Shown in pieces: positions 1 through 64,000 of a stretch of 64,000 bases of DNA. The position numbers and the translations under genes were made by a program. Source of the DNA: an uncultured delta proteobacterium (lineage in GTDB: Bacteria > Myxococcota_A > Polyangia > Polyangiales > Polyangiaceae); assembly GCA_963716725.1 (NCBI GenBank), contig CAVQUB010000011.1, positions 1 through 64,000 of the forward strand, read 5' to 3'. Under the pieces are notes generated by a model. It saw only the letters and a program-made list of their open reading frames with translations. It made no database searches and was not told the origin of the DNA. Positions within the stretch are counted from its first letter, which is position 1. Every line of letters begins with the position of its first letter.

Positions 1-173
1 AGTTTCCCACGCTCTTCCCCCGCCCGAATCCCGGGCATTTTCGTGATGCCCTCGGGGTGGTTTCCCGGAGTGCGGTGGTCGAGTGGGCGTGGCGAGGTGG
101 TGGCAGAAAGGGAGCGGCCCGACGGAGACGTGGATCTCCGCCGGGCCTTGTGGACCGTCGCCGGGCGCTGGGC

Positions 174-971
174 TCAGGTGACTTCGGCCATGGCGGACTG
201 GATGTGCTCGGTCGTGACGGTCCTGCTCTTGGTGAGCGCGGCGGCCATGAGCGCGTGGTGAGCGAGCAGGTTCACCTTCCGGGGCAGGCCGTTCGACGCC
301 TGGAAGATCGCCTCCTGGGTTGCGGGCTCGAAGAGTTCGAGCTCGGTTCCGGCGAGTCGGAGCAGGTGCGTGAGGTACGGGCCGAGCTCGTCACGGGCAA
401 GACCCGGGACGTGAGCGCGCACGACGACGCGCTGCGAGAGCGCCTCGTGCACCGCCATGCCGAGGCGGCGGCGCAGTTCCGGGTGTCCGACGAGGACCAG
501 GCAGAGGCGGTTGTCGGAGTCCATCGCGTAGTTGGTGAGCAGGCGCAGGTCCTCGAGCACGTCGCTCCTGAGGTGATGAGCTTCGTCCACGATCAGGATC
601 GGTTTCTGCCGGGCCTCGCTGCAGAGCCGCGTCACCTCGGTCCGGATCTGCCGGAACAGTGCGGCGCGGTTGCGCTCGGTGGGTAGGCCAATCTCCCAGG
701 CGATGGTCTTGTAGAGATCCATCACGTTGCCGGTGGTGAGCGACACGTAGAGGACGCGGTGCAGACCCGTGTGGAGACCGGCGACGATCTTCCGACACGC
801 GGTGGTCTTGCCGCTGCCGCTCTCACCGGTGACCACACCGATGCCGCGCAAGTCGAGGAGATGGGCGAGCCGGGCGTCGAGTTCTCGGAGCGCACCGGAG
901 GCGAAGAGCTCGTCGGGCTCGATGTTTTTGGCGAAGGGGTGGCGGGTGAGGCCGAAGTGCTTGCGGTACAT
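174..971 (-). CDS. ExeA-family AAA ATPase (MuB/TnsC-like transposition helper)
   Basis: N-terminal MYRKHFGLTRHPF, Walker A GESGSGKT, Walker B LIVDEAH, GLPRKVN; overlaps the transposase stop. Confidence 0.9.
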   Translation of the reverse strand: MYRKHFGLTRHPFAKNIEPDELFASGALRELDARLAHLLDLRGIGVVTGESGSGKTTACRKIVAGLHTGLHRVLYVSLTTGNVMDLYKTIAWEIGLPTERNRAALFRQIRTEVTRLCSEARQKPILIVDEAHHLRSDVLEDLRLLTNYAMDSDNRLCLVLVGHPELRRRLGMAVHEALSQRVVVRAHVPGLARDELGPYLTHLLRLAGTELELFEPATQEAIFQASNGLPRKVNLLAHHALMAAALTKSRTVTTEHIQSAMAEVT

Positions 972-2374
972 CAGAGGAGGTCCCCCTCGTCGTCGCCAGC
1001 GCCGCCCTGCTGGTTGTCCCCGACATCGAAGTCGAAGTCGCTCAAGCGCATGCCGGGGGGCGGCTCGTCCACGGGCTGAGATGGATGCAGGGCCTTCGTC
1101 GTGTGATCGCGTCGGACGAAACAGTTGGCGTAGACGTCGACACGGCGAGCGATCTGGATCTGCTTTCCGCGATGCCAGACCTGGACGGCACGTGTCTCTC
1201 GCGGACGCGCCGGATCGAAGCGAAGGACGACGGTCTCGCCGACGAGCATCGCGTCCACTTCGTAGGCCACGCTGTCGAGCGACACGGTGCGGTCGGCCTG
1301 CACACGGCGCTTCTGCTCGAAGAGAAACAGATCGGCGAGGTCGCTCGACGACTGGCGCACCTCGTCTGAGCGCATCGCCCAGCGATCCGCGGGCGTCTCA
1401 CCGTCGAGTCCGCGGTGGGGACTCCGATGATACTCACCCTCGACCCACGCCCAGAGACGGCGGTTGAGTGCTTCGAGACTCCGCCTGTCCTCGGGCTGGA
1501 GCGTCGGCAGGAGCTGAAGACGCACGGTCCGAAACCACCGCTCCATCTTTCCTTTTCCCTGGGGCGTGTAGGGACGCGCGTGGATCAAGGTGATGCCGAG
1601 CTTCGCGCACACGAGCGCCAGGTGCTGTGCTTTGAAGGCGGCACCGTTGTCGACGTAAAGCCGCTTGGGGATCCCGCGGCGGCAGATCCCTTGCTCGAGC
1701 ACGCTGAGAAGGGTCGCGGCGTTCTCGCTGAGCGCGAAGGCCGCATACGGCACCATCCGTGTCGCGTCGTCGATGACGGCGAGCAGGTACGTCTTCCGCT
1801 GCCGCCCGGACACGGCGACGGCGGGGCCGTGCATCACGTCGCTCATCCACAGTTCGCCCGCCTTCTCGAAGGCGAAGCGTCGGCGGTCCTTCGCCGTCGG
1901 CTCGCCCTGCTTCTTCTGCATGAGTCCGGCCCGAGACAAGATCCGGTGCACCGTCGATGGCGCAAGCGTGACCCCCTCCGGGATCTTCGCGAAGCGCGTC
2001 ACGTGCGCGATGACGAGTCCGACGCTGAAGTCCGCGTGCTGCTCTTTCGTCTCGCAGAGCAGATCCGCGATCTCCCGGGGAATGGCGCGAGCCGAGCCCT
2101 CGTCCCGTCGGATCTTCGGGACAAGGGCGTCGAAGCCGCCGCGTCGGTAGTCCGCAAGCCATCCGCGGATCGTTTCGGCCTGGACCTTCCGCCGGAGCGT
2201 TCCGGGGATCTCCCAGTCCTTCTCCGCCTTCTCGCGCAGCTTCGCGTACATGCCGCGCGCACCGCGCTCGAGGTGGAGCAGATCTGCGATCACGCCATAA
2301 CGGAACAGCGCGATCTGCTTTCTGCGCTCGGCGTCAGCGAGCGTGCGTTCGTTTTCGGGGGTCGGTGTCCTCAT
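971..2374 (-). CDS. DDE integrase/transposase with Mu-transposase C-terminal domain
   Basis: WMSDVMHG, IDDATR, YVDNG, QGKGKMERWF and R-V-D-TVSL motifs; start could extend to 2416. Confidence 0.9.
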   Translation of the reverse strand: MRTPTPENERTLADAERRKQIALFRYGVIADLLHLERGARGMYAKLREKAEKDWEIPGTLRRKVQAETIRGWLADYRRGGFDALVPKIRRDEGSARAIPREIADLLCETKEQHADFSVGLVIAHVTRFAKIPEGVTLAPSTVHRILSRAGLMQKKQGEPTAKDRRRFAFEKAGELWMSDVMHGPAVAVSGRQRKTYLLAVIDDATRMVPYAAFALSENAATLLSVLEQGICRRGIPKRLYVDNGAAFKAQHLALVCAKLGITLIHARPYTPQGKGKMERWFRTVRLQLLPTLQPEDRRSLEALNRRLWAWVEGEYHRSPHRGLDGETPADRWAMRSDEVRQSSSDLADLFLFEQKRRVQADRTVSLDSVAYEVDAMLVGETVVLRFDPARPRETRAVQVWHRGKQIQIARRVDVYANCFVRRDHTTKALHPSQPVDEPPPGMRLSDFDFDVGDNQQGGAGDDEGDLL

Positions 2375-2425
2375 CGGAGTTCTCTTTCGGTGTCGGCCCG
2401 GGTCCGTCCCGGGCACACCAACCCG

Positions 2426-3103
2426 CTATCGGTCCCGCCGAGGAGGGTCCGGCCCCGTTTCGTGTGGGGTCGGCTCTCGCGATGCTTGCCGCGCTCGCCC
2501 TCGCGCCCGCAGTCCGACCGGCGCTGGCATGGCGGCCAGGTGAATGGCCGCGGCCGACCGCAGCGCCACGAGCGCATCCGACACCCCGAGTCGTTGCCGC
2601 ACCGCGCCAAGCGTCGCCGGGCAGCCCGTGAGCGCCGGCACCAGCGTCACTGCCGCCACGAGCGCCGCGTGGACAGCAACACGCCGCCGCCGGAGCCACC
2701 GCAGCGCGCTTGGAAGCGTCACCGCGTCCGCTGCGATCGCGGGGCGCACCTTCTCGGCGACCGCCTCCAGACTCTTGGCGCCCTCGGCCACCTCGACGGC
2801 CCGCTCGACCTCCTCGAGCGTGCCCGACAGTCGGGAAGCCAGAAAATCAGGCAAAAGGCTGATAGTCACCCGAGCCCGCGGGCACCAGAACCGGGCGACG
2901 CGGACGCCGACGGGGCGGACCCGACCGTAGCTCCCGTGCCCCGCGAGACCGCAGCCGCCCTCCGGGTGCAGCGGGCACCGCTCCAAACTTGCGGCCCGCC
3001 ACGCCTGCTCGGTAACGTACCGCTCGCTGGTGAGGGTCGTCTCGTAACGGACAACCAATCCTTCGCTGGCCGGGTCCGTGCGGGTGCTACCGCGACGGAC
3101 CAA
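2426..3103 (-). CDS. DUF6431-like Cys/His (Zn-binding) protein of the transposon
   Basis: CPLH...C..HGSYGR...RFWCP...TISLLPDFL; directly upstream of the transposase. Confidence 0.65.
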   Translation of the reverse strand: MVRRGSTRTDPASEGLVVRYETTLTSERYVTEQAWRAASLERCPLHPEGGCGLAGHGSYGRVRPVGVRVARFWCPRARVTISLLPDFLASRLSGTLEEVERAVEVAEGAKSLEAVAEKVRPAIAADAVTLPSALRWLRRRRVAVHAALVAAVTLVPALTGCPATLGAVRQRLGVSDALVALRSAAAIHLAAMPAPVGLRARGRARQASREPTPHETGPDPPRRDR

Positions 3104-3255
3104 CCTTCTCCGGCGATCAGCTTTCCGCGGATCAGCCTCTCAGGAAAAAAGAACGGCGAAGCTCTCCGGAGTCCGAACCCGGCTCACCCGAAACAACGAG
3201 CGCCCAGACCGACACCACGACCGCGGGGGATCACGACGGAGGGTGACGGCCTACA

Positions 3256-3786
3256 TCCGGTGTAGATCACGGGGCGTTTGCCCGTGCCTTGCTCGACGAT
3301 GTCGAGCCAGGTCTGGACCTTCGACGCGATGCTCGCCGCTGATTGACCGTCGGTGGCCTCGACGTCGATCACGCAAGGCAAGTCTCCCACTCCGAGCTTG
3401 CCGACCTTCTGCACGACCATGTTCGCTTGCGCGCTCGCGCTCTGCCCGGGACGGAAATACTGGTACGCGCCGCGGAGCACCCCGGCGTCTTTCATCTTCT
3501 TCCAGTTGGCGTCGAACCAACTGTCGATGTAGGTCGTTCCGTCGCTGATGCGCGCGTAGCCGAAGGTCACGCCCGCCGCCTTCCAGTTGAAGTCCGCCTG
3601 GTACTTCGACACGTCCGCGCCCTGCGGGCCCGCATACTTGTCGGGGCCGCACACCTTGGTCACCTGGTCGCCGATCTCGCCGACGGGCTCGCCGGCACCG
3701 GCGCTCTCGCCTTCGTAATCGTCGAAGCAGCCGCCGAGCGCGAGGGTCAGGGGAGCCAAGGCGAGCAGGCGCAAGAAGGCGGACAT
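3256..3786 (-). pseudogene. GH25 lysozyme/muramidase lipoprotein, 3' part displaced by the transposon
   Basis: Lipobox LGGC; GADVSKYQ, RGAYQYF, IDVE, PVIYTG, then the frame runs into the transposon end. Confidence 0.85.
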
Positions 3787-3857
3787 CGCCCGCCCGCGAT
3801 GCAATGAACACACCTACCTCGAGCTCGACGAAACGCGGCGTTTCCGTGGCTGCAAGC

Positions 3858-3894
3858 GCCAAGCGCGGGTTGGCAGTGCCAAGCGCGGGTTGGC
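3858..3894. repeat. Two copies of the 17-bp imperfect palindrome GCCAAGCGCGGGTTGGC at 20-bp period
   Basis: Copies at 3858-3874 and 3878-3894, upstream of the GH25 gene. Confidence 0.85.
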
Positions 3895-3900
3895 GGTTTG

Positions 3901-3950
3901 GTGAAACGAAAACGCCGACTGAGCGTTCGCGCTCAAGCGGCGGATTTCAC
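3901..3950 (-). terminator. Intrinsic terminator, probably the original tRNA-Gly terminator displaced by the island
   Basis: Hairpin CGCCG..TGAGCG-loop-CGCTCA..CGGCG followed by TTTT on the minus strand, just beyond the att repeat. Confidence 0.65.
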
Positions 3951-3960
3951 ACTCAGACTT

Positions 3961-3992
3961 TCGGAGCGGGAGAAGAGATTCGAACTCTCGAC
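3961..3992 (-). repeat. att repeat: 32-bp duplicate of the tRNA-Gly 3' end
   Basis: TCGGAGCGGGAGAAGAGATTCGAACTCTCGAC, identical to 9587-9618. Confidence 0.95.
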
Positions 3993-4538
3993 CTCACGCT
4001 TCCCTCGAGGGCAGCACGCCGAGTGAGCGCCTGCTTGGAGCAGCACCGCCGATGCTCCGCCCCCTCATCGAGCCACGCCTGCGCCTTCCGCTCGATAGCG
4101 GATTGGGATCCGAGCAGCGCGACGCGCTTGGTGATACCCGGAGAGGCACACCGCCTCTGCGCCGGCCTCGCGGCAAGCTCGCGCTCGTGGTAGGCTACGT
4201 CGGCGGCTACCGCCAGCTTCAAGTCATCGAGCTCCGCGAAGCGGCCTGAGTGGCTGACGTCCGACAGCAAGCTTGGCGACAGCTTCGACGCGCTCGAGGT
4301 CGCTCCGCGTGCCACCGGAATGGACACGTCCACGAACGGCGCGAGTGCAATCCCTCACCGTTTCGCATTTTGGGGGCACCATCGGCATCGCTTTGCCTCG
4401 ATTGGCGCTCTCGCGAGCTTCGAACACGCCCGGTTTTTCCGAGGGAAGGGTCGCTGAACCGGCACACCGGTCCTCGCAAACAGCCACTTTCTCCCGAGGA
4501 AAGGCCGATGAACCGGGACAGGCCTGCCTCGTTGCCCC

Positions 4539-4985
4539 TCACTCTCGATGGCGCAGGATCGGTTCCTCGTAGTCCAGCGTGCCCACTTCAGCCTCGCCCC
4601 GCACGTAATCCTGCACGTCACTCAGAGACACGGTGATGGGTATGTCCACCGCAAGCAAGCCATGCTCGCTCAGAAACTCAACGCCGCACCCCATCGACTC
4701 CAGGTGCTCGGCAACGCGACGCACAGCGTTCTTGTCGAAGAAGACTAAGCGGACAAGCGAGTGGCTCGACCGCTTTGCGACACATTGAAACCAGAGGTTC
4801 CCCTCCATCACCCGCACGCGCACCGTGTCACCGATCGTCGCGAACGGAGCGAAGAACGGCACGTTGTCCAGAACGTACTCGTTCGCCTCGCCCGTCGGCG
4901 CACCCCATACCGTCTCGACGGCAACGGGCGGGTATCCGTCGTCGTCCTGCTCGAGCTGGAAGTGAATCCGAACTGACTCGCCCAC
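4539..4985 (-). CDS. DUF4265-family protein (putative toxin immunity protein)
   Basis: ETVWG...LDNVPFFA...GDTV...S.HSLVR...LAVDIP pattern; GTG start overlaps the HNH-tip stop (TAGTG). Confidence 0.75.
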   Translation of the reverse strand: MGESVRIHFQLEQDDDGYPPVAVETVWGAPTGEANEYVLDNVPFFAPFATIGDTVRVRVMEGNLWFQCVAKRSSHSLVRLVFFDKNAVRRVAEHLESMGCGVEFLSEHGLLAVDIPITVSLSDVQDYVRGEAEVGTLDYEEPILRHRE

Positions 4986-5042
4986 TACTTCGCACCCTTC
5001 TTGAGGTTGCAGTCGCGACACAATACCTGACCGTTGGGTGGC
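4985..5042 (-). pseudogene. C-terminal remnant of an HNH nuclease
   Basis: PPNGQVLCRDCNLKKGAK-stop matches the N..LC..CN..K end of HNH domains. Confidence 0.7.
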
Positions 5043-5307
5043 AACCTGCCCCTGCGACGGGCTCCGCCGGAAAGCTCACCTCCGGCACCGGTCCGAGATC
5101 GACGCGCGTCCACGCGCCGGGTTCGCCGATGTAGACGTGCACGGCCCATTGGTTCGCGTCGTCTGGTGCTTGAGGCTTCTTCGACGGGGAGCCCCCGTCG
5201 TCGCCCGAGCACGACGCGGCAAGTGAGAACAGGACAACGAGCGCCAAGAGGCTGCGCAAGGCCAGCGTCGGACGTGCGTTTGGCTTCAGGGACACGTTGC
5301 GTTCCAC
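5043..5307 (-). pseudogene. N-terminal fragment of a lipoprotein, joined out of frame to the HNH tip
   Basis: GGAGG RBS and GTG at 5307; signal peptide LLALVVLFSLAASC-SGDDGG. Confidence 0.6.
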
Positions 5308-6134
5308 GGTACCTCCTCGAGAATGGCGTTGACGGCGGGAGCGTTGGGATCGGTCGTCAGAATCAACACCTCCGGCATGCCTTCCGACCAGACAGCGCAT
5401 TGTGTGGGGGCTGCAGCCACACAAAAACCTTTGTCCCCGCCGCCGACGACCCAGTTCATGAGATGCACGGACCACGGCTTCGGTACCGTCACCCGAAGAC
5501 CCACCCACGGCTTGAGGCTCACTAGGCCCTGCGTGAGTCCGACCCCGAATGCCAACCCGGTCCCCGGACACAACGCTGCGCACTTCGGATCGAACCCGGG
5601 CTTCGATGGCGTGCGGATCACGACCGGCCAGAGCGGTGACGCGACCCCGTGTTCCGTGTAGCCACACGTTGCCTTTGCACAGTTCGCACTCGGCCCGCCG
5701 CAGCTCGTCGAGCAGTCGATGATCGGCGTGTCAGTTGGACACGGGTCGTCCTTCCACTGCGTCCCCCCTCCGCTGCCGCCGGTGCCCGCGTCGCCCGCGC
5801 CGCCACCGCTGCCGCCGCCGCTTCCCGCGCTGCCGTCACCGCCCGCGTCGCCCCCGGTGCCGCCACCGCCTCCGCCAGCGCCGCCGGCACCACCGCTGCT
5901 ACCGCAATCGCACGCGCTCCACGTCCCGTCGGCGCCGCAGCTCTGCGCGCCGTTGCACGCACCAGGACCGAGACACGCGCGGGTCGCACCCTGCTTGCAG
6001 GCGCTTGCGCTGGGCTCGCCCCCGTCGTCGCCGGAGCATGCGGCGATGACGAACGAAGCCACAGACGCTGCGAGCGCGGCACGCGCAGCCGGAGCCAGGC
6101 GCGCGATGGACCTCACGGACACGATGCGGGCCAT
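5286..6134 (-). CDS. Cys-rich lipoprotein with Gly-rich linker (paralog 2)
   Basis: Lipobox IAAC; C-QGATR-CLGPGAC-GAQSC module; paralogous to the adjacent gene. Confidence 0.85.
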   Translation of the reverse strand: MARIVSVRSIARLAPAARAALAASVASFVIAACSGDDGGEPSASACKQGATRACLGPGACNGAQSCGADGTWSACDCGSSGGAGGAGGGGGGTGGDAGGDGSAGSGGGSGGGAGDAGTGGSGGGTQWKDDPCPTDTPIIDCSTSCGGPSANCAKATCGYTEHGVASPLWPVVIRTPSKPGFDPKCAALCPGTGLAFGVGLTQGLVSLKPWVGLRVTVPKPWSVHLMNWVVGGGDKGFCVAAAPTQCAVWSEGMPEVLILTTDPNAPAVNAILEEVPWNATCP

Positions 6135-6940
6135 GGAACCTCCTCGATGACGGCATTCACTGCGGGAGCGTTGGGATCGTTGGTCAACACGTAGACATCG
6201 AATGCGCTACTAGTGACGGTTGAACACTGGGCTTCGGCACCCTTCAGACAGTAGTGGTTAGGGTCGAGATACTTTTCGACGCGCACGAACCACGGCTTCG
6301 GTACGGTCACCTTCATTCCGAAGCCCGTACTGATCTGCAGATTCCAGCCCAAACCGATCCCATACGTTGTGCTGGAAGCGCCGCACTGCTTGACGCACGC
6401 CGGATCAGTGCCGGGATTGGACGGCGTTCGGATCACGTACGGGAAGTTCGGCTTGCTGGTTGGGCTGTAGAAAGAGTGCGCACACGTCGCCTGCGCGCAG
6501 TTCGCACTCGGCCCGCCGCAGCTCGTTGAGCAGTCGATGATCGGTGTCTTGGTCGGACACGGATCGTCTTGCCACTGCGTCCCGCCGCCGCTTCCTCCGC
6601 TGCCCGCGTCGCCCGCGTCGCCGGCGCCACCGCCGCTTCCCGCGCTGCCGTCGCTGCCCGCCGTGCCGCCGGTGCCGCTCCCCGCGCCGCCACCGATGCC
6701 GCCCGCGCCGCCAGCTCCGCCGCTGCCACCGCAGTCGCACGCGCTCCACGTCCCGTCGGCGCCGCAGCTCTGCGCACCGCTGCACGCACCCGGACCGAGA
6801 CACGTGCGAGTCGCACCTTGCGAGCACTTGCCGCCGGTGCCTTCGCCGTCATCGGAGCCACACGCGCTCGCGACCAGCGCGCCCAGGGACAAGACCAAGG
6901 ACACCCGAACCGCACGCCAACCGACTGTGAACGACTTCAT
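6113..6940 (-). CDS. Cys-rich lipoprotein with Gly-rich linker (paralog 1)
   Basis: Start MKSFTVG, lipobox ASAC, same Cys module and EEVPW..CP end. Confidence 0.85.
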   Translation of the reverse strand: MKSFTVGWRAVRVSLVLSLGALVASACGSDDGEGTGGKCSQGATRTCLGPGACSGAQSCGADGTWSACDCGGSGGAGGAGGIGGGAGSGTGGTAGSDGSAGSGGGAGDAGDAGSGGSGGGTQWQDDPCPTKTPIIDCSTSCGGPSANCAQATCAHSFYSPTSKPNFPYVIRTPSNPGTDPACVKQCGASSTTYGIGLGWNLQISTGFGMKVTVPKPWFVRVEKYLDPNHYCLKGAEAQCSTVTSSAFDVYVLTNDPNAPAVNAVIEEVPWPASCP

Positions 6941-7193
6941 TGATCCCACTTCATCCGCTCCACCCGCGGGCCCGGTTCTCCCGCGCCACGCGTTTCGATC
7001 ATCGGCAGACGCCCAAGAGCGTCCAGTTACAAAAATTGTGACAACGAGGAGCCAATGTAGGCGCCTGTGCGCGCAACCGGCGGTGGTCTCGAACGAGCGC
7101 GCTCCTACCCGCTCGTTCGCACGAGGCAGGTGGGCGGCGGGCGAATGCCACCCCGCGGAAGCACGCGCCAATGAAACTCGCCACTTCAAAGCC

Positions 7194-7229
7194 AGTTGCC
7201 ACTTTCATATGTAGTTGCGACTTTCATAT
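7194..7229 (+). promoter_or_regulatory. Direct-repeat operator candidate AGTTGC(C/G)ACTTTCATAT x2
   Basis: Copies at 7194-7210 and 7213-7229 (16/17 identical), AT-rich, about 20 bp before the 7251 start. Confidence 0.6.
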
Positions 7230-7250
7230 CCTTGAGTTAGCCTGCTCGAA

Positions 7251-8303
7251 GTGAGCGAAACCCACCTCGAATCCGTCCTGCGGCAGCGGGGCTTTCGCCC
7301 AGGTCCAGGCGGTGTCGACTTCAGCAACGACTCCGGCGTCGTCATCGAGGCGAAGAGCGCGGTCGGCGGCGTGCGCGACCTCCAGGCAGCGGTCATGCAG
7401 CTCGCCGACGCTGCGAGCGAGCCAGGTGTCCGTGAGGGCTGGCTCTTGCTCGCTGGCCACCGAATGCCCGAGTCGATCAGCGACGCGTGGAAGAACGCGG
7501 TCAGGCTCTTGCGACCCGAGCTGGCCAAGAAGCTCAAGCTGATCGCCGTGAGCGGCAAGGTCATCACCGCGATCCCCGACAAGCCGGAGCTTCTCGAGCT
7601 CGGTCGCCGGATCGGTGACCTGCGGCAGGACGACCGGCCGTCGAAGCCGTACGACGCATTCTTCGACGTGCTGCACGTGTTGCTGGTCCGCTGGCTGCTG
7701 AACCAGGGCGCCATTCAGATGCGCAATCTCGGTGCAACGACCGGCTTGTCGCAACCCACGGTCCGCGCCGCCCTCCACCGCCTCGGGCCCGATCTCCAGA
7801 GGGACTCTCGGCGACGCGTGGAGCTGACCTCGTTCCCGCGCCGCGCTTGGCAGGAGATGGTCGCGCTGGCCCCGCGGATCCGCCAGCCGCGCTACTTCCA
7901 GGACACCTCCGGTCGGCCACGGCGCCCGGAGGAGCTGCTCGAGCGCGTGCGACGCCAAAAGCCGCCCGGCGTGGCGGTGGGCGGCGTGCTCGCCGCGCGG
8001 CGCTGGGACGCGGAATTGGACCTGGAGGGCGTGCCCAGGCTGGACCTCTGCGTGCACGCGCCGAACAAGACGCCCTCGCTCTCGTTCATGCGGAAGCTGG
8101 ATCCGGCGTTGGCACCCACCGATGGGCGGTCCTCGGTCTCCGTGGCCGTCCACTGCATCCGGCGCCGCGAGCCCCTCTATTTCGACGCAGAGGAGAAGAT
8201 CCCCTGGGCGGATCCCGTCGAAACGCTGCTCGACCTGGAGGAGCTGCGCCTCCACGTCCAAGCCGATGAGTTGGTCCGGCGTCTGCAGAAGAGGGCGCGA
8301 TGA
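7251..8303 (+). CDS. AbiEi-like type IV TA antitoxin / HTH protein
   Basis: HTH-like LGATTGLSQPTVRAAL, VAVGGVLAA and ADPVETLLDL..R..A C-terminus; ATGA-coupled to an NTase gene. Confidence 0.6.
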   Translation: MSETHLESVLRQRGFRPGPGGVDFSNDSGVVIEAKSAVGGVRDLQAAVMQLADAASEPGVREGWLLLAGHRMPESISDAWKNAVRLLRPELAKKLKLIAVSGKVITAIPDKPELLELGRRIGDLRQDDRPSKPYDAFFDVLHVLLVRWLLNQGAIQMRNLGATTGLSQPTVRAALHRLGPDLQRDSRRRVELTSFPRRAWQEMVALAPRIRQPRYFQDTSGRPRRPEELLERVRRQKPPGVAVGGVLAARRWDAELDLEGVPRLDLCVHAPNKTPSLSFMRKLDPALAPTDGRSSVSVAVHCIRRREPLYFDAEEKIPWADPVETLLDLEELRLHVQADELVRRLQKRAR

Positions 8304-9019
8304 AGGAGGTGGATCACCGCGAGCTCTTCCAGCGCATTGCGCGCTGAGCTTCCCGCCGAGCTTCTCGATCACGTCTTCGTGACGGGTAGCCTGGCGGCGG
8401 CGTGTCACTTCGGAGACCAGCTCGCAGGTCAGGGCGTGAGGACGAAGGACGCCGATCTCGTCGTGCATCCGGCCCGTGATGTGAAGACGGCCGCGGAGAT
8501 CGCGAGGACGCTTCTGGCCCATGGCTGGCGTCCCAAGGACGACTGCTACCCCAGCGCCACGGCGGAGCCGGCGGACCACCTCAGGGCCATCCGTCTCTAC
8601 CCGCCGGAGCACTCCGACTACTTCGTTGAGCTCTCCTTTCCCACCCGACCTTGGGCGACGCGCGAATGACGACGCTGATCGGCGGCCGCGAGATCCTCCG
8701 CTCCGCCAAGGACCTCGGCCGCGTGCTGGCGCTGGCGTACCTCTCCGGCCCGGCCGAGACCGATGCCTGGGGTGCGCGCTGGCGGTTCGCGCTGGACACC
8801 TGCTTTCCCGACCGCTGGCGCGCACTGGCGCTCCGCGCCGGGGATGGCCTTCGCGAGTTGCTGGCGGACGCGAGCGCCTTCGAGGAGGCCTGGTTCACTT
8901 GCAGCACCGGCTTGCTCGTCCGACAGGGCCTGACGCAGGACCAGCTGCGCGCCACGGCAGACCGACTCCTGGTGGATTGCATCGAACCGCTCGCGGATTC
9001 GGCGGGCGATACCGCGTGA
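8300..9019 (+). pseudogene. AbiEii-like nucleotidyltransferase, frameshifted and internally deleted
   Basis: VTGSLAA...RTKDAD motif and KDLGRVLAL; frame breaks near 8345 and 8640-8665. Confidence 0.6.
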
Positions 9020-9073
9020 TCCGCGGGGACGACCTCCGACTATACTGCTTCGCGCAGGGAGACTCACAGAGCG

Positions 9074-9520
9074 ATGCCTCACGTCCGCGAGCTGTTCCAG
9101 GTCCCCGAAACCATCGGGAAGCTCGACTACGTCCTTCAGCTCACATCCGGTATCGAGCACCCGGAGCAAACCGCGGGCCTGTACGTCGTCACTCCGAGGC
9201 TAGCGGATGCGTTCGATCGCGTACTGACACTCGTGGGTCGCGCGATCCTCGATGGGCGAAGCCAAGCGGCGTACCTGCACGGCAGCTTCGGCAGCGGCAA
9301 GAGCCACTTCATGGCCATGCTGAGCTTGATGCTCAGCGGGCAAGAAGCCGCCTGGCCCTCTGTGCCAACGATCGTGACGCGAGCGGTGTCGGGTCACGCG
9401 ACGCCGGAGATGCAGCGGCTCTACAGCAGCGTGGGCTCGGACGAGATGCGGGAGAACTTGGAGCGGGTCGTCTCAATCGCGGGACTGGTCCCGAAGAAGG
9501 ACGAGCCGCCCAAGCAGTGA
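9074..9520 (+). pseudogene. pglY: Chimera of BREX-2 PglY ATPase N-terminus and tyrosine integrase C-terminus
   Basis: ELFQVPE..DYVLQL..YVVT..AAYLHGSFGSGKSHFMA, then IVTRAVSGHATPEMQRLYS (GH...Y integrase box). Confidence 0.75.
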
Positions 9521-9554
9521 GTGGTATGCAGGAGTAATATGCACCCCCAAAAGC

Positions 9555-9586
9555 GAAAACGGCCGGTCGTTAAACCAGCCGTTTTC
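9555..9586 (-). terminator. Intrinsic terminator downstream of tRNA-Gly
   Basis: GAAAACGGC...GCCGTTTTC stem followed by GCTTTT on the minus strand. Confidence 0.75.
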
Positions 9587-9590
9587 TCGG

Positions 9591-9662
9591 AGCGGGAGAA
9601 GAGATTCGAACTCTCGACGTCCACCTTGGCAAGGTGGCACTCTACCGCTGAGTTACTCCCGC
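9591..9662 (-). tRNA. tRNA-Gly (anticodon GCC), CCA not encoded
   Basis: Full cloverleaf: GCGGGAG/CTCCCGC acceptor stem, CCACC-TTGCCAA-GGTGG anticodon arm, TTCGAAT T-loop. Confidence 0.97.
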
Positions 9663-9790
9663 GGAAGGGCGTGTAACTACCGCTCGGGCCCGATGCTGTC
9701 AAGCTCCGGAACCTCTGGCTATTTTCGGGTGATTTCCGGGCTCGCCCCGCGACCACGCCCGCGACCCCGTACCCCAACGCCCGGGCCCCC

Positions 9791-9827
9791 GCGCGGCCCT
9801 CGCGCGGCCCTCGCGCGGCCCTCGCGC
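9791..9827. repeat. 11-bp tandem repeat (GCGCGGCCCTC) x3
   Basis: Visible between the rel stop and the tRNA. Confidence 0.85.
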
Positions 9828-9831
9828 TCCT

Positions 9832-11998
9832 CTAAACCCGCTGCACGTCCACCACGCCCGAGACCTTCGCCAGCGCCTTCATCACGTTCTTGAGCTGCGC
9901 GGTATCACCGATGTGAAAGGTGAAGATGTTGCACGCGCGCCCGTCGTCCTGTGCGCGGCAGTTGGCCTCGCTGATGTTGATCTTTTGCGCGCTGAAGGTC
10001 TGACTCACGTTGGCCAAGATGCCTGGCTTGTTGGTGGTCGTGACCTTGAGCTGCACCGGCCGGTTGATCTTGGCCTTGGTGTCCCACGAGACATCGATGC
10101 GCCGCTCGGGATCGGTATCGAAGGCCTTCGCGCACTCGCGCCGGTGAATGGTGACGCCTCGCCCGCGGGTGATGAACCCGATGATGACGTCGCCCGGCAG
10201 CGGGTTGCAGCACTTGGCGTAGCGCACCAGCACGTCGTCCACGCCGTTGACGCGGATGCCACCGGTGTCCTTGCCGGTGACCTTGCGGACCAGCTGTTCG
10301 ATCCGCCCCGTCTTGAGCTGGGACGGCGGCTCGGTGCTGCCCTCCGCCTGCTTGCCGCGCAGCGACTTGACGACGTCGTGGGTGTCCAGCTTGCCGTAGC
10401 CAATGGTGAGCAGCAGCTCTTCCCAGCTGCCGGTGCGGTGCGCCTCCCACAGGCGCCGCATCTCGTCGTCGTTCTTCTGCAGGCGAGCGAGGCTCATGCC
10501 GCCCTCGCGCATGGCGCTGTCGAGCAGCTCGCGCCCGAGATTGATGCTCTTCTCGCGCTGCTCGCTGCGCAGGTACGCCCGCACGCGGTTTCGGGCGCGG
10601 GTGGTCACCGTGAAGTCGAGCCAGTCCTTGCTGGGCTGCTGCTGGGGCGAGGTCATCACCTCGATCACGTCGCCGTTGCGCATCTTGTAGCGCAGCGGGA
10701 CGATCTGCCCGTTGACTCGGGCGCCCGAGCAGCGGTTGCCGACCTCGGTGTGGATCGCAGTACGCGAAATCGATGGGCGTCGAGCTGCGCGGGAACATGC
10801 GCACGTCGCCCTTGGGCGTGAACACGTAGATCTCGTCGGGGAACAGATCGATCTTCACGCTCTCGAGGAACTCGGCGGGATCCTTGAGGTGCCGCTGAAA
10901 TTCGGCGAGCTCGCGCAGCCAGCCGAACTTGGCCGCTGCGCTTGGATCCGACTCCGCCGGAGTTGCGCTCCTTGTACTTCCAGTGCGCGGCGATGCCGTG
11001 CTCGGCGACGCGGTCCATGTCGTGCGTGCGGATCTGGATCTCGATGCGCTGGCGCCCCGGCCCGATCACCGCGGTGTGCAGCGACTGGTACATGTTGGGC
11101 TTCGGCAGCGCGATGTAGTCCTTGAAGCGGCCGGGGATCGGCGTCCACTTGCGAGTGGATCACGCCGAGCACCGCGTAGCAGTCGGCCACGGACTCGACG
11201 CAGATGCGGAACGCGATGATGTCGTAGACCTGCTCGAAGTCGCTCTGCATCGACTTCATCTTGCGATGGATCGAGTAGAGGTGCTTCGCGCGGCCGCTGA
11301 CGTCGGCGCCGAAACCCGTGCTCCGCGAGGCGCGAGGCGATGGTGCGGCAGACGCCCTCGATGTAACGCTCGCGCTCCTTCTTGGTCTTGGAGAGCTTCT
11401 GCATCACCTCGCGGTAGCCCTCGGCGTCGAGGAACTGGAACGAGAGGTCTTCGAGCTCGCTCTTGAGGAGCTGGATGCCCAGGCGATTGGCCAGCGGCGC
11501 GTAGATCTCCATCGTCTCGCGGGCGATGCGCTCTTGCCCCTCGGCGCTCATGTGCTGGAGCGTGCGCATGTTGTCGAGGCGGTCGCAGAGCTTGACCAGC
11601 AGCACGCGGATGTCCTGCGCCATCGCCACCACCATCTTGCGGAAGTTCTCGGCCTGGCGGTCTTCTTTGCTGGTGAAGTTGATCTTGCCGAGCTTGGTGA
11701 CACCGTCGACGAGGTACGCGACCTCCTCCCCGAAATCGCGGGCGATGTCCTCACGGGTGGCGCCAGTGTCTTCGACCACGTCGTGCAGCAGGCCGGCGCA
11801 GACGCTGGCGGTGTCGAGGCGGAGCTCCGTGATGATCTCGGCGACGCTGGCGGGATGGATGAAGTACGGGTCGCCGCTCTTGCGCATCTGCTCGCGGTGC
11901 GCCCACTCCGAGTAGTGGTAGGCTTTCCGAATCAGATCGGTGTCCGCCGCGGGCTGATAGCCCTGCACTCTGGAGACGAGTTGTTGGACGTCGAGCAC
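9832..11998 (-). CDS. relA: Bifunctional (p)ppGpp synthetase/hydrolase Rel (RelA/SpoT), several frameshifts
   Basis: HD domain [30 protein letters not shown] and ACT segments split across frames. Confidence 0.92.
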
Positions 11999-12053
11999 GG
12001 TCGGGAAAAAGGCCCCAGCAACGGCTCGGGCGCATGGAAAGTAACACTACGTC

Positions 12054-13310
12054 ATGTCTCTCGCAAACCCCGACCCGCGCGCTGACGATGCGGGAGCAAA
12101 TCGCGGCGCGCATGGACGCACGAGGGAGACTGAAGGGCTCAGGGCGCTCGGCGTGTACGTGCATTTCCCTTGGTGCCTGAAGAAGTGCCCGTACTGTGAT
12201 TTCTGGAGCATTCCCGCCCAGCGGCAAGAGCTACCGCACGCCGAGTACGCAGACGCGGTGTTATCCGAGCTCGAGCTCCGATCCGAACGCCTGGGCCCGC
12301 GCCGACTCGAGAGCGTGTTCTTCGGCGGCGGGACTCCCAGCCTGTGGCAGCCCCGGGAGCTGGGGCGGGTCCTGGCGAGGATCCTGTCGCGCTTCGATCA
12401 CGCACCCCAGGTCGAGATCACCGTCGAGTGCAACCCGTCGAGCTTCGACCGCGATTGTGCGAGGGCGCTCTTGGACGTGGGCATCAACCGGGTGAGCATC
12501 GGCGTGCAAGGGCTGGACGCCGCACGCCTCGAGTTTTTGGGACGCCTCCACGACCCCGACGGCGGTCTGCGCGCCGTGGAGGACGCGCTGGCAGCTGGCG
12601 TGCCGCGGGTCTCAGCAGATCTGATCTTTGGAGTCCACGGGCAGTCGGCCACGTCTGCTGCGCACGAGGCGGCGACGGTCGCTGCGCTGGGCGTCGAGCA
12701 CCTCTCGGCCTACGCGCTGACCATCGAACCGGGAACGGAGTTCGGGAAGCGGGCGCGCCAGCGAACACTGCCGCTCGCCGCGGACGACGCGGTGGCGGAG
12801 TCGTTCTTGGCGGTCGACGAGGCGCTGGGCGCGCTCGGCTTCGACCACTACGAGATCAGCAACTATTGCCGCTCCGGCGCCCGCTCGCGCCACAACGTCG
12901 GCTACTGGCTGGGGCGCGAGTACCTGGGCCTCGGCGTGAGCGCTTGGGGAACCCTGATGCTCGACGGCACGCGCGTCCGCTACCGCAACACGCTCTCCAC
13001 GGACCGTTATCTCGACGCCGACTGGCCCGCGATCGATCTGTCCCGCGCTCACCCGTTGGTCCCGGAGCGCGAGCTCATCGACGCCGAGACCGCGCTGCGC
13101 GAGCGCATCTTGCTTGGACTGCGCCTCGAAGAAGGTCTCGATCTCTCGGCGGCGGCCCGAGAGCTGGGCGTGGAAGCGTGGACCACCGAACGCGTGCGGG
13201 CCGTCCAGCGGCTCGAGGGGCGCGGTAGGCTCGAACGCGCGGGCGACGTGCTCAAGATCCCGAAGAGCGCGTGGCTCTTCGCCGACGGGACCATCGCGTC
13301 GCTCTTGTGA
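12054..13310 (+). CDS. hemW: Radical SAM heme chaperone HemW
   Basis: YVHFPWCLKKCPYCDF, GGGTPS, YEISNY, SRHN. Confidence 0.92.
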   Translation: MSLANPDPRADDAGANRGAHGRTRETEGLRALGVYVHFPWCLKKCPYCDFWSIPAQRQELPHAEYADAVLSELELRSERLGPRRLESVFFGGGTPSLWQPRELGRVLARILSRFDHAPQVEITVECNPSSFDRDCARALLDVGINRVSIGVQGLDAARLEFLGRLHDPDGGLRAVEDALAAGVPRVSADLIFGVHGQSATSAAHEAATVAALGVEHLSAYALTIEPGTEFGKRARQRTLPLAADDAVAESFLAVDEALGALGFDHYEISNYCRSGARSRHNVGYWLGREYLGLGVSAWGTLMLDGTRVRYRNTLSTDRYLDADWPAIDLSRAHPLVPERELIDAETALRERILLGLRLEEGLDLSAAARELGVEAWTTERVRAVQRLEGRGRLERAGDVLKIPKSAWLFADGTIASLL

Positions 13311-13322
13311 GCTCCGAAGCGA

Positions 13323-14689
<1,367 letters not shown>

Positions 14690-14693
<4 letters not shown>

Positions 14694-17155
14694 GGCACCG
14701 CGGACTCGGCGGCGGCGGTCGCGGCGAGGGCCGTGAGCGTGGTGCCGGACTCGGGGGCGCCCTGCGCCGCGGGATCCAAGCCGCCCTCTTCCGGCGGGAT
14801 CACCTCCCGGGAGTAGCCGCACTCTTTGCCACGCGGACAAATGATCTTCTTCTTCTTGCCACCGGTCTCGGTCAAGAAGGGGTGCTTGCACAGCGGGCAG
14901 GGCTCGTTGACGGGCCGCTGCCACAGCTTGAAGTCGCACTCCGGGTACTTGGTGCAGCCGTAGAAGGTCTTGCCGCCGCGCTTCTTGGAGCGCACCTCGA
15001 CCAGGTCGCCGCCGCACTTCGGGCAGGGGATCCCCAGCGGAACGGGCTTCGCGTTCTTGCAGGCGGGGTAGCCGCTGCAGGAGAGGAACTCCCCGTAGCG
15101 ACCCATCCGGATCACCATCGGCTTCGCGCACTTGTCGCAGACGATGTCGGTCATCCGGGGCTCGGCCGGGGGCGCGCCGTCTTTGCCGAGGTCACGGGTG
15201 ACCTTGCACTTGGGATAGGCCTCGCAGCCCATGAACCAGCCGTTCTTGCTCCAGCGCTTGAGCATGAACGAGTCGCACTCGGGGCATTTCTCCTCGGTGC
15301 GCTCCGGCTCGGGCGCCCAGCGCTTCTGCTTCTTGGCGACGTCGAGGACCTCGCGGAAGCGTTTGTAGAAGCGGCCGAGCAGCTTCACGCGTTCGAGGCG
15401 TCCGGCCTCGACCTCGTCGAGCTCCTCCTCGAGCTTCGCGGTGAAGTCGGGGTCCATGAAATCGAGCTGCGTCCCCATTAGCCCCGAGACCACGATCTTG
15501 CCGAGCTCTGTCGGCTTCATCTGACCGCCCGGGAGCTTCTCGACGTAGTCACGAGCCTGCACCTTGCTGATGATCTCGGCGTAGGTGCTGGGGCGCCCGA
15601 TGCCGCGCTTCTCGAGCTCACGCACCAGCGAGCCTTCGTTGAAGCGCGGTGGCGGCTGCGTGAACTTCTGCTCGGCGAGCACCCCGGGAGGGATCACCAG
15701 CGAGAGGTCCTCGCCGTCGAAGAGCTCGGGCAGCGTGCCGTCGTCGCCATCGAAGCCGAGGGTCTTGACCGTCTCGCCCGAAGGCGGCGGAGGAGCGCTG
15801 TCGCGGGCCTCGCCTTCGTTGGTGTCTTCTTCGCCGGCGAGCTGCTCGCCCTCCCCGAAGGTGCCCTTGCCGTACTCCGCGAGCCAGCCGGCGAACTTGA
15901 GCACCTTGCCGTTGGCGCGGAGCGTGAGCGAGCGGTGCGCGGCGTCTTTGCGCGTGGGTGTCGCCTCCACATCCACAGCCGTCTGGTCGTAGACGGCCGG
16001 AGCCATCTGGGAGGCGACGAAGCGATCCCAGATCAGCTTGTAGAGCTTGAACTCCTCGGCGGTCAGGTGCTTTTGGACCAGCTCCGGAGTGAACTCGAGG
16101 GAGGCCGGGCGGATGGCCTCGTGGGCCTCTTGCGCGTTCTTCTTGGCGCGGAAAACGTTGGGCTTCTGCGGCAGAAAGTCGGCGCCGTACTTCTCTTCGA
16201 TGTGCACGCGCACCGCGTCGATGGCGTCCTGGCTCACGCGCATGCTGTCGGTACGCATGTAGGTGATGAGGCCGACCGGGCCGCCGTCCTTCTTGAGGTC
16301 GACGCCTTCGTACAGCTTCTGCGCCACACTCATGGTGCGCTTCGCGGTGAAGCGCAGGTACCCCGTGGCGTCCTGTTGCAGCTTGCTGGTGGTGTAGGGA
16401 GCGGGCGCGTTGCGCTTCTGCTCCTTCTTGGCGATGGTCGCGATGCGATATTTCGCGGTCTCGAGATCGGTCCGCACGGCCGCCGCCTGCGTCGCGTTGT
16501 CGACCTCGATCTTCTCGCCGTTGGCCCGCGTCAGACGAGCGAACAGCGGCTTGGACGTCTTGCTGCGGACCGCGGCCCCGATGTTCCAGTATTCTTCCGG
16601 AACGAAGGCTTCGATCTCGCGCTCACGCTCGTCGATGAGCCGAAGCGCCACGGACTGGACCCGTCCGGCCGAGAGCCCGAAGGCCAGCTTGTTCCAGACC
16701 AGCGCGGAGACGTCGTAACCGACGATGCGATCGAGCACCCGGCGGCAGCGCTGGGCGTCGTAGAGATCCGCGTCCAGGGCGCGCGGCGCCGCCAGCCCCT
16801 TCTCCACACCCTTCTTGGTGATCTCGTGGAACTCGACGCGCACCACATCGAGCTTGGGCCGCTTCAGCTCCTCGAAGATGTGCCAGGCGATGGCCTCGCC
16901 CTCGCGATCCGGGTCGGTGGCGAGCAGCAGGCGCTCGGCCTTCTTGGAGTGAGCCTTGAGCTCCGCGAGCACCTTGCTCTTGGCTTCGATGACCTCGTAG
17001 GTCTCGGTGAAGCCGTTCTCGACGTCGATGCCCATGCGCTTGGGCAGGTCCTTCACGTGGCCTTTACTGGCCAGGACCTCGTACCCGGGACCCAGGTACT
17101 TCTTGATGGTCTTGGCCTTTGCCGGGGACTCGACGACGACGAGGGTCTTCTCCAT
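14690..17155 (-). CDS. topA: DNA topoisomerase I with C-terminal Zn ribbons
   Basis: [42 protein letters not shown]. Confidence 0.97.
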
Positions 17156-17236
17156 TGCGATGCCCGATATCCCCCTCCAGATGCGATCCCGAGGACCCCG
17201 GCGCAAGCCCGGCACTCGGCGGAGTCGCATCAATGA

Positions 17237-18199
17237 TCAATGCTTTCGCCTAGTTGCCTTCGCACCCCGGGTTTGGGGGGCCGCTACTAACACTCCTTGG
17301 AGCGTCAGAGTCAAGAGCGCGTATTGGATGCGGCCGACACTCAGGCCGGTTCGTCGAGCGATTTCATCCACATGCGTCGCTCCCGCGGATCGGGCCTCGA
17401 GCACCGCCCGGAGTTCGGGATCGGGGTGGAAGGGCGGCGGAGCGGGCGGCGTGGCCCCTCCCCGGTCCCCGCTGTCTTCCTCACGCGCGGGCGCGGGCAG
17501 GGGCGCGGGCGCAGCGGCGGGCGCGCCCACGCGCGGGAGGGGGTGGAGGTTCGCCGCCTCGAGGCGGCGGAGCAGATCGTCGGCGCCCAGGCAGAGGCTG
17601 GCCCCCCGGGATATCTCCACCGACCAGCAGCCACCCCGCGAGTTCCACGGGGCGTGGGGCACCATGAAGAGCGGTCTGCCGAGCTGGCGCGCGCACTTGG
17701 CGGCGTTGCCGGCCCCGCTCCGCCACGGGGCCTCGACCACGACCACCAGGTGCGCGAGGGCCACGAGGAGCGCGTTGCGAGGGAAGAACGACGCGCGAGT
17801 CGCATGCACGTCGGGGGCGTGCTCGCTGACAAACGCGCCCCCGAGTTCGACGACGCGCCGGAACAGATCGCGGTTGCTCTCTGGGAACGGGCGCTCGAAT
17901 CCCGAGGGTGCAACGACCACGCTCACCCCGCCGACGTCGAGGGCTCCTTCGTGCGCTGCCGTGTCGATGCCCTCGGCGCCGCCGGAGAGCACCGCCACTC
18001 CCGCGCGCGCGAGGCAGCCCGCGAGGTGGCGAGCGTAGATCTGTCCGTCGGCGCTCGGATGACGCGTGCCGACCAGCGCGACGCAAGGACCGCGCGGCAG
18101 CTCACCATGCAGGTAGAGCGCCTCCGGCGGCTTCGAAAGATCGCGGACCCGCGAGGGCAGCCGGGCATCGCGCAAGACCTCGACGGAAGGCGGGCTCAC
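17237..18199 (-). CDS. dprA: DNA-processing protein DprA
   Basis: VGTR, SGGAEGIDTAAH, FFPRN, VVEA..SG; dprA-topA-trmFO synteny. Confidence 0.92.
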   Translation of the reverse strand: MSPPSVEVLRDARLPSRVRDLSKPPEALYLHGELPRGPCVALVGTRHPSADGQIYARHLAGCLARAGVAVLSGGAEGIDTAAHEGALDVGGVSVVVAPSGFERPFPESNRDLFRRVVELGGAFVSEHAPDVHATRASFFPRNALLVALAHLVVVVEAPWRSGAGNAAKCARQLGRPLFMVPHAPWNSRGGCWSVEISRGASLCLGADDLLRRLEAANLHPLPRVGAPAAAPAPLPAPAREEDSGDRGGATPPAPPPFHPDPELRAVLEARSAGATHVDEIARRTGLSVGRIQYALLTLTLQGVLVAAPQTRGAKATRRKH

Positions 18200-18236
18200 C
18201 CCCCCCGCATCGGCAGTGCGCGGCGACAGTTGCGGA

Positions 18237-18959
18237 TTACTTCTTGTAGGCCTGCGCGCCGACCAGGCCCTGGCCCTTGAGCAGGTGCATGTCGATCTTC
18301 ACGGCCATGGGCGTCGGATAGGGGTTCTTCACGCACTGATCGAGGGGACCCACGGTGGGATCGACGCTGTCCGCGTCGCTCTGCGCGAGCACCTGCGGCG
18401 GCATGGGCGGAGCGGTGAGGATGTTGATCTGGTAGTTGAAGACGCCCGGATTCGCGAAGCCGATGAAGGTGTAGCAACCTCCCGGCTGCAGCGTGAAATC
18501 GGCTTGGGCGTGGCCGCCGTGCTGGAGCTTGGCGCTCATCAGCGGCCCGTCGGGCTTCTTGCCCTTGGCCTCGGTCTGGGCCTTCATCTTGATGCCCTGT
18601 TCGAGCTGCGCGGTCTCGCCACCCGTGAGCAGGCCGAGCGACGCTACGCCGCCCGAGAGTGCGCCGGCGATCAGCGCTTGGAGCGCGTTGGGATCACTGC
18701 CCACAGTGCCGAGCGCAGGCACCTGTCCAGGTTGGGGCTGGCAGGGCTGTCCAGGCTGACAGGCCCCGACCGCGCCGGCGTCGCCAGGGCCCGCGGCGGG
18801 ACCCGGCCCTGGTCCCGGTGCGGGCGTGGAGCCGTAGGGACCGCTGCTCTGCCCCTGTTGGAACTGGGCGTCTGGCCCTTGGTCCTTCTTCTTGCACTGC
18901 GTGAGCGCTAATGCGCCCACCAGGACCAAGCTCATCGCAACTGTCGTCGTCAGGCGCAT
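18237..18959 (-). CDS. Hypothetical lipoprotein
   Basis: Signal peptide ending LALTQC; strong GC3 codon bias. Confidence 0.75.
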   Translation of the reverse strand: MRLTTTVAMSLVLVGALALTQCKKKDQGPDAQFQQGQSSGPYGSTPAPGPGPGPAAGPGDAGAVGACQPGQPCQPQPGQVPALGTVGSDPNALQALIAGALSGGVASLGLLTGGETAQLEQGIKMKAQTEAKGKKPDGPLMSAKLQHGGHAQADFTLQPGGCYTFIGFANPGVFNYQINILTAPPMPPQVLAQSDADSVDPTVGPLDQCVKNPYPTPMAVKIDMHLLKGQGLVGAQAYKK

Positions 18960-19051
18960 GCTCGATGGCTCCCTCTGCTGGATGACTTCGAAGCCCGGAG
19001 TCTATACCCACACCACCCCACCACACCAGGACCTGTGCTAACAGGCTCGGA

Positions 19052-20008
19052 GTGAAGGTCGTCGTCGCCACGCACGGTCACTGCTTCGACGGGCTCGCCA
19101 GCGCGGTGCTCTTCACCCGGCTGCTCGGCGCGCTCGACGGCAAGAAGCGGCGGTGCGTGTACCGTGGGTGCGGGTATGGCAATGGCCAGTCGCGCGCGGA
19201 TGCTTCCCTCTTGAGCGGCGACGAGAACGCCATCCTCGACTACCGCTTCTCGGCGACGGAAAAAGTGACTTGGTTCTTCGATCACCATCGCACGGCATTT
19301 CAGACGAGCGACGAGCAGCAGGTATTCGAAGCGAACCGGGACAACGGCCGCTACTTCTACGATCCTGACTACAGCTCCTGCACCAAGCTGATTTCCGACG
19401 TGTCTTGGCGGCATTTTGCCATGAAGGACCCGGCTCTCGACGAGCTGGTGCGCTGGGCCGACATCGTGGACTCGGCCCGCTTCGACTCTCCCGAGCAGGC
19501 CGTCAACCGCACGGATCCGGTCCTGCGCATGGTCAGCGTCGTCGAGCACTACGGCGACGACAAGTTCATCGCGCGCATGGTCCCAGAGCTGTCGTCCAAG
19601 CCCCTGCTCGAGGTCGCGCAATCGCAGTTCATCGAAGACCGCTTCAAGCCCCTGGGCGAGAAGCACGGGCGCTTCGTCGAACGCGTGCGCGAAAGCGGTC
19701 AGCGCATGGGACGCGTGGTCTTCGTAGACCTCACCAGCTCGGTCCTCGACAGCGTCGGCAAGTTCGTCACCTACGCTCTCTTCCCCGACTCGGTGTACTC
19801 GGTGATCGTCGGCGTGCTGAAGAGCGGCGCCAAGGTGAGCGTGGGGTACAACCCGTGGAGCGGCAAGCCACTGGACACCGACATCAGCGCCATCTGCGCG
19901 CGCCACGGCGGCGGGGGCCATCCCGTAGTGGGAGCCATCTCGTTCCGCTCGAACGAGGTCGATCGCGCTCGTGAGGTAGCGCGGTCCATCGCCGAAGAGC
20001 TGGCGTGA
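19052..20008 (+). CDS. DHH/DHHA1 family phosphoesterase
   Basis: HGHCFDG, DHH, GGGGH motifs. Confidence 0.85.
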
Positions 20009-20761
20009 GCGCTGCGCTGGGGCATTTCCGACGCAAACCCGGCGCGCTGCCCCTGGTGCTCGGTCACCGAGGCGCGAGGCGCGAGGCACCGGAGAACACC
20101 CTGGAGTCCTTCGATCTGGCCGTCGCCCAGGGCGCCGCAGGCGTGGAGCTCGACGTCCGACTCGACGGCAGCGGTCGGGTCGTCGTGTTGCACGATCGCA
20201 CTCTCGAGCGGGTGACACAGGGCGCGGACCAGCGCGACGTCGAGGATCTCGAGCGCCAGCGACGTGGACCGCCTCGAGCTCGACGGCGGCGCTCGCGTCC
20301 CCAGTCTCGAAGCAGTGCTCGACTGGGCAGTGCGCGGTGAATACCTGGTGAACGTGGAGCTGAAACGGGACGTGACCCAGCGCCGCGGGCTGGTCTGGGG
20401 CGTCGCGGGGCTCCTGCGCACGCACCCGGCGGCGCGCGGGCGGGTGCTGCTCTCTTCCTTCGATCCGCTCTTCGTGCGCGCCTTGGCCTGGCTGGTGCCC
20501 GCCGTGCCCGTGTGCTGGCTCGTGCATGCCAAGCAGCGCATGCTCTCGGCGGCCCCTGGCTTTCGCCGGCTCGGCGCCGTGGGTGTGCATCCCGAGTTGG
20601 CACTGGCATGCGACGCGAAAATCCAGCGCTGGCGCGCGGCCGGCGCGCTGTTGAACGTGTGGACCGTCAACGACGCAGCCGAGGCGCAGCGCCTGTCGCG
20701 GGCTGGCGTGGACGCAATCATCAGCGACGTGCCGGCGACGATTGTACGCGCGCTGAGCTGA
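20005..20761 (+). CDS. Glycerophosphodiester phosphodiesterase (frameshift near 20256)
   Basis: GHRGA..PENT, ELDV, HD; then NVELK, SSF, WTVN, IISD in the next frame. Confidence 0.85.
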
Positions 20762-20813
20762 CTCGCTTCGAGACGACCCTGGGACGACCCTGGGAAGCTT
20801 TCTCGACCGGCGC

Positions 20814-21224
20814 TCAGGGCATGGTCGCGTCGGCAGCAACGACCGCGCCCGCCGCGACCTCGTGGTCTTCGCCGGTTGGCCAGATCTTGTGGGACGCATC
20901 GCCGGCACCGTAAGCCGTCAAGTTTCGGTAGCTACCCGGCGCCACGTCGCGAAACGCGTACTCGCCGTTTGCGTCCGTCTTTTCGTCAAGGATGTTGCCG
21001 CAGGTCGGCGTCGTGCAGACCTCCATTTTGATCCCCGCCGCCGGGGCGGTGCCCTGCAGAACTCGGCCCCGGAGATGCGCGCGGCCCTGGGCTGGCGCCG
21101 GCAGAACCAGGCTGTAGGCGGACGCCGCGGGCTCGGGCGCCGGCGGGGCCGACTTCCGGCAGCTGACGGTGCAGATTGCCAAGATGCAGGAGCTGGCGGC
21201 GAGCGCCGCTCGGGTAGCCCTCAT
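20814..21224 (-). CDS. Small lipoprotein with carboxypeptidase-regulatory-like beta domain
   Basis: TVSC lipobox; GRV...TDANGEYAF.DVAPGSY. Confidence 0.65.
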   Translation of the reverse strand: MRATRAALAASSCILAICTVSCRKSAPPAPEPAASAYSLVLPAPAQGRAHLRGRVLQGTAPAAGIKMEVCTTPTCGNILDEKTDANGEYAFRDVAPGSYRNLTAYGAGDASHKIWPTGEDHEVAAGAVVAADATMP

Positions 21225-21227
21225 GCC

Positions 21228-22145
21228 CTACAGCATATCGGTCTTGGGCTGACGTCGACAAGCCGCGGTGGTGCAGCTGCACCCTTGATCGGTGATCCCG
21301 ACGACCAGCGGCATGCTGCGGGCCTGCGAGGTCCGTGCGCTGCCGCCGGGGGAGCGGCCGGCGTTGCGGAGCAGCTCGTCCGTGACGCGGAGCAGCGCGA
21401 GGTACACTTCTTCGAGCAGGCGCCTCCAAGGGACGCCGCGCCGCTCGTCGGAGCGCTGCGTAACGCCGCGGAAGAGCGCGAGCAGCGTGTAGACGATGCG
21501 GCGCAGGATCGCGACGACGAGCATGCCGCGTGGGTTCTGCTCGATCCAGGGGTGGTCGCCAGCTCGCCAGCTCGCCAGGGACTTCCAAGGGTCGTCCTCT
21601 TCGAAGGCGTGGTCGAGGATCTGGTGGTTGGTTTCCACGCCCCAGCGCGAGCGCACGAGCGTCTGCCATTGCGTCGCGGTGAGGGCATCTTTGCGCAGGC
21701 TCGAGATCAGGTAGCGGTCTTCAGCCCTGAGGACACGCCCCGCCTCGTTGGTGCGCGCCGGGATCGGCATCACGTCGATGCAGGGCCTGGCGGAGCTGCT
21801 GATCAGCGTCGCGGTGATGGTGCGCACGACGCCGACGAGAGGCGCTCCTTGACCGGCGCTCTGCCGCTGCGCGTGCCAGTCGTCGCACGCGGAGATGCTC
21901 GTGCCCTTGCCATCGAGCGACACGACTCCGAAGGGTAGAGCGTCGGGATGGATCGCCTTGCGGCGTTCCGCGTCACGTACCGTGGTGTGCAGGCAGCGCG
22001 CAAGCTGCTCTGGCTCGATCGAGCACAGGGCGTCGCGCAAGGTCGTGTCTGGCACGCGGCGCACGATGCCGAGCCGGCGCCGCATGGCGCGCGGCATCTG
22101 CTCGGTGAGGTGCTCGACGTCGGCAACGCTCTTGGCGCCGGCACC
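21228..22145 (-). pseudogene. ISAs1-like transposase fragment (5' truncated, internal deletion, 36-bp insertion)
   Basis: VPDTTLRD, VVSLDGK, RSRWGVE.NH..LD.AF.ED motifs. Confidence 0.7.
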
Positions 22146-22151
22146 TTTCTG

Positions 22152-23522
22152 TCACAGCCCGACGTCGGGGAGGCCGCGCCGGCGAGTCGAGTCTTCGCCT
22201 GCACCAGGGGCTCCGGGGACACCCGCGCTCCCTCGGCATCGCGCAGGCGACACGGTGGGGGTGAGCTCGGCGAGCGCCGCCCTGAGGAGCGGCTCGAGCC
22301 CGGGCTCGACGCCTCGAGCGCGCGCTTGCTCGACCGCCCGGCGAGCCTTCGCCGTGCGAAAGCCGAGTCGTACCAGCGCGGCCTGGATCTTCTCTGAGTT
22401 CTCGTCCCACTTCTGGGACTTCCAAGGGTCGTCCCTCGGCGTGTCCGGACTTTGCTGCTTCTCGGTCGCTTCAGCGATCTTCTTCCGGATGTGATCTTCG
22501 CCGAAGACCTGTCGCGCGCGCAGGGCATTGTGCGATGAACATAGGAGAGCGAGGTTCTCCACGGTGGCCGGACCGCCGAGCGCGTGCGGCTCGATGTGCT
22601 CGAGGGTGACGAAGCGCTGCTCCGAGCAGCGCCGCCCCTCGCTGTCCAGGTAAGTGCACTGCCCGCCGTCCCGCTCCCAGACGACGCGAGCGACCTCCAC
22701 GGGGATGTGCCGCGAGCCTGGCTCGAGCGCGCGTCGCTTGCGCGGCTTGCCCGCGCCGAAGCGGCGCTTCGTCTCGGCCTCGAGCAACGCCTCGATGGCG
22801 CGCTCGAACAGCGCGGCGAGATCCCCGCTGGGGATGGCGTGGCCCAGGAGGTTCTGGGCCTTCACGAGCTTGTCGTGGAGCGCGGCGCTCGCGGTGAATT
22901 CGACCCGGTAGCTGGACGCGGAGAGCGGCTGCACGCGGGGCTTCGGAGCCGGCGCGGGCGCGGGCGCCGGGCGTCGCGGCGGAAGGACCATGCTCGAGCA
23001 TGGTCGCCGGGCAGCCGGGCAAGGGCGTCACGCTCGGCAGAACGTCCGACCGGGGAAATGAGCGGGCCAGCAAAGACTCGAGGTCACGCCGAGACTTGCC
23101 CCGAGCTTCGGCGAGCAGGGCATCGGCGTTCTCCGAGGTCAGCCGCCCCGACAAGAGGAACAGGCCGGTCAGGTGGATTCGCCCGCTCCGGAGCTCGTCG
23201 AGGGCCCGGGGCAGGCGCTGGCAGAGCCGGGCCACGCCGACCCGCACCTGGGCCTCGTTCTCGGAGTAGCCGAGCCGCTCGATGCAATACGAGGAGAGCG
23301 AGGAGCAACCGAGTATTTCGCTCAGCGCCAGCCGTCCGGTTGGCCATCCGCGACCGTGGCAACCGGCCCAGGATATTCCCCCGGCTCGGCCGGACGGTCT
23401 ATTTCTCCTCGCCCTCCGCAAGGTCGGGTCACGAGCTCGGCGGTGGCTTCGCGTTCGAGGGCCCGAAGGCTGGGCAAACGCGCGAGGAGAGCCTGGTTCT
23501 CGAGAGAGTCGAGCGCGAACAT
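22152..23522 (-). pseudogene. Myxobacterial multicopy-type HNH endonuclease with RuvA-C-like tail, disrupted
   Basis: CSSLSSYC..RLGYSE, RHIP..V...VWERDGGQC, EH..PHALGG..NL.LLC..HN, ALVRLGF; breaks near 23320-23430 and 22990. Confidence 0.75.
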
Positions 23523-24273
23523 GTCTCCGGCATACCACGAGGATTTTCGTCCTCGCAGCTGCCACCGAGAGCAACGAACGCGCAGCTCGACGCGTCGAAA
23601 GTCATCCGGGAGCCGCCCTCGGCAGCCAGGGCGACGAGCATCTCGACGGCCGCATTGAGGCGCTCGAGCCCTCTACGGATGGTCAAGGCGCCGGGGGGCC
23701 CGCCTGACGACTTGCCGGTGTATCCGCCCAGCTGTGCGATCCAAAGCACGGCGTCCTTGATGGTCGGGTCGTCGCGGATGCTCTCCTTGGCGTTCTTGTA
23801 GCGTCGCTTGAGCAGTACCAGAGCGCGCACCTCGATCGGCGCCAGCTCGACCGTGACAGGCAGGTCTGGATGTTTTCGAGCCAGACGCTTGAGCCGCTCG
23901 ATTCGGGCGGCGACCGCCGCAAGAATCGTCGCCCACTTCATGACAGCGTTCGCGCTGTGCAGCTGGGTGTCTTCGACGTTGCAGCCGTCACTCTTCCAGG
24001 TCTTGTGGCACTCCTCGACGCGCCACCGCGTCGCATATCCTGCGATGACTTCGTGTGCCTGCTCGAGCGTCGTCACCGGGTAGTTGGTCAGCAGCAGCCA
24101 GTCGATCGGTTCCTCATCGGCAGGTGTCGTCCCGTTCTCGCGAGTCCATACGGCCGTCACTTCAAGCGGCGTGATGCGCCTCGTACGTCTATCTCGCAGC
24201 CGCAGCGCCACGCGCCCAACTCGGACGACCATCCGCGCCGTCTGAAGTTCCCCCGCTTCCGTGGACAGCATGA

Positions 24274-25149
24274 TTATGCCGCAGCCTTCACTGTTCGTGA
24301 ACGCAATTCGAACTCGATCGGGTTGAGGTAGCCGAGGTGAGAGTGGCGCCGCTCGATGTTGTAGAAGTTCTCGATGTAGTCGCCGATGGAGGTCTCGGCC
24401 TGGACGGTATCGACGTACAGCTCATGGTCTACGAGCTCGGCGCGCAAGGTGGCGAAGAAGCTCTCGGCGACGACGTTGTCCCAGCAGTCGCCCTTGCGGC
24501 TCATGCTCGCCACCAGACCGTGCGCGGCCAGCTCCGCTCGGTATGCGTCGCTGGCGTAGGGGCTTCCGCGATCGGAGTGGTGCACGAGGCCTGCGGCAGG
24601 GCGACGCGACCGAAGGCCCTTTCGGAGCGCTTCGAGAGCCAAAGCTGTGTCGTTGTTCTGGCTCGCGGCCCACGCAACAACCCGACGGGAATAGAGGTCG
24701 AGCATCACGGCAAGAAACAGCCAGCCCTCGAGAGTCCAGATCGCAGTCACGTCGGTGGCCCAGACGCGATCGGGAGCGGCGACTTCGAACTTCCGAGCGA
24801 CCACGTTGGGCGCGATCGGGTTCGAGTGTTTCGAATCGGTGGTCTTCCTGAAGCGGCGCTTCCGCCGCGCTTCGAGGCCGTTTTCCTGCATGAGCCGCTC
24901 CACTCGCTTCTTGCCGACGCGGATCCCCTGGGCTCGCAGTTCCGCATGCACGCGCGGGCTACCGTAGGTCTTGCGGCTGCGCGTGTGGACCGCAGCGACC
25001 TGGGCCGCGAGCTGTGCGTCGGCGCGAACACGAGGCGCCTGGGGCCTCTTACGCCATGCATGGAACCCGCTGCGAGAGACCTCGAGAACGCGGCACAGCA
25101 TCGTGATTGGGTAGAAGGCCTTCTCGGCGAGGATGAACACGAACTTCAT
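24274..25149 (-). CDS. IS3 transposase OrfB (DDE)
   Basis: YGSPR, W.TDVT, HHSDRG, CWDN..ESFF. Confidence 0.95.
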   Translation of the reverse strand: MKFVFILAEKAFYPITMLCRVLEVSRSGFHAWRKRPQAPRVRADAQLAAQVAAVHTRSRKTYGSPRVHAELRAQGIRVGKKRVERLMQENGLEARRKRRFRKTTDSKHSNPIAPNVVARKFEVAAPDRVWATDVTAIWTLEGWLFLAVMLDLYSRRVVAWAASQNNDTALALEALRKGLRSRRPAAGLVHHSDRGSPYASDAYRAELAAHGLVASMSRKGDCWDNVVAESFFATLRAELVDHELYVDTVQAETSIGDYIENFYNIERRHSHLGYLNPIEFELRSRTVKAAA

Positions 25150-25457
25150 GTGCTCTCCTTCGCGAAGAAGGCCGCCGCTTTTTTCAGGATTTCGCGCTCC
25201 ATTTGCAGGCGCTTGTTGTCCCGCCGCAGTTGCGCGAGTTCCGCCCGCTCGTCACTCGTGAGCGCACCTGGCGGTCCGTTGCCGGTGTCGATGTCGGCCC
25301 GTTTCACCCACTCGCGCAAGGTCGTCTCGGTCAGGTCCAGGTCCCCGGCCACCTGCGTGACGGTCCGATCTCCGACCTTGCAGAGCCGCACTGCCCCGGC
25401 CTTGAACTCGGGGGTGAATGCTCGTCGCTTCCTACGCTGCTTCTTTCGCTTGTCCAT
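25146..25457 (-). CDS. IS3 transposase OrfA
   Basis: FTPEFK..AV HTH, EILKKAAAFF; AAAAAAG slippery site near 25178-25184. Confidence 0.95.
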   Translation of the reverse strand: MDKRKKQRRKRRAFTPEFKAGAVRLCKVGDRTVTQVAGDLDLTETTLREWVKRADIDTGNGPPGALTSDERAELAQLRRDNKRLQMEREILKKAAAFFAKEST

Positions 25458-26269
25458 GGATCACTCCAGGCGCATTGTCGCGCCAGTTGGGGTGTCCACG
25501 AAACCGGGGGAAGATCAGTCCGAGCGCGCCTCTTCTTTGTGCCCGACACCTCGAGGTCGTAACTGCCTTGTGGTGACTGGGGTGAGAGTTGCTCGCGTAG
25601 ATGTCCGACGCCACCTTCCTCGAGCGAAATGGTTCGGTCCGTGTTGTTGCGTACGGTCCACCAGTGCTCCGTGCTCGCCAGCTCGAGCAGCACGTCACGC
25701 CCGTCTCCTTCACGATCGATCTGAAACCAGCCTCGCACCCCGTGAGCGTCGAGCCTGCTTTTGGCCGCACGAATCGACTCGATCCAATGCCATGCCTCCT
25801 TGTCCTCAACGTCACGGGTTGCTCGGGCGTAAGTGCCCTTAGCGGGCCGCGCTCCGGGCTCGTTGGACCGTGTCCAGTAAGTTGCAATGCCAACCACCCC
25901 ACCACGACGCCGTCCGGATCGACGGCGAGTGCGTCGATGACTTTCAGTCCTCGAGCCCCCTGCACATTGGTGCCGACCGCGCCGAAGTCTTTGCTTTGCC
26001 CATGGTCAGGCAACGTCAGGCTCGAGCCGTCGACCGGCACGTACACGTAGCGCAGCCCGGCACAGCGAGAAGCGGTGGCTTCGGCCATCGAATCAACCAG
26101 CGCCTCGTGGGAAAAGTGTTCGTTCTCGAGCATGTCGTACGCACCTTCGCGCTCCTTGACCGTTGAGAACACCGCCGACACCATCACGCGCAGGCGCGGC
26201 TTCCGCGATGCTCCGCGCCGGGCCGCGGGCGCGCAGGGCCGGACCTCGAGGTAGAGCGCGCTCGTTTCA

Positions 26270-26313
26270 CCCCTTCGAGTGTCCCCGCCGCAGAAGTGGG
26301 ATCCCCGAAGGGG
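26270..26313. terminator. Hairpin downstream of the ureohydrolase gene
   Basis: CCCCTTCG...CGAAGGGG inverted repeat; no clear U tract. Confidence 0.4.
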
Positions 26314-26317
26314 CAAC

Positions 26318-27505
26318 TCAGGCCGAGATGCGGCCGCCACGGCTGTCGTGGGTGCTGGGCGCGGGGCGTGCGCTGCGCCGCGTGTCGGCGATGGCCGCGA
26401 GGATCTCCTGGAGCACCATCACGCCGGCGTGAGCGGTGAGATCTGCGTGGTCGAAAGGAGGACAGATCTCGACCACGTCGAAGCCCACGATCTCGCTGCC
26501 GACCAGCGCGCGCAGGATCTGCTGCAGCTCCCAGGTGCTCATGCCGCCGGGCCACGGCACCCCGACGCCCGGGGCGTGCGCTGGATCGAGCGCCGCGATG
26601 TCGACGCTCAGGTAGATCGGGCCCTGCCGAACGACCTTGCGCAGCGTGCTGACCGCCGAGTGCAGATCCCACTTCACCTCGTCGATGTCGACGATCTCGA
26701 AGCCGTTGCTGAGCGCAAACGCCAGGTCGCCGCCGCTCGAATAGGGACCGCGAAGCCCGATTTGAACGCTCCACTCGGGGCGGATCAGGCCCTCGGCGAC
26801 GGCGTGCCGCACCACGCTGCCGTGGTGAATGTCCTGTCCCCAGGCCGGGCCCGCCGTGTTGCTGTGCGTGTCGATGTGCACGAGGCCCACGCTCTTGAGC
26901 TTGGCCCGGTGGATGCCCCGGAGCGCACCGAGGGTGACGGTCTGATCGCCCCCGACGTAGCCGCCGATGACGCCCGATCGCGCGATGGCCTCGGCGCGGT
27001 CGGCCACCGCGGCGATGGCTGCGCCGATGTCGTGGGGCGAGAGCGGCACGTCTCCGCCGTCGGCGACCCGCAGCTCTTCGAAGACGTCGATGCCCAGGGC
27101 CGCCGAAAACCCGCGGGCGAGCGCCGATGCGTCGCGAACCGCTCGAGGTCCGAGCCGCGCGCCGGGTCGGTAGCTCGACCCCCCGTCGAAGGGCACGCCG
27201 CACAGGAGCACGTCGACGTCGGGCACTCGGTCCGCGTCCGCGACGGCTGGCAGGCGCAGGAAGGTGGGAACGCCAGCAAAGCGAGGCATGTCCACGCTCG
27301 GAGTCGGCTTCATGGCAACGCCCGGCTCGATGACTGCCCGCGTTGGACGCTCGGAAGAGCGAGGCCGCTTGGCGCCAGACGGGCTGCGCTGAGCTTTGCT
27401 CTTCCGAACGCGTCCCCTCGCCTCCGCGCGCTCCTTCGCGACGACCAAGCGCTCGGCCCGCGCCGTGTCGACCCGCGTCGCCCGAGCTTTGCGCTTCTTC
27501 GCCAT
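26318..27505 (-). CDS. Agmatinase/ureohydrolase-fold protein with substituted metal ligands and basic N-terminal extension
   Basis: GVPFD..SYRPGARLGP..R, D.GD, GFDVVE..P; motifs read GGDQ, DTHSN, DIAALD. Confidence 0.85.
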   Translation of the reverse strand: MAKKRKARATRVDTARAERLVVAKERAEARGRVRKSKAQRSPSGAKRPRSSERPTRAVIEPGVAMKPTPSVDMPRFAGVPTFLRLPAVADADRVPDVDVLLCGVPFDGGSSYRPGARLGPRAVRDASALARGFSAALGIDVFEELRVADGGDVPLSPHDIGAAIAAVADRAEAIARSGVIGGYVGGDQTVTLGALRGIHRAKLKSVGLVHIDTHSNTAGPAWGQDIHHGSVVRHAVAEGLIRPEWSVQIGLRGPYSSGGDLAFALSNGFEIVDIDEVKWDLHSAVSTLRKVVRQGPIYLSVDIAALDPAHAPGVGVPWPGGMSTWELQQILRALVGSEIVGFDVVEICPPFDHADLTAHAGVMVLQEILAAIADTRRSARPAPSTHDSRGGRISA

Positions 27506-27546
27506 CTGGAAGCGGAACTATACGGAAAAAACGCCGACCCGGGACC

Positions 27547-28440
27547 TCAATCGGCGCACGCGGCGTGGCGCACCGTGACGCCACGCGACGGCTGCTGCCG
27601 AAACACGCCCTCGGGAAGTGGTGGGTTGTGCATCACTTCCTTGTTCCGCAGCACCAACTCCTGATCCGTGTCCGGAGTGACCAAGCGAAGGCGCCGGGGG
27701 ACCTCGGCGTTGCAAGCCGGGCCGCTGGGCTGAATCGTCGGCTCCAGCCCTTCGGGATCCTTGCGCGGAGGGGCGGTCTGCACCGCGTGGTGATCGGCCA
27801 GGTACGCCTGATAGAGGTCCATGCCGTGCTGGGCGACGCGGACTTCGATCACGCGCACACGCTGCTGCTGCCACGGCGCCGACCAGTCCTCAGGGTGGGG
27901 CTCCAGGTGGATCTCCTGCGTCGCCGAGTGCTTGCTGGTGACGCGCAGCACGTACTCGCCGCCCTCCCAGGCGATGGAGGCCTGCGAGGCTTCGTGGACC
28001 AGCACGGGCGCCTCGCCACGCAGGAGCTGGACGAGGGCGAAGGGCGGGACCGGCACCTGGGTGAAGCGCGCGACGTTGCAGGTGTTGGCGGGGCCGCGCA
28101 AGAAGCTCTTCTCTTTCATGTCGAAGAGCGCGAAGTCGCGGCCGTCGGCGGTCAGCGTCGAGAGCGTCACCCCAAAGGGGCTGAAGACATCGAAGCGCAC
28201 CGAGTCCGGCGCCGAGGTCATGTACAGCACATTGCCGCGAACCCGACCCCGTTCGCCGAAGTAGTCGAGCTTCGCCTCGCCCTGGACGCCGCGGCTGCAG
28301 GCGTAGGTCGAGTGCATGCGCTCGACCGCGTCGCGCACAGTCGGGAACTGTGACGGCGGAGGCGATCGCGAGCAGCCCACCAGCGCGACGGCCAGGCTGC
28401 CGAACAGGAGCAACTCGCGCGCCCGCGCCGCCAAGCTCAC
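27547..28440 (-). CDS. Hypothetical lipoprotein (LolA/DUF4292-like fold possible)
   Basis: LVGC lipobox; RFDVFSPFG; GTGA overlap with the upstream gene. Confidence 0.65.
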   Translation of the reverse strand: MSLAARARELLLFGSLAVALVGCSRSPPPSQFPTVRDAVERMHSTYACSRGVQGEAKLDYFGERGRVRGNVLYMTSAPDSVRFDVFSPFGVTLSTLTADGRDFALFDMKEKSFLRGPANTCNVARFTQVPVPPFALVQLLRGEAPVLVHEASQASIAWEGGEYVLRVTSKHSATQEIHLEPHPEDWSAPWQQQRVRVIEVRVAQHGMDLYQAYLADHHAVQTAPPRKDPEGLEPTIQPSGPACNAEVPRRLRLVTPDTDQELVLRNKEVMHNPPLPEGVFRQQPSRGVTVRHAACAD

Positions 28441-30146
28441 GAGCCTCGCAGCGCTTCGAGCAGGTCCAAATCCGGGACCGGCAGGGTCACCCGGGTCTCG
28501 ACCACGGCGACGCCGTGCTCCTCGCACAGCCGAGCGAGCCCGATGCCATCGACCAGGGCCACCGGAGCCGCGCCGTTGGCCGCGGCTTCCTCGCGCGCGC
28601 CGCTGAGCACCTGCCCGGTCGTCACCAGCCAGCCCGCTGCGGCCTGACCGTAGTGGTGGAGCGCGCCGCGCAGCTCGGTCACGCGTTCTCGGCCTACCTC
28701 GCGCCCGTCGCGGCGGACCACGATGGCGGTGGGGATGCTGCCACCCGGACCGCGGGCGACCGCGGACAGGTGCAGCTCCGAGCCTGGCGAGCCTGGCCGG
28801 CGCACGGCCTGGATGTCCGTCATGCCAAGGCGCTCGAGCAGGAGGCAAATCAGCTCGCCAAGCGCCCGATGGGGCAGGTCTTGGAAGCGGCGCACGAGGG
28901 AGCGGCGCAGCGCGTCTCGATAGCGCTCGGCCTGCGCCAAGATCTCGCGCTCGAGGCGCAAAGCGTCAGCGTCGAGCGCCCAGTCCGTCAGGGCGAGGCG
29001 ACCACCGCTGATCCGAAACCGAGCGCGCTGCCCGGTCGCCGATCGGCGCAGGTTGTCGGCGCGAGCGGCCGCCAGGATTTGGGCCTGGACCTGCTGGTGC
29101 TCGCCGCTCAGCCGTCCGCGTCGCTGGGCGAGATCGGCGAGTTTCTGCGTACCGACCGGGCCACCGCCGCGGTCGAAGGTCGACAGCATCGCTGCCACCG
29201 CGTCGGCGAGCGGTCGGCCCGCGAGTTCGTCGATGGGCCCTCCACCCTCGTCTCGGCGGTCACGGTCGCCACCGCGGTCACGGTCGCCACCACGGTCACG
29301 GTCGCCGCCGCGGTCACGGTCACCGCCGCGGTCACGGTCACCGCCGCGGTCACGGTCGCCGCCGCGGTCACGCTCTCGACCACTTGCACCGCGGTCGCGA
29401 TCGCGTCCGCCACGATCGCGATTGCGATCTCGCTCGTCGGGCTCGGCCGGCCGGTCCGCGTCGACCTGAACGTCCGCCGGGGCGTCGGAGACCGTGTACC
29501 CCGGCAGGTCGTCGCCACCGCTGCGACCCTCGTCGCGCTCACTTCCACGACCGCGTCGCCGTCGACCACGGCGGCGGCTGCTGGTGGCGGCAACGCTGCC
29601 GCCTTCGCCTTCCTCGCCCCCTTCTTCTTCGGGGCGACCCAGGATCGGCAGGTCGTCGTCGTCTTCAGCCTCGAACAAGTCGTTGGCCGCAGCCGCGCGT
29701 TGTCGACGCGCCACTTCCTCAGCGTCGGTCTTGGGCTCAGCACCCTCTTCGGACCCGTCGTCGTCGTCGTCGTCCTGCGTCGGCGACGAGCGCACGAGCA
29801 CCTCGTCGTCGTCGTCATCCGCGGGGCTCGGCGCAGGGCTCTGGCTCAGGTCGACCTTGGAGTTCTTGGCGATTTCGAGCGCCGGCGTGCGATCCGCGAG
29901 CCCCTTGTCGATGGTCGCTTGATCCCAGTCACGGAGCGCGAAGACGCCCGGCTTGATGCGGACCAGGGGGTTCTCTTTGTCCCCCTTCTTCACCAGCGCC
30001 GCCAGACGTGCCCCCATGGTGACCTCGGGGCTCTTGCCCACGTGGCTCAGCAGGTTCTTCTCGATGGCGACGTCGGTGATTTCCTTATAGTGCAGTGGCT
30101 TGCCCACGAGGCGCAGTACCTGCGCCGCAGCTTCCGTAAAAGTCAT
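28437..30146 (-). CDS. HARE-HTH (HB1/RpoE-N-like) protein with disordered acidic linker and C-terminal Mrr-like domain
   Basis: MTFTEAA..VL....PLHYKEIT..AI...GKSPE.TM.ARL...PGVFAL; C-terminal LLERLG...V.ELRGAL...LVTTG...LVDG. Confidence 0.8.
   Translation of the reverse strand: MTFTEAAAQVLRLVGKPLHYKEITDVAIEKNLLSHVGKSPEVTMGARLAALVKKGDKENPLVRIKPGVFALRDWDQATIDKGLADRTPALEIAKNSKVDLSQSPAPSPADDDDDEVLVRSSPTQDDDDDDGSEEGAEPKTDAEEVARRQRAAAANDLFEAEDDDDLPILGRPEEEGGEEGEGGSVAATSSRRRGRRRRGRGSERDEGRSGGDDLPGYTVSDAPADVQVDADRPAEPDERDRNRDRGGRDRDRGASGRERDRGGDRDRGGDRDRGGDRDRGGDRDRGGDRDRGGDRDRRDEGGGPIDELAGRPLADAVAAMLSTFDRGGGPVGTQKLADLAQRRGRLSGEHQQVQAQILAAARADNLRRSATGQRARFRISGGRLALTDWALDADALRLEREILAQAERYRDALRRSLVRRFQDLPHRALGELICLLLERLGMTDIQAVRRPGSPGSELHLSAVARGPGGSIPTAIVVRRDGREVGRERVTELRGALHHYGQAAAGWLVTTGQVLSGAREEAAANGAAPVALVDGIGLARLCEEHGVAVVETRVTLPVPDLDLLEALRGS
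29257..29372. repeat. 18-bp tandem repeat encoding about six DRDRGG units
   Basis: Visible in DNA and in the translation. Confidence 0.9.
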
Positions 30147-30283
30147 TCTGAGTCTCTTGTTGGTTGGAGAACATCGGGTTCTCTCCGGTGGCACCCCTGG
30201 GAAGCGCTCATCGCTCCCACCTCCGGCAATGCACACACGCGGCCCGGGCCATAGCACGGCCCCCCAGCGCCGGGAAACGACAA

Positions 30284-30838
30284 TTACCCGAACAGCTGCT
30301 CAGCACCCGTTCGATAAGCAGCGAGGGTCGGCTCGTCGAACAACACGAATCGAACCCGCTTGGGGAGCGGGCCTGCCCCGAGGGCGCGCCGCACGGCCTC
30401 GAGGGCGACGGGCGCCGCAAGCTCGCTGGGGTAACCGTAGACGCCGGTGCTGATGGAAGGAAAGGCGATGGACTCGAGCTCGCGCCGGCGGCACAGCTCG
30501 ATGGCCTTGGCGTAGCAACGACCGAGGAGCTTCGCAGCCTCTTCGCCCTCGCGATCGTAGATGGGTCCGACGCAATGAATCACCCACTTCGACCGGAGCG
30601 CGAAGCCGGGCGTGATCACCGCACCGCCGGTTTCGAGGACGCCGCCGGGCAGATCGCGCTTGAGGTCGAGAAGTGCTCGCGCGAGTCCGGGCCCCGCCGC
30701 GCGGTGGATGGCGCCGTCGACGCCGCCGCCGCCCATGAGCATCGAGTTGGCGGCGTTGGCGATGGCCGTCGTGTCGGACTCGGTGATGTCTCCGAGGCCG
30801 AGTTCGAGGCTCGCCTCCCCCAGCGCATAGCGGTGCAT
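30284..30838 (-). CDS. Macro-domain protein (YmdB-like ADP-ribosylhydrolase)
   Basis: GDIT, NAAN..L.GGGGVDGAIH, VIH.VGP, FPSISTGVYG. Confidence 0.93.
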   Translation of the reverse strand: MHRYALGEASLELGLGDITESDTTAIANAANSMLMGGGGVDGAIHRAAGPGLARALLDLKRDLPGGVLETGGAVITPGFALRSKWVIHCVGPIYDREGEEAAKLLGRCYAKAIELCRRRELESIAFPSISTGVYGYPSELAAPVALEAVRRALGAGPLPKRVRFVLFDEPTLAAYRTGAEQLFG

Positions 30839-30915
30839 GGTGGAAACTAAAGAGGATTTCCCCCGCCGACAAGCCCCGGCGGGCCCGAGGCCGTTATTTG
30901 CCGTAAGCTGAGCAG

Positions 30916-31284
30916 GTGGACCCCGAGCGCCTCTTGGCCGAGCTCGTCGACGTGGCCCGCATCCTGGGGGTCACCGTTCGCATCGAGCCCCTTCGCCTGG
31001 CGATGCACCACGCCTCGGGAGGCACCATCCGCTTGAACGGTCAGTCGATGGTCTTGCTCGACGCGAAGAGCCCGCTCTTCGACCGCGTGCTGACCCTGGC
31101 CGATGCGATTGTGCCGCTGGCGGTCGACGGGTTGCCCGACACGACCAGCCCCGAAGCCCGCGAGTTGATCGAAGCTGCGCGTGCGAAGCGCGAGGGCCGG
31201 GCCGGCGCGGGTGAGAGCCGTGCTCGTGCCGTACGTGTGCTCGCTCGCCCCAAGCCCGGGCTGCGCCGCGCACGCGCGCGCTGA
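30916..31284 (+). CDS. Hypothetical protein
   Basis: ORF with natural composition, co-oriented upstream of murB. Confidence 0.6.
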   Translation: MDPERLLAELVDVARILGVTVRIEPLRLAMHHASGGTIRLNGQSMVLLDAKSPLFDRVLTLADAIVPLAVDGLPDTTSPEARELIEAARAKREGRAGAGESRARAVRVLARPKPGLRRARAR

Positions 31285-31307
31285 GCGTGTGGTAAGAACC
31301 CGCGACA

Positions 31308-32351
31308 GTGGAGCGCGCCCAGTCCGTCCCGTTGGCCAAGAAGACGACTCTCGGGGTCGGAGGCAACGCTCGCGAGTTCGCGGTGGCCACCTCTGAGGCG
31401 GACGTCGCGGAAGCGGTGCGCTGGGCCCGCGAACACGACGTCGCGCTGCACGTGCTCGGAGGCGGCAGCAACATCGTGGTGGCCGACGCGGGCGTTGCCG
31501 GACTCGTGCTCTCCATCGCTCTGCGGGGCATCGACTGGCTCGACGACGGACGGGCCGTCGTTGCGGCGGGCGAGCCCTGGGACGCGTTCGTGAGGCAGGC
31601 CGTGGAACGCGGGCTCGCGGGCGTCGAGTGTCTCAGCGGAATCCCCGGGCTCACGGGCGCGACCCCCATCCAAAACGTCGGCGCCTACGGGCAAGAGGTC
31701 AGCGAGTCCATCGAGCGCGTGCACGCCCTCGATCGGCGCACGGGCGAGCGAATCGAGCTCGACAATCGCGAGTGCGCGTTCGCCTATCGCGACAGCTTCT
31801 TCAAGAGCCGGGCGCCCAACCGCTTCGTCGTACTGCGCGTCGAGTTTCGATTGCGCCCCGGGGGAGCACCCAAGGTGCGCTACGCCGAGCTGGAACGCGA
31901 GCTTTCCGGGGCCCCGAGCCTGGCCGATCTTCGCCGCACCGTGCTCGGGCTGCGAGGCAAGAAGTCGATGATCTTCGACCTCGCGGACGAGAACGGGCGC
32001 AGCTGTGGGTCCTTCTTCGTGAACCCCATCGTGAGCGCCGAGCGCGCTGCCACCTTCGACGATGCCAACATGCCCCGCTACCCGCAGCCCGACGGCCGCG
32101 TGAAGCTCTCCGCGGCCTGGCTGATTGAGCACTCGGGCCTCGCGAGGGGCGCTCGCGACGGCGCGGTCGGTCTCTCGACGAAGCACACGCTCTGCATCGT
32201 CGCCCGTGACGGCGCTCGGGCGTGCGACGTGGTGCGCTTCGCGGCGCGAGTGCGGAAGACGGTGCTGGACCGCTTCGGGATCTCGCTCGAGCCCGAGCCG
32301 GTGTTCTGGGGCTTTGGTCCCAGCGTGGGTGGCCTGCCGCTCGTCGACTGA
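31308..32351 (+). CDS. murB: UDP-N-acetylmuramate dehydrogenase
   Basis: LGGGSN, IPG..GATPIQNVGAYG, YRDS, GSFF.NP, LEPE. Confidence 0.95.
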   Translation: MERAQSVPLAKKTTLGVGGNAREFAVATSEADVAEAVRWAREHDVALHVLGGGSNIVVADAGVAGLVLSIALRGIDWLDDGRAVVAAGEPWDAFVRQAVERGLAGVECLSGIPGLTGATPIQNVGAYGQEVSESIERVHALDRRTGERIELDNRECAFAYRDSFFKSRAPNRFVVLRVEFRLRPGGAPKVRYAELERELSGAPSLADLRRTVLGLRGKKSMIFDLADENGRSCGSFFVNPIVSAERAATFDDANMPRYPQPDGRVKLSAAWLIEHSGLARGARDGAVGLSTKHTLCIVARDGARACDVVRFAARVRKTVLDRFGISLEPEPVFWGFGPSVGGLPLVD

Positions 32352-32368
32352 AGGCGCGACGGAACGGA

Positions 32369-35041
<2,673 letters not shown>

Positions 35042-35112
35042 GGCAGGACTCGGGGGTCTAGCACAGGCCCCCGGGCGGCGCGCGACGTAGTAACATCGCG
35101 CCCTGACCTCGC

Positions 35113-37525
35113 ATGCCTGACGCCGCACTCGCCCTCCTTGCCGCTCGTGACCTTGGCCGGGTCGAGCAACGGGTCGCGCTGCGCGGCAGGCTCGACATCG
35201 GCAGCGGCTCGCGGCAGCCCGCGAGCCTGGTGAGGACCACCGGCGGCCTGTACCTGGTGGCGGCCAAGAGCTCGGCCGAAGGCGTCGCCATCGATCTCGT
35301 CGCGCGCAGCGACTTCCGCTACGAGCTCGGCACCCTCGGCGACCGGCTCTCCGTTGGTGACGTCAGCGTGGTGGTGCCCGCCACCGCGCGTCGCGAGGCG
35401 CGCCTCTGCGTCGCCCTCGGGCGGTTGGGCGGCGCTGACGCTGATCGTTTCGGGGACCGAGGCCGGCACGTGGGCGATTCTGGGCCCGGTCTCCCGGGCC
35501 TTCCTGTCCGGGTTGCTCGATCCGGACGAGCTGCTCCTGGCGATTCGCGAGACCGACGAGGACGCGCCGGTCGAGTCGCCAATCGCGCCGGGCAGCAGCG
35601 GTACCGGCTCACTGGTCGTCACCGATTGGCGCATCGCCCGCGTGGTCTTGAGCTTGCTCGGTGACCATCGCGTCGAGCCCCTCGACGGCGTGAGGCTGAC
35701 CCTCGACGAGAGCCTGGGCAGGACCGACGTCTTGGCCGGCAGCTTTCGCTGGCGCATCCACCGAGGCGACGTGGAGGTCTGGCGCGAGCTGCTCACGGCC
35801 CTCGAACTCGATGGCGCTGCCCGCGTGCGCGCCTTCGCCCGTTTCAACTGGCTCGGTCGCACGGATTCGGCGTCGCTGTCGTTTTGCCGCACGCTGCTCG
35901 AGCGCGGAGCGAGCGAAGGTGACCCGTTGGCCACCATGGCAGCGTTCATGCTCGCGCACGAGAGCTCCGATGCCTGGGGGCTCCCGGATGACGTCGACCC
36001 AGCGATCAGCGCCCTCGCGAACCTGCAGCCGCCACCCGACGCGCTCGCGGCGATGTGGAGAAACTTCCGCCTCTCGCCCGACGCAGGCATCGTGCTCTTG
36101 GATCGGCTGAAGGGCCACGGCGACGACGCGGAACCCTGGGCGCTGGTCTTGCACGAGCGGGTCCACGCCAGGCTCACGGAGCTGCGCCCCGATCCCAAGC
36201 GACTCGCACGCGCCGATGTCGAGCTCGCCGAGCACCTGCTCCGATCGGGCCAGCGCGAGCGCGCTCGCGAATTGCTCGAAGCGCGACTCTTGGAGCTGCC
36301 GAGCGAAGAACTCTTGGGGCTCCTGCCAGGCGAAGACGCCGATCTGACCGCTGGCGCCGGCGGTCAGGTGCTGCGCATCCGCGTCTTCGAGCTGTTGGCG
36401 GAGGCTCGCGCGACGCCTTCGGGACCCTGTGTGCGCGCCCTCTCCGAGCTGGCACGCCTGCAGCCCCTGGTGGGATCCCGCGTGCGCGCCTTGCACCAAG
36501 CTGCGGTGGGAGAGCTTCGCGACCGCGCCGCGGCAGTGCTCGCGGTCCTCGGCCCGGGCGGCCTCGCTCGCCGCGAGCCCACGGGCGACCTGCCCGAAGC
36601 CGCGCCGCTGTCAGAGACGCTGCTCGAGTCCGTGCTGCCGCATCCCGCCGCGCGGGCCGAGAGCGCGGTACTCGGTCGGGTCCAGAGCCTGCTCGCGGCG
36701 GTGCCCGAGCCCGACCACGGCACCTTGCTCGAGTACGTCGAGCCCATCAGCGCGGCGCGGCAGGCGAAGGCCACACGTGCCCTCATGAACGCCGCTCGCC
36801 TCCTGCGCGTCGAGCGCATGCAAGGCTTCGTCTCCCGAGGAAAGAAGGGCGTCGGGACCCGCGCCTACGAAGGACCACCGGCCTTCGTGCTCGTGGGCGT
36901 GCGGCACTTGGACGACGATCCCGAGTACGGCATGACGGAGACCGAGCTCGGCTTCGCCATCGCCACCGAGGTCGCGCACGTGGCCTATGGACACGCGCGG
37001 GTGACCTCCAGTGAGATCTGGCGCGGGCTCTTCGATCGCAGTCGCGAGGGCTTCGATCTCTTGCTGGGTGTGCTGCCGCTGTTCAAGAGCTATCGCGTGG
37101 CCGAGCGGGCCTACCAGGTCCTGCAGAAAATCCCGACCAGCACCCTGAAGCGCGTGATTGGCGGGGCCAGCGCCGTTCGCAATCGGCTGGCGAGTCGGCC
37201 CGATCTCGGGGTCGCACACGAGAGCGACGACGTGCTCTCGGCGATGCACGAGGATCTGGTGGCGACGGCTCGCGTGATGCAGCTGACCGCCGACCGCGCG
37301 GGACTCGTCGCGTGTCGCGATCTCGGCGCCGCTCTCCGGGCCATGCTGCTGGTGCGCCCGGACCACAGAAAAGAGCTCGCTGTCGCCGAACGCGACGGCG
37401 TGCTCGCGCTGTTGCGCGAGCGTCGCGCCGATGGTCGCTTCGCCCACCAAGATCTCGCCGTGCGCGTCGCCGCGCTCTGTGCGTTCACGCTCTCGGACGA
37501 CTACGCGCGGCTGATCGCCGGCTGA
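35113..37525 (+). CDS. Large helical hypothetical protein with degenerate M48-like C-terminus (frameshift near 35450)
   Basis: Two overlapping frames; ELGFAIATEVAH...TADRAGL pattern. Confidence 0.6.
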
Positions 37526-37553
37526 GCGCGTGCTGGACAAGAACTGAGCCGCG

Positions 37554-38669
37554 TCAGCGCCGCGTGCTCTGGCGCCGCGACAACAGCTCCAGATAGAGCG
37601 CTTCGTAGCGGCGGGCCACGGCCTTGGCCTCGTGCGTTTGGTGGATGGCCGCACGCTGCGCCTCGATCACGCGGGCTGCCAAGCCGGGCTCGCGCAAGAG
37701 CTCGAGCGTCGCGCGCACCCAGGCATCGGCCCCCTCGGCAACGTGGATCGCGCCGCCGATCTCGGAGAGCGGGCCGTGGTCCAGGGCGAGCACGGGCACG
37801 CCCAGGCTCATCGCCTCGAGCAGGACAATGGGCATGTCGACCTTGCCCCAGAGATCATCCACCGGAAACAGCACCGCGCGGGACTCCTCGACCAGCGCGA
37901 GCACGTCGGGCAAGGTGTGCGTGAAGCGCGTGTGTCGCTCGGGCAAGCGCTGCTCCAGCGCGCGGGCCACCGCATGCGCGCGCTCGGTCTTGGCGCGATA
38001 GGCGAAGACCACGACCAGGTTCGGGATCTCGCGCGCCAGGGGCTCGACCAGAGCCGCAATGTTCTCGGCGCCGCGCGACAGCTCGATGTCACCGGGATAG
38101 AGCAGAACCACCGAGTCGTCCCGCAACACGAGCCGCTCCCGGATTGCCCGGCGCGCCTCGGTGGAGCGCGGGGCAATGGGCCCCACGGGCGGCGGGATGA
38201 CCTCGACCTCGCGGGTCGGCGCGTGCTCGAGAATGCGCAATCGTGTGGCGCGACTCTGGGCCACGACAATGTCGCCGAAGAGCAGCCTCTCGGCGTCGCT
38301 GAAGTCTCGCGGTGGCGAGGCGATGGTCTGCACCACCGATGCGCGACGCAGCGTTCGGAGCGCGCGGCCCACCCGACTGCTGCGCGGGTTGGGCGCGAAT
38401 ACGAAGTGCCAGAGCGCCGCGCCAGGGCCGGTGGTCAGGTACAGCGCCGCACGTACGTTTTCCTCGAGCGCGGGAGCGTAGGCTCCGGAGTCCGAGTAGA
38501 CCGGCGCCACCTCTACGCCCGGCAGCTGCGCACCGCCCCGCACCCCCATCACGACCGGGTGAACCTGCTCGAGGTTCTGAGCGACGTCGCGCACGAAGCA
38601 CTTCGTCCCGTCATGATAGGGCGGAGCAATGGGCTTCGAGACAAAGAGCACGCGGGGCGGCGTGGGCAC
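37554..38669 (-). CDS. Glycosyltransferase family 4
   Basis: P.VLLEAMSLGVPV motif. Confidence 0.85.
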   Translation of the reverse strand: MPTPPRVLFVSKPIAPPYHDGTKCFVRDVAQNLEQVHPVVMGVRGGAQLPGVEVAPVYSDSGAYAPALEENVRAALYLTTGPGAALWHFVFAPNPRSSRVGRALRTLRRASVVQTIASPPRDFSDAERLLFGDIVVAQSRATRLRILEHAPTREVEVIPPPVGPIAPRSTEARRAIRERLVLRDDSVVLLYPGDIELSRGAENIAALVEPLAREIPNLVVVFAYRAKTERAHAVARALEQRLPERHTRFTHTLPDVLALVEESRAVLFPVDDLWGKVDMPIVLLEAMSLGVPVLALDHGPLSEIGGAIHVAEGADAWVRATLELLREPGLAARVIEAQRAAIHQTHEAKAVARRYEALYLELLSRRQSTRR

Positions 38670-38857
38670 GGCGTGGTATCGACCGACTCGGAGCGCGTCG
38701 TCAACCGCGGAGCGCGATCGCCGATCAGAACTCGACCCTGGCCCCCTTACAGCGCTGGGGGGTGTTCCTGCCCGGATGCGACGGAGTGGATCGCGGTCAG
38801 GTTGCCGCCGAAGCCCTCGCCGGGGCATCCGGCAGCGCCGTGCTAGAATCCTCAGCG

Positions 38858-39430
38858 GTGACGTCCCCCGCACTGACGCTCTGCTACGCCTACCGCGACT
38901 ACGTTCAGTTTGAGCGTGACGCGCGCGAGCGACACGAATTCGTCGGCGGGCTCATCCTCGCGATGGCTGGTGGAACCCTCGAGCACGCGCGGCTCACGGC
39001 AGCGATCATCGCGACGCTCTCTTCGCAGCTTCAGGGCAAGCGCTGCGCGGTGTTCGATTCCAACGCCCGCGTGCGAGTCCAAGCCTCGGGAAATGCGTTT
39101 TACCCCGACGCCAGCATCGTCTGCGGAAGCGCAGAGACAGACCCGGAAGACAGGCTCTCGATGCTCAATCCGACAGCACTCGTCGAGGTACTGAGCCCCA
39201 GCACGGCCCAATACGATCGCACCGAAAAGCTCACGGACTACCAGAGCATCGAATCTCTCCGCTACGTGATCCACGTCGCCCACGATCAGCACAGGATCGA
39301 AGTTTGGACCCGAGCTGAGCAGGGCTGGACGACTTCTGTGTTCCGCGCAGGCGACAGCGCCGCCCTGACCGAACTCGGTTGCAGCTTGGACGTGGACGCG
39401 ATCTATCGCGATCCGCTGGCCACGGGCTGA
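38858..39430 (+). CDS. Uma2 family endonuclease
   Basis: RHEF..G..LAMAGGT..H, YPD, VEVLSPST..DR..K. Confidence 0.9.
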   Translation: MTSPALTLCYAYRDYVQFERDARERHEFVGGLILAMAGGTLEHARLTAAIIATLSSQLQGKRCAVFDSNARVRVQASGNAFYPDASIVCGSAETDPEDRLSMLNPTALVEVLSPSTAQYDRTEKLTDYQSIESLRYVIHVAHDQHRIEVWTRAEQGWTTSVFRAGDSAALTELGCSLDVDAIYRDPLATG

Positions 39431-39500
39431 AGGCCAGCCCCTTCCCGCCTTCCTGTGGATCCGCCGGCCGACGGCCGCTGACGGCAACGGGGCGCTCCGG

Positions 39501-40301
39501 CTACTTGGTAGCCGCCGCCAGCGCTTCCGGGGCGCGTTTCACCGCGCTGGCCACCGCCGCCGCGAGCACCAGGCGCCGCAGCTCCAGTGAGCGCGTCCTG
39601 GCCTCGGCGCTGCTCGCGCGGGTGCTCGCCGAGCCCGAGACGGTGCCCGCGATGGCCTGCTCCGGCATGCGATGCACCACGTATTCTACGCTGGCCGAGT
39701 AGACCACCTCGGAGCCCTCGCGGGACTCGTTCAGCTTGCGCAAGAGGCCGGTGACCATGACCATCTTCTTGCCCTGCTCGCTCGAGTCGCCGACCTTCAC
39801 TCCGGGCAACTCGCCGAACTTCTGGCGGCTCGCCGTCTCGAGCTCTCCGGCCAGCTTGGTGCGCACGCCTTTGCCCATGCGCATGCTGCCGAGCTTGACG
39901 ATGAGCGTGACGCTGCTGCTCGTGACCAGCTTCAGCGAAGCGAGGGTGGCCGCGATTTGCGCGCGCACCGCGGAAGACGAGTCCTTCTTGTGAGCCTCCA
40001 GGGCCGGGATGCTCTGCTTGTCCCCGAGCACCTTGAGCGCCGCGGCGCAGGCGGTCCGCACCGCGGCGTTCTCGTCATCGAGTCCCTTCTCGAGAGGCAG
40101 GCGGGCGTCGGAGTGCTTGGTCTTTCCGAGCTCGAGCGCGGCCTGGACGCGCACGCGGAAGTCTTCGCCGTTCTCGAGGCGCTCGATGAGCTGCGCGATG
40201 GCAGGAGCGCCGGCAGCGCTCACGTGAGCGAACGACAGCGCCAGCGCGCACATGAGTGCGAGCGCGACTCGTTGCAGCTGGAGGCCGGACCAGTACCGCA
40301 C
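39501..40301 (-). CDS. Exported HEAT-repeat protein
   Basis: Signal peptide; RVRVQAA..LG, AVR.A.A.AL repeats. Confidence 0.8.
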   Translation of the reverse strand: MRYWSGLQLQRVALALMCALALSFAHVSAAGAPAIAQLIERLENGEDFRVRVQAALELGKTKHSDARLPLEKGLDDENAAVRTACAAALKVLGDKQSIPALEAHKKDSSSAVRAQIAATLASLKLVTSSSVTLIVKLGSMRMGKGVRTKLAGELETASRQKFGELPGVKVGDSSEQGKKMVMVTGLLRKLNESREGSEVVYSASVEYVVHRMPEQAIAGTVSGSASTRASSAEARTRSLELRRLVLAAAVASAVKRAPEALAAATK

Positions 40302-40368
40302 GCTGAACGGGAGCGTAGCTCAGTACGGACGGCGCCCCAAGATGGGTCACTGTCCCACATCCGCTCAC

Positions 40369-40905
40369 CTACTTCAGCAGCTCGGCCACGTGCGCGTCGA
40401 TCTCGAGTTCGTCGCCCTTGCGGAATCCAGCGTGCACATAACGAACGATGCCGCTCTTGTCGATGATGTACGCGGTTGGCATCGTCGGCGGCTGGTATGT
40501 GCCCGAGACGGCCTGACCTTCGTCCCACCCGATGGGGAACTTGCCGCCGTTCTTCTTGGCGAAGTCCGGGATGCCGTCGGGTTCGTCGTCGATGCTGATG
40601 CCGATGACGACGACCTGCCCGGCGTACTTTTCGGCGAGCGCTTGGTGGTGCGGGAAGGAGTCCTTGCAGGGTTCGCACCAGGTCGCCCAGAAGTCGACCA
40701 GCATGACCTTTCCGGAGCCATCGGCCAGGGACACCTTCTTCGCGTCGCCATAGTGAGCCGGGAGGTCGAAGGGCGGAGCGGGAGCGCCGACCAGCGGGTG
40801 ATCCGTGGCTCCGGCCGACTGACTGCCGCCGCCCATCTTGTTGCAGCCAAGAGCGGCGGTGCCGAGCACCACCGCGACCAAAACCCCCAAGTACCTTCGG
40901 GTCAC
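40369..40905 (-). CDS. TlpA-family thioredoxin-like lipoprotein
   Basis: ALGC lipobox; FWATWCEPC. Confidence 0.9.
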   Translation of the reverse strand: MTRRYLGVLVAVVLGTAALGCNKMGGGSQSAGATDHPLVGAPAPPFDLPAHYGDAKKVSLADGSGKVMLVDFWATWCEPCKDSFPHHQALAEKYAGQVVVIGISIDDEPDGIPDFAKKNGGKFPIGWDEGQAVSGTYQPPTMPTAYIIDKSGIVRYVHAGFRKGDELEIDAHVAELLK

Positions 40906-42445
40906 TTCTTCTTCTTGTCCTTCTTCTTGTCGTCGGTCGGAACTTCGTCGGGGCAACCGTCTTCGTCCTGATAGCCGTTCTTGGTCTCCGGCTGGTCGCC
41001 GCACTCGTCTTGCTGATCCGGCACGCCGTCCTCGTCGTTGTCAGGATCCGGGCAGCCGTCGGTGTCCTCGAAGCCGTCGGTATCTTCGGGCGCGTCCGGG
41101 CACTTGTCGAGCTTGTCCGGTACGCCGTCGTTGTCGCGATCGGGCTCGTCGGGGCAGCCGTCGTCGTCCTTGTAGCCGTTCTTGGTTTCCGGCTTGTCGG
41201 GGCAGCGATCTTGATCGTCGGGAACGCCGTCGTTGTCGTTGTCGAGCTCGGGGCAGCCGTCCTGATCCTGGAAGCCATCGGGATCTTCCGGCACCTTCGG
41301 GCACTTGTCGGCGTCGTCGGGGATGGTGTCGCCGTCGGAGTCCCGCGCGCCCGCCGGACAGCCGTTGGTCTCGGGCTCCCGGCGATGGTCGGGCACTGAT
41401 CGTCGTCGTCTTTCACGCCGTCGCCGTCGCGATCGCCGCCTTCGGCCACGAACATGACGCCGAGGAATCCGCGCACCACCGGCACGCCCACACCCTGGAT
41501 CAGGCCAGTGCCGGCGCCCGCCGAGATCACGATCGGCGAGTCGATGGGCATGATCTGGATGCCGCCGTCGACCTCGAGCGAGTTCGTGCCGTTCTTCGCG
41601 CTGAACTTCGTCGCGCCGAAGCCGTCGAGCACGACCCGGAGCACCGGGCTCGGCTTGAAGCCGCCGGCGACGCCGTAGCGGAACTCGGGACCCAGGGTCG
41701 TCGAGCCCACTCGGCCTTCGCCGCGGTAGACGGCCGACAGGTTGCCGCCGAAGGAGAACGGGCCCTGCTCGCCGTCGAAGATGCCGCGGATGCCGACCGT
41801 CGGACTCGCGTCGCCGATGTACGTGTCTTTGGCGGTGGCGCGTCCCAGCGGGCCGGTGACGAATGCACCGGCGCCGACCACGAAGGGATCGTTGATCTCG
41901 CCGTGCAGGCGGTACTTGCCCTCCAGGGTGACGTCGCCCATACCCACCGCGTCGATGCCCTCTTTCGCGGCAACTCCGGTGTCGGAGAGCCCGTCACCGC
42001 TCACCCAGCTGACCGGGACCTTCAGACCGATCTGTAGCCGAGGGATCGGCGTCAGCGAGGCAAGCGCGTCTCCGGTGAGCAGGTTGTCGATGACTTTGAC
42101 GTCGGAGTGACCGGTGGCGTTGGGGTCGTCACAGTTGCTCTCGCTGAAGCAGCTCTTCACCGCGAAGGGCCGATAGGCGTAGTTGACGAAGAGACCCGCG
42201 CTCCAGGCCATCTCGCCGGAGGTGCGCACGCCCCGCGTGGAGAAGTAGTTTCGTGGCCCCGGGGCCGGATCGAAGCGCTGGACCGAGAACTCTTTCTCGG
42301 CGGCGCCTTGGGCGAAGGCGGGCGCGGCGTCGGCGAGCAGCACCGCCAGCGTGGCACCACCGATGAATCGAGCGACACGACGCGCGTCGGGCGAAGCGGC
42401 GCGGCGCTCAGGGCCAGCGGAGTGGAGTAGAGGGGGCGGGAGCAA
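40902..42445 (-). CDS. TraB-like outer-membrane beta-barrel with thrombospondin type 3 repeats, no OmpA domain (frameshift near 41385)
   Basis: QRFDPAPG barrel N-terminus; D.D.DG.PD..D.CP...E..DG..D.DGCP repeats; ends in KKKDKKKK. Confidence 0.75.
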
Positions 42446-42599
42446 CGGATCGATCCTCCGAGTCCGAGGGGGCAGCCCTCAGCGAAGCCAAGGCTCGCAC
42501 ACCCCGCCAGTCGTTCGCAACCAGCATGATCCGTCGCCAGGGGCGGCAAGAAGCCAGGGAATTCTGCGGAGGAAATGCGTCCGCGTTATCCTGCTCAGC

Positions 42600-43750
42600 G
42601 TGGCGCTCTGCGCCTCGTGCAAACACGTGCTCGAGGACAGCGCTCGGTTCTGCACCGAGTGCGGAGGGCCACAGCCCCATCGGGAGGCGGTCCGGCGCTT
42701 CGGCCAAGGCAGCGAGCTCGATCTCGAGTGGGGCAAGGTCGTCGTCGGCGACCCCGTCGGCGAAGGCGGCATGGGCGTGGTCCACCGCGCGTGGCTCTAT
42801 TACAATCCTGCGGGCAGCCGGGCCGCCACGCCGCCGCATCCGGTGGCGGTCAAGGTGCTGCACCCGCTGCTCAAGAGTCGGGAGCGCGCGCGCCGGCTGT
42901 TCGTCGGCGAGGCCGGCGCACTCAGCCGGCTGTCCCACCCGAACATCGTGCATTTCTTCGCCATGGTGGAGCCCGCGGGGCAGCTCGCCATCGTGATCGA
43001 GTTGGTCGAGGGCGAGCCGCTCTCGGCCCTGATCGAGCGCCAAGCGAAGCAGGGCTCCGATCGCGGTGGGCTGCCGTGCATGCCCTTCATGCGGGCCTGG
43101 CACTTCTTCTCGCAGCTGCTCGGTGCGTTGGCCGCCATCCACGCGCTCGGGATCATTCACCGCGACGTCAAGCCGAGCAACGTGCTGGTGCGCGTCGACG
43201 GCGTGATGAAACTGACCGACTTCGGCATCGCGCGCCTGCCGGCCGACGAAGCCAGGAACACCGGCGGCATGGCTCCCGGAACCGGCTGCTACATGTCTCC
43301 GGAGCAAGTGCTGGGCAAGGACATCGACGCCCGGGCGGATCTGTACAGCGCGGCCATCGTGCTGTTCGAGATGCTCACCGGCGTGACGCCCTTCGACGCC
43401 CCGACCCGAAACGAGATCATGGTACGCACCGCCCAGGTCGAGGAGCCGCCCCCGGCCCTCACCGCGCACGTCCCTGGAGCGCCGGCCGTGCTCGACCTCT
43501 TGTTTGCCCGGGCACTCGCCAAGGATCCAATGCACCGCTTCGGCTCGGCCATCGAGCTCGGGCGAGGCCTTCCGCGAAGCGCTGGACCTGCCGGAGAGCG
43601 CCGGCTGGTCGGCCCAGCAGCGGCTGGCGGACAACGCCGCGGCAATCTCGCAGCTCGGGCTGCCCGAGAGCAGCGCGCCCCAGCGTGCCCAAGACCCAGG
43701 CGGATCAGATGCGCACCGACGTGATGCAGGCCTACGAGGCACAGCGCTGA
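42600..43750 (+). CDS. Ser/Thr protein kinase with N-terminal zinc ribbon (C-terminal frameshifts)
   Basis: CASC..CTEC; GEGGMGVV, VAVK, HRDVKPSN, DFG, YMSPEQ. Confidence 0.9.
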
Positions 43751-43827
43751 GGCCCGCGAAAGCCTTTGGGAAAGACCGTCGTTGACAGTCTTCCCGGGCG
43801 CGTGCGATAGCCTCGACCGGCCGCCGA

Positions 43828-46075
43828 ATGCTGAAGCGATCCGCCTTCCTATTGTCCGCGAGCTGGGTCGTCACGAGCGCCCTGGCGGCAGCTCAAACAC
43901 CGCCGGCAGCTCCTGCCAAACCGCCCGGCCCCGTCGCGAAACCACCCGCGGCTGCGCCCGCTCCGGCGAAGCCTCCGGCCGCGAAGCCTCCGGCCGCGAA
44001 GCCTCCGGCCGCCAAGCCTCCCGGCCGCCAAGCCTCCGGCCGCGACGCCTCCGGCCGCGGACGAACCGCCGCCCGGCGACGACGAGCCCGAGACCCCGCC
44101 CGAGGGCGAAGACGTTCCGCCGCCGCCCACGACGGGCAAGGGCCCGAGCGGACCCTCGGTCACGCCCACGCCCACGCCCACGCCCGCGCCAGGCCAGGGC
44201 CAGGGCTTCGGCCCGATGCCGATGTGGCCGCAGCCCGCCACCGACGCCGCCGCGCTCGAGAAGCAGGGCAAGGATCCAGCCGCGGCGCAGAAGCGCGCCA
44301 AGAGCAGCGACGAAATCTACGCCGAGGACTGGTGGTCCCACGCCCGGCCGGTGTTCGAGATCCACGGCTACTATCGGCTGCGCGCGGAGCTGTTCCACAA
44401 CTTCTCGCTTGGCCGCGTCGACAGCCCCAACTCGGCACTCTGGCCCATGCCGAGCGACAACCACTACAACGCCCGCACGGGGGCATCCTTCGGCCCAGCG
44501 CTGTGCACCGGCGACGAGTCCGCGGAGTCCGCTTCGGCCAGCGACAACCCGAAGGACGGCCTCTATCCGTGCAAGAACAAGACGCAGGCGGGCGCCAACA
44601 TGCGCTTCCGCCTGAACCCCGAGCTGCACGTCTCGGACAACCTGCGCGTGATGTCGCAGATCGATCTGCTCGACAACCTGGTGCTGGGCTCGACGCCTGA
44701 GGCCTACTCGAACTCGCCGAGCGACGGCGGCGGCTACCGCGTCACCAAGCGCAGCGGCTATAGCCCGATCGGAGCCTTCGACAGCACGCAGTCGCCGCCC
44801 AGCGCCGGCCTCAACAGCTTCCGAGACAGCATCCGCGTCAAGCGCGTCTGGGCCGAGTACGCGACCCCGGTCGGCCAGCTCCGCTTTGGGCGCATGCCCA
44901 GCCACTGGGGCCTCGGGATCTTGGCCAACGCGGGCGACGGCCCCGACGACGACTACCAGTCGACGAGCGACCGCATCATGTTCCTGACGGGGCTCAAGTC
45001 CCTGGATCTGTACCTCGGCGGCGCCTGGGACTTCAGCAACGAAGGGGCCACCAGCGACTCGCTGAGCCAACCCCAGGCCCAGCCCTACGATCTCGGCCAG
45101 CTCGACGACGTCGATCAGTACGTGCTCCTGCTGGTGCGCCGCAAGGACCCCGAGCTCACCAAGCTCGCCCTGGCCCAAGGCAACCTGGTGCTGAACGGCG
45201 GCGCCTACGTCGTTCACCGCCGACAGCTCATCGCCAACGAGGGCGACGGCGGCACCTGCGCCAACGGCGCGCCCACCCTCGGCTGCCCCACGGAGAACGT
45301 CGGCACTGGCTACGTCCGCCGAGGCGCCTCCGCGTGGATCCCCGATCTCTGGCTGCAGCTTCTGTACAAGAAGTTCCGCTTCGAAGCCGAGGTCGTGACC
45401 ATTCAGGGATCCATCGAGAGCACCCCGGACGACGCGGTCAACGGCCGCAAGATCAGGATGTGGGGCTTCGCCACCGAGTTCGAGCAGAAGCTGGTCGAAG
45501 ACCGGCTCAAGCTCGAGTTCAAGACCGGTTGGGCTTCGGGCGATCCGGACGTCTACGGCCCCATTGACGGGGCTGGCGGGCTGTCACCGGGCTTCACCGG
45601 GCTGCAGCCGCAGCTCGGTGACGACACCATCAGCACCTTCCGCTTCCACCCGAACTACAAGGTGGACATGATCCTGCACCGGAACCTGCTGTCCCGCGTG
45701 CAAGGGACCTACTACTTCCGTCCCAGCGTCGAGTACGACTTCATCCGCGAGCCGAGCGGCCAGCGCTTCGGCGGTGGCTTCGCCGGGATCTGGACCCGCG
45801 CCAGCGAGTTCGTGCAGACCCCGGGCCACAAGCGCGACCTCGGGATCGAGCTGAACCTCTCGCTCTACTACCAGTCGAAAGACGGAGCGCTGAACGACAA
45901 CCACGACCAGCCCGGTGGCTTCTACACCATGCTGCAGTGGGGCGTGCTCTTCCCCATGGGCGGCCTCGGCCACCAAGAAGAGGAGACCGTGCTGCTCGAG
46001 CAAGCACTCGGCGCCGGCGCGGCCGAGACCAGCACGGCGCAGATGCTCCGCTGGTACATGGGCGTCTTGTTCTGA
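43828..46075 (+). CDS. TIGR04551-like myxobacterial outer-membrane protein (frameshift in Pro/Ala repeats)
   Basis: Signal peptide, KPPAA repeats, HGYYRLR.ELF, GRMPSHWGLG, FRFHPNY, terminal Phe. Confidence 0.75.
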
Positions 46076-46076
46076 T

Positions 46077-46802
46077 TCACCCCGCGGTCGGCTTCGACAG
46101 CACGCGATTGGCCACGAGCTCCGCCACCTCTGGGTGGTAGAGCAGCCCGTTGTGGCCGCAGCCGTCGACCTCGACGCGCTGACCGTGGTGCAGCGACGCA
46201 TCCTCGGTCACCAGCGCGTCGGCCGCGGCGACAACCGACAGGTGCGGCACGCCGCAGTCGCCCCGCTCCGCCAGCCGCGTGAGCACTGCGCTGCCCGGTG
46301 CGATGTCCCGACCCGCCGCCGCGGGCATCAGCTTGGCCCGCTTCGTCCCACGAAACGGGCTGGCGAGGGAGATGCTCTGCACGATCCTGGGGTCCCCGCC
46401 CAGCTCCTGCACGAACCAGCGCGCGACCAGCCCGCCCATGCTGTGGCCGATCAAGTGGACGTGCACCCCCGATGGCATCCGGTCGACGAGCTCGGCCAGC
46501 TGCTCGGCGACGGCGGCCACGCCGGGCCCGGGCGCGTAGGAGAACGAGGCCGCGTGCGCGCCGGTCTTCTCTTGGACCACCTCGCGGATCGGCCTGAGCA
46601 CGCCCGCGGTGGCGAAGAGGCCATGGATGAACACCGCGACGTGCGCGCCGGGCTCCGCCAGGCGTGGATAGGACGCCGCGACATCGCGGTGCAGCAGCGT
46701 CGCCTGGCGCGCGAAGGCCATCGCCTCGCGACCGACGTCGCGGATCCTCGAGATCGGGCTGCCGCCCGCGAACGCCGTCAGGTTGGCCAGCCCGCGCTTC
46801 AT
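46077..46802 (-). CDS. Alpha/beta hydrolase (lipase-like)
   Basis: IHG, GHSMGG, GH motifs. Confidence 0.85.
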   Translation of the reverse strand: MKRGLANLTAFAGGSPISRIRDVGREAMAFARQATLLHRDVAASYPRLAEPGAHVAVFIHGLFATAGVLRPIREVVQEKTGAHAASFSYAPGPGVAAVAEQLAELVDRMPSGVHVHLIGHSMGGLVARWFVQELGGDPRIVQSISLASPFRGTKRAKLMPAAAGRDIAPGSAVLTRLAERGDCGVPHLSVVAAADALVTEDASLHHGQRVEVDGCGHNGLLYHPEVAELVANRVLSKPTAG

Positions 46803-46908
46803 CCGTTCTCCTGGTTTGTAGCTCACCGTCCCGGCAAACGGCACCTTCTTGTCATCCGCACCCGGCTCGCGCCAAGCTGCGTCGAGTGCTTCGCAACGGG
46901 AGAGTCGG

Positions 46909-47352
46909 GTGAGTGCCGCAGAGTTCGCTGTACCCGCGAACGCGTTTTCGCACTCCTTCGGCGTTCCGCGGAGCGACATCGACGACCTCGGACACGCCAG
47001 CAACGTCGCCTGGGTCCGCTGGGTCCAGGACGCGGCGACGTCCCACTCGCGGGCGGTGGGCCTGGGTCTCGACGAGTACCGCGCCCTCGGCGTGCTGTGG
47101 GTGGTCCGGCGTCACGAGATCGAGTACCTGGCCCCGGCCTTCGCCGATCAAGAGCTCAGCGCCGCGACCTGGATCGACTCGATGCGCGCGGCGACCAGCT
47201 TGCGCCGCACCGTGATCCGGCGCCGGCAGGACGGCGCCCAGCTCTGCCACGCGGCCACGACCTGGGTGCTGATCGACCTCGTCAGCGGTCGGCCGACGCG
47301 CGTGCCCAAGGCGCTGCTCGAGCGCTACGGTTTCGTCGGTTCTAGCCGCTGA
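46909..47352 (+). CDS. Acyl-CoA thioesterase (4HBT/YbgC-like)
   Basis: DIDDLGHASN..WV, VVRRHEIEY. Confidence 0.88.
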   Translation: MSAAEFAVPANAFSHSFGVPRSDIDDLGHASNVAWVRWVQDAATSHSRAVGLGLDEYRALGVLWVVRRHEIEYLAPAFADQELSAATWIDSMRAATSLRRTVIRRRQDGAQLCHAATTWVLIDLVSGRPTRVPKALLERYGFVGSSR

Positions 47353-47917
47353 AGTCCTCGGCCAGCGCCGCTACCGTGGTAGCCGACAGCTCGACCTCGC
47401 CGCGATACGCGGGGTGATCGACGCCGATACGCAAGGTCTTCTTGGCGCGGATCGCGACCACGGCCTCGGCGGACAGCGGGAACTTCACATAGTGAACGGC
47501 CGTGGTGCGGTCTCGGCGATCGTTGCGCGAATCAGGCACGTTGGGGAAGCGCTGCCCCTCGACCACGACGTAGAACTTGTCTTCGAGCCCGGCCAGGCGC
47601 TCGAGCATGGCCTCGCGCACGTCCCGCGCGTCGTACTCGACGAAGATGGTCGCCGACAGCTCCGAGTCTCCGGGCACCAGCTCGTTGTAGGTCTCGATCT
47701 CGTGCAGCAGGGCCTTCTCGGCGCTGATGCGCTCGGTGCGCAGCATCTCTTGGATTTGATAGAGGGCCGTGTCGTGGTTCTCGAAGAGCACGGTCATGTT
47801 GGGGCCGAGGGCGGTTCGGCGGCGCTTCTTCTCCTCGATGACGCGGCCGCGAAAGTGCTCACGGATCTGCTCGTACGCCCCGAGGTCCAAGACCTCACTT
47901 CGAGACACCGGTTTCAT
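47342..47917 (-). CDS. DUF3501 family protein
   Basis: FEN..T..YQIQEMLRTE, YNELVP, AVHYVKF; context with rubrerythrin. Confidence 0.85.
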   Translation of the reverse strand: MKPVSRSEVLDLGAYEQIREHFRGRVIEEKKRRRTALGPNMTVLFENHDTALYQIQEMLRTERISAEKALLHEIETYNELVPGDSELSATIFVEYDARDVREAMLERLAGLEDKFYVVVEGQRFPNVPDSRNDRRDRTTAVHYVKFPLSAEAVVAIRAKKTLRIGVDHPAYRGEVELSATTVAALAEDFSG

Positions 47918-49302
47918 GGGCTGTCCTCCGCAGTCGGCGCGCTCGCGCCCGCAAGGCCCGGAACGTCGTCCAGGCCGTAGGCGACCGCCAGCGCTTCGAT
48001 GGGGTGAACGCCGGCCGCCCGTTCTCCTTGCAGGATGCGCTGAGGCGAGCCAGGCTGCAGTCGGTGATCACCAGAGTCGGGCTCTTCGTTCTCGATGGCC
48101 TCGCCATGCGCAGCGCGTACTTGCGACCCTTCTCGTAGTACTTCGCCTTCATGCCCCAGGTGCCGTCGACGGCCGAGCACCGCTCGACGATCTCGCACCT
48201 CGGTGTCGGGCAGCGGGCCGAGGATGCGAGCGCCGGGCATGGCGATTTTCTGCGCGCGAAGGTGGCAGGCCGCGTGGTAGCGCGACCTTGCCGTAGCCTC
48301 GCTCGGAAGTCCCGGTTCGAGCGTCTTGGCCTTGCGCAGCCCGCTCCAGGAACTCCATCAGATCGAGGGTGTGCGCGGCGACCTCTTTCGCCTCGGCGCG
48401 TCCCGAGGTAGCTCGGGCCATTCCTTCTTCATGGTGTACCCGCAGGTCGGCCCGGGCACGACGACGGCGCGCCCGGCGCACGTGGGGCAGAGCAGCTCCA
48501 CGTTGTACTGCATCTTCGCGCTGGCGGCGTCGATGTCGCCGCCGTCGAGGTTCGGCATGCCGCAGCAGGTGGCGCCTGGGTACGCGTGACCGAGTAGCCG
48601 TTCTTCTCGAGCACGAGCACCGCGGCGCGCGGCGACCTCGGGGAAGTTGTAGTCACCGTGGCAGGTCGGGAAGAGCACGACCTCGCCGGCGTTGCCCGCG
48701 CTCTCGACGGGCCTCGTGCGTCGCGAGCCAGCTGGCTCGAAGGGCTCGCTGCGACAGCGGCGGCAGCGGGAAACTCTGCGCTGATGCCGAGCGTCAGCTT
48801 CCGTGCACCTTCCGCACCAGGCGCTTCGCGTTGACGAGGTTCGCAGGGCGCGCCGCGACCGGCGCCCGCCCAGCCCGACCAGCTGCGGCTCGCCGAGCAC
48901 GCGGTCGACGATGCGCGATGCCGTCGCGCCGCGCGCGCTGCGCCTTCTCGCGCTGGCCATCAGGCGCGGGAAGTCGAGCAGCTCCACGCGCGCCCTCGTC
49001 CTCCGTGTACGGGCACTTGATGTAAGCAGAGCTTGCACTGCCAGCAGATGGTCGGTGACCTACGCTGAGGTCTCCGCGTCGAGCATCTCGGCGCCCTCGG
49101 CGCGGCCGCGACTCGATGTCGCGGTCGACCGCGTCGAAGAGATCGGGAACGATGCCGCAGAAGGTCACGCACATGCGGCACTCGTGGCAGATCTGGAAGA
49201 TGCGCCGGAGCTCGTCCTCGAGATCGCGGTCGTCCCAGTAGCGCGGGTCGTTGGATCGAGACGCGGGGGCGCAGGCGGCGGGTGCGGGGCAGGCTGGCTC
49301 AT
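47914..49302 (-). CDS. Rubrerythrin-associated Fe-S oxidoreductase (GlpC-like), many indels
   Basis: CHECRMC..FC, CWQCKLC, CCGMP, ITDC, HPIE fragments across frames. Confidence 0.8.
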
Positions 49303-49389
49303 GGCGTGTCTCGTCATAGCAAGAAGGGGCCGCCGACTGCGCGACGGGCGCGGAGCCGCGGGCCTCACTTCGACTGCCGAGGCCCCGGC

Positions 49390-49819
49390 TCAGACGTCGA
49401 GCTCTGTCGAGCGCCTTCTGCGAAGCGACCGGCGTGGCTCTTCTCGGCCTTGGCGAGCGTCTCGAACCACTCGGCGATGTCGTCGAAGCCCTCTTCGCGC
49501 GCGGTCTTCGCCATGCCCGGGTACATGGTCTCGTACTCGTGGGTCTCACCGGCGACGGCGGCCACGAGGTTCTTCGCCGTCGAGCCAATGGGCTTGTCCG
49601 GTGGCCGGATCGCCGACCTGCTTCAGGAAGTCCAGGTGACCGTGGGCGTGGCCGGTCTCGCCGTCCGCCGTGTCCTTGAAGAGTCCCGGCGACGTCCGGG
49701 CAAGCCTTCGACGTCGGCGACCTTGCGCGAAGTAGAGGTAGCGGCGGTTCGCCTGCGACTCGCCGGCGAAGGCCTCCTTCAGGTTGCTGGTGGGTCTTGG
49801 TTCCTTCGAGCTTTGCCAT
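49390..49819 (-). CDS. Rubrerythrin (short type), frameshifted
   Basis: [43 protein letters not shown]. Confidence 0.9.
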
Positions 49820-49914
49820 TTTCCAGTCCCTCCGGTGGGCGCGAGACACTCGCGCCGGTCTTGGTCGGTCAACGCCGATGCAGAATGCGTAAGGCCGCTG
49901 CGAAGCGGCCGCCA

Positions 49915-49950
49915 ATCGAATCTACTGATGCGCAGTTAAGCAAAGGTTAT
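49915..49950. promoter_or_regulatory. Putative OxyR/LysR binding region
   Basis: ATCG-N7-TGAT followed by TTAA-N7-TTAT between the divergent genes. Confidence 0.45.
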
Positions 49951-50026
49951 CGGCCGGCCGGCAGGCTAGTCGGCATAAATTGCGCCAAGTTGTGTCCGCT
50001 CCCGCTGCACGGTAGCGAAACGCACG

Positions 50027-50992
50027 ATGGACCTCGCGAACGTCACGTTGACCCAGCTCAGGTACGTCGTGGCGGTGGACCGTTTTCGGTCCTTCCGCCT
50101 CGCGGCCGAGCACTGCCACGTGTCCCAGCCCGCGCTGAGCATGCAGCTCGGCAAACTGGAGGAGCTTCTGGATCTGGTCGTGTTCGACCGCAGCCGCCAG
50201 CCCGTGGTGCCTACCGCGCGGGGAGCTGCGGTCGTGGCCCAGGCTCGCGCTATCCTCCACGAGACAGAGCGACTGGCGGAGGTGGCCCAAGGCGAGACGG
50301 AGATCGCGGGACGCTACCGCCTCGGCATCATCCCTTCCCTCGCCCCGACCCTCGTCCCGCGCTTCTTGCCCGCCTTCTCCCGCGAGTACCCCAAGGTCGA
50401 GCTGGTCGTCGAAGAAGTGCAGACCGACGCGATGCTGCGTCGCTTGCAAGACGACTCCTTGGACGGCGGCGTCGCGGTCACTCCCCTCGGCGCCGCGGGA
50501 GTGCACGAGCAGGAGCTGTTCAGGGAGCCGCTCTACGCCTACCTGCCACCGCGGCATGCGCTCGGCAAGCGCGCGCGAGTCCGACAGAGCGATCTCGTCG
50601 ACGAGCAGGTCTGGCTGATGGCCGAGGGGCATTGCTTCCGAACGCAGGTGCTGCACCTGTGCCGCGTGAGCCAAGAGAGTGAGCGCCGCGGCGCGCGCTT
50701 CGAGAGCGGGAGCTTCGAGACGCTGGTGCGCTTGGTCGACGCCGGACAGGGCGTCACGGTGCTGCCCGAGCTTGTCGTGCAAGGCCTCGCGCTTCCTCAC
50801 CAGAAGAAGCGCGTGCGGCCCTTCGCCGCGCCAGTGCCGGTCCGTCAGGTGAGCTTCGTCCACGCCCGGGAGCACCTGCACCGCGCCATCGCCGGCGCGC
50901 TGATCAGCGCTCTCAAGCACGCGACTCGCGGGGTCGGAGGCGCCGGGCGGACCCCGTCGATCATCGTCCCGGTGACGGACACGCCGGACTGA
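50027..50992 (+). CDS. oxyR: OxyR-type LysR regulator
   Basis: Lys[17 protein letters not shown] redox Cys pair. Confidence 0.85.
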
Positions 50993-51985
50993 TCAGCCGC
51001 TCTCGACCAGTACGCTGAGGCCCTTGGCGCCCAGCACGGCGTAATTGCGCACGCAGTTGTTGAAGATGGCGTGGACGCGCGACGCCTTGTCCGCGAGCGC
51101 GCGCACGGGCCGAGCCCAGGAGGCGAGCTCCTCCGGTGCGTAGAGGTAGTCGAAGCGCTCGTGCACGCTCGCGCCCTTCTTGGTCCACCCCGCGCGGTTG
51201 TGACCGTGGAAGCGCACCAGGGCGAGCTCCGGGTTCGTGACGACGGTGACCGGAGGCACCCCGCCCTGATCGACGTCCGGCTCATCGACGCACACGTAGA
51301 AAAGCTGGAGCGAGCGGAGCAGGTCGAAGACGCGCTCACGCCGCTCGGACAAGAGCCAGCTCTTGTTGCGGAACTCGACCGAGATCGGCACCTCGGGCCA
51401 ACGCTCGCGCAGCCCTTCGAGCTTCCGCGCGTTGCCGCGCGTCGCCGAGAACCAGGGCGGGAACTGGGCCATCACGCAGCCGAGCCGGCCGGCGTGGACC
51501 AGGGGCTGGAGCAGCGCGCGGAAGCGCTGCGCGATTTCATCGGCGATCTCCCGGGGCATCCTCTCGGGATACAGCCGGGGACCCCGACCGGCGAGGGCCT
51601 GGGCCAGATCCCCTGGCAATCGAGCCACGTCGACGGGATGACCGGTGACGATCGGATGCGCCTTCACGTCGAATACGAAGGAGGGCGGCGTGCACTCGAG
51701 CCAGCGCTCGGCCGTCTCCGGCGGCAGCAGCGTGTAGTAGGTGGCGTCGACCTCCACCATCGAAAATTGGCTGGCGTAAAACCGGAGCCTGGACTCCGCG
51801 CTGCTGCAACCCTTCGGATAGAACAGGCCGCCGCGCACCAGCGTCTTGTCGGTCCAGCCCGCGCTGCCGAACACGACGTTGCCGACGACGGCCGGAGTCT
51901 TCGCCGCGAGCGCGAGGTCGGTCGCGGCCGAGTATCGCGCGGGATCCGGCTCCGGCAGAAACGCGCTCGGTGCCTTGGCGCTCAG
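50993..51985 (-). CDS. DUF72 (YecE-like) protein; start CTG 51985 or GTG 51874
   Basis: GSAGW, VEVDATYY, QFPP, VEFR, RFHG.N, FDYLY, FNN. Confidence 0.85.
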   Translation of the reverse strand: MSAKAPSAFLPEPDPARYSAATDLALAAKTPAVVGNVVFGSAGWTDKTLVRGGLFYPKGCSSAESRLRFYASQFSMVEVDATYYTLLPPETAERWLECTPPSFVFDVKAHPIVTGHPVDVARLPGDLAQALAGRGPRLYPERMPREIADEIAQRFRALLQPLVHAGRLGCVMAQFPPWFSATRGNARKLEGLRERWPEVPISVEFRNKSWLLSERRERVFDLLRSLQLFYVCVDEPDVDQGGVPPVTVVTNPELALVRFHGHNRAGWTKKGASVHERFDYLYAPEELASWARPVRALADKASRVHAIFNNCVRNYAVLGAKGLSVLVESG

Positions 51986-52923
51986 GTTGGCCTCGGTCTC
52001 GCGATGCGCTCGGCGAGCGCCCGCACCGTCAGCGGGCTCGAGCCTTCGGCCTTGTTGTTCACGATCACGAGCAGCACCTTGCCGAGCTTCTCGCAGGCCT
52101 CAGCGAGGCGGGCCACGTCGTCGCGCATCTTCTCTTGCGGATCGACGACGCGGTCGAAGGGCGCGAGGCTGCGCTTGCGGTCTTCGTAGCTCTGTCCAGG
52201 CGGGATCAGCAGCCGAGACACGACGAAGGGCGCGGTGAGCACCCCGGGCACGTCCAGCTGCGCGCCAATGTCGGGCATGCGCTGCCAGAAGTTGAGCACG
52301 TGGCCCACGCCATGCTGCGCGAGCACCTCGAGGTAGCCGTGGCTGAGAAGCTCAGGGTTCCGGAGCTCGACGGCGTAGCTGAGCTGGCGGGGTAGCTTCG
52401 CGAAGAACTCACCGAGGCGATCGGCGAAGGCCCGGGGTTCGGGCAGCTCGCGCCGGCGCAAAGGAGGAAACTCGAAGACCAATGGCCCCGCGTGTTCGGC
52501 GAAGGCGTCGTCGATGGGACCGAGCACGCGCTCGACCACGCAGTCGACGGAGAGGAAGCGGGGGTTGGGCTCGCGAGTCTTGGGGTCGACCGCTTGGGTG
52601 ATGGCGTTCCACACCTTCATCACGGCGCGAAACCCGGGCGGCAGCTGCTCCGCGTAGCGCTTCAGGGTCGAGCGGTCGAGCGGAGCGTAGTAGCTGCGAT
52701 CGATGCCGACTGTGGTGAACAACGGGTGACGCGCGTACAGCTCGAGCCCGCGTTCGAGCAGGTCGGCCTCGGTCGTTCCCGGGGGGTAGACCAGGTTCCC
52801 CCACCCCGGGAAAGTCCACGAAGAGGTCCCGAACGAAACATGCGGCGGCAGGCCAGCGGCGAGGGCACGCTCGGCGGAAAAATCGAGCCCTGGCGCACCG
52901 AAGAGGCCGAGCTGTCGAGCCAT
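51982..52923 (-). CDS. DUF72 (YecE-like) protein with N-terminal QLGLF
   Basis: GTSSWTFPGW, IDRSYY, VELRN, NNKAEGS. Confidence 0.85.
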   Translation of the reverse strand: MARQLGLFGAPGLDFSAERALAAGLPPHVSFGTSSWTFPGWGNLVYPPGTTEADLLERGLELYARHPLFTTVGIDRSYYAPLDRSTLKRYAEQLPPGFRAVMKVWNAITQAVDPKTREPNPRFLSVDCVVERVLGPIDDAFAEHAGPLVFEFPPLRRRELPEPRAFADRLGEFFAKLPRQLSYAVELRNPELLSHGYLEVLAQHGVGHVLNFWQRMPDIGAQLDVPGVLTAPFVVSRLLIPPGQSYEDRKRSLAPFDRVVDPQEKMRDDVARLAEACEKLGKVLLVIVNNKAEGSSPLTVRALAERIARPRPT

Positions 52924-54005
52924 CAGACTCGCCCGATCACCGTGGCCTCGACGCCGCGCTCGGCGAGCAGCCGCACCCCGTGGATCAACATCGCAAAACG
53001 CTCGTCCTGGGTCAGCCCCGATTTGTACCGGTAGTAGATCTGCTGGAGCACCACCGCCGTCTTGAACAAGCCAAAGCAATAGTAATAGAGGATGTTGGCG
53101 ACGTCGCGGCCGCTCTTTGCCGCGTAGCGATCCGCGATCTCGCGCCGCGTGGCGCTGCCCGGGATGGTCGTGGGACCCCAGCGGACGGCCTGGAAGGGCT
53201 CGGCGTCCGCCGCCTCGATCCAGTACGAGAGCGTGGTGCCGAGGTCCATCAGCGGATCCCCGACGGTGCACATCTCCCAGTCGAGCACGCCGATGATGCG
53301 GGTCGGATCGTCGCGATCGAGCACCAGGTTGTCGAGCTTGAAGTCGTTGTGGATGAGCGAAGGCGCGCCGTCGGCAGGAATGCGCTCGGCGAGCCAGCGA
53401 CCGAGCTGGTCGACGGCGGCAATCTCGTCGGTGCGCGAGCCCGCGTAGCGCTCGGTCCAACCCCGGATCTGCCGCTCGACGTAGCCCTCGGGCTTGCCCA
53501 GATCGCCCAGGCCGATGGCCGAGAAATCGATGGCGTGCAGCTCCACGAGCCGATCGACCAACTCGCGGTGCAGCGCGCTCACCTGCAGCGCGTCGAGTTC
53601 GAGCCCGTGAGGCAGATCTTTGCGCAGGATGAGGCCATGCACTCGGCGCATGACGTAAAACGGCGCACCAAGCACGCTCTCGTCATCGCAGTGGATCAGC
53701 GGCTCTGGCGCCAAGGGGTACGCGACGTGCAGCTTCGACAGCACCCGGTACTCGCGCCCCATGTCGTGCGCGGTCTTCACTCGACTGCCGTAGGGCGGAC
53801 GGCGCAAGACGTACTCACGCGCGCCGGCGCGCACCAGGTAGGTGAGATTGGAGTGGCCCGACGGAAACTGCTGAATGGAGAGCTCAGCGCGCTCGGCTAT
53901 CTCGGGGATATTTTCCCTCAGGTATTGCGCCAAGGGCTCGAGGTCGACCTCCTCCCCGGCGCGAATCGGCTCGGCGCCGTCCAACCAACGTTCGTGGCTC
54001 GACAT
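52923..54005 (-). CDS. APH-family phosphotransferase (LvaA/ACAD10-kinase-like)
   Basis: GHSNLTY, VLRRPP, AHDMGRE, HNDFKLDN, LDWE..GDP. Confidence 0.9.
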   Translation of the reverse strand: MSSHERWLDGAEPIRAGEEVDLEPLAQYLRENIPEIAERAELSIQQFPSGHSNLTYLVRAGAREYVLRRPPYGSRVKTAHDMGREYRVLSKLHVAYPLAPEPLIHCDDESVLGAPFYVMRRVHGLILRKDLPHGLELDALQVSALHRELVDRLVELHAIDFSAIGLGDLGKPEGYVERQIRGWTERYAGSRTDEIAAVDQLGRWLAERIPADGAPSLIHNDFKLDNLVLDRDDPTRIIGVLDWEMCTVGDPLMDLGTTLSYWIEAADAEPFQAVRWGPTTIPGSATRREIADRYAAKSGRDVANILYYYCFGLFKTAVVLQQIYYRYKSGLTQDERFAMLIHGVRLLAERGVEATVIGRV

Positions 54006-55240
54006 CACTTCACGTCGATATCGACGCAGGTCATCGAGCCGAGGCTTCCGTCATAGCCATCGTCCTTGATGCCGAGGCCGAGATCCGCCGCCGTCGCCCG
54101 CGTGAAGCTGCCATCGCTGCTCACGACGGTCAGGCTCCACTGCTGGAGCTTGCCGCCAACCAACCAGATGCTGTCGCCGACGCAGAGCCTCCACTTGCCC
54201 ACGGCGTCCGCGCCCTTGAAGGCCGCCTGAAGCGAGGAGGGTCCAGGCGCCGAGCCCCGGTCGGGCTTGAAAGCGCAGATGCCGTCGTCTTTGCACACGT
54301 AGGAAAACGGCCCGATGGTGTCGCCCATGTCCTCCGCGGCGACCGCCGCGGCGTCCTGAAACGTCACCGGGTTGCCCTTGTCGTAGCCCGAGAGATCACC
54401 GGCCAAGATCCCGCCGCCGTCGTCGGCGCCCTCGCTCACGCCGGGACGGCTGACGAGGGCGATCACCGTGTTGTTCGGCCCGCGCAGCTTGACGGTCAGG
54501 TGCCCGCAGTCCTCGTGCTCGATCCCGACCTTGACGCTCACCGAGACCACCACCGAGCTGATGCACTTCGCGGTCTTCGGATCAGCGTCGCTGTCCACGT
54601 TGATGAAGCCCGCCTGACATTCGCAAACGCCAACGCTCGAGCACAGCGCGTTGGCGTCGGTGCACAGACCGCTGCAGGGATCAGCGACGGTGCCGCCGCT
54701 GCCGCCCGCGCCGCCCGCACCGCCGCTGCCGCCCGCGCCGCCGCCGCCGCCCGCGCCGCCGCTGCCGCCCGCACCGCCGGTGCCGCCCGCACCGCCGCTG
54801 CCGCCCGCGCCACCGCTGCCGCCCGCGCCGCCGCTGCCGCCCGCGCCGCCGCTGCCACCCGCGCCGCCGCTGCCGCCCGCGCCGCCGCTGCCGCTCGCGC
54901 CGCCGCTGCCACCCGCGCCGCCGCTGCCGCCCGCGCCGCCCGCGCCGCCGCTGCCACCCGCGCCGCCGCTGCCACTCGCTCCGCCGCTGCCGCTCGCGCC
55001 GCCGCTGCCACTCGCGCCGCCGCTGCCGCCGGTCGCACCGCCGCTGCCGCCGCTGCCGCCGCTCGCGCCGCCGCTGCCGCCGCTGCCGCCGCTCGCGCCG
55101 CCGCTGCCGCCGCTCGCGCCGCCGCTGCCGCCGCTGCCGCCCGCGCCAGCGGCGCCGCCTTCCTCACTGAGACCGCAGGCCGCCACGGAGAGCGCGACCG
55201 TCAAGCAGATCGAGGAGCCGAGAAATCGCCGAGCACTCAC
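54005..55240 (-). CDS. Lipoprotein with long Gly/Ser/Ala linker, EGF-like module and proprotein-convertase P-like domain
   Basis: VAAC lipobox; GGSGGA repeats at 54690-55150; H...L.V.L..P...F.G....GKW.L.V.D...W.L. Confidence 0.75.
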   Translation of the reverse strand: MSARRFLGSSICLTVALSVAACGLSEEGGAAGAGGSGGSGGASGGSGGASGGSGGSGGASGGSGGSGGATGGSGGASGSGGASGSGGASGSGGAGGSGGAGGAGGSGGAGGSGGASGSGGAGGSGGAGGSGGAGGSGGAGGSGGAGGSGGAGGTGGAGGSGGAGGGGGAGGSGGAGGAGGSGGTVADPCSGLCTDANALCSSVGVCECQAGFINVDSDADPKTAKCISSVVVSVSVKVGIEHEDCGHLTVKLRGPNNTVIALVSRPGVSEGADDGGGILAGDLSGYDKGNPVTFQDAAAVAAEDMGDTIGPFSYVCKDDGICAFKPDRGSAPGPSSLQAAFKGADAVGKWRLCVGDSIWLVGGKLQQWSLTVVSSDGSFTRATAADLGLGIKDDGYDGSLGSMTCVDIDVK

Positions 55241-55314
55241 GGGGGCGAAGTCTACCCTCGAGTCGTCGTTCGCGCATTCCTCAATCGGCCCGCCGGGCTA
55301 CTCTGGCGAGACGC

Positions 55315-56094
55315 ATGTGGAAACGCCTGATGCCCCTGGCCCTGCTCGCGGGTTGCTCGCGCACGCCGAGCTTCGACGAGCGACTCGCGGATCGGAGTGA
55401 CGGGACCCTGCCCGAAGTCCTGGCGGCGAAGGTCCCGGCCGGGGACATCACCATCGACGGCAGACTCGACGAAGCCGCGTGGCAGCGCGCGGGGTCGACC
55501 GGCATGTTCGTATCACCCTCGAGCGGGCGTCCCGCGCCAAAATCTCGGGTCAACGCCCGGGCACGCCTCGCGTGGAGCAATGACCGTCTCTTCGTTGGCA
55601 TCGTGGTGTGGGACCGCGAAGCAACCTCGCCCTTCTCACGAGACGACGTCGACCCGCACATCTGGGCCAAAGCGTCCGGGATAGAGCTCATGCTCCAGCC
55701 GGGCACGCGCAGCGACAACCGCGACTACTTCGAGGTTCAGATCGACGTTGCCGGCTCCGTTTGGGACACGCGCTTCGACGACTACAACCGGCCCATCGTC
55801 GGCGGCCCCGACGACGCCAGCAAACGCTTCGGCCATCAGGAGTGGCGAAGCCAAGTCGAACGCGCCGTCCGCAAAGAGCCGGACGCGGGCCGCTACGTCA
55901 TCGAGCTCGGGATCCCGTTTGGCTCGCTGAGCACGCGCTCCGCGGCGAACCCGCCGGGGCCGGGTGATGCTTGGCGCATGAACCTGTACAGCTTCCGAGA
56001 TGGCCAGGCGGACGCGATGAGCTGGTCGCCGCTACTGGGTCAGGGCAATTTCCATCGATCGAGCCGCTTCGGCCGGCTCCGCTTCGTCGACTGA
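55315..56094 (+). CDS. CBM9/DOMON-like lipoprotein
   Basis: LAGC lipobox; ITIDGRLDEAAW, E..IPF, WRMNLY. Confidence 0.75.
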   Translation: MWKRLMPLALLAGCSRTPSFDERLADRSDGTLPEVLAAKVPAGDITIDGRLDEAAWQRAGSTGMFVSPSSGRPAPKSRVNARARLAWSNDRLFVGIVVWDREATSPFSRDDVDPHIWAKASGIELMLQPGTRSDNRDYFEVQIDVAGSVWDTRFDDYNRPIVGGPDDASKRFGHQEWRSQVERAVRKEPDAGRYVIELGIPFGSLSTRSAANPPGPGDAWRMNLYSFRDGQADAMSWSPLLGQGNFHRSSRFGRLRFVD

Positions 56095-56113
56095 GCCGTG
56101 ATATGGTGGGATC

Positions 56114-57286
56114 ATGGCAAAGCAGGGGCCGGAGCCGGGTCAGTCCCGGAAGCCACGCGCCGTCCCTGCTCTGTTGATCCGGGAGCACGAAGTAACGCTC
56201 CCCGAGGGCGAGACACTCATCGGTCGGGGGCCCGCGGCCAGGATCTCCATCCTCGGATCTCTGATCTCGCGGGAGCACGCGCGGCTGAGCTGTCGGGACG
56301 GTCGGGTGACCGTCGTGGACGCGGGCAGTCGGAATGGCGTCTTCGTGAATGGCACTCGGATCAACACCCAGGTGATGCTCGAAGACGGAGACACGCTGCT
56401 CGTCGGCACGACCCAGCTGACCTACTTCCTGGGGCCACCGGACGACGCACCTGGTCCCGATCGCTGCGTCTTCGACGAACAGGGAAACATGCTCCCAGAG
56501 GACGAGTTTGCCGACGAGACCCCCTCGCGCACGGAACTCCGCTTCGAGTCCGTCGACACCATCGAGTTTGATCGTGAGGAAGTGACCATCCAGGGCACGC
56601 AGCCTCCGAAGCCACGTCTGCCCTCGGCTCCCCACGCGCGGCTCGCGCTGGACACGGAGTCGCCGTCCACGCCCATGCTCATCGCTCGACCGGCCGCGCT
56701 CGAGAGCGGTGAGATGACCAGGTCCCTCACCATTGGGCGGATCAAGCCAGCGGTCTCGCGAGCGCGAAAGACCACCAGCGCGCCGCCACCACCCCTCGTG
56801 GGCCCCGCGGTGCGCCCATCGCCCCCGCCGGCGGCGATGCTCGAGTTGGGCTCGAGCCCCCGTGCGGCCCCGGGGCAAGAGCCGATGGAGGCGGCGCTGG
56901 AAATCATCGATCGGATGCTCGTGCGCGGCGACGCCGACGCCGCCTCGAGAGCGCTGGGCGGACACCTGACGCGGCGCCTCGACAGCGCGCGCGCCGGCGA
57001 GTCGATGCCGACGCCGCTGGTGGATAAGTCTGCGCTCCGCTGCGTGTCTCTGCTCGAGCTGACCGGCGATCCCTGCTGGTTCGACCTGCTGATCGAGCTG
57101 TACTTCACCGCTGCCGCGCCCATGCCGGCCGCGCTGCTCGAGCGCGTCGCACCCTTCGTTGGCGTCGTCCCCAGCTCGAGCCAGCAAGCCCTGAGCCAGT
57201 ACCAGAACTTGATCCGCGAGCGCTTGGGCGAGGTCGACGTCGAATCGCTGGAGGCCTGCGAGCGCATCTTGACGCTGGGTTCTTGA
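56114..57286 (+). CDS. FHA-domain protein
   Basis: IGR, SREHA, SRNG.FVNG, L..GD. Confidence 0.88.
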   Translation: MAKQGPEPGQSRKPRAVPALLIREHEVTLPEGETLIGRGPAARISILGSLISREHARLSCRDGRVTVVDAGSRNGVFVNGTRINTQVMLEDGDTLLVGTTQLTYFLGPPDDAPGPDRCVFDEQGNMLPEDEFADETPSRTELRFESVDTIEFDREEVTIQGTQPPKPRLPSAPHARLALDTESPSTPMLIARPAALESGEMTRSLTIGRIKPAVSRARKTTSAPPPPLVGPAVRPSPPPAAMLELGSSPRAAPGQEPMEAALEIIDRMLVRGDADAASRALGGHLTRRLDSARAGESMPTPLVDKSALRCVSLLELTGDPCWFDLLIELYFTAAAPMPAALLERVAPFVGVVPSSSQQALSQYQNLIRERLGEVDVESLEACERILTLGS

Positions 57287-57295
57287 GCTACGCGC

Positions 57296-58510
57296 TCAAC
57301 CCTCGGCCTTCACCACCAGGCCGTGCTGCTTGAGGATCCGCCGCGCGAGCGCCGACTTGTGAACCTCGTCCGGACCGTCGTAGATGCGCGCGGCCCGCTC
57401 GTGGACCCACCAGCTGGCGAGGGGCGTGTCGTCCGTCACGCCCAGTCCGCCGTGGACCTGAATGGACCGGTCGAGCACTCGCTGGAGCACGTTGGCGGCG
57501 AAGAACTTGATCGCGCTGATCTCGTTGCGTGCCTCGTATTGGCCTTGCTTGTCGATCTTCCACGCCGCGTGGTGGATCAAGAGCTTGGCCGCGTCGATGT
57601 CGGCACGGCTCTCGGCGATGAAGTCCTGGACCATCTGCCGGGTGCCGAGGGGCTTGCCCGGGGCGATCTCGCGCTTCACGGCGTACTGGCACATCATCTC
57701 GAAGGCTCGCTCGCAGATGCCCATCCAGCGCATGCAGTGATGGATGCGCCCCGGACCGAGTCGCTCTTGAGCGATCATGAAGCCGGCTCCTTCGTCCCCC
57801 AGCCGGTTGTCGACGGGGACGCGACAGCCGCGGTAGCGGATCTCGGAGTGGCTCGCCCAGCCCGAGCCCTGGTGGCCCATGATCGAGATCCGTCGCACCG
57901 GCTCGAAGCCAGGCGTGTCGGTGGGGACCAGGATCATGCTGGCGCGGGCGTAGGGCGGCGCGTCGGGATTGGTCACGGCCATCACCACGGCGAAGCTCGC
58001 GCCGTCGGCGGAGGTGGTGAACCACTTGTGGCCGTCGATGACGTATTGGTCGCCGTCTCGCACCGCTCGGGTCGAAAGCCAGGTCGGGTTCGACCCGGCT
58101 CTATCCGGCTCGGTCATGGAAAAGCAGCTGCGGATCGAGCCCTGGGCCAGCGGTACCAAGAAGCGCTGTTTCTGCTCGGCGCTGCCGAACAAATGCAGGA
58201 TCTCCATGTTGCCCGCGTCCGGGGCCTGGCAGTTCATCGCAAAGTGACCGAGCGGGCTCCGCCCAAGCACCTCGCTGACCAGGGCGTGCTCGCGAAACGA
58301 GAGGCCGAGCCCACCGAGGGCGACGGGGATCTGCGGGCCGAAGAGCTCGTCTCTTCGGGCCCGCTGCCGCAGCTGCTCGAGCTCGAGTTCGAGCTCGGAG
58401 AAGGGCCGACCTGCCGCCTTCGCCTCGAGCGGGAGCACCTCTCGCTCCACGAACTCGCGGTAGCGCCCCAAGAGCGCCTGCATTTCGGCCGACACCTCGA
58501 AGTCGAACAT
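57296..58510 (-). CDS. Acyl-CoA dehydrogenase (ACAD10/11, LvaC-like)
   Basis: NCQAPDAGNME, FSMTEP, AQERLGPGRIHHCMR, RIYDGPDEVH. Confidence 0.93.
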   Translation of the reverse strand: MFDFEVSAEMQALLGRYREFVEREVLPLEAKAAGRPFSELELELEQLRQRARRDELFGPQIPVALGGLGLSFREHALVSEVLGRSPLGHFAMNCQAPDAGNMEILHLFGSAEQKQRFLVPLAQGSIRSCFSMTEPDRAGSNPTWLSTRAVRDGDQYVIDGHKWFTTSADGASFAVVMAVTNPDAPPYARASMILVPTDTPGFEPVRRISIMGHQGSGWASHSEIRYRGCRVPVDNRLGDEGAGFMIAQERLGPGRIHHCMRWMGICERAFEMMCQYAVKREIAPGKPLGTRQMVQDFIAESRADIDAAKLLIHHAAWKIDKQGQYEARNEISAIKFFAANVLQRVLDRSIQVHGGLGVTDDTPLASWWVHERAARIYDGPDEVHKSALARRILKQHGLVVKAEG

Positions 58511-58531
58511 GCCTGCGGTCTGACCACCGAA

Positions 58532-59233
58532 TCAGCGCCGCGTCCAGTCAGTCGCCTCAGGCAGGTGGCTCAGCACGTTGAAGCGAGCCAAGCTGCGCTT
58601 GCCCGGCGAGTACACGATCTCGGTGACTGCCGCGTTGTTGAGCATGAAGCCCAGCTCGAGCGCGGTCTCGGGGGGCGCGGCGAGAACTTCGGCCGCGAGC
58701 GCGCCGATGGTGCCCGCCGAGCTCACCACCAAGACTCGCCGGCCGCGACTCTCGCTTTGGGTGATCGCCCCCAGGGCTCCAGCCACGCGCTGACGGAAAC
58801 TCTGCCAGCTGAGGTGAGCTTCACTGGTGTCCTCGCGCAGTATCCAGTCCCGCAGTGCCTCCCGGAGCAGGAGGTCCACCGCGCGGCCACGCCGTTGGTG
58901 ATCTGGACCCGCCAGATCGAGGCTGAGCGGAACCAAGTCCGGGCGAGCCTCGAGCAGGGAGCTCAGGCGCGACGTCAGCACCTCTTCGGCAGGGTATTCG
59001 TCCAGCTCTTCGAGCGTGCTCGGCGCTGGCCCGCCGAGGGCCTCCAATACCACTTCGGCGGTGTGAGCGTGACGCCGGCGCGGGCCCACCACCACTGCAT
59101 CGAAGCCTTCACCGCGAGCCGACCAGTAGCGCCCCAACTGCCGTGCCTGATCGATCCCGAGCGCGCTCAAGCGGTCATAGTTGTCGCTCAGAAAGGACGC
59201 CTGCGCATGCCGAACCAGCAGCAGCGTGCTCAT
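58532..59233 (-). CDS. Histidine phosphatase family protein
   Basis: LVRHAQASF..YDRLS..G..QA, FN..SHL. Confidence 0.88.
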   Translation of the reverse strand: MSTLLLVRHAQASFLSDNYDRLSALGIDQARQLGRYWSARGEGFDAVVVGPRRRHAHTAEVVLEALGGPAPSTLEELDEYPAEEVLTSRLSSLLEARPDLVPLSLDLAGPDHQRRGRAVDLLLREALRDWILREDTSEAHLSWQSFRQRVAGALGAITQSESRGRRVLVVSSAGTIGALAAEVLAAPPETALELGFMLNNAAVTEIVYSPGKRSLARFNVLSHLPEATDWTRR

Positions 59234-59239
59234 CGCTGG

Positions 59240-60031
59240 TCAGGAGTTTCCGGCGACGATGAGTTGGTACTCGTGGCTCGCGTCGCAGGGGCCGGACTTG
59301 TGGCGGACCTCGATCACGACGAAGCGCCCGTCATCACCGCCGTTGGCGATGGATCCCTCACCCCAGCTGACCTGGACCTGCTCAGCCGCTCCGGTACCGT
59401 TCTGGCTGGACTTGGTCGGGCTCGCGCACGAGGGCATCGCATCGGATCCCGTGTTCACGTACGCGTAGAGATCGTAGTCGGTGCCGGACGGCACGCTCAG
59501 CGAGGCCTTGGCCTTCAGCTTCGTGCCGAGCACGCTGTTGTCGTCTTCGGTCACGCGGATCTTGTAGAACTTGGTGCCGCTGGCTTTGTTCTGGGCGCTG
59601 CCCGAGCCGCTGTCGCCGCTCACCGTGCCGAGATCTGCGGGAGCACCGCAGCTGGTCGTCGCCGCGCACGAGGTGGAGCCCCCCGTGCCACCGCTGCTGG
59701 TGCCACCGCTGCTGGTGCCGCCGCTGCTGGTGCCGCCGCTGCTGCTGCCACCGCTGCTGGTGCCGCCGCTGCTGGTGCCGCCGCCGCTGGTGCCGCCGCT
59801 GCTGGTGCCGCCGCTGCTGGTGCCGCCGCTGCTGGTGCCGCCGCTGCTGCTGGTGCCGCCAGTGGGCCAACCCCCGCCGTCGCCACCCCCGCCGGCAAGG
59901 CCGCTGCCACCGTCGCCGCCCCCGCCCGCGAGGCCCGCCGCGCCGGCGAAGCCCTCGTCGCCGACCTCTTCTGCCGTCGCGCAGCCGAGCGCGAGGCAGG
60001 CGACGAACCACACGGCGTGACGCACAGGCAT
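59240..60031 (-). CDS. Lipoprotein with GGTSS repeat linker and PPC-like domain
   Basis: ALGC lipobox; 15-bp repeats at 59690-59860; TDYDLY. Confidence 0.75.
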   Translation of the reverse strand: MPVRHAVWFVACLALGCATAEEVGDEGFAGAAGLAGGGGDGGSGLAGGGGDGGGWPTGGTSSSGGTSSGGTSSGGTSSGGTSGGGTSSGGTSSGGSSSGGTSSGGTSSGGTSSGGTGGSTSCAATTSCGAPADLGTVSGDSGSGSAQNKASGTKFYKIRVTEDDNSVLGTKLKAKASLSVPSGTDYDLYAYVNTGSDAMPSCASPTKSSQNGTGAAEQVQVSWGEGSIANGGDDGRFVVIEVRHKSGPCDASHEYQLIVAGNS

Positions 60032-60070
60032 CGACCTCATCGTACGCGAGGCGCCGCCGCCGCGCTACGA

Positions 60071-60994
60071 CTATGGCTGTGAAGCTCGAGGACGGCTGTG
60101 AACCAACCGCGGAACGCCCTTCGCGCGAGCGACGCCGTGCACCGCCAGCAGCCGGTTGTCGCTTCGAGCACTGGCGCGCACCAGCGCTCGCCCGAGCTCG
60201 AGCGCGTCCGCTGGCGACGTGGACATCGCGTCGTCGATGACGCGCTTGCCCGCCTCCAAACACCCGAGGTCGGCGAGCGGGCAGCTCACCACCCAAACCG
60301 TCACGCGGAGCGCCGCAGCGCGCGCGTGCAGCATCGAGAGTTCGAGGCGGGCTCCGCCGGGCTGCATCAGGAGCGCACCCGGAGTTTCTGGGTGCAGGCT
60401 GCCAATCACCAGCGCCGGCTGCGGCGCACTCGACACCACGGCTGAGAGCACGGCATCCGTGGTCGGCGACAGCGAGTAGCCGGCGAAGCGCGTCGCGGCT
60501 GCCGCGGGGACCAACGCCACCCTCACCGGCCTCAGCCCGACTCGAGCGCGCTCCGGCCTTGGCGTTGCGGGCGCGCCGTCCACGTCGCCGACCTCGAGCA
60601 ACTCCGACAAGGCGTCGACACTGACTTCTTGTGCCAGCTCCTCGGCAACTGCCTTCCACGGCCTGGCGCCGGTCGCGGCTTCTTCTCCCAGCGCCGCGAA
60701 GCCGAGCTCGGAGTCGAATCCCCGACCTCGAGCGCCGAGCCGTCCGACGTCGTCCGCGAGGGCCGGCGAGAGCGGCGCCTTCAACGCACGCCGACCCAGG
60801 TCGCCGGAAACACCCCGAGACCCGACGCGCGCCAGATCGTCCCCGACATTGCTAGCGGCCTTCACTCCGGCGGCTTCAGCCGCCATGCCACGCGCGCCGA
60901 CCCGGGCGCAGTCGTCCGCGCCGTGTACCGCCGCGCCTCCCAGGGCTGCGAGCAACGCACCGACCACCCCGACCTTCTTGCCTGCGTCGCTCAC
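60071..60994 (-). CDS. Hypothetical protein
   Basis: Long ORF with N-terminal hydrophobic segment. Confidence 0.55.
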   Translation of the reverse strand: MSDAGKKVGVVGALLAALGGAAVHGADDCARVGARGMAAEAAGVKAASNVGDDLARVGSRGVSGDLGRRALKAPLSPALADDVGRLGARGRGFDSELGFAALGEEAATGARPWKAVAEELAQEVSVDALSELLEVGDVDGAPATPRPERARVGLRPVRVALVPAAAATRFAGYSLSPTTDAVLSAVVSSAPQPALVIGSLHPETPGALLMQPGGARLELSMLHARAAALRVTVWVVSCPLADLGCLEAGKRVIDDAMSTSPADALELGRALVRASARSDNRLLAVHGVARAKGVPRLVHSRPRASQP

Positions 60995-61062
60995 GTGCCC
61001 AGAGCGTCGTACGCATCTGCCGCCCGACGACTTCCCTCCTCGACCCGTGGTAGCCTTCAAGG

Positions 61063-62613
61063 GTGACGAAGCTCCGACTCGTGTCTCTAATCCGCGGGCT
61101 GGTTCTCACCATCGTCGCGCTCGGCTTGCTCTCCTGGGCTCCCATCGCAGCGGCCCTCACCTCTCCCATCAGCGGTGCGGTGGCCTACCCGACGACGGGG
61201 CCCAAGCTCTACCTGCCCTTTCCGGCGGGCACCAAGGTCAAGCTGCTCTCGGGCTACAGCCCCAGCGGCGGTTCGAGCCTGCACGCGGACACCAACGCAG
61301 CGGGCAAAGCCAACGACTACTACGCCCTCGACTTGGTGATCGAGGGTCAGCCCAACTTCGGCAAGGGCCTGCCGGTGGTCGCGCCCATCGGGGGCAAGGT
61401 CGTGAAGGCCGGCTGGGCCACCTCGGGTTGGGCCAACTACGGCCAACGGGTGATCCTCGAGCACGATCTCGGCGATGGACACAAGTACCACAGCCTCTAC
61501 GCACACCTAGACACGGTGACCGTGACCGAGGGCTCGACGGTCAACACTGGACAGAAGCTCGGGACCCTCGGCGGCTCGTGTCAGGGCGCGCTGTCGTGCG
61601 GATCGTTTTCGACCCCGCATCTGCACTGGACTTTGCATCGAAACAGCCTGGTCGGAGGCAGCGGCACCGGCGGCTCGTACGGCGGCAACGCCGTGGTTCC
61701 CGAGCCAATGGACGGTGCGGAAGACCTGAAGCAGGGCATGGTCATCACCAGCACGAACTCGGAGAACCCCGTGTGCGGCGACTCGGTGTGCAACGGCACC
61801 GAGACGCCGGCCACTTGCCCGGGCGATTGCAAGGTGTGCGAAGTCGTTCCGCCTCAAGGGCGCGTGGTCAGCGAGAGCGAATCGCTCTGCTTCAAGCAGG
61901 CGGGGTCCCCAACCTATTGGCACACCGCAGCCGCGGGGCACGATGGATCGCTTCAGTGGACCCTCGGCACGAACGATCCAAACCCCGACAACTTCGCGAC
62001 GTGGGATCTCGGCTTCGCCGAGGCCGGCGACTACAGCGTCGAGGTCTATACGGCCCAGAGCCACGCGCAGTCGAAGCAAGCCAAGTACACGGTGAAACAC
62101 GGCACGCAATCGAGCCCGAAGACCGTCGACCAATCGGCCAAAGACGGCTGGCAATCCCTCGGGACTTTCGCCTTCACCAAGGGCGCCGCGCAGTCCCTTC
62201 GACTCGACGACAACACCGGGGAGGCCGTGAGCCTGAAGCGCCAGCTGGTGTTCGACGCGATCCGACTGACCCGCATTTCGAGCAGCAGCGGCGGGAGCAG
62301 CAGCGGCGGGGCGGCCGGCACGGCGGGAGCGGCCGGCACGGCGGGAGCGGCCGGCACGGCGGGAACCCCCTCGGACGGAGGTTCGAGCGCCGGCGGAACC
62401 TCGGCCAGCGGTGGCGCAGGCGCCAGTGTGGGCGCCGGCGGATCGATGACCAGCGAGGACGAGGCGAGCGGCTGTCAGTGCCGCGCTGCAGGCGGGAACC
62501 GCAGCGCCGCCGGGGGCTTCGTGCTGCTCGGTCTCGCCCTCGCAGCCCGGGGTCGACGGAGGTTCAGCGCACGTCCCACACCGCGAGGGTGCAAGACAGA
62601 TCGCCGTTCTTGA
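61063..62613 (+). CDS. Secreted M23 peptidase with beta-sandwich domain and MYXO-CTERM-like tail
   Basis: Signal peptide; H...YYALD, YAHL, PHLH; GCQCRAAG plus TM helix plus RRR. Confidence 0.85.
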   Translation: MTKLRLVSLIRGLVLTIVALGLLSWAPIAAALTSPISGAVAYPTTGPKLYLPFPAGTKVKLLSGYSPSGGSSLHADTNAAGKANDYYALDLVIEGQPNFGKGLPVVAPIGGKVVKAGWATSGWANYGQRVILEHDLGDGHKYHSLYAHLDTVTVTEGSTVNTGQKLGTLGGSCQGALSCGSFSTPHLHWTLHRNSLVGGSGTGGSYGGNAVVPEPMDGAEDLKQGMVITSTNSENPVCGDSVCNGTETPATCPGDCKVCEVVPPQGRVVSESESLCFKQAGSPTYWHTAAAGHDGSLQWTLGTNDPNPDNFATWDLGFAEAGDYSVEVYTAQSHAQSKQAKYTVKHGTQSSPKTVDQSAKDGWQSLGTFAFTKGAAQSLRLDDNTGEAVSLKRQLVFDAIRLTRISSSSGGSSSGGAAGTAGAAGTAGAAGTAGTPSDGGSSAGGTSASGGAGASVGAGGSMTSEDEASGCQCRAAGGNRSAAGGFVLLGLALAARGRRRFSARPTPRGCKTDRRS

Positions 62614-63670
62614 GCCGGTGACGCTGGGCAAAGTTCGGCGGGCGGAAGGGAACGTCTGGCCCGAGCAGTATCGCGATTCGGTGTCCGGCTGAGACGCGAG
62701 CGAACATCGCTCCGATCTGTTCGTAGAGATCGCGGCCGCCCTCGAGGCGTTCGCCATAGGGCGGGTTGGTGATCAGCAAGCCGGGCGGAGTGGTGCCGGC
62801 GAACGCATCGAGCTCAGCGCGGTGAAATGAGGCACGCGCCCCGGCGCGTCCGGCGCTCTGCCGCGCAAGCTCCAAGGCGCGGGGGTCCCGGTCGTAGCCC
62901 GACACCGGTGGACCGTCCTGGTGCTGTCGGTCCCGAGCTCGTCCGCGCAGCACCGACAGGCGCTTCTCGAGGCTGGGCTCGAAGCTCGCCCAGCGCTCGA
63001 AGCCAAAGCGCTGGCGTGAGAGCCCCGGCGCGACGCGGCGGGCCCAAAGGTCGGCTTCGATGGGCAAGGTGCCGGAGCCGCACATCGGATCGGCGAGAGG
63101 GCTCTTGCGATCCCAACCCGACAAACGAAGCATGGCCGCGGCGAGCGTCTCTTTCAGCGGCGCCAGGGCGCCGGGCTCGCGATAGCCCCGCCGGTGCAGC
63201 GACTCGCCCGCCAGGTCGAGCGCGATCGTCACACGATCGCGGGCCAGCCGCACGAACACGCTCACGTCGGGATCATCACGATCGACGGAGGGGCGCGCCC
63301 CGGTGAGCGCGCGCAGTCGATCGACGATGGCGTCCTTGGTGCGCTGCGCGACGAACATCGTATTGTCGAGCCCCGGCGCGAATCCGACGGCGCTCACCGC
63401 CAAGGTCGTCTCCGGTGAGACGTGTTTCTCCCAGGCGATCTCCCGGGCCGCGTCGTAGAGATCGCGTTCGCCCTGGCAGGACGCATCCGCCAAAGGCAGC
63501 AGGACACGGACGGCTATCCGGCTCTCGAGACAGATCCGGTAGGCGTCCTCCCAGCGCCCCGACATCTCGGCGCCCCCTACCACCGCACGCCCGCGCCCGA
63601 TGCCGAGCTCCGCGAGCTCCTTGGCCAAGGCACCTTCCACGCCCATGGGTGCGGTGACGAAGAACTTCAT
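62564..63670 (-). CDS. rlmL: THUMP-domain 23S rRNA methyltransferase (RlmL-like)
   Basis: SLHRRGYR, APLKETLAA, DPMCGSGT, NPPYGER. Confidence 0.88.
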   Translation of the reverse strand: MKFFVTAPMGVEGALAKELAELGIGRGRAVVGGAEMSGRWEDAYRICLESRIAVRVLLPLADASCQGERDLYDAAREIAWEKHVSPETTLAVSAVGFAPGLDNTMFVAQRTKDAIVDRLRALTGARPSVDRDDPDVSVFVRLARDRVTIALDLAGESLHRRGYREPGALAPLKETLAAAMLRLSGWDRKSPLADPMCGSGTLPIEADLWARRVAPGLSRQRFGFERWASFEPSLEKRLSVLRGRARDRQHQDGPPVSGYDRDPRALELARQSAGRAGARASFHRAELDAFAGTTPPGLLITNPPYGERLEGGRDLYEQIGAMFARVSAGHRIAILLGPDVPFRPPNFAQRHRLKNGDLSCTLAVWDVR

Positions 63671-63716
63671 GGCGCTTTCATGACAATGAGCCGGGCCCTA
63701 GTTTACTCTGGCCAGC

Positions 63717-64000
63717 ATGCACGGCGCGTCACCACGAAGGGTCGCGCGGATCGCCGCCTGGGTCCTCGCGGCGACCCTGGCCCTGGTCCAGACGCTGTCC
63801 GAGAGCACGGCGCAGCCGCGGCTCGCCCCGAGCCCTGCCGCGCGCGCGTCCGCGTCCTTGGGGCGCTGCGGCGCGGACATGGCGGATGTGGGAGGACAGT
63901 TCTGCATCGATCGCTTCGAGTCTTCGCTCGTCGACAAGGCGAGCGGGCGGCAGCTGTCCCCTTACTATCACCCCAGGCCCGTCCTGGCATTGCGTGATCG
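63717..64000 (+). CDS. Exported protein, probable FGE-sulfatase/SUMF1-like domain, truncated by the window edge
   Basis: Signal/TM segment, then C.ADM..V..FCIDRFE. Confidence 0.6.
   Translation, partial: MHGASPRRVARIAAWVLAATLALVQTLSESTAQPRLAPSPAARASASLGRCGADMADVGGQFCIDRFESSLVDKASGRQLSPYYHPRPVLALRD

Follow-up and report, generated by a model that had tools for sequence, protein, structure and literature searches.

A probable remnant of a Tc-toxin-like locus, with small lipoprotein genes and a presumed orphan immunity gene, in a Polyangiaceae genome

The window, i.e. the whole stretch of 64,000 nucleotides analysed here, carries on its minus strand two small lipoprotein genes, the beginning of a third, the last codons of an HNH nuclease domain and an intact DUF4265 gene. 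This raised the question of what kind of toxin locus had left these pieces, and whether its lipoproteins had delivered the toxin. An earlier note, made from the sequence alone, had proposed a SitAI-like or Rhs-like system with accessory lipoproteins, whose toxin body was deleted while immunity was kept. The reading preferred here, with a probability of roughly 0.6, is that about 15 kb disappeared from a Tc-like locus, of which the small lipoproteins and an orphan immunity gene survive.

Small lipoproteins and the start of a giant gene

Lipo1 (6113..6940, minus strand, 275 aa), identified from its ORF and translation, was composed of a Cys-rich N-terminal module, a Gly-rich linker and a Cys-containing beta-sandwich C-terminal domain with terminus EEVPWPASCP. 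Lipo2 (5286..6134, minus strand, 282 aa) was its paralogue, with 56 % identity by BLASTP (E 5e-71) and 61 % in a genome search, and its ATG lay within the 3' end and stop of Lipo1 (22-nt overlap). Lipoboxes were read from the translations by eye (...LVASAC in Lipo1 and ...VIAAC in Lipo2). The coupled pair of paralogous Cys-rich lipoproteins described in the earlier note was thus found. Its family consisted of about 27 proteins, 260-287 aa in length, without a Pfam match and with an invariant lipobox cysteine (27/27). The AlphaFold model of Lipo2 had a mean pLDDT of 72.9, with C-domain blocks mostly at 77-96. Foldseek returned no PDB fold for it at E <= 0.001 (the top hit was a CUB domain, E 0.056), and neither PADLOC nor NCBIfam recognised Lipo2. 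Between 3900 and 7400, no sigma-70-like promoter was seen (0.0 expected), while three terminator-like sites against 2.3 expected were at chance level. Transcription of the DUF4265 gene probably continues from the lipoprotein operon.

The third lipoprotein start (5045..5307, minus strand) comprised 87 codons, encoding a signal peptide, a lipobox and about 54 mature residues. It began with GTG 5307, the start given in the earlier note, a further in-frame GTG being located at 5295, and its signal peptide ended in ...LAASC-SGDDGG as read by eye, exactly the N-terminus previously pointed out. From tandem repeats in the DNA (period 827 nt; D2, D3, D8) it was seen that the start of this stub duplicated the geometry of the Lipo1/Lipo2 junction. 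Over its whole length the stub could be aligned to the N-termini of giants, with 59 % identity to P0042 (88 aa, E 1e-23) and 47 % to residues 1-67 of the 2,115-aa P0048 (E 8e-17). Eight of the 25 matches in the homologue search were 1,563-2,384 aa long, and full-length homologues were lipoproteins of about 2,100-2,400 aa. DNA homology between the window and the copy in G125, a genome of the same genus, stopped near 5060-5045.

These giants bear directly on lipoprotein delivery. SitA toxins are described in PMC5562445 as lipoproteins whose C-terminal nuclease domains vary and whose genes lie beside sitI; here a lipobox start and a toxin tip were 260 nt apart on one strand, as if an internal deletion had removed the body of a SitA-like, HNH-ended toxin. 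This is nevertheless very improbable. The stub homologues were giants with a C-terminus conserved in 12 of 12 aligned proteins, the 13 that were scanned displayed no toxin domain and no Pfam domain at all (E <= 0.001), the tip was out of frame with the stub, and the HNH and DUF4265 cassette was found to terminate RHS proteins, not giant-family lipoproteins. Neither in the window nor among the full-length stub homologues did one polypeptide combine a lipobox N-domain with a variable C-terminal nuclease. The homologue search suggested in the note did place the lipoproteins ahead of long genes, but the ends of these were conserved and toxin-free instead of variable; full-length homologues of the third lipoprotein without toxin ends were what the note itself had named as contradicting its proposal. 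The third lipoprotein was therefore not the N-terminus of the HNH toxin, and a SitA-like lipoprotein-delivered toxin was abandoned.

Recognisable domains of TcA proteins are VRP1, a neuraminidase-like domain, a TcB-binding domain and a pore-forming channel. At the sequence level, neither Pfam nor NCBIfam nor PDB related the giants to TcA. Searched against PDB sequences, profile A2 and an individual giant protein both remained without a match below E 0.3, and the C-terminal 888 aa gave no usable match in the ESM Atlas. The model of these last 888 aa (pLDDT 66) consisted of long helices followed by beta domains. Foldseek related it to TcdA1 chains at E 6.7e-5 to 1e-3, yet with a TM score of only about 0.12 and at this model pLDDT of 66; its sole strong superposition was on a CBM4-like sandwich (Z 13.6).

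A giant-gene fragment was also located on C35, another contig of this genome. It was rejected as the missing rest of the window's gene: it covered residues 116-388, was flanked by IS elements and displayed about 41-45 % identity to the query giant protein, which indicated another decayed giant copy.

The HNH tip, DUF4265 and their carriers

The HNH toxin-domain end (4985..5044, minus strand) consisted of the last 19 codons (5044 to 4988) and a TAG at 4987-4985, and its translation was LPPNGQVLCRDCNLKKGAK followed by the stop. This frame had no Pfam match, but an RHS-HNH protein ended in a closely similar sequence (83 % identity, 18 aa), in line with the HNH tip already suspected. A single unbroken DNA alignment ran from the tip into DUF4265 (window 5036 to 4735 against locus L039, 67.5 %, 305 nt, E 7e-20), so the tip was more than a chance motif. 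In alignment A4 it retained six of the 22 invariant columns (N85, V88, C90, C93, N94, K97) and lacked C43, C46, D70 and H71, i.e. the first Cys pair and the catalytic D-H. The complete beta-beta-alpha metal finger of HNH nucleases (PF01844), with D-H and both Cys pairs, did not occur in the window. Toxin production is impossible at this locus.

The DUF4265 gene (4539..4985, minus strand) was intact, encoded 148 aa from GTG 4985 and was the only copy in the assembly. Its product matched Pfam PF14085 with 78.7 bits (gathering cut-off 27; E 4.2e-22), the alignment covering positions 1-114 of the 115-position profile. Compared with its homologues, the most likely start is the GTG at 4985-4983, which matches their ATG and shares one base with the TAG of the tip. 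Stop and start overlapped as TAG/GTG in the window, TAA/ATG in L079 and TGA/ATG in L039. The overlap with the HNH stop claimed in the earlier note was hence retained, at one base, while the start was revised. Immediately upstream of the GTG, the stretch AAGAAGGG was retained. By its position directly after the toxin stop this is an immunity-type gene, immunity activity being putative and presumed from gene linkage. A toxin-locus remnant that has lost its toxin and preserved an immunity-type gene is also what the note had outlined.

DUF4265 was 49-59 % identical to homologues located directly after HNH-ending RHS proteins. The HNH and DUF4265 cassette formed the end of RHS-type proteins in all four close relatives with visible upstream sequence (L039, L079, L081, L095; L094 had the same sequence as L079, and L080, without upstream sequence, was left out). 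In cassette-bearing relatives a PxxxxDPxG-type core end was followed by the HNH domain. The carrier in L079 displayed FG-GAP, TcdB_toxin_midN, RHS (RHS_repeat, E 1.4e-21) and HNH, and that in L039 a YD shell. An Rhs-like source of the tip was thereby borne out. Judging from these sequences, the toxin is that of a neighbouring gene class, the TcB/TcC-type RHS proteins. The same cassette was also encountered on a DUF6531-RHS protein, a 1,535-aa protein and a 430-aa ORF. Elsewhere in the phylum, DUF4265 was preceded by HNH in four of the 21 sampled loci and by Cys-rich repeat proteins in four; in 13 no toxin was seen by eye. PADLOC and NCBIfam returned nothing for DUF4265, and the literature searched named it only as an uncharacterised protein, never as an immunity family.

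A near-identical strain in two wastewater runs displayed a 2-nt deletion at 4913 within DUF4265, and some contigs of the same runs omitted 4651-4730. Both observations argue for relaxed selection on this gene. The runs in which the window's strain occurred were from biofilter, wastewater and sediment.

Parent locus, island and junction

Genes like Lipo1 and Lipo2 were located directly upstream of the intact giant in three of four loci (G642:C119, G641:C58, G663:C96), the contig of the fourth stopping 842 nt upstream. The small lipoproteins are therefore conserved companions, as the term accessory had implied. TcdB_toxin_midN was found 4-5 kb downstream on the same strand in all seven giant or giant-like loci (G641, G642, G643). 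The ORFs downstream of three giants displayed FG-GAP and TcdB_toxin_midN in each case, and SpvB and RHS_repeat in two each, with E values of 1e-22 to 1e-29 for TcB-type domains. The gene after the giant was a TcB/TcC-type (BC) fusion of about 2,700 aa (SpvB, FG-GAP, TcdB_toxin_midN, RHS). Its C-terminus varied, being PT-HINT in one locus and an MsddA-like deaminase (E 2.9e-23) in another. A small ORF of 115-191 aa followed immediately in 5/5 examined, two of these overlapping the BC stop as ATGA. With differing C-termini and coupled small ORFs, the giant-linked BC genes behave like polymorphic toxins.

The parent of the remnant would accordingly have been a Tc(ABC)-toxin-like polymorphic toxin locus on a tRNA-Gly island. 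Intact relatives display, in this order, one or two small Cys-rich lipoproteins, a family-less giant lipoprotein of about 2,300 aa occupying the place of TcA in Tc loci, a TcB/TcC-type fusion (about 2,700 aa) with an RHS shell and a variable toxin at its end, and finally a small ORF coupled to it in translation. In the window, the stretch between codon 87 of the giant and a point 19 codons short of the HNH domain end, about 15 kb, would have been lost in a single deletion or in a few successive ones. Both small lipoprotein genes and DUF4265 remain intact, beside the stub and the dead tip. The RHS core, YD repeats and core-end motif were absent from the window, as were the TcB-type parts (SpvB, FG-GAP propeller, TcdB middle/N). 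Gene order and orientation were those expected from an internal deletion. Stub and tip were probably derived from one locus, and DUF4265 was probably the cognate immunity protein of the window's HNH.

The putative island was bounded by tRNA-Gly(GCC) (9589..9662, minus strand; ARAGORN) and, 5.6 kb away, by an att-like 35-nt copy of the tRNA 3' part (3961..3995; direct repeat D6, 97 % identical to 9587-9621), in line with the mobile islands that the note had mentioned for SitA toxins. No integrase was found between them. Sister genomes displayed multiple partial tRNA-Gly copies at the syntenic site, and in G643 this site harbored a Tc-like locus in the same orientation as in the window. The island is a patchwork, with a BrxC/PglY stub, a split nucleotidyltransferase-like gene and a Mu-type transposon nearby.

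Stub and tip met at about 5045/5044. With a genome in 35 contigs at 84 % completeness, a junction made by the metagenome assembler might have been suspected; this is hardly credible. Contigs from three of four public runs (three studies) bridged 5045, extending beyond it by more than 31 bases in either direction, so the junction is real. One of these contigs was identical to the window and two came from a variant with nine substitutions, which makes a shared error unlikely. At 84 % completeness, an intact locus may sit elsewhere in the genome.

A real junction could also have joined two unrelated loci, a rearrangement having truncated a giant operon that now abuts an orphan HNH-tip and DUF4265 cassette from an ordinary giant-unlinked RHS gene or an orphan array. 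The closest cassette carrier, in L079, matched G000:C5 at E 1e-35 and the BC of G642 at E 2e-13, and was thus closer to this genome's shorter, giant-unlinked RHS type than to giant-linked BCs. The cassette rides several carrier types, the island is a mosaic, and the other giant-gene fragment of the genome has IS elements on either side, all of which speak for such a fusion. No giant or Lipo gene was found upstream of this genome's other TcdB_midN-bearing RHS genes (C5, C22). Giant, BC, HNH and DUF4265 were found together in no genome or contig; scans with DUF4265 gave only three loci on genome contigs and two on metagenome contigs, in all of which the upstream sequence was too short to reveal a giant gene. 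Joining of unrelated loci nevertheless requires that strand, order and position coincide with what an intact locus predicts, and is rather unlikely. A further argument against it came from G125:C13, where a giant stub and a BC-derived toxin/immunity remnant arose within one locus. Two Lipo genes were followed there by a giant stub (about 160 aa), a ParE-like pair and an RHS core-end remnant, after which came a toxin and an Imm33-like gene (PF24719, E 6e-38). The RHS remnant began with 19 residues that recurred unchanged as the last 19 visible ones of the BC linked to the giant in G641. As judged by its gene content, this contig shows parallel decay of the same locus type in the same genus. The internal deletion of a Tc-like locus is therefore preferred for the window.

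Comparison with known toxin systems and meaning

As in Tc loci (Photorhabdus, Yersinia, others), the relatives display a giant followed by an SpvB/FG-GAP/TcdB_toxin_midN/RHS protein with a variable C-terminus. This protein is a natural B-C fusion; such fusions are mentioned for Tc toxins in PMC7861908. In contrast to Tc loci, the giant is a lipoprotein without detectable TcA domains, small Cys-rich lipoproteins are located ahead of it, and the BC genes, one of which carries a bacterial-type deaminase, have coupled small ORFs downstream. According to PMC7861908, Tc loci target eukaryotes, and a search for immunity proteins in those covered there had identified none. The window itself keeps no A, B or C part. 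The literature searched contained nothing joining Tc toxins with Myxococcota, Sorangium or Polyangia.

Rhs/YD polymorphic toxins resemble the relatives in the HNH domain after the core end, the immunity-type gene overlapping the toxin stop and the several carriers, whereas the window retains 19 toxin codons and no RHS core. A myxobacterial host, lipoprotein genes beside a nuclease/immunity pair and nearby mobile DNA are shared with SitA/SitI(/SitB) as described in PMC5562445; unlike there, lipoprotein and nuclease are here separate proteins and the lipoprotein family is giant with a conserved C-terminus. Bacterial teneurin-like proteins (TLPs) of Myxococcota, as presented in PMC13018210, are YD-shell toxins that vary in their C-terminal domain, have an immunity gene downstream and are targeted as lipoproteins, and these features have counterparts in the relatives. 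TLPs are defined by FN-plug, NHL and YD-shell, whereas the proteins of the relatives display SpvB, FG-GAP and TcdB_toxin_midN and their lipoprotein is a separate giant gene.

It is tentatively suggested that Polyangia-type parent loci form a new Tc-type branch, in which giant and small Cys-rich beta-sandwich lipoproteins replace TcA and the B-C cocoon carries polymorphic toxins of antibacterial type, such as HNH nuclease and MsddA-like deaminase, against which immunity genes protect. Such loci might be used from the outer membrane against other bacteria, and the window lineage would have lost the weapon and kept the shield. If functional, DUF4265 would provide orphan immunity against HNH toxins from neighbours with intact loci.

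The remnant in the window represents an ordinary case of decaying genes, one of which may persist as an orphan immunity gene. One or more small Cys-rich lipoproteins, a giant family-less lipoprotein and a TcB/TcC fusion constitute a conserved locus of which no description was found. DUF4265 obtains its first concrete functional lead, as the gene after one specific HNH toxin domain, and whether this architecture serves against bacteria would become testable on BC genes with coupled downstream ORFs and a deaminase of bacterial type.

Lipoprotein genes and the third reading frame

All genes of the locus (Lipo1, Lipo2, the third lipoprotein start, the HNH tip and DUF4265) were encountered on the minus strand. 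Lipo1 (6940 to 6113, 275 aa) and Lipo2 (6134 to 5286, 282 aa) were paralogues, displaying 56 % identity in BLASTP (E 5e-71) and 61 % in the genome search; both carried a lipobox, a Cys-rich N-module and a Gly-rich linker, and their C-terminal domains ended in EEVPW..CP. The Lipo2 ATG overlapped the Lipo1 stop by 22 nt, and the GTG at 5307 opening the third frame had a matching overlap with the Lipo2 stop. Tandem repeats (D2, D3, D8; period 827 nt) showed this overlap geometry to have been duplicated. The family search gave 35 matches (E <= 0.001), of which about 26 were full-length (260-287 aa); the others shared only the Cys-rich N-module, which was also present on FGE-sulfatase-domain proteins. 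Across 27 aligned sequences the Cys of the lipobox and ten others were invariant, and no match to the family was found in Pfam, NCBIfam or PADLOC. In a structure model (mean pLDDT 72.9) the C-terminal domain formed a confident beta-sandwich without significant match in the PDB (best: CUB domain, E 0.056). This domain was found in just two of 301 sampled genomes of the class, the window's own and G125, from the same genus.

The third frame (5045..5307, minus strand) began with a signal peptide followed by LAASC-SGDDGG. Genome G125 likewise displayed Lipo, Lipo and third gene in a row, the third running on for ~160 residues. Searched against 1.84 billion representative proteins, this G125 copy had 25 matches at E <= 0.001 (query counted), eight of which were 1,563-2,384 aa long and aligned through their N-termini. 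The 87 codons in the window aligned end-to-end with residues 1-88 of protein P0042 (59 %, E 1e-23) and with residues 1-67 of P0048 (2,115 aa; 47 %, E 8e-17). Judged by these alignments, the third lipoprotein start is the stub of a giant gene (~2,100-2,400 aa in relatives). None of 13 family members scanned displayed a Pfam domain at E <= 0.001, and the C-terminus was conserved in all 12 aligned sequences (...YRLRIWD...EDVQLVLKYRYWSR) rather than forming a variable tip. This outcome had been named beforehand, in the earlier note, as refuting the lipoprotein-borne toxin proposed there.

A second giant-gene fragment in the window's genome (L074, G000:C35:3757-4587) covered residues 116-388 with one internal TGA and was located between two transposase genes. 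In the sister genome, another Lipo end was joined by the start of a giant gene (L046, G125:C144:~9674-10100), which broke off ~35 residues past the lipobox Cys and was followed by a different Cys-rich lipoprotein.

The HNH/DUF4265 cassette and its junction with the stub

The HNH tip (4985..5044, minus strand) was a frame ending ...LPPNGQVLCRDCNLKKGAK*, with its TAG at 4987-4985. DUF4265 (Pfam E 4.2e-22), a single copy in the assembly, extended on the same strand from this TAG to 4539; its start according to homologues was GTG 4985-4983, one base within the TAG. The 19 residues of the tip retained six of 22 invariant columns and lacked the catalytic D-H; no nuclease can be made. DUF4265 matches were found in 21 out of 401 genomes of the phylum, including the window's. 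Among 21 other DUF4265 loci inspected by eye, four came after an ORF ending in ...DHI.PKS.GG...C..CN..K, four after Cys-rich repeat proteins, and 13 had no recognised toxin. The close relatives (49-59 % identity) are decisive on the origin of the cassette. In L039, L079 (identical to L094), L081 and L095 the gene was immediately preceded by the same HNH end, whose stop overlapped the DUF4265 start; L080 came without upstream sequence. Close cassettes were carried by RHS proteins, with a YD shell in L039 and with FG-GAP, TcdB_toxin_midN, RHS and HNH in L079. More distant copies were located on a DUF6531-RHS protein (1,570 aa), a 1,535-aa protein and a 430-aa ORF. The DUF4265 homologues of L017, L019, L022 and L024 (31-35 % identity) followed secreted Cys-rich repeat proteins ending in ...CVPAGQCF*, not HNH, a second type of association for DUF4265.

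At the DNA level, homology with the giant gene of G125 stopped near 5060-5045, and homology to HNH/DUF4265 loci started near 5044-5036. The two frames were offset, and the stub consequently reads into junk until 4828. The junction is real, since it was crossed by contigs from three of four public runs, from three studies; such contigs indicate presence, not frequency. One was identical to the window and two represented a variant with nine substitutions, a 6-nt deletion at 5128 (stub) and a 2-nt deletion at 4913 (DUF4265). The variant, a near-identical strain, came from wastewater runs X5 and X8, some contigs of which omitted 4651-4730 (80 nt of DUF4265).

Giant loci in relatives and the origin of the locus

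A full-length giant protein had matches in 14 of 41 related genomes, including every sampled member of the genus. Intact giant genes were immediately preceded by Lipo1/2-like genes in G642:C119, G641:C58 and G663:C96, with two copies in the last; in G643:C29 the contig stopped 842 nt upstream. ORFs of ~2,700 aa followed downstream on the same strand. The three scanned all displayed FG-GAP and TcdB_toxin_midN, with SpvB in two and RHS_repeat in two (E 1e-22 to 1e-29), and these ORFs are TcB/TcC-type fusions (BC). TcdB_toxin_midN was located 4-5 kb downstream at all seven giant or giant-like loci (G641, G642, G643). BC C-termini differed, being PT-HINT in one and an MsddA-like deaminase (E 2.9e-23) in another. 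A small ORF (115-191 aa) came directly after the BC gene in five out of five cases, overlapping its stop as ATGA in two; no significant Pfam match was found for these ORFs. The deaminase end belonged to the BC of the syntenic tRNA-Gly island (L087:2383-3923, G643:C28), where a 191-aa ORF began 5 nt past the stop. Just downstream of two giant-linked BC loci (L084, G643:C10; L085, G641:C89) were a DnaG-type primase (~1,050 aa), a tyrosine integrase and a ParE-like pair.

The giant protein showed no sequence relation to TcA in Pfam, NCBIfam or the PDB, by single sequence or profile. A model of its last 888 aa (pLDDT 66) displayed long helices followed by beta domains; Foldseek retrieved TcdA1 chains with E-values from 6.7e-5 to 1e-3, yet with a TM of about 0.12, and the sole solid superposition was a CBM4-like sandwich (Z 13.6, rmsd 2.8, 150 aligned).

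We favor, with a probability of roughly 0.6, the loss of about 15 kb from within a single locus, which would leave Lipo, Lipo, giant stub, toxin tip and putative immunity gene in the order and strand of the window. The earlier note had raised the prospect of a join of unrelated loci, which we regard as less likely even though collection scans revealed no giant gene joined to an HNH/DUF4265 cassette and the L079 carrier was nearer to the shorter RHS type of the window's genome, which is not giant-linked (E 1e-35, versus 2e-13 for giant-linked BC). Besides order and strand, a parallel wreck in G125:C13 speaks against such a join: Lipo, Lipo and giant stub were followed there by a ParE-like pair and an RHS core-end remnant (EEDVEVGLQYFGKRYYAPL...IDPLGL, with internal stop), whose first 19 residues were identical to the last visible residues of the BC linked to the giant gene of G641. 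Next in line were a toxin and an Imm33-like gene (E 6e-38). A single locus is also in line with G643, whose syntenic site next to relA and tRNA-Gly harbored a BC gene, a giant-like paralogue and a Cys-rich lipoprotein, oriented as in the window; this Tc-like locus ended at a partial tRNA-Gly copy.

A BREX BrxC/PglY ATPase was represented by its first ~95 residues (9074-9520, plus strand; PADLOC E 1.2e-36, NCBIfam PglY E 2.1e-23) and broke off just short of tRNA-Gly, another stub in the island. A 350-aa ORF without family and two further ORFs occupied 7251-9019 (plus strand); the latter (8337-8669 and 8651-9019) resembled a single nucleotidyltransferase-type gene interrupted by a frameshift, with a weak match to AbiEii (E 0.0069). 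On the minus strand within 174-3813, the contig start harbored a Mu-type transposase (rve, Mu-transpos_C) and an AAA_22/TniB-like ATPase; the interval also contained a GH25 lysozyme-like lipoprotein matching only profile positions 2-128 of 180. Between tRNA-Gly and a relA/spoT-like gene, 9784-9827 was a tandem 11-nt unit (GGCCC.CGCGC), given by the repeat tool as three overlapping 22-nt copies spaced by 11 nt.

Known systems and the remaining DUF4265 gene

SitA toxins are described in PMC5562445 as lipoproteins with variable C-terminal nuclease domains accompanied by a sitI gene; their defining feature, lipoprotein and nuclease on the same polypeptide, was absent from the window locus. PMC7861908 reports Tc toxin loci without immunity genes and mentions natural B-C fusions in passing. 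PMC13018210 bases its definition of the Myxococcota teneurin-like toxins on FN-plug, NHL and YD-shell, and these domains differ from those encountered here. In the literature searched (subscription journals and supplements outside its scope), DUF4265 was named in one paper, as an uncharacterised protein, and Tc-toxin terms were not combined with Myxococcota, Sorangium or Polyangia.

The toxin and presumed delivery parts were lost, and Lipo1, Lipo2 and DUF4265 were intact in the window. A AAGAAGGG stretch was kept just upstream of the DUF4265 GTG, and DUF4265 could be read from the lipoprotein operon transcript. The frameshifted variant strain argues that selection on DUF4265 is weak. By gene linkage, the only basis for an immunity role, DUF4265 would, if functional, be an orphan immunity gene against the HNH toxins of neighbors.
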